Shown here: positions 1 to 17,361 of the stretch, one piece after another
Layout: each line of letters starts with the position of its first letter
Numbering within the stretch: position 1 is the stretch's first letter
IMG/VR virus record: IMGVR_UViG_2657245015_000002
Location: 1-17,361 of that record
From: a virus
Taxonomy: Duplodnaviria > Heunggongvirae > Uroviricota > Caudoviricetes
Reading direction: 5' to 3' (one strand)
Length of the DNA: 17,361 nucleotides
The notes under the pieces: model-generated
Database searches by the model: none
The model's input: the letters and a program-made list of their open reading frames with translations, nothing else
Told to the model about the DNA's origin: nothing
Program-made: the position numbers and the translations under genes

Positions 1-50
1 AATAGTTTGTAAAATCTGAATAAACTGTTGCATATTGTCACACAGATGTA

Positions 51-500
51 CTAATTTTGAGCGAAATACTCTACTAATAATTTTTCTAAGTCAATGATTA
101 ATTGTTCATTAACTCCCAACAACTTTCTACATGGATACTTAATAGACATATTAATTCGTTGAATACGTTCTCGCAGGCCGTAGTGATGAACACGGGCAAT
201 ACGCTGCACCTTGCCAGCAAACTGCACGCTGGCAGAATCGGCGCTGGCGGCAGTTTTCAGGTATTTTGTGGTGCGCAGCTTTGCAAACATCTGGCGTTTG
301 ATGCGGCCTTTTTTACTGCGTGCTGTTGCCCGTCGCGGCTCATAACTGCTGCCATCTGGATTGCGCTGCATCCTGATATTCTGCTGCTGTGTCCGGCGCA
401 GTTCCTGCGCCAGCTGGCGCATCATGCGGCTTCTTGCGGCAGGCTCCAGATTCGCCAGCAAGGCACTCAGCCAGTCGTCCACCTTCTGCAATTCAGCCAC
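51..500 (-). CDS. S: Tail completion / virion morphogenesis protein (P2 gpS-like)
   Basis: 149-aa ORF beginning MAELQKVDDWLSALL..., recognised as the phage virion morphogenesis (S) family; sits immediately downstream of the R-like gene with a short start/stop overlap, as in P2. Confidence 0.8.
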   Translation of the reverse strand: MAELQKVDDWLSALLANLEPAARSRMMRQLAQELRRTQQQNIRMQRNPDGSSYEPRRATARSKKGRIKRQMFAKLRTTKYLKTAASADSASVQFAGKVQRIARVHHYGLRERIQRINMSIKYPCRKLLGVNEQLIIDLEKLLVEYFAQN

Positions 501-945
501 GTTTCACCGTCCACATTTCTTCAGGTTCATCGGGTTCCGCTATAGCTTCAACGCTCGACACACTGCCGTCAGTGTTGACCACCACACGCTCTGTCAGCTG
601 CAGGTTAAGGCTGATATCACAGACATCGTTGCGCAGAATATCCACCTCAAAGGTGAATAGCTTTTCCCGTAATGCCGGATTATTGATGGCATCAGGTTGG
701 TTATCACGCAGCCACAGCAAAACCGGGGCCATCAGCAGATTCTGGTCGCCGCTGAAATCCTCTATCACCACGTTCAGGGTGTAACGATACTCCCATGACA
801 TGGAGCTGGCCCCGGTGGCAACCAGCGAACCATTATCTACAAACAGATGCAGTTTGTCCGGGTTATTACGGACATAAGGCACTGCTTTATTGAGGGCGTG
901 GCGCAGGGATTGTGGTTTGTTCACTGTTTCGCTCCTGACACGCAA
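493..945 (-). CDS. R: Tail completion protein (P2 gpR-like)
   Basis: 150-aa ORF at the P2 R position (after the lysis cassette, before S); size and sequence character fit the phage tail completion R family. Confidence 0.75.
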   Translation of the reverse strand: MRVRSETVNKPQSLRHALNKAVPYVRNNPDKLHLFVDNGSLVATGASSMSWEYRYTLNVVIEDFSGDQNLLMAPVLLWLRDNQPDAINNPALREKLFTFEVDILRNDVCDISLNLQLTERVVVNTDGSVSSVEAIAEPDEPEEMWTVKRG

Positions 946-1177
946 TAATCATGTCCACTTTGTCTGCACAGACCGCCCAGGCGGCCTCCGTTTCATCCAG
1001 CAATGCGTTCAGATCACCGTTAGTGCGCGGCGCGGCCTGATCCAGCCGACACGGCGTCACTCGCGGACAACCACTGACGGTAAGCTGCACCTCCGGTGAA
1101 TACCGGACGTTTTCGCAGCCGGATAATGTCAGCAGGCAAAGGAGTATCAGCCCAGCGGCGTAAATCCTCGTTCTCAC
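887..1177 (-). CDS. lysC: Outer-membrane spanin lipoprotein (LysC / Rz1-like), embedded in a different frame across the lysB 3' end and R 5' end
   Basis: N-terminus MRTRIYAAGLILLCLLTLSGC is a signal peptide with a lipobox (LTLSGC); the ORF overlaps lysB (1020-1177) and R (887-945) out of frame, the classic embedded-spanin architecture. Confidence 0.7.
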   Translation of the reverse strand: MRTRIYAAGLILLCLLTLSGCENVRYSPEVQLTVSGCPRVTPCRLDQAAPRTNGDLNALLDETEAAWAVCADKVDMIIACQERNSEQTTIPAPRPQ

Positions 1178-1448
1178 GTTTCAGTTCCTCAATCCGGTGT
1201 TGTCGTTGTCTCAGCAGTGCGCTGGTTTGTTCAGCTTCGGCGTAGAGCCGCGCCTGCTCCCGGTTGTTGGTTTCAGCCAGAATGGACAGACCGATCAGCT
1301 GGCTGTTTTTCTTCGTCAGTTCCTGCGCTTTACTTTTCAGCGCCGCGCGCTGCGTTTCGATGGTGTGGCTGGCGCTGTTAAGCCGCCACGACTGCCAGCC
1401 CAGCGCAACGAGTGCCAGCGCCACCACTACTGCCAGCGCACGCGTCAT
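1020..1448 (-). CDS. lysB: Inner-membrane spanin (LysB / Rz-like)
   Basis: N-terminal hydrophobic segment (ALAVVVALALVALGW) followed by a charged, coiled-coil-like region (ELTKKNSQ...EELKRENEDLRR); lies directly downstream of the endolysin with lysC embedded. Confidence 0.75.
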   Translation of the reverse strand: MTRALAVVVALALVALGWQSWRLNSASHTIETQRAALKSKAQELTKKNSQLIGLSILAETNNREQARLYAEAEQTSALLRQRQHRIEELKRENEDLRRWADTPLPADIIRLRKRPVFTGGAAYRQWLSASDAVSAGSGRAAH

Positions 1449-1960
1449 AGTCCAGCTCCTTTAAGGCACCAGGCCATCTCCCGCGCACGGCGGTTATCCA
1501 GCCCCTGATTAAAAACACCTTTCACATAAACCCAGCGCGGCAACTGTCGGCACGCATCCGCCCAGCGCCGCTGATTGAGCAATTTCACCAGCGTGGAACT
1601 GCAGGCATTGCCCGTACCCACGTTGAAGGCAAACGACACCGCAGCGTCATACACCTTCTGCGGCGGCTGTTGCTTCACACACCTTTCCAGCGCCCGCTCC
1701 ACACGCAGCACGTTGGAGATCAGCCCTTCTGCTGCCTGTCGCTCCGTAATGGTTTTGCCGGGAATGACGCCCGACGTATTACCAATGCCGTCGGTCCAGA
1801 CACCCGCGCTGCACTGATACGGCTGCAGACGACAACCTTCGTAATCGGCAATCAGTTTCAGCCCTTCCACGGAGGTGTGAAGCTGCTGAAAACCCGGCAG
1901 CGTGGCAGCAATAGCCAGCACGGCCCCGACAAGGCAGCGTTTAACGATTGATGGATTCAT
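1445..1960 (-). CDS. K: Endolysin (lysozyme family) with SAR-like N-terminal hydrophobic segment
   Basis: 171 aa; the hydrophobic stretch CLVGAVLAIAATLPGF after a short basic N-terminus, followed by a lysozyme-like core (EGxxLxxYxCxAGVWTxGxG), resembles SAR endolysins such as phage 21 R and P1 Lyz; sits between holin and spanins. Confidence 0.85.
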   Translation of the reverse strand: MNPSIVKRCLVGAVLAIAATLPGFQQLHTSVEGLKLIADYEGCRLQPYQCSAGVWTDGIGNTSGVIPGKTITERQAAEGLISNVLRVERALERCVKQQPPQKVYDAAVSFAFNVGTGNACSSTLVKLLNQRRWADACRQLPRWVYVKGVFNQGLDNRRAREMAWCLKGAGL

Positions 1961-2156
1961 AGTCCTCCCGCGAGATCTGCCCGTCGCGCAGAAGCTGGTA
2001 GGCTTTGTGTTTGTAGTACCAGTTGATAGCCAGCATCAGCACACCAATCATCAGGCCGCCCAGCGTTGAGGCATCCTTGATGGACAAATCGCCCAGCCAG
2101 GCCAGCACGACGGCGATGCAATACGTGATAAAGGCGCTGATTCGCTCAAGCGTCAT
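1941..2156 (-). CDS. Y: Holin (small, two predicted TM helices)
   Basis: 71 aa with two hydrophobic helices (ISAFITYCIAVVLAWLG; TLGGLMIGVLMLAINWYY) and a charged C-terminus; immediately upstream of the endolysin and overlapping its start. Confidence 0.7.
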   Translation of the reverse strand: MTLERISAFITYCIAVVLAWLGDLSIKDASTLGGLMIGVLMLAINWYYKHKAYQLLRDGQISREDYESINR

Positions 2157-2159
2157 AAT

Positions 2160-2363
2160 TCAGTCCCATAGCTGGACGGTCTGCACGGTGGTGGTGGTCG
2201 GAATGTCCGGCAGCTCCACCTGCAGCCCGTGAGGTAAAAAGGGGCCGTATTCGGCAAGCCCCGGATTTGCCTTCAGTACCTGCTCCGTGACACCCTGCGT
2301 GCGCCCGTAATGACGCCAGCAAAGCGCGTCCACCGTGTCATACTGATGCGCACGCACTTTCAT
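2160..2363 (-). CDS. X: Tail protein X (LysM-like, P2 gpX-like)
   Basis: 67 aa; the motif ...DTVDALCWRHYGRTQGVTEQVLKANPGLAEYGPFLPHGLQVELPD matches the conserved P2 X-family pattern; positioned between L and the holin. Confidence 0.8.
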   Translation of the reverse strand: MKVRAHQYDTVDALCWRHYGRTQGVTEQVLKANPGLAEYGPFLPHGLQVELPDIPTTTTVQTVQLWD

Positions 2364-2827
2364 CAGATAAGCTCCACTGTGCAGTGCGGCGCATCGTGCA
2401 CCCGGCTGATGGCCCAGCGGGCGTCACGCCACAAATCACCGCTTGCTTCCGCCAGTTCCTCGCCCCGCTTCACACCGGACGCCGTGGCGTCATAGTCCTG
2501 GTAACGTTCGTTGAGCATGGCGCGTGCCCAGCAGTAAACCGCGTTGAAATAATGCTGAATGCGCTCACTTTTGCCGTCCAGCTGTTCCGCCGGAACCTCA
2601 GCCAGCGACGCATACCCCAGCATCTGCTGACGTCTGCGAAACTCATACAGCTCTGCGTTGACCTCCGAAATTGCCGACAGCGCAACCTGCTTTAAACGCG
2701 GCTGCGTCACCGTGCCGTCAGTGCGCATGACACTGCGAAACTCCGACAAGTCCACATCAGGCCAGAACGGCGTATTCCTGATGATTTCCGCCTGTTCCGG
2801 TGCCTGTTCTGGCGCAACAAACTTCAT
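2363..2827 (-). CDS. L: Head completion/stabilisation protein (P2 gpL-like)
   Basis: The ORF is open back to 2890, but the start was set at the internal Met (MKFVAPEQ...) at 2827 because it is preceded by an AGGAGA Shine-Dalgarno; follows M in P2 order. Confidence 0.8.
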   Translation of the reverse strand: MKFVAPEQAPEQAEIIRNTPFWPDVDLSEFRSVMRTDGTVTQPRLKQVALSAISEVNAELYEFRRRQQMLGYASLAEVPAEQLDGKSERIQHYFNAVYCWARAMLNERYQDYDATASGVKRGEELAEASGDLWRDARWAISRVHDAPHCTVELI

Positions 2828-2922
2828 GCTGCTTTCTCCTGAAATAGAGGGCGGTGGACGGGGTTTTGATGTGGCAGTGCCTTTCGCCACCCCGTGCCGC
2901 CCGTGCGCGGGGGCACGTTCTG

Positions 2923-3573
2923 TCAGCGGCTGTCATTGCGCAGTCTGCGCTCCAGCTGCTGTTTGTCTTTTTTCACGCCACAGCGGGGATCGAGCTGTAA
3001 CGCATGGTTGAGATGATTAAGGGCGGAAGCCGGATTGCTTTCACTCAGGACAGCGCCAATCGCTTTATGCAGACGCGCCCGTGACTGGTCCGGCATATCC
3101 AGACCGTCTGTCAGCTCCAGCGTCTGCAACAACAGATCGGCATCAAAGCCGGTGGCGGCAAGTATTGCGCTCTGCGCGGCGTCTGCCATTTCCTCTGCCA
3201 GCACGGTCTGCACGTTGCGGTTACCCAGCGGCATCACCCAGCCATGACGCAGGGCATGACGCCCGATCTCCAGCGCCCCGGCATAATCTCCGGCATCAAT
3301 GCGCCACAGCATCACGTACATCAGCACGTCATCCTGTTGAGCGCCTCCGGCAGCCAGGACGCCCTCCGCCCAGGCGGCATATTTCGGCAGCAGCTCCACC
3401 TTGATTTCCGCTTTTTTCACCGTGGACTGAACGCCCTTGAGACGGCGGCGGTCTTCTGCCAGTTGCAGCAGCATCAGGTCATAGCCCGACGCGTGGCGAA
3501 CACTGCCACCCTCACGGGCGGCCTGTTCAGCCTGAACGCGCAGGCGATGCTGCCGTGCGGGACTCAGGCTCAT
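2923..3573 (-). CDS. M: Terminase small (endonuclease) subunit (P2 gpM-like)
   Basis: 216-aa ORF between capsid N and head completion L, in P2 gene order; basic, Arg-rich termini. Confidence 0.75.
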   Translation of the reverse strand: MSLSPARQHRLRVQAEQAAREGGSVRHASGYDLMLLQLAEDRRRLKGVQSTVKKAEIKVELLPKYAAWAEGVLAAGGAQQDDVLMYVMLWRIDAGDYAGALEIGRHALRHGWVMPLGNRNVQTVLAEEMADAAQSAILAATGFDADLLLQTLELTDGLDMPDQSRARLHKAIGAVLSESNPASALNHLNHALQLDPRCGVKKDKQQLERRLRNDSR

Positions 3574-3576
3574 GGA

Positions 3577-4635
3577 TTACGCTCCGGTTTCTGCTGCGGC
3601 GGCGCTGAAGTCGCCAATCTGGATGTTTTCCACCAGTGCGGCGCAGCGGTAGTCCTCAACCACATAGGCTTCGTTAACGGATTCAAAGTTTTCAATCCGG
3701 TCACGTTTCGGGTTGTCGATAACTGAACGGCGGCGGGTGTCTTCCTGCCAGTAGATGGACAGGTTATCCAGACGGGTGATCAGCAGCGCATTCGGCGGGA
3801 AGAATGGCGCACGCACGGCCTGCAGGCCACCCATGCGTTTCTGGCTGATGATCATATCGGCAGCCAGTTTTTCACTGTTTTCCTGCTCTTTGTTGACCAG
3901 CGGGAAATACTTGTCAGACAGCAGTTCACGACCACAAATCACCACCAGATCGTCATCGTCCTGGTAGACCACGTCGATAAGCTCATTAACGGCATCCATC
4001 ACCACGGCGTCCAGGTTGGCATATTCGCCACCTTTCCCGACTTTCACCGCCCCCGGAGTGGTTTCACCGCCCGTGGTGGTGCTGCCCATGACGTGATCCG
4101 GTGCATCCTCACGGATTTTCTGCAGCCAGCCTTTGTTCACATCCTGCAGCAGCGGGTTTTCGCTACGGTTGGAGGTTTTCGCACGCTTCACGCCGTTAAA
4201 GCCGATCATGATGCGGTCCAGTGCCTGACGTTTCACGATGGCGTCACGGATGCGCACCTGGAAATCCTGAAACTTCGCCCACAGATCCAGCTTCGCGTAG
4301 GTCAGCACCGTGTCAAAGTTGGTCTGCTCGCATTTATATTCCACATCGACCATCAGCGTCGGATCGACAGGCTCACGCTCTTTCGCGGTGGTATCAGTGG
4401 TTCCGGCAATGGTGCTGCCAACACCCAATCCAAGCAGCTGACCGGACTGCTCAGTCACTGGCGTGACGTTAATCAGCGTCAGGAATGCGGCGGACTGCTG
4501 GATCTGGTCTTCCAGCGTCTGCTGCACGGACGGCTCTACGGTGAACTTGCTGGACAGTTCTTCAACTGCCACACCGTTCAGACGCGCCAGCTGCTGCAGG
4601 TAAGCGTTAAAAGCAAAGCGGGTATTCTTCTTCAT
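3577..4635 (-). CDS. N: Major capsid protein (P2 gpN-like)
   Basis: 352 aa, MKKNTRFAFNAYLQQLARLNGV...; size, position after the scaffold gene and sequence character match the P2 N family. Confidence 0.9.
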   Translation of the reverse strand: MKKNTRFAFNAYLQQLARLNGVAVEELSSKFTVEPSVQQTLEDQIQQSAAFLTLINVTPVTEQSGQLLGLGVGSTIAGTTDTTAKEREPVDPTLMVDVEYKCEQTNFDTVLTYAKLDLWAKFQDFQVRIRDAIVKRQALDRIMIGFNGVKRAKTSNRSENPLLQDVNKGWLQKIREDAPDHVMGSTTTGGETTPGAVKVGKGGEYANLDAVVMDAVNELIDVVYQDDDDLVVICGRELLSDKYFPLVNKEQENSEKLAADMIISQKRMGGLQAVRAPFFPPNALLITRLDNLSIYWQEDTRRRSVIDNPKRDRIENFESVNEAYVVEDYRCAALVENIQIGDFSAAAAETGA

Positions 4636-4651
4636 CAGGTTTTGTGCTCCA

Positions 4652-5485
4652 TCAGCAATTGGTCAGAGTGTCAGCGGGGGCGTTACCGCCTGTTGCACGC
4701 TGGCGGTAGTCCTGGCGGCTGTCTTCATGGCTCAGCTTGTCCACCAGTTCGTTAAAGGCGGTCTGCTGTGCCTGCAGGGCTGTCTCAAGCTCAGACAGGC
4801 GTTCTTCCTGTTCAGACAGGGATTTTTCGGTGCGCGCACTCAGGTTTTGCTGCTCAGTGGCGACCAGCTCCACGGCCTTATGCACATCAGAGAACCGGGC
4901 ATCGTCTGACTGCTCTTTTTTGGTGAACAGCGCCGTGACGCGGGAAAACAGGGACGGTTTGTCATCCTGGATTTCTTCCAGTTCGATCACCGTTTCCTCT
5001 GCAGCGGTAAAGAGATTGGCAGGATTCTGCTTGCGGTTTGCCAGCGGGTTATGGGCTGCACTGGCGCTGAATGTCAGCATTTCAGTGCCCAGACTGGCAG
5101 GGTCATCTGTAGCAGCCAGGCCGACCAGGTAGGCTTTGCCCGTATCTGCAAACTTCGGGCTGACTTCCATAGAGGTGAATAATTTCTGGCCTTTTTTCAC
5201 CAGTTCCACCAGGGACTCCGTTGGCTCAACGTCGGCATACAGTGCCATCTTGCCCGCCAGCGGGCCTTCCGTGATTTCTTCAGCAAACAGCGCCGTCACC
5301 TTGCCGTAGCGGTTAAAGGTGCTGTCCGGCAGATAAGACTTGATGTGCTCAAGGTTAATCAGCGCGGTGTACACCGCCGGGTTGTAGCTGGCTGCCATCT
5401 GTTCCAGCCATTCACGCTGGATTTCGCGTCCGTCGGTGGTGGCACCTTCCACCCCGATGCGAAAACGCTTTGCTTTCACTGTCAT
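4652..5485 (-). CDS. O: Capsid scaffolding protein (P2 gpO-like)
   Basis: 277 aa; recognisable P2 O-family motifs (FRIGVEG.T.DGR, INLEH, YLVGLA.TDDPASLGTE, ...ATGG...TNC C-terminus); first gene of the leftward late operon, divergent from P. Confidence 0.85.
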   Translation of the reverse strand: MTVKAKRFRIGVEGATTDGREIQREWLEQMAASYNPAVYTALINLEHIKSYLPDSTFNRYGKVTALFAEEITEGPLAGKMALYADVEPTESLVELVKKGQKLFTSMEVSPKFADTGKAYLVGLAATDDPASLGTEMLTFSASAAHNPLANRKQNPANLFTAAEETVIELEEIQDDKPSLFSRVTALFTKKEQSDDARFSDVHKAVELVATEQQNLSARTEKSLSEQEERLSELETALQAQQTAFNELVDKLSHEDSRQDYRQRATGGNAPADTLTNC

Positions 5486-5563
5486 GAGCCGTGCTCCGTT
5501 AGAAAAAACTTACTGGAGCCTTATGGTTGCGGTGATGGGGGCAGTGAAACAATGCGCGGTATT

Positions 5564-5581
5564 TGTACCGACTACCACACA
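5564..5581. promoter_or_regulatory. TGT-N12-ACA dyad in the O/P divergent intergenic region; candidate late-activator (Ogr/Delta-type) binding site
   Basis: Exact TGTaccgactaccacACA read in the 142-bp gap between the divergent O and P genes; P2/186 late promoters carry a TGT-N12-ACA activator dyad upstream of the -35. Confidence 0.45.
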
Positions 5582-5627
5582 AACCGCAGGCGGGGAAAGC
5601 CTTCATTCAAGGCTGTAGGTTTGTGCC

Positions 5628-7394
5628 ATGAACACCACACTGACACCCGCAGATCTCGATCCCCGTCGGCAGGCCATGCTGCTGTACTTTCAGGGATACC
5701 GTGTAGCCCGCATTGCTGAAATGCTGGGCGAGAAAGTTGCAACCGTTCACAGCTGGAAGAAACGCGACAAGTGGGGTGACTATGGGCCGCTGGATCAGAT
5801 GCAGCTCACCACCGCCGCACGCTACTGCCAGCTCATTATGAAGGAGCACAAAGAAGGGAAAGATTTCAAAGAGATTGACCTGCTGGCGCGCCAGTCGGAA
5901 CGCCACGCGCGGATCGGCAAGTTTAACAATGGCGGCAACGAAGCCGACTTAAACCCTAACGTCGCCAACCGCAACAAAGGCCCGCGCCGTCAGCCGGAAA
6001 AGAATGTTTTCACCGATGAGCAGATTGAGAAGCTGGAAGAAATCTTCCATTCCTCCATGTTCAACTACCAGCGCCACTGGTGGGAAGCCGGAAAAACCAA
6101 CCGCATCCGCAACCTGCTGAAGTCACGCCAGATCGGCGCGACCTTTTACTTTGCCCGTGAAGCCCTGATTGACGCTCTGCTTACCGGACGTAACCAGATT
6201 TTCCTTTCCGCCAGCAAGGCACAGGCCCACGTCTTTAAGCAGTACATCATCGACTTCGCCAAAGAAGTGGAAGTGGAGCTGAAAGGCGATCCGATGGTGC
6301 TTCCCAACGGGGCCACACTGTATTTCCTCGGCACCAATGCCCGCACGGCCCAGAGTTACCACGGCAACCTGTATCTGGATGAATATTTCTGGATACCGAA
6401 ATTCCAGGAGCTGCGCAAAGTGGCTTCCGGTATGGCTATTCACAAAAAATGGCGACAAACCTATTTTTCCACGCCATCCAGCCTGACACACAGTGCTTAT
6501 CCGTTCTGGTCCGGTGCGCTATTCAACCGTGGGCGCAATAAAGCCGACAAGGTGGACATCGACCTGTCCCACAGCAATCTGGCTCCAGGCCTGCTGTGTG
6601 CAGACGGGCAATACCGCCAGATAGTCACCGTGGAAGATGCGGTGCGCGGCGGCTGTAACCTGTTCGACCTTGACCAGTTGCGCATGGAATACAGCCCGGA
6701 CGAATACCAGAACCTGCTGATGTGTGAATTCGTGGACGATCTCGCGTCCGTGTTCCCGCTCAGCGAGCTGCAGGCGTGCATGGTGGACAGCTGGGAAGTC
6801 TGGACCGACTTTCATGCACTGGCCCTGCGCCCGTTTGGCTGGCGCGAAGTGTGGATCGGTTATGACCCGGCAAAAGGTACGCAAAACGGCGACAGCGCCG
6901 GGTGCGTGGTGGTGGCACCGCCAGCCGTGCCGGGCGGTAAGTTCCGCATTCTTGAGCGTCACCAGTGGCGCGGGATGGACTTCCGCGCCCAGGCTGACGC
7001 CATCAAAAAACTGACCGAACAGTACAACGTGACATACATCGGCATCGACTCAACTGGCGTCGGCCACGGGGTTTACGAGAACGTGAAAGCGTTTTTTCCA
7101 GCCGTCCGGGAGTTTGTCTACAACCCCAACGTTAAAAACGCCCTGGTACTCAAGGCCTACGACATTATCAGCCACCGCCGTCTGGAGTTTGACGCCGGGC
7201 ACACCGACATTGCGCAGTCATTCATGGCAATCCGTCGCGCCACCACCGCCAGCGGCAACCGCCCGACCTATGAAGCCAGCCGCAGCGAAGAAGCCAGCCA
7301 CGCCGATCTGGCCTGGGCAACGATGCACGCATTGTTTAACGAACCGCTGCAGGGCGAATCCGCCAATACCAGCAATATTGTGGAGATTTTTTGA
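5628..7394 (+). CDS. P: Terminase large (ATPase) subunit (P2 gpP-like)
   Basis: 588-aa ORF divergent from O, with its stop overlapping the Q start (ATGA-type coupling); size and organisation typical of the P2 P family. Confidence 0.9.
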   Translation: MNTTLTPADLDPRRQAMLLYFQGYRVARIAEMLGEKVATVHSWKKRDKWGDYGPLDQMQLTTAARYCQLIMKEHKEGKDFKEIDLLARQSERHARIGKFNNGGNEADLNPNVANRNKGPRRQPEKNVFTDEQIEKLEEIFHSSMFNYQRHWWEAGKTNRIRNLLKSRQIGATFYFAREALIDALLTGRNQIFLSASKAQAHVFKQYIIDFAKEVEVELKGDPMVLPNGATLYFLGTNARTAQSYHGNLYLDEYFWIPKFQELRKVASGMAIHKKWRQTYFSTPSSLTHSAYPFWSGALFNRGRNKADKVDIDLSHSNLAPGLLCADGQYRQIVTVEDAVRGGCNLFDLDQLRMEYSPDEYQNLLMCEFVDDLASVFPLSELQACMVDSWEVWTDFHALALRPFGWREVWIGYDPAKGTQNGDSAGCVVVAPPAVPGGKFRILERHQWRGMDFRAQADAIKKLTEQYNVTYIGIDSTGVGHGVYENVKAFFPAVREFVYNPNVKNALVLKAYDIISHRRLEFDAGHTDIAQSFMAIRRATTASGNRPTYEASRSEEASHADLAWATMHALFNEPLQGESANTSNIVEIF

Positions 7395-8425
7395 TGGGAA
7401 AGAGTAAGAAGAACCGCGCTGCGTCACAGAACCAGACCCAGCATAAAAGCCAGACTTCAGCCGAAGCATTCAGCTTTGGCGATCCCATTCCTGTACTGGA
7501 CCGCCGCGAACTGCTGGACTATGTGGAATGCGTACAGACAGATCGTTGGTATGAGCCGCCAGTGAGTTTCGACGGGCTGGCGCGCACCTTTCGCGCCGCC
7601 GTGCATCACAGCTCACCGATTGCAGTAAAGTGCAACATTCTGACCAGCACCTACATCCCTCACCCGCTGCTCAGCCAGCAGGCTTTTTCACGTTTTGTGC
7701 AGGACTATCTGGTATTTGGTAACGCCTACCTGGAGAAACGCACGAACCGCTTCGGTGAAGTTATCGCCCTTGAACCGGCCCTGGCAAAATACACCCGACG
7801 CGGGTTAGACCTGGATACCTACTGGTTTGTGCAATACGGCATGACCACGCAGCCGTATCAGTTCACGAAAGGCAGTATCTTTCATCTGATGGAACCGGAC
7901 ATCAACCAGGAGATCTACGGCCTGCCCGGTTATCTTTCTGCCATTCCATCCGCCCTGCTCAACGAGTCCGCCACGCTGTTCCGTCGAAAGTATTACATTA
8001 ACGGCAGTCATGCTGGCTTCATCATGTACATGACCGATGCCGCGCAGAACCAGGAGGATGTGAACAACCTCCGCAACGCGATGAAAAGCGCCAAAGGTCC
8101 AGGCAATTTCCGCAACCTGTTTATGTACTCCCCCAATGGCAAAAAGGATGGTATTCAGATCATCCCACTGTCAGAGGTAGCGGCAAAAGATGAGTTTCTG
8201 AACATCAAAAACGTGAGCCGGGATGACATGATGGCTGCCCACCGCGTGCCGCCTCAGATGATGGGGATTATGCCTAGCAATGTTGGGGGTTTTGGTGATG
8301 TGGAAAAAGCAAGCAAAGTGTTTGTTAGAAATGAATTAATCCCATTGCAAAGAAGGATTCAAGAACTTAACGAATGGCTTAACATAGAAGTTATTATCTT
8401 TTCTCCATATAATTTATCCAATTAA
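7391..8425 (+). CDS. Q: Portal protein (P2 gpQ-like); the last ~45 codons are visibly AT-richer than the rest of the gene
   Basis: 344 aa, coupled to P; P2 portal family by size and position. The composition shifts to AT-rich from about 8290 onward (...NELIPLQRRIQELNEWLNIEVIIFSPYNLSN). Confidence 0.9.
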   Translation: MMGKSKKNRAASQNQTQHKSQTSAEAFSFGDPIPVLDRRELLDYVECVQTDRWYEPPVSFDGLARTFRAAVHHSSPIAVKCNILTSTYIPHPLLSQQAFSRFVQDYLVFGNAYLEKRTNRFGEVIALEPALAKYTRRGLDLDTYWFVQYGMTTQPYQFTKGSIFHLMEPDINQEIYGLPGYLSAIPSALLNESATLFRRKYYINGSHAGFIMYMTDAAQNQEDVNNLRNAMKSAKGPGNFRNLFMYSPNGKKDGIQIIPLSEVAAKDEFLNIKNVSRDDMMAAHRVPPQMMGIMPSNVGGFGDVEKASKVFVRNELIPLQRRIQELNEWLNIEVIIFSPYNLSN

Positions 8426-8432
8426 ATTTAAT

Positions 8433-8449
8433 GGGTAGTAAAACTACCC
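8433..8449. terminator. Short hairpin between the convergent Q and DprA-like genes (possible bidirectional terminator)
   Basis: GGGTAGT-aaa-ACTACCC perfect 7-bp stem with 3-nt loop in the 25-bp gap between the two convergent stop codons; flanks are A/T-rich but there is no clean U-tract. Confidence 0.35.
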
Positions 8450-8450
8450 A

Positions 8451-9413
8451 CTAAATCAGAAAGTGACTCATATTAGATCTATAAATATCAGAATTTATCT
8501 TAATTTTGCTTATTGACTCAGATATTACATTCATCAGTGAATCATAGTCTTGACTAGTGCGCAAGGGATTAGCCAATTCATTATCAACAAGTTGTTGAGT
8601 TCCTTCGCAATTAAGTCCCAGTGGATTATCAGCCTTATGCGGTACAACAGCAAAAATAGGTCTTGCCGCTTTAATAGCAAAATCCGCCTGCGTCATTGTC
8701 CCACTATTTTTTGCTGCTTCGATTAGTATCGAAACTGCTGATAAACCTACCTGGATTCTGTTGCGTTGCACAAATGACTGCTTGAATGCAGGCCTCCCTA
8801 CAGGATACTCAGAAATCCAAGCCCCACCGTTAGATAAAATTTCATTTGCTAATCTAGCATTTTGTTTAGGCTTAGCGCTCTCTAAACCATGAGCTAATAC
8901 AGCAATTGTTTTAGCACCTGCCTTAAGAGTTGCCTTGTGTGCATTTGTATCAGTACCAATAGCTAGGCCGCTTACAATCACCACACCTCTTTCACAGATT
9001 TTCGTGGTAATTCTCTTCGTAATTTCTTCCCCTGCCATAGAAACTTCACGAGAACCAACAATTGCAACTCCTGGCATCTCACTAAGAATATTTACGTCCC
9101 CCTTCAAATATAACATTGCTGGGGGATTTGGCGTAATTGCTAAACAAATAGGGTATTTAGCATCTCCAAAAGGAATTGGAACAATCCCCAATGACAAATG
9201 CTTGCTCAAATAGTCTTCAGCATTATGCAATGACGCTATAGAAAAGGTGGATTTTAAAATCCCGGCTGAATTAACACACTCAACCAATTCATATTCATCG
9301 GAAATAATATGGAATGGAATATCGTTAAATAATTTAAGCAACCCTTGTTCTGATGCAAGTCTATCAACCTGTACCGATAGACCTAACAATATTTTGAATT
9401 GGGAAGGGTGCAT
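8451..9413 (-). CDS. DprA/Smf-like (Rossmann/SLOG-fold DNA-processing family) protein; cargo gene
   Basis: The central and C-terminal parts carry the DprA signature read directly from the translation: VAIVGSREVS...VVIVSGLAIGTDTNAHKATLKAG...TIAVLAHGLE...GGAWISEYPVGRPAFKQSFVQRNRIQVGLSAVSILIEAAKNSGTMTQADFAIKAARPIFAV. The start was set at the Met of MHPSQF (9413), which is preceded by GAGGAG and lies 4 nt after the upstream gene's stop. AT-rich relative to the phage core. Confidence 0.7.
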   Translation of the reverse strand: MHPSQFKILLGLSVQVDRLASEQGLLKLFNDIPFHIISDEYELVECVNSAGILKSTFSIASLHNAEDYLSKHLSLGIVPIPFGDAKYPICLAITPNPPAMLYLKGDVNILSEMPGVAIVGSREVSMAGEEITKRITTKICERGVVIVSGLAIGTDTNAHKATLKAGAKTIAVLAHGLESAKPKQNARLANEILSNGGAWISEYPVGRPAFKQSFVQRNRIQVGLSAVSILIEAAKNSGTMTQADFAIKAARPIFAVVPHKADNPLGLNCEGTQQLVDNELANPLRTSQDYDSLMNVISESISKIKINSDIYRSNMSHFLI

Positions 9414-9417
9414 TATT

Positions 9418-9987
9418 TCACTCCTCATAATTAGCTGTTTCTAGTAACGCCAGTGGCAATATTGTCTTTGCGCCTGCATATCTTAACAGATAATAGCACG
9501 CCGTCATACTCCCCCCAGTTGTAGTAACATCATCAATAAGGAGAATAACCTTATCAGCCACATTGGATGTAACTCCGATTGTTGACATATGATGTTCGAC
9601 AGAACGATCTCCGCCCCCCTTATGAGCACTCACTACTGTTGTTTTTCTCTGTAATGATTGGTTATATACAGCATTAGGAAATTTTTTCGCAATATCTTGC
9701 GCTATTTTTATTAAAGCTTGAGATACTTTTCCCTCAGCATGAGAAGGAACAATTGTTATCTCAAAGGGCACGTCGGTAAAAGCAACCCTACCAATCACAT
9801 AGCTTTGGAGGCTAGAAGTTAAAAGTTGGGTAAAAATATTAACAGCCTTTGCATACCCGGAATTTGAAGCGTCCTTCAAATCCATCATTGCCTTTGAAAG
9901 TCTATCCCCGGAACGAGGATTTCGCTCTCCTCGATATCGCCAAGGATGATATGTACCGCAAGAGTAAATTTTGATTGGCCCCATCAT
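9418..9987 (-). CDS. Phosphoribosyltransferase (type I PRTase)-like protein; cargo gene, first gene of a two-gene operon with the DprA-like gene
   Basis: 189 aa; C-terminal PRPP-binding-type motif VILLIDDVTTTGGSMTA (hydrophobic stretch-DD-x-x-TTGG-S/T) as in ComF/Apt-like PRTases; stop codon 4 nt upstream of the DprA-like start. Confidence 0.65.
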   Translation of the reverse strand: MMGPIKIYSCGTYHPWRYRGERNPRSGDRLSKAMMDLKDASNSGYAKAVNIFTQLLTSSLQSYVIGRVAFTDVPFEITIVPSHAEGKVSQALIKIAQDIAKKFPNAVYNQSLQRKTTVVSAHKGGGDRSVEHHMSTIGVTSNVADKVILLIDDVTTTGGSMTACYYLLRYAGAKTILPLALLETANYEE

Positions 9988-10011
9988 TTTTCTGCGCCTT
10001 AAGAGTAGATA

Positions 10012-10030
10012 TATCCATATTAAATGGATA
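10012..10030. promoter_or_regulatory. Perfect palindrome TATCCAT-attaa-ATGGATA upstream of the PRTase/DprA operon (candidate operator)
   Basis: 7-bp perfect inverted arms with a 5-bp spacer, 25-43 bp upstream of the PRTase start codon in the probable promoter region. Confidence 0.35.
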
Positions 10031-10114
10031 CTTACATCATTTACAACCCAAAAAATGACACCAAGTTATCACTAATGACTTAGGTTCAAATGCCAAACTA
10101 ACTCTCTGCGCGCG

Positions 10115-10133
10115 CTCGTATCCCCGCCACGCC
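10115..10133 (-). other. Candidate cos site (cohesive-end sequence) of the P2/186 family
   Basis: The minus strand reads GGCGTGGCGGGGATACGAG; its first 13 nt match the 19-nt cohesive ends of 186 (GGCGTGGCGGGGAAAGCAT, 13/13) and P2 (GGCGAGGCGGGGAAAGCAC, 12/13) as I recall them. Orientation and placement between Q and A are as expected for P2-like genomes. Confidence 0.45.
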
Positions 10134-10182
10134 TGCCCGCTTTATGTAGTGGTTTTCATGCAGGTGCATGATCTACGCAAAA

Positions 10183-10202
10183 GCCCGCCAGTTCTGGCGG
10201 GC
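10183..10202 (-). terminator. GC-rich hairpin followed by TTTTG on the minus strand (candidate intrinsic terminator just right of cos)
   Basis: GCCCGCC-agttct-GGCGGGC stem-loop; on the minus strand it is followed by TTTTGCG, so it would stop leftward transcription from the A/SOS side before cos. Confidence 0.4.
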
Positions 10203-10358
10203 CTTAGCAAAAACGATCCTCAAACGATCATGCAATCTCATGCAGCATAGACATTCACAGACGAGTAAAGCGAATCGGACCTTACGCAAGGTGAACTCCT
10301 CAGCGGGCATAATCAGTATGTCGGAAGATCTCTAAAAATAAATAATTCGGTTAACAGG

Positions 10359-10376
10359 TATGCTTACAAAAGCATA
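10359..10376. promoter_or_regulatory. Palindrome TATGCTT-acaa-AAGCATA within a candidate promoter upstream of the signal-peptide ORF
   Basis: 7-bp perfect inverted repeat lying between a TTAACA (-35-like) and a TATATT (-10-like) hexamer, about 100 bp upstream of the ORF at 10476. Confidence 0.3.
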
Positions 10377-10475
10377 TATTTGATTAAAAATCATGTAAGG
10401 GGGAGGATCTCAAACTGAATCGCCACGGGTTTTACAAATTTCGATAGTCTCTCTAACGTTTCGGCTGAGGTCAAA

Positions 10476-10901
10476 ATGAAAAGCTTTTACGTATTAATTT
10501 TAATTCTGGTTGCAAGCTTTGTTAGCGTCCCAGTTCAGGCGGTAACAGCTAAAAACTATGAGAAAGGAACTAAAGCTCAACAGAAATCAATATCTTACCT
10601 TTCATGTGCATTCTATGGCAGTAGCACACAATTAGATCCTAGCTACACGGAGCAAGTACCTACAGCCGATATCAAGATATTACAGAAAGCAGCTTACCAC
10701 GCTTACAACGATGCGCTCTCATACTTTGGCTATGAGGAACCAGATCACGAACAACGCATAATTGATTATGCTGAATTTGTGGCGTCGCAAGAAGCTGTGT
10801 TATGGGATAAGCCGGGAATGAATGGAAAGCAGGTAACACTAATTGCTCGTTCTCTCTACAATGAGAGTAACTGTAACTTGTTACTGGACTCAATTAAGTA
10901 G
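10476..10901 (+). CDS. Hypothetical secreted/periplasmic protein (cleavable signal peptide predicted); orphan cargo gene
   Basis: 141 aa; N-terminus MKSFYVLILILVASFVSVPVQA / VTAK looks like a Sec signal peptide with an AxA-like cleavage site; GAGGT Shine-Dalgarno 5-9 nt upstream; AT-rich; no family recognised. Confidence 0.55.
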   Translation: MKSFYVLILILVASFVSVPVQAVTAKNYEKGTKAQQKSISYLSCAFYGSSTQLDPSYTEQVPTADIKILQKAAYHAYNDALSYFGYEEPDHEQRIIDYAEFVASQEAVLWDKPGMNGKQVTLIARSLYNESNCNLLLDSIK

Positions 10902-11060
10902 GAAAAAGATGGTATTTTGCCCGTAGTTTCAACCTTAATCTCCGAACCTGTCGCAGAACGGGCGTTCACTCATCAAATAAACGCCACACCTAACGCCTCA
11001 CTGTACTCGTTGTTCAACCTTGCTGACGCCAGAATCAAGTTCAGACGCCAGCAACTTTTC

Positions 11061-11294
11061 TTAATGCAGCCAGCTGTCGTCTTCCCACACCTTCTGCATA
11101 ATCTTCATCACTTGTTTTCTTTCTTCGTCCAGTTGCAGTCCGGTCAGTTCCACACCGTTAGAGCTACCTTTGCGGATGCGAATTACCATTTTGGGATACA
11201 GGGGGCGCAGATTGCGGTAAAGCTCGGATTCAAGGGCGTCCAGGGTAGACTGGCTAATCTTCTGCTCTTTATCGATCATTATTTCAATGCGCAT
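11061..11294 (-). CDS. DinI-family protein (SOS-associated small regulator)
   Basis: The start was set at MRIEIMIDKEQ..., preceded by GAGGTG; the translation (MRIEIMIDK...LDALESELYRNLRPLYPKMVIRIRKGSSNGVELTGLQ...KQVMKIMQKVWEDDSWLH) follows the DinI pattern (MRIEV.I.K...L..EL.RR...FPD..V.VR...NN.L.V.G....K..I..ILQETWE). Confidence 0.7.
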   Translation of the reverse strand: MRIEIMIDKEQKISQSTLDALESELYRNLRPLYPKMVIRIRKGSSNGVELTGLQLDEERKQVMKIMQKVWEDDSWLH

Positions 11295-11304
11295 AAAGGT
11301 CACC

Positions 11305-11493
11305 TCAGCTGATGACATCCATTGAGCGGTTGTATTCGTGGGTTCTGATTTTTGCCATGAGTTCATCAGTCAATTCAGAAACCCACTGCAGAGCCAGCCC
11401 CTTCTCTTCATCACTACACTCACTAGCCGCTACAAGCTTAAGAAAAAAATCAATGCGCTGGAGCTTCAAAGACTCCAAAAAATAGTCCTGCAT
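11305..11493 (-). CDS. Small hypothetical protein (62 aa), first gene of the putative LexA-controlled operon
   Basis: Strong AGGAGG Shine-Dalgarno 5 nt upstream of the ATG; directly downstream of the LexA box; its stop lies 8 nt before the DinI-like start. No family recognised. Confidence 0.5.
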   Translation of the reverse strand: MQDYFLESLKLQRIDFFLKLVAASECSDEEKGLALQWVSELTDELMAKIRTHEYNRSMDVIS

Positions 11494-11533
11494 CTTTCCT
11501 CCTATGACACCAAAGTAATACTGTATATATAAC

Positions 11534-11553
11534 CACTGTTTATATTTACAGTA
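11534..11553. promoter_or_regulatory. LexA (SOS) box, CTGT-N8-ACAG
   Basis: caCTGTttatatttACAGta, with perfect CTGT...ACAG arms and an AT-rich 8-nt spacer (consensus TACTGTATATATATACAGTA); a second partial CTGTATATATAA lies at 11521-11532. Located about 45 bp upstream of the 62-aa ORF. Confidence 0.6.
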
Positions 11554-11645
11554 TATAATAATCTTACTGATGTAAAACGTTTTTTTACGTTCATCAGCCT
11601 GAAATGCCTGGTATTATTAAGAGCACGAATTGTTAACCCGCGTAA

Positions 11646-14060
11646 TTAATACAGGTTCCGCCACTTATCATCTTCCTGCAAACGCTGGTTCCGATAGAAG
11701 ATACGCAGGCCTGCTCCTGACGGAATACTGCCGCCGCGAAGGAGTAAATCGACCTCTTTCTCGCTGCCATCAAATCCTCTGGACTTCAGTTCATAGACGA
11801 GCTGCTGTCGCTGATGGTCTGTAATTCGCTGTTTGTAGTCTTTACGCCGTTTCGGTTTCACCAGGCGTAACCTTGCAGCCAGTTCCCGGCGCTCTTTTTT
11901 GCTCATACTGTGCAGGTATTCGTGCAACTCCTTGTCATCCATGCGGGTAATGTCCGTTCTGGTATCCCCATCAGCTGATTTGTCTTTCCCTTGTTGGTTC
12001 AAATTTTCAGCAAGGGGACAGTTATTGCCACGAGTCCAAGGGGCGCAAGCGCCCTGGTCGGCTGCCGCCTCCTGAACGTCAACGGCCTTACGAACCATTT
12101 TCCACTTCACTGCATGAGTGCAGATCTTGCCCTCTGCAATGGGTGACCAGATGCCATAAATACGAATACCGTGATCGCCATAGGCGGTTGGCTCTTCGTT
12201 GATTTCATAAGCGGTTCTGATGAGGTGATATTTGCGGGGAACCAGTACGCCGCCCTGCTTCATGATGTAGGTGGCAAAACAACCAGCATCAGCAGCAGCC
12301 AGAATGGCATCAAGACGCGGGTTATCCAGTACCGGCGCACCTGCTTTTTTGTCACCCTGTTGCCTTGCCGCCTGACCAGCCAGCAAGCGAAGTTCACGGT
12401 AAGCCTGACGTCCCGGAATACCAAAGAAGCGGAATTGCTGAACACGATGCAGAGACGCCCAGGCATTAACGTATTCAGCGTTATCACGCAGGGATTTACC
12501 CGTTTCCTTGCTGATCTCGCCAGCCAGACCACGCCCGTCAATGTTCTTACTGATGTATTTCGCGATGTAGCTTGTCGGCGTTCCTTTGCGCGGGTTTATC
12601 AGCTCAGATTTAAAGCGTGGACCAGTGTTATTACCCAGTTCCTCGCGGTCTTCACGGATGGCAAACTTACGCAACAATGCAGTAATGGCGCGGCGGTCTT
12701 TTTTGCGCATGAAACACAACAGGTGCCAGTGAACTGTACCGTCATGATGCGGCTCAGCCACCCGCACGCCATACCAGCGCAACCCGGCTTTGTGCATCGC
12801 CTTACGAAATGCAGCAAACATGCCGACCAGATAATCGCTGCTTTGTCTTACCGTCGCATTTGTCCAGGTTGGGTTTGGTCTGCCGTTATTGAGCGTGGAA
12901 TGGAAACGTGACGGACAGGTAATGGTGTAGAAAACGGCGCAGTCACCGCGCATTTCCGCGATAAGCTCCAGACCTTTAACACAGGCCATCATCTCATTGC
13001 GGCGGTGCGCCGGGTTGCTGCTGCTGGCGTTTACCACGTCTTCCATATCCAGCGTGTCGCCCTCTTCGTTCACCAGTTCATGAGAACGGAAAAACTCCAG
13101 TGACTTGCGGCGCTGCTCACGTTTATGCATCACGGCTTCATAGCTGACATAGGGAGATGCTTTTTTGCTGACCAGGCAGACAGCACGCAACTGCTCTTCC
13201 CGCCATTCGCAACGCATTTTCCATAATTTCCGGTACCACCAGTCGGCGCACAACATACGCGCCAGCGAACCCGGAATGAGTTCATAGGGCACGGGTTTAC
13301 GGCGGTTTCTTTTCCGACGGAGTTGCTCAAACGCAGGCGGGATGACATCCAGACGCAGGGTTTCCGCTGCCACCTTTTCCCATGTCTTGCGGATTTCTTC
13401 TGGCTTAACGTCATCGGTGGCATACAAATCACCACAAGCTGCATCAAGGCACATGCTCATATGCGCAGCGACAAGGGTAGACAGGCGTTTCACCTGATCC
13501 TGACTCATTTCAGGCAGAATCAGCAGGCCGTCCAGCCCTACATGGCTTGCCATAAAACGAAAAGATGCAGATAGCTGGCTGTCGCGTACATGCTCCAGTC
13601 GTTCCAGACATGGCTTAATCGTCTCACGTAAATAGCGGGAATAAGCCTTTGGCCTGCCCAGGCTGCTGAAGTATTCAATACGTTGCATCAGCGGCTTGCT
13701 GATATGGGAGGGCTGGGCGCTGACGTCTGCCAGAATGACCATGTCCGGGTTAAAACGCTGCTGCTCATGCGCCAACTTTGCCCGGCTAATGAGCTTATCC
13801 TGCTCCATTTCGCGTTGGACAGGATCACGGGATTCATTAAAGAAATAACGCTCCCAGACCTGATCACTCAGTGCCTCGCGGCGCAGTTGTTCCTGCTCGT
13901 TATCGGCAGCGTACAGAGTGATCAGGTTTGAAAGCGCAGAAACCGGCGCAACTTCCGCCGGGTCCAGATAAGGGTTAATGGCCTTTTTCGGGCTGTTCCA
14001 TGAGAACGATGCGGCAGCCTCGTTAAAGCCGCAGCAGTTGCTCATATCGGCATGGCTCAT
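11646..14060 (-). CDS. A: Replication initiation endonuclease (P2 gpA-like rolling-circle initiator)
   Basis: 804 aa; contains the HUH-type metal-binding motif ([13 protein letters not shown]) and tandem-tyrosine active-site region ([10 protein letters not shown]) typical of P2 A / phiX174 A-type initiators. Confidence 0.9.
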
Positions 14061-14914
14061 GCACGTACTCCGTACACGGCAGAACTATCCACGCCACGCG
14101 AATAATCAAATCCCACCCAGCAGCGCGGCCCGGAAACAGCAATGATTTCTGTTGCTGATTTACTCTCACCAGCTGCTACGCCGATGCTGCGTTTTACCTT
14201 GATATAGTGGTGAGTAAAATTGCGATACAGCGAACGGATCAGGGATGTGTCACTGTTAGAAACAATGACCGGATGTCCTTCTGATGACCGATGTTCAAGA
14301 ACGGATGCCAGGTGATACTGGTCATCTTCAGTAAAGCCGTCAGCGTGATAGCCGGAAAACGTACCGTCATAAGGCGGATCGCAATACACCACATCCCCCG
14401 CCTTCAACATCGCCAGCGTTTCATCAAAGCTGGCGCAGATAAACGTTGCTCGCTGGGCTTTTTCTGCAAAAGCGCGAATTTCTTTTTCAGGGAAATACGG
14501 ATTTTTATAATTACCGTAGGGAATGTTGAAATGCCCGCTCTTGTTATAGCGACATAACCCACGGTAACCGTGACGATTGAGATACAGGAAATATACCGCT
14601 TTCATGAAATCAGTAATTTCAGTTGAGTAATTAAACTCCTGCCTTATGTTGTAATAAGCCACCTCCCTGTTTGCGATCTCAAATAAAACTTTGGCGCGAG
14701 ATATAAACGATTCACAATCAGCGGCAACCTTTTTATAGAGGTTGATTAAATCAGGATTAATATCCGCAACCAGATAGCAGGGATAATCCGTCTCCATCAT
14801 CACAGCACAGGAACCCGCGAAAGGTTCAACTAGTCGCGGACCAGCAGGAAGATGTTTTTTCAGTTCGGACATTACGGCGGTTTTATTTCCCGCCCATTTC
14901 AAGATGGTGCTCAT
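14057..14914 (-). CDS. Dam-family DNA N6-adenine methyltransferase
   Basis: The start was set at [11 protein letters not shown], preceded by GGAGGTG; the translation carries the catalytic DPPY motif ([10 protein letters not shown]) and an N-terminal K-W-A-G-N-K / FAGSCAV SAM-binding region; the stop overlaps the A start. Confidence 0.85.
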
Positions 14915-15138
14915 ACAGCACCTCCGTTGTAATGTTTGCCTTTCAGCTCTGCGATTTCCTGACATGTAATGCAAAGCTGCACACCCGGAATGGCACGGCG
15001 GCGTGCTGGCGGAATTGGCGCTTCACACTCAACGCAAAGCACGCGGGACACGCCCGGCGTTTTGGCACGGGCAGCACGGATATGGCGCTGGCGTTCTTCT
15101 TCAACGCGCTGCTGTACGAGATCCATTGCATCAGCCAT
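14911..15138 (-). CDS. TraR/DksA-family C4 zinc-finger protein
   Basis: 75 aa with CxxC...(17)...CxxC (CVECEAPIPPARRRAIPGVQLCITC) and a coiled N-terminus, as in phage/plasmid TraR-like proteins. Confidence 0.75.
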   Translation of the reverse strand: MADAMDLVQQRVEEERQRHIRAARAKTPGVSRVLCVECEAPIPPARRRAIPGVQLCITCQEIAELKGKHYNGGAV

Positions 15139-15377
15139 TAGTGGATCTCCTGCGCTTCGTTCTGGATTGCTTCAGCAGTCACACGCAGCAGTTCTGCCGC
15201 TTCCACGTGGTTTAGCTGACGGGATGAGATATGACACGCCAGGCTATCAAGGCGAGCTGCCATTGCTTCAGCCCTTGCCCGGCGTTCTTCCAGACGAGCC
15301 TCTGTCAGTAAAATATTAAGCCCTGCGTCATCCGGTCCGGTTTTAGTCGTGAGGGTTTCAATATTACGCATAATCAA
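15138..15377 (-). CDS. Hypothetical early-operon protein (79 aa)
   Basis: ORF packed in the early operon with its stop overlapping the TraR-like start; helical and Ala/Glu-rich; no family recognised with confidence. Confidence 0.5.
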   Translation of the reverse strand: MIMRNIETLTTKTGPDDAGLNILLTEARLEERRARAEAMAARLDSLACHISSRQLNHVEAAELLRVTAEAIQNEAQEIH

Positions 15378-15438
15378 TTCTCCTGAATTTAGATAAAGGG
15401 ATGCCCGGCGGGTTTACGCCATTAATTTCATTAGTTGG

Positions 15439-15780
15439 TTAATTCGGCATGGTTAGCCGTCTGGGAAATAAGCTCACCACTGCACGAAAATGATTCATTG
15501 CTTTAATCAGCTCCCGCTTTTCGTCAGTGGTCAGCTCATTAATGCTGATACTATGACGTTCAGCTGGAATTTTTGCCATAAAGAATATGGCAGCCAGTGC
15601 TCGTTTATTTTGTTCATTATTGATATCCCGTGGATCACGCATATCTTTAATAAACCGCTCAAGCTCTGACTCAATATTCAGGCCAAAAACTTTCGCCCTT
15701 AACTCCGCAATGTGATTAAGTCCATTCAGGCGTTCACCGGGGCTTAATGGAACAGTTGCCGCAGCGCCTTCAATAGCCAT
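15439..15780 (-). CDS. Hypothetical early-operon protein (113 aa); positionally equivalent to 186 dhr
   Basis: ORF with a GGGGGA-type RBS upstream; it follows the fil-position gene as dhr does in 186, but homology cannot be asserted from sequence alone. Confidence 0.45.
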   Translation of the reverse strand: MAIEGAAATVPLSPGERLNGLNHIAELRAKVFGLNIESELERFIKDMRDPRDINNEQNKRALAAIFFMAKIPAERHSISINELTTDEKRELIKAMNHFRAVVSLFPRRLTMPN

Positions 15781-15944
15781 TTGTTCCCCCGTTTTTTCGT
15801 AGATAGTTCTGCCAGCAATTCATCCTGTGAACGGCACGGATGCCAGCGTTTACCATCCTCCCCCATGATCCAGCCGTGACCGTAGTGCATTGCCGGGCTT
15901 TGTTTTACCAGCAGCGATGCAAATGATGGTTCTTTCGTCAGCAT
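15744..15944 (-). CDS. Small protein (66 aa) at the position of 186 fil (Fil-like by synteny)
   Basis: The start was set at MLTKEPSF..., 8 nt downstream of the CII-like stop; Cys/His/Trp-containing small protein; assignment is positional only. Confidence 0.4.
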   Translation of the reverse strand: MLTKEPSFASLLVKQSPAMHYGHGWIMGEDGKRWHPCRSQDELLAELSTKKRGNKWLLKALRQLFH

Positions 15945-15951
15945 AAGCACC

Positions 15952-16461
15952 TCACAGCAAACCGAATGAAGCACCGAGGCCAGTAACGGTATCAACTGCA
16001 CTCGCCATCGCAGGATTAGCCTGTAAACGGGCCTGCAATGAAACAGCGGCCAGCGCCATCAGCCGTGTTACAGAGTTAATGCTGCTGATAGCATCACGAC
16101 GACCTGCACTGGTTTTTACATCGCCGGATACCGCACCTGCAGCAACACGCCCGATCTCTGCGGTTGCACTCATGACATAATGCGGCAGTTTCTCTTTTGC
16201 CACCTCATTAATCGGTACACATGGCAGGCAGTGAATCTGTGCCAGAAAGCCATCTACCAGCGTTGAATCTTCAGTCAGATCGGTAAGCAACCAGATTTCT
16301 GGTGCGGTTAATAAATGAGGTTGAGCTGGGTTCAGCTTGTTCCGCAGAATCTGTACATTCATGCCTGCACGTTCTGCCAGTTGCACCAGGTTGTGGCGCA
16401 GTGCGAATGCACGACAGGCTTCGTCAAAATGTGGATGTTTGGAAACTTGGTAATCAAACAT
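15952..16461 (-). CDS. cII: Phage regulatory protein CII (186 CII-like transcriptional activator)
   Basis: The start was set at [25 protein letters not shown]...[39 protein letters not shown], which matches my recollection of 186 CII-family proteins; the upstream in-frame extension to 16515 was judged spurious. Confidence 0.7.
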
Positions 16462-16493
16462 AGTCGACACCCCTGATGTATCCCAAAATGGAA

Positions 16494-16715
16494 CTAGTTG
16501 AATACAACATTGCAATCAGTAAGTGCATCAACGGTAAGAGCAGCAAGGTTGATCATTACCTTTTCTCTTTTCTTGTCTTTCCGAAGGCGATGGCGAGGGA
16601 TGCGACCATCAGCCAGCATATCGTTGATGGTGTCGATAGAAAGACCAGTAAGTTCGCTATAACGCTCAATTGTGACATGTGGCGTATTCAGAGTTATTGA
16701 AATGTTAGGGGTCAT
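16494..16715 (-). CDS. apl: Apl/Cox-like excisionase and transcriptional regulator (HTH)
   Basis: The start was set at [42 protein letters not shown]..., preceded by AGGAGA; small HTH protein divergent from cI and first gene of the lytic operon, as for 186 Apl / P2 Cox. Confidence 0.7.
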
Positions 16716-16763
16716 GATGCAACATCTCCTATTGGCTTGTGGTGAGCCTGTAGTAATCGTGAC

Positions 16764-16845
16764 AAGTACCCAAATGGGGACAAAATTGATACTAGGATCG
16801 CAAAAGAGATATGTCAACATCAAAGTACCCAAATGAGATCAAAAT
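16764..16845. promoter_or_regulatory. Lysis-lysogeny switch region with two direct repeats (AAGTACCCAAATGrGrnCAAAAT); candidate Apl/CI binding sites
   Basis: Two 23-nt copies (16764-16786 and 16823-16845) identical at 20/23 positions and 59 bp apart, spanning the apl-cI divergent interval and the first codons of cI. Confidence 0.45.
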
Positions 16846-17290
16846 AAATCCCAATAAAGGTGGTAAGGCTGCGATTGAGCGATTAGTCGAAGCTTATGGC
16901 TTTACGACACGACAGGCTTTAGCTGATCACTTGGAAGTATCAAAAAGCACTCTGGCGAACAGGTATTTGCGGGATACGTTTCCTGCAGACTGGATAATCC
17001 AATGTGCTCTTGAAACAGGAACCTCACTGAAATGGTTAACCACCGGGCAAGGCCTTAAGCAAAGCTCGCTGACAGCAGCTACAGAAGAGCTTGCCAAGTT
17101 TCGCCTTACCGCAGGCAAAATGATTGAAGATGGTTCATATGTCTTCGATTCATCATTTCTTCCTGCAAATCTTTCATCACCAATTGTTATTCAGGATGGG
17201 CTCGTCACATACATTTGTGATCAAAAGTTGTGCTGCCAGCCAGAGTTGAAAATCTCACGCAGGATCTGCATTTCTTCGGCAAACCGCTGA
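16811..17290 (+). CDS. cI: 186-type CI repressor, apparently 3'-truncated (homology seems to end near 17225)
   Basis: The N-terminal HTH region (IERLVEAYGFTTRQALADHLEVSKSTLANRYLRDTFPADWIIQCALETGTSLKWLTTGQG) closely parallels 186 CI as I recall it. After ...LVTYICDQK the frame runs into GC-richer DNA that encodes the C-terminus of a convergent minus-strand ORF, and the product (159 aa) is shorter than 186 CI (about 190 aa). Confidence 0.65.
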   Translation: MSTSKYPNEIKINPNKGGKAAIERLVEAYGFTTRQALADHLEVSKSTLANRYLRDTFPADWIIQCALETGTSLKWLTTGQGLKQSSLTAATEELAKFRLTAGKMIEDGSYVFDSSFLPANLSSPIVIQDGLVTYICDQKLCCQPELKISRRICISSANR

Positions 17291-17361
17291 CGATTGATGC
17301 AGCGAATGGTCACCTTTTTGCGCACCTGATCCATCAGTTTTTTTAGCGCCGGAGAGAAAGT
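17221..17361 (-). CDS. 3' end (last 46 codons plus stop) of an unidentified minus-strand gene running off the window edge
   Basis: Minus-strand frame open from the window end to TGA at 17223-17221 (...KKLMDQVRKKVTIRCINRQRFAEEMQILREIFNSGWQHNF*); composition is GC-richer than the adjacent cI DNA. Below the size cutoff of the ORF track. Confidence 0.4.
   Translation of the reverse strand, partial: TFSPALKKLMDQVRKKVTIRCINRQRFAEEMQILREIFNSGWQHNF

Follow-up and report, generated by a model that had tools for sequence, protein, structure and literature searches.

A probable two-gene, tumA/tumB-type SOS operon beside replication gene A of a 186/Fels-2-type prophage

The window, by which we mean the whole stretch of 17,361 nucleotides that was analysed, carries a replication gene A of 804 amino acids on its minus strand (11646..14060; PF05840 Phage_GPA, E = 2e-127). 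Directly downstream of it, and on the same strand, lie two small genes. The first, ORF62, occupies 11305..11493, encodes a 62-amino-acid protein of the TumA antirepressor type and matches phrog_698 with E = 4e-38; the second, at 11061..11294, encodes a DinI-like protein of 77 amino acids, of the TumB type (PF06183, E = 5e-23). The module they form is bounded by gene A and by the cos-proximal cargo region of a P2/186-like prophage, with the portal and terminase genes further downstream, and the gene order around it is that of 186, Fels-2, PSP3 and DuoHS. Its neighbour, gene A, anchors it at the 186 position "A - p95 - tum"; the counterparts by position are p95/tum in 186, tumA/tumB in PSP3, STM2728/STM2726.1 in Fels-2 and ECHS_RS04495/ECHS_RS04500 in E. 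coli HS. A sequence-only reading had proposed a Tum-like, LexA-controlled antirepressor module between A and cos, at the place equivalent to that of p95 and tum in 186. The position, the boxes and both homologies bear this out: the 186 record has p95, a LexA site and tum at that place, and all the elements described in that reading were located on the minus strand where it had put them.

Each of the two genes has its own ribosome-binding site on the minus strand. That of ORF62, an AGGAGG at 11498..11503, stands 4 nt before the ATG at 11493 and is invariant in relatives; that of the DinI-like gene, a GAGGTG at 11306-11301, overlaps the stop codon of ORF62. The same reading was right about a 62-aa ORF with a strong AGGAGG just downstream of an SOS box, here at 11493..11305, and about a DinI-family ORF following it, and slightly off on the distance between them, which is 10 nt from the stop codon of ORF62 to the ATG of the next gene, rather than 8. 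The reading frames of the two ORFs differ, with 199 nt from start to start. A longer, 101-aa version of the second ORF, with its ATG at 11366, was set aside as an upstream extension overlapping ORF62: both TumB of PSP3 and STM2726.1 of Fels-2 start at the MRI... codon.

Two LexA boxes precede ORF62 on the minus strand. The distal one, TACTGTAAATATAAACAGTG, spans 11534..11553, with the core CTGT-N8-ACAG at 11536-11551, and has 3 mismatches to the LexA 20-mer consensus TACTGTATATATATACAGTA. The proximal one, CAGTGGTTATATATACAGTA, spans 11519..11538 and is imperfect: its core GTGG-N8-ACAG, at 11521-11536, reads CTGTATATATAACCAC on the plus strand, and the two cores have one base in common. Both had been noticed from the letters, as an SOS box and an overlapping partial box, and both stand. 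The distal core is the sole perfect match in the window, with 0.23 expected, and at least one copy of the bare 8-base core turns up in 40 of 200 shuffles, so that alone it is without significance; the extended site TACTGT-N8-ACAGT, on the other hand, occurs once in the window, at 11535-11553, and in none of the 200 shuffles. In each of the seven phages compared, the extended box precedes the homologous gene by 20-50 nt, and in 33 of 38 divergent viral loci a perfect core does so by 36-63 nt. Across 68 distinct related segments the distal box is nearly invariant, and the proximal box of the relatives keeps GTGG and ACAG around a variable spacer.

A candidate p95-like promoter can be drawn at 11548..11576, minus strand, with a -35 element TTTACA at 11576-11571, a 17-nt spacer and a -10 element TACTGT at 11553-11548, the six bases of which also open the LexA site. 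The assignment is made by analogy with the annotated p95 of 186, whose -10 (29044-29049) falls, according to the 186 record, at the very beginning of the LexA site (29044-29063); simple consensus scans of 10850-11700 for sigma-70 promoters and intrinsic terminators called none. Transcription is predicted to begin a few bases past 11548. With this promoter, the predicted LexA operator would overlap the promoter directly upstream of the module, and the dual box would lie between the -10 element and the ribosome-binding site, as in operators of the colicin type. On the gene A side, RNA folding of 11560-11650 (-18.4 kcal/mol, z = -2.3) gives a minus-strand hairpin at 11567..11597, CTGATGAACGT-A7-ACGTTTTACATCAG, followed by a U-rich stretch. 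This candidate terminator is kept in Fels-2 and DuoHS, its descending arm holds the candidate -35 element, and it may insulate the SOS operon against read-through from gene A. At the other end, a strong hairpin predicted by RNA folding at 11020..11054, minus strand, begins 7 nt past the stop codon of the DinI-like gene, at the position of t95a in 186; it is a candidate for a partial or bidirectional terminator, of uncertain function because it has no U-run on that strand. No Rfam family was detected anywhere in the window.

ORF62 is 98% identical to STM2728 of Fels-2, and 61 of its 62 residues (98%) are those of ECHS_RS04495, the tum gene of DuoHS. It has no Pfam family, is "hypothetical" in RefSeq, and phrog_698 is labelled "unknown function". 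BLASTP aligns ORF62 neither with 186 Tum nor with PSP3 TumA; since PSP3 TumA and 186 Tum likewise give no alignment with each other, the method is too weak for such short proteins. A profile search with ORF62 through 1.84 billion representative proteins returned 88 relatives, mostly of 45-90 aa. An HMM built from 40 of them finds residues 5-43 of 186 Tum at 33.9 bits (E = 4e-12 for 3 targets), gives a Yersinia "tum protein" 39.5 bits, and PSP3 TumA a marginal 3.6 bits. The comparison by hhalign of the ORF62 family with the family of the Tum N-terminal part was suggestive with shallow alignments of close homologues (probability 20.6%, P = 0.0011), and became convincing once the search of the representative library had added diverse relatives (probability 96.8%, E = 2e-10). 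These profiles make ORF62 a homologue of the N-terminal half of 186 Tum, the half that is not DinI-like; the link goes through profiles and intermediate sequences because BLASTP is blank and the PSP3 TumA score marginal. The sequence-only reading had offered an alignment to 186 Tum as a check of its proposal, and for ORF62 the similarity fails at the level of BLASTP and holds at the level of profiles. The AlphaFold2 model of ORF62 is a two-helix hairpin (pLDDT 89.6), for which a Foldseek search of the PDB returned generic helical hairpins only, with a best E of 0.69. In some lineages, TumA-like genes behind a LexA box are also found without a DinI gene.

The product of the second gene scores 81.5 bits against PF06183, for a cut-off of 24.2, and covers positions 1-63 of the 63 of the profile; its C-terminal part shows the conserved acidic motif WEDDSW. 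The two similarities that had been anticipated, to Tum and to E. coli DinI, are both found: the protein is 40% identical to residues 71-145 of 186 Tum, whose C-terminal part is DinI-like, and it matches E. coli DinI (1GHH) over its full length, residues 1-77, with E = 4e-6. To PSP3 TumB it is 77% identical.

Several known systems can be set beside this module. Phage 186 has it at the same genomic position, with a LexA site over the -10 element and a 186-type CI as target, and its Tum joins a DinI-like C-terminal part to an N-terminal part whose homology with ORF62 appears at the profile level only. The differences are that the 146-aa Tum fuses both parts in one polypeptide, though internal starts are annotated, that there is a single LexA box, and that orf97 comes next instead of the cargo of the window. 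According to Lemire et al. 2011 (PMC3121763), tum is split in two in Fels-2 and PSP3, the antirepressor being the upstream gene; in both, the gene pair follows A and is preceded by a LexA box, and Fels-2 has the same dual box in its operator. The PSP3 record annotates tumB, and tumA as "similar to 5' end 186 tum; UV induction of prophage". PSP3 differs in having a single LexA box, a TumA very divergent from ORF62, and both genes in one frame, with a stop codon and a single extra codon between them. In a microarray study, the operon STM2726-STM2727-STM2728 is among those altered by the mutagen MX (PMC2225428), in a list where one changed gene marks the whole operon and where no direction is given for this one. 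The antirepressors GfoA, GftA and FsoA of the Gifsy and Fels-1 prophages are also small, LexA-repressed and in an operon with a DinI homologue, and they induce without repressor cleavage (PMC3121763); contrary to the present case, dinI comes first, and the prophages are lambdoid, with another repressor family. A literature search on TumA/TumB returned unrelated papers only.

The closest system is DuoHS, the prophage of E. coli HS. Its promoter and operator DNA is 98% identical to that of the window, dual box included, and there too tum stands after gene A and 10 nt before a DinI-like gene of 77 aa, ECHS_RS04500; it differs in its other cargo genes downstream, in its integrase, and in a full-length CI that is just 55% identical to the CI type of the window phage. 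In DuoHS, an in-frame deletion of tum (ECHS_RS04495) blocks lysis and virion formation in mitomycin C, and lexA(Ind-) does likewise (Ortiz de Ora et al., Nat Microbiol 2025, PMC12055606). These data establish that tum is necessary, and not by which mechanism. Binding to CI, as cited in PMC3121763, was demonstrated for 186 Tum only (Shearwin et al. 1998).

Given the anatomy, the two homologies and the conservation observed here, we think it very probable that the region is the SOS operon, in a two-gene, tumA/tumB-type form, of a prophage of the 186/Fels-2 type (Peduoviridae). As long as the cell is undamaged, LexA would sit on an operator covering the -10 element and the start of the p95-like promoter just past gene A. 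DNA damage would activate RecA, LexA would cleave itself, and the promoter would fire, yielding a single transcript with a separate ribosome-binding site for each of two small proteins. The first, of 62 aa, would bind the 186-type CI, directly if this subfamily behaves as 186 Tum does, and stop it from binding DNA, which would throw the switch to lytic growth. The 77-aa protein would not be the inducer, and most likely tunes the SOS signal by binding RecA filaments.

A split tum operon of this kind is already known, ordinary and widespread, and as a discovery it carries little weight: the descriptions from Fels-2 and PSP3 date back two decades, and in 2025 a near-identical E. coli prophage was shown to need the 62-aa gene for its SOS induction. 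Its practical use is in annotation, the gene for the antirepressor being called "hypothetical" though the module is present in about one fifth of complete E. coli genomes. Together with an intact 186-type cI and int, the module would make a simple predictor of an SOS-inducible prophage, as opposed to a P2-like, non-inducible one.

Whether the predictor applies to the window itself depends on its repressor gene. A 186-type cI, the presumed target of the antirepressor, starts at 16811 on the plus strand with an HTH domain (PF07022), and is represented by its first 139 codons, 16811..17226. Over this fragment, 139 of 140 residues are identical to the full-length CI of E. coli SC516, and the CI of this prophage is 33% identical to 186 CI over 172 aa. 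This cI type is carried by E. coli SC516 and by phage vB_EcoM-813R9. The relatives have a CI of 198 aa; the copy in the window stops at codon 139, keeps 47 of the 101 positions of the CI C-terminal domain and, from 17227 on, is fused to the host gene yghO. Intact relatives adjoin rcdA, with int and a DUF4041 gene after cI, and the window contains no integrase side. The sequence-only reading had concluded that the module makes the prophage SOS-inducible: the conclusion holds for intact relatives, of which DuoHS is the example, and is doubtful for the copy in the window, which may be non-inducible because its cI breaks off at codon 139 and runs into yghO. The module is intact, and productive induction may nevertheless be lost.

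The prophage may be a deletion remnant or rearrangement, devoid of integrase, DUF4041 gene and attachment site, in which a module of intact sequence has been functionally orphaned: SOS induction of ORF62 could then lead to no productive induction, and the module would be passively carried or, at most, act in trans on the related CI of another prophage in the cell. We consider this a serious possibility, if somewhat short of an even one. In its favour are the end of the homology with relatives at 17226, with host yghO next, the loss of more than half of the CI C-terminal domain, the different surroundings of the intact relatives, and the antirepressor crosstalk in trans documented among Gifsy and Fels-1 prophages (PMC3121763). 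Against it, the cI::yghO junction was found neither by exact search of species-representative genomes nor in complete E. coli genomes, and it could be an assembly chimera; the remainder of the window, with A, the head genes and the module, looks intact; several complete genomes contain the 561-bp module at 100% identity; and the truncated CI might keep some activity. In any case the question bears on the context of this copy, and not on the nature of the module as a tumA/tumB-type operon.

The other alternatives concern that nature. The true effector might be the DinI-like protein, for instance via RecA or LexA, with ORF62 a leader ORF or an unrelated SOS-induced small protein: the DinI-like ORF is indeed the one with a Pfam family, and the 186 annotation has truncated, DinI-only Tum products that modulate SOS induction. 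We hold this to be very unlikely, as the in-frame deletion that abolishes DuoHS induction removes the 62-aa gene and leaves the DinI-like gene, ORF62 is homologous to the N-terminal half of a known antirepressor, TumA-like genes exist behind LexA boxes without DinI, and non-polar dinI deletions in Gifsy prophages have no significant effect on induction (PMC3121763). Even less credible is a fortuitous LexA-box match in an AT-rich intergenic region, with both genes read through from A in an early lytic transcript. The frequency of the bare core, present in 20% of shuffles, and the silence of the promoter scan would allow it, but it is already contradicted by the shuffles for the extended site, by the conservation of the box at the same place in phages whose flanking DNA cannot be aligned, by the hairpin between A and the operon, and by the effect of lexA(Ind-) on DuoHS.

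There remained the suggestion, made in the sequence-only reading beside that of a split or two-protein Tum, of a frameshifted tum. The ORF lengths, 62 + 77 = 139 aa, are close to the 146 aa of 186 Tum, and the frames differ with merely 10 nt between them; but the view of both ORFs as debris of a once-fused gene, a pseudogene born of a recent frameshift or nonsense mutation, is as improbable as the fortuitous box and already contradicted, since the 77-aa ORF lies exactly 10 nt downstream of ORF62 in 78 of 80 viral contigs, the layout recurs in Fels-2, DuoHS and 1,083 of 5,426 complete E. coli genomes, each ORF has its ribosome-binding site, most of the 88 relatives of ORF62 stand alone, a DinI gene is absent from some lineages, the 62-aa gene by itself is needed for induction in DuoHS, and even the 186 record has an internal GTG start that yields the DinI part separately. 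The related loci were gathered with an alignment plus three single divergent proteins. The split variant, with tumA/tumB of PSP3 as precedent and near-identity to Fels-2 and DuoHS, is the form that stands.

Within the tumA/tumB-type operon, a feature that sets it apart from those of 186 and PSP3 is the dual box, which resembles the colicin operators of ColE-type plasmids: these too have two 16-mers with one common base, the second starting with GTGG, and 32 of 37 bases are the same in the operators of a pore-forming colicin and of a tRNase colicin. About 990 plasmids match. The colicin operators control a bacteriocin instead of a prophage antirepressor, and in the examples their distal box is CTGT-N8-CCAG, where the window has the perfect CTGT-N8-ACAG; the resemblance may reflect common descent or convergence. 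Colicin dual boxes are described as taking two LexA dimers, so that repression is tight and induction late (PMC2994835, citing Lu & Chak 1996), and by analogy the operator of the window probably takes two dimers as well; in the literature searched, double LexA occupancy is reported for colicin operators, and for no tum operator.

These observations lead to a tentative conjecture in two linked parts, to which we give less than even credence. The tum operator of the Fels-2/DuoHS type would be a true double operator of the colicin type, binding two dimers on boxes that overlap by one base, and would need more damage to fire, and fire later, than the operators of 186 and PSP3 with their single box; and one TumA would serve prophages of different immunity by acting on the N-terminal DNA-binding domain of CI. 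If so, co-resident prophages of the Fels-2 type, and even the truncated CI of the window, would all answer to one antirepressor. Both parts are small leads, on induction thresholds and on prophage crosstalk. The second is consistent with the following contrast: TumA is nearly invariant, at least 98% identical, among prophages with different CIs, and the CIs paired with it are 69-77% identical in the N-terminal DNA-binding domain, as against 26-42% in the C-terminal domain.

The stretch of DNA studied here belongs to a P2/186-like (Peduoviridae) prophage, and Escherichia phage vB_EcoM-813R9 and Klebsiella phages KP12 and 4LV2017 are about 96% identical to it over some 80-84% of the window. The module next to its replication gene is an already described split tum SOS operon, of the tumA/tumB type, in a possibly defective prophage. 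The sequence-only reading had proposed a Tum-like module controlled by LexA: this is supported, for an operon type that was already known, and its coordinates hold, all elements being on the minus strand. Along that strand, replication gene A (14060..11646; PF05840, E = 2e-127) is separated from ORF62, the TumA-type ORF, by 152 nt that contain a hairpin predicted by RNA folding (11597..11567). Upstream of ORF62 we find a candidate promoter (-35 TTTACA, 17 nt, -10 TACTGT), the LexA site TACTGTAAATATAAACAGTG (11553..11534, core 11551..11536), a second, imperfect LexA site CAGTGGTTATATATACAGTA (11538..11519), whose core GTGG-N8-ACAG has one base in common with the first core, and an AGGAGG at 11503..11498. 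ORF62 itself (11493..11305, 62 amino acids) and the DinI-like ORF (11294..11061, 77 amino acids) are in different reading frames, a correction to the earlier description, and the gap between them is 10 nt instead of 8; it holds a GAGGTG ribosome-binding site that overlaps the ORF62 stop codon. A strong predicted hairpin follows at 11054..11020.

The second ORF had been read as similar to DinI and to the C-terminal part of Tum, and alignments to both confirm it. It belongs to the DinI family (PF06183, 81.5 bits for a cut-off of 24.2), and E. coli DinI (1GHH) aligns with it over its full length; it is 40% identical to residues 71-145 of 186 Tum, and 77% identical to PSP3 TumB. The profile phrog_189, which is as long as Tum, matches it at positions 71-148 of 151, in the C-terminal half.

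The case of ORF62 is more indirect. A Pfam scan assigns it no family, its PHROG (phrog_698) is labelled 'unknown function', and BLASTP finds no match to either 186 Tum or PSP3 TumA. Searching 1.84 billion representative proteins with a profile built from 31 close homologues yields 88 relatives, most of them stand-alone proteins of 45-90 amino acids. An HMM made from 40 intact members of this family scores 33.9 bits against residues 5-43 of 186 Tum (E = 4e-12, three targets), 39.5 bits against a Yersinia protein annotated 'tum protein', and a marginal 3.6 bits against PSP3 TumA; the profile-profile comparison with the family of the N-terminal half of 186 Tum is collinear over 43 columns (probability 96.8%, E = 2e-10). 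ORF62 and the non-DinI half of Tum are therefore homologues that have diverged, and the proposed likeness of ORF62 to Tum is recovered by profiles where BLASTP is negative. The AlphaFold2 model of ORF62 is a hairpin of two helices (2-23 and 28-61, pLDDT 89.6), for which a search of PDB structures returns no informative neighbour. One protein from the profile search, P0296 (1,205 amino acids), is matched by the TumA-family profile at six distinct places (E = 7.5e-7), perhaps because it is made of repeats with a chance likeness to the helical hairpin.

Are the two reading frames a frameshifted tum, or a two-protein variant of it? Both had been suggested. The DinI-like ORF lies exactly 10 nt downstream in 78 of the 80 viral contigs with an identical ORF62, and 1,083 of 5,426 complete E. 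coli genomes contain the 561-bp module, which rejects the frameshift artefact and bears out the two-protein variant. The module is labelled there 'hypothetical protein' and 'DinI-like family protein', so that an antirepressor gene present in that many genomes is a gap in RefSeq (PGAP) annotation. One source labels a homologue 'Levan regulatory protein'.

TumA-like genes that follow a LexA box but have no DinI gene are seen in ESSI-2-type phages and in two of three divergent branches that were sampled (viral loci L006, 2501-2713, L007, 2501-2668, and L091-L107); many of their proteins have a glycine-rich tail at the C-terminus whose last residues are ...GG(x)LQ. The conserved core is therefore a small antirepressor behind a LexA box, and DinI is an accessory, part of the same polypeptide in 186, a neighbouring gene in Fels-2 and PSP3, and missing elsewhere.

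The 8-base LexA core is not significant by itself, with 0.23 matches expected per window and a presence in 40 of 200 shuffles. The extended site TACTGT-N8-ACAGT is found once in the window and in none of 200 shuffles. It also stands 20-50 nt ahead of the homologous gene in each of the seven phages compared (the window, Fels-2, 186, PSP3, Yersinia vB_YenM_06.16-2, ESSI2_ev015 and Cronobacter ESSI-2), most of which cannot otherwise be aligned in the DNA flanking the box, and a perfect core stands 36-63 nt upstream in 33 of 38 viral loci from three divergent branches of the ORF62 family. This comparative support is stronger than that based on shuffles. In four loci of one TumA-like branch (L091-L094, IMG/VR contigs, about 90% identical to protein P0266), CTGT-N8-ACAG is absent from the 150 nt upstream, relaxed matching included, and these genes may be under different control.

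The window has two LexA sites; only one box is present in 186, PSP3, the Yersinia phage and both ESSI-2-type phages. Colicin operators have this tandem design: the 37 nt of the operator agree with those of a pore-forming colicin and a tRNase colicin at 32 of 37 bases, non-consensus GTGG included, and about 990 plasmids match it. Operators of the colicin kind bind two LexA dimers and are tightly repressed (PMC2994835). The distal box hardly varies across 68 distinct related segments, and the proximal box keeps GTGG and ACAG around a variable spacer, but this conservation is weak evidence because the sequences are closely related. We infer that LexA would occupy both sites.

Much of this is familiar from known phages. 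The 186 record annotates promoter p95 with a LexA site over its -10, and a tum gene with internal starts that give DinI-only products; in PSP3, tumA is annotated 'similar to 5' end 186 tum; UV induction of prophage', and tumB 'similar to dinI and 3' end of 186 tum'. Lemire et al. 2011 (PMC3121763) describe tum as split in two in both Fels-2 and PSP3, the antirepressor being the product of the upstream gene. STM2728 of Fels-2 is 98% identical to ORF62. The product of ECHS_RS04495, in the DuoHS prophage of E. coli HS, has 61 of 62 residues in common with ORF62, with upstream DNA 98% identical; Ortiz de Ora et al. (Nat Microbiol 2025, PMC12055606) refer to this gene as tum and removed it by an in-frame deletion. 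With Delta-tum, and likewise with lexA(Ind-), mitomycin C no longer induced lysis or virion foci of DuoHS. The operons altered in a microarray of mutagen-treated Salmonella include STM2726-STM2727-STM2728 (PMC2225428), a weak support because the call of one gene propagates to the whole operon.

TumA proteins of the window type, DuoHS and Fels-2 are at least 98% identical, yet their partner CIs differ substantially (pairs compared at L010 2612-3208, L131 4701-5270 and L132 2692-3324): the N-terminal DNA-binding (HTH) domains are 69-77% identical, the C-terminal domains 26-42%. This pattern is consistent with, and hints at, TumA binding the N-terminal domain of CI. Cross-talk between such prophages, with an antirepressor acting across immunity types, is possible.

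The CI of this prophage is of the 186 type (PF07022; its full-length relative and 186 CI share 33% identity). Its gene (16811-17361) retains only codons 1-139 of 198 and runs into host yghO from 17227, forming a chimeric ORF of 159 amino acids; on this side the window has no int, DUF4041 gene or att. In intact relatives, cI is followed by the DUF4041 gene and int, and the prophage lies beside rcdA. The cI-yghO junction occurs in none of the complete E. coli genomes and in none of the species-representative genomes; either a real deletion or rearrangement, or a chimera of the assembly, may account for it. In the first case the prophage would be grounded, its SOS module unable to bring about productive induction.

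The cargo hotspot that separates the tum operon from the portal gene is occupied on the minus strand by a ShosTA-type toxin-antitoxin defence pair (8451-9987): ShosA, a DprA-like protein of 325 amino acids (PADLOC ShosA, E = 1e-69; PF02481), and ShosT, a phosphoribosyltransferase of 189 amino acids (E = 3e-18). Relatives carry at this position a Hypoth_Ymh protein, a retron effector or orf97-like genes. A plus-strand ORF of 141 amino acids (10476-10901), convergent with the DinI-like gene, begins with a signal-peptide-like segment and matches no Pfam or PADLOC family; since relatives of the tum module cease to resemble the window near 10990, this ORF belongs to the variable cargo.
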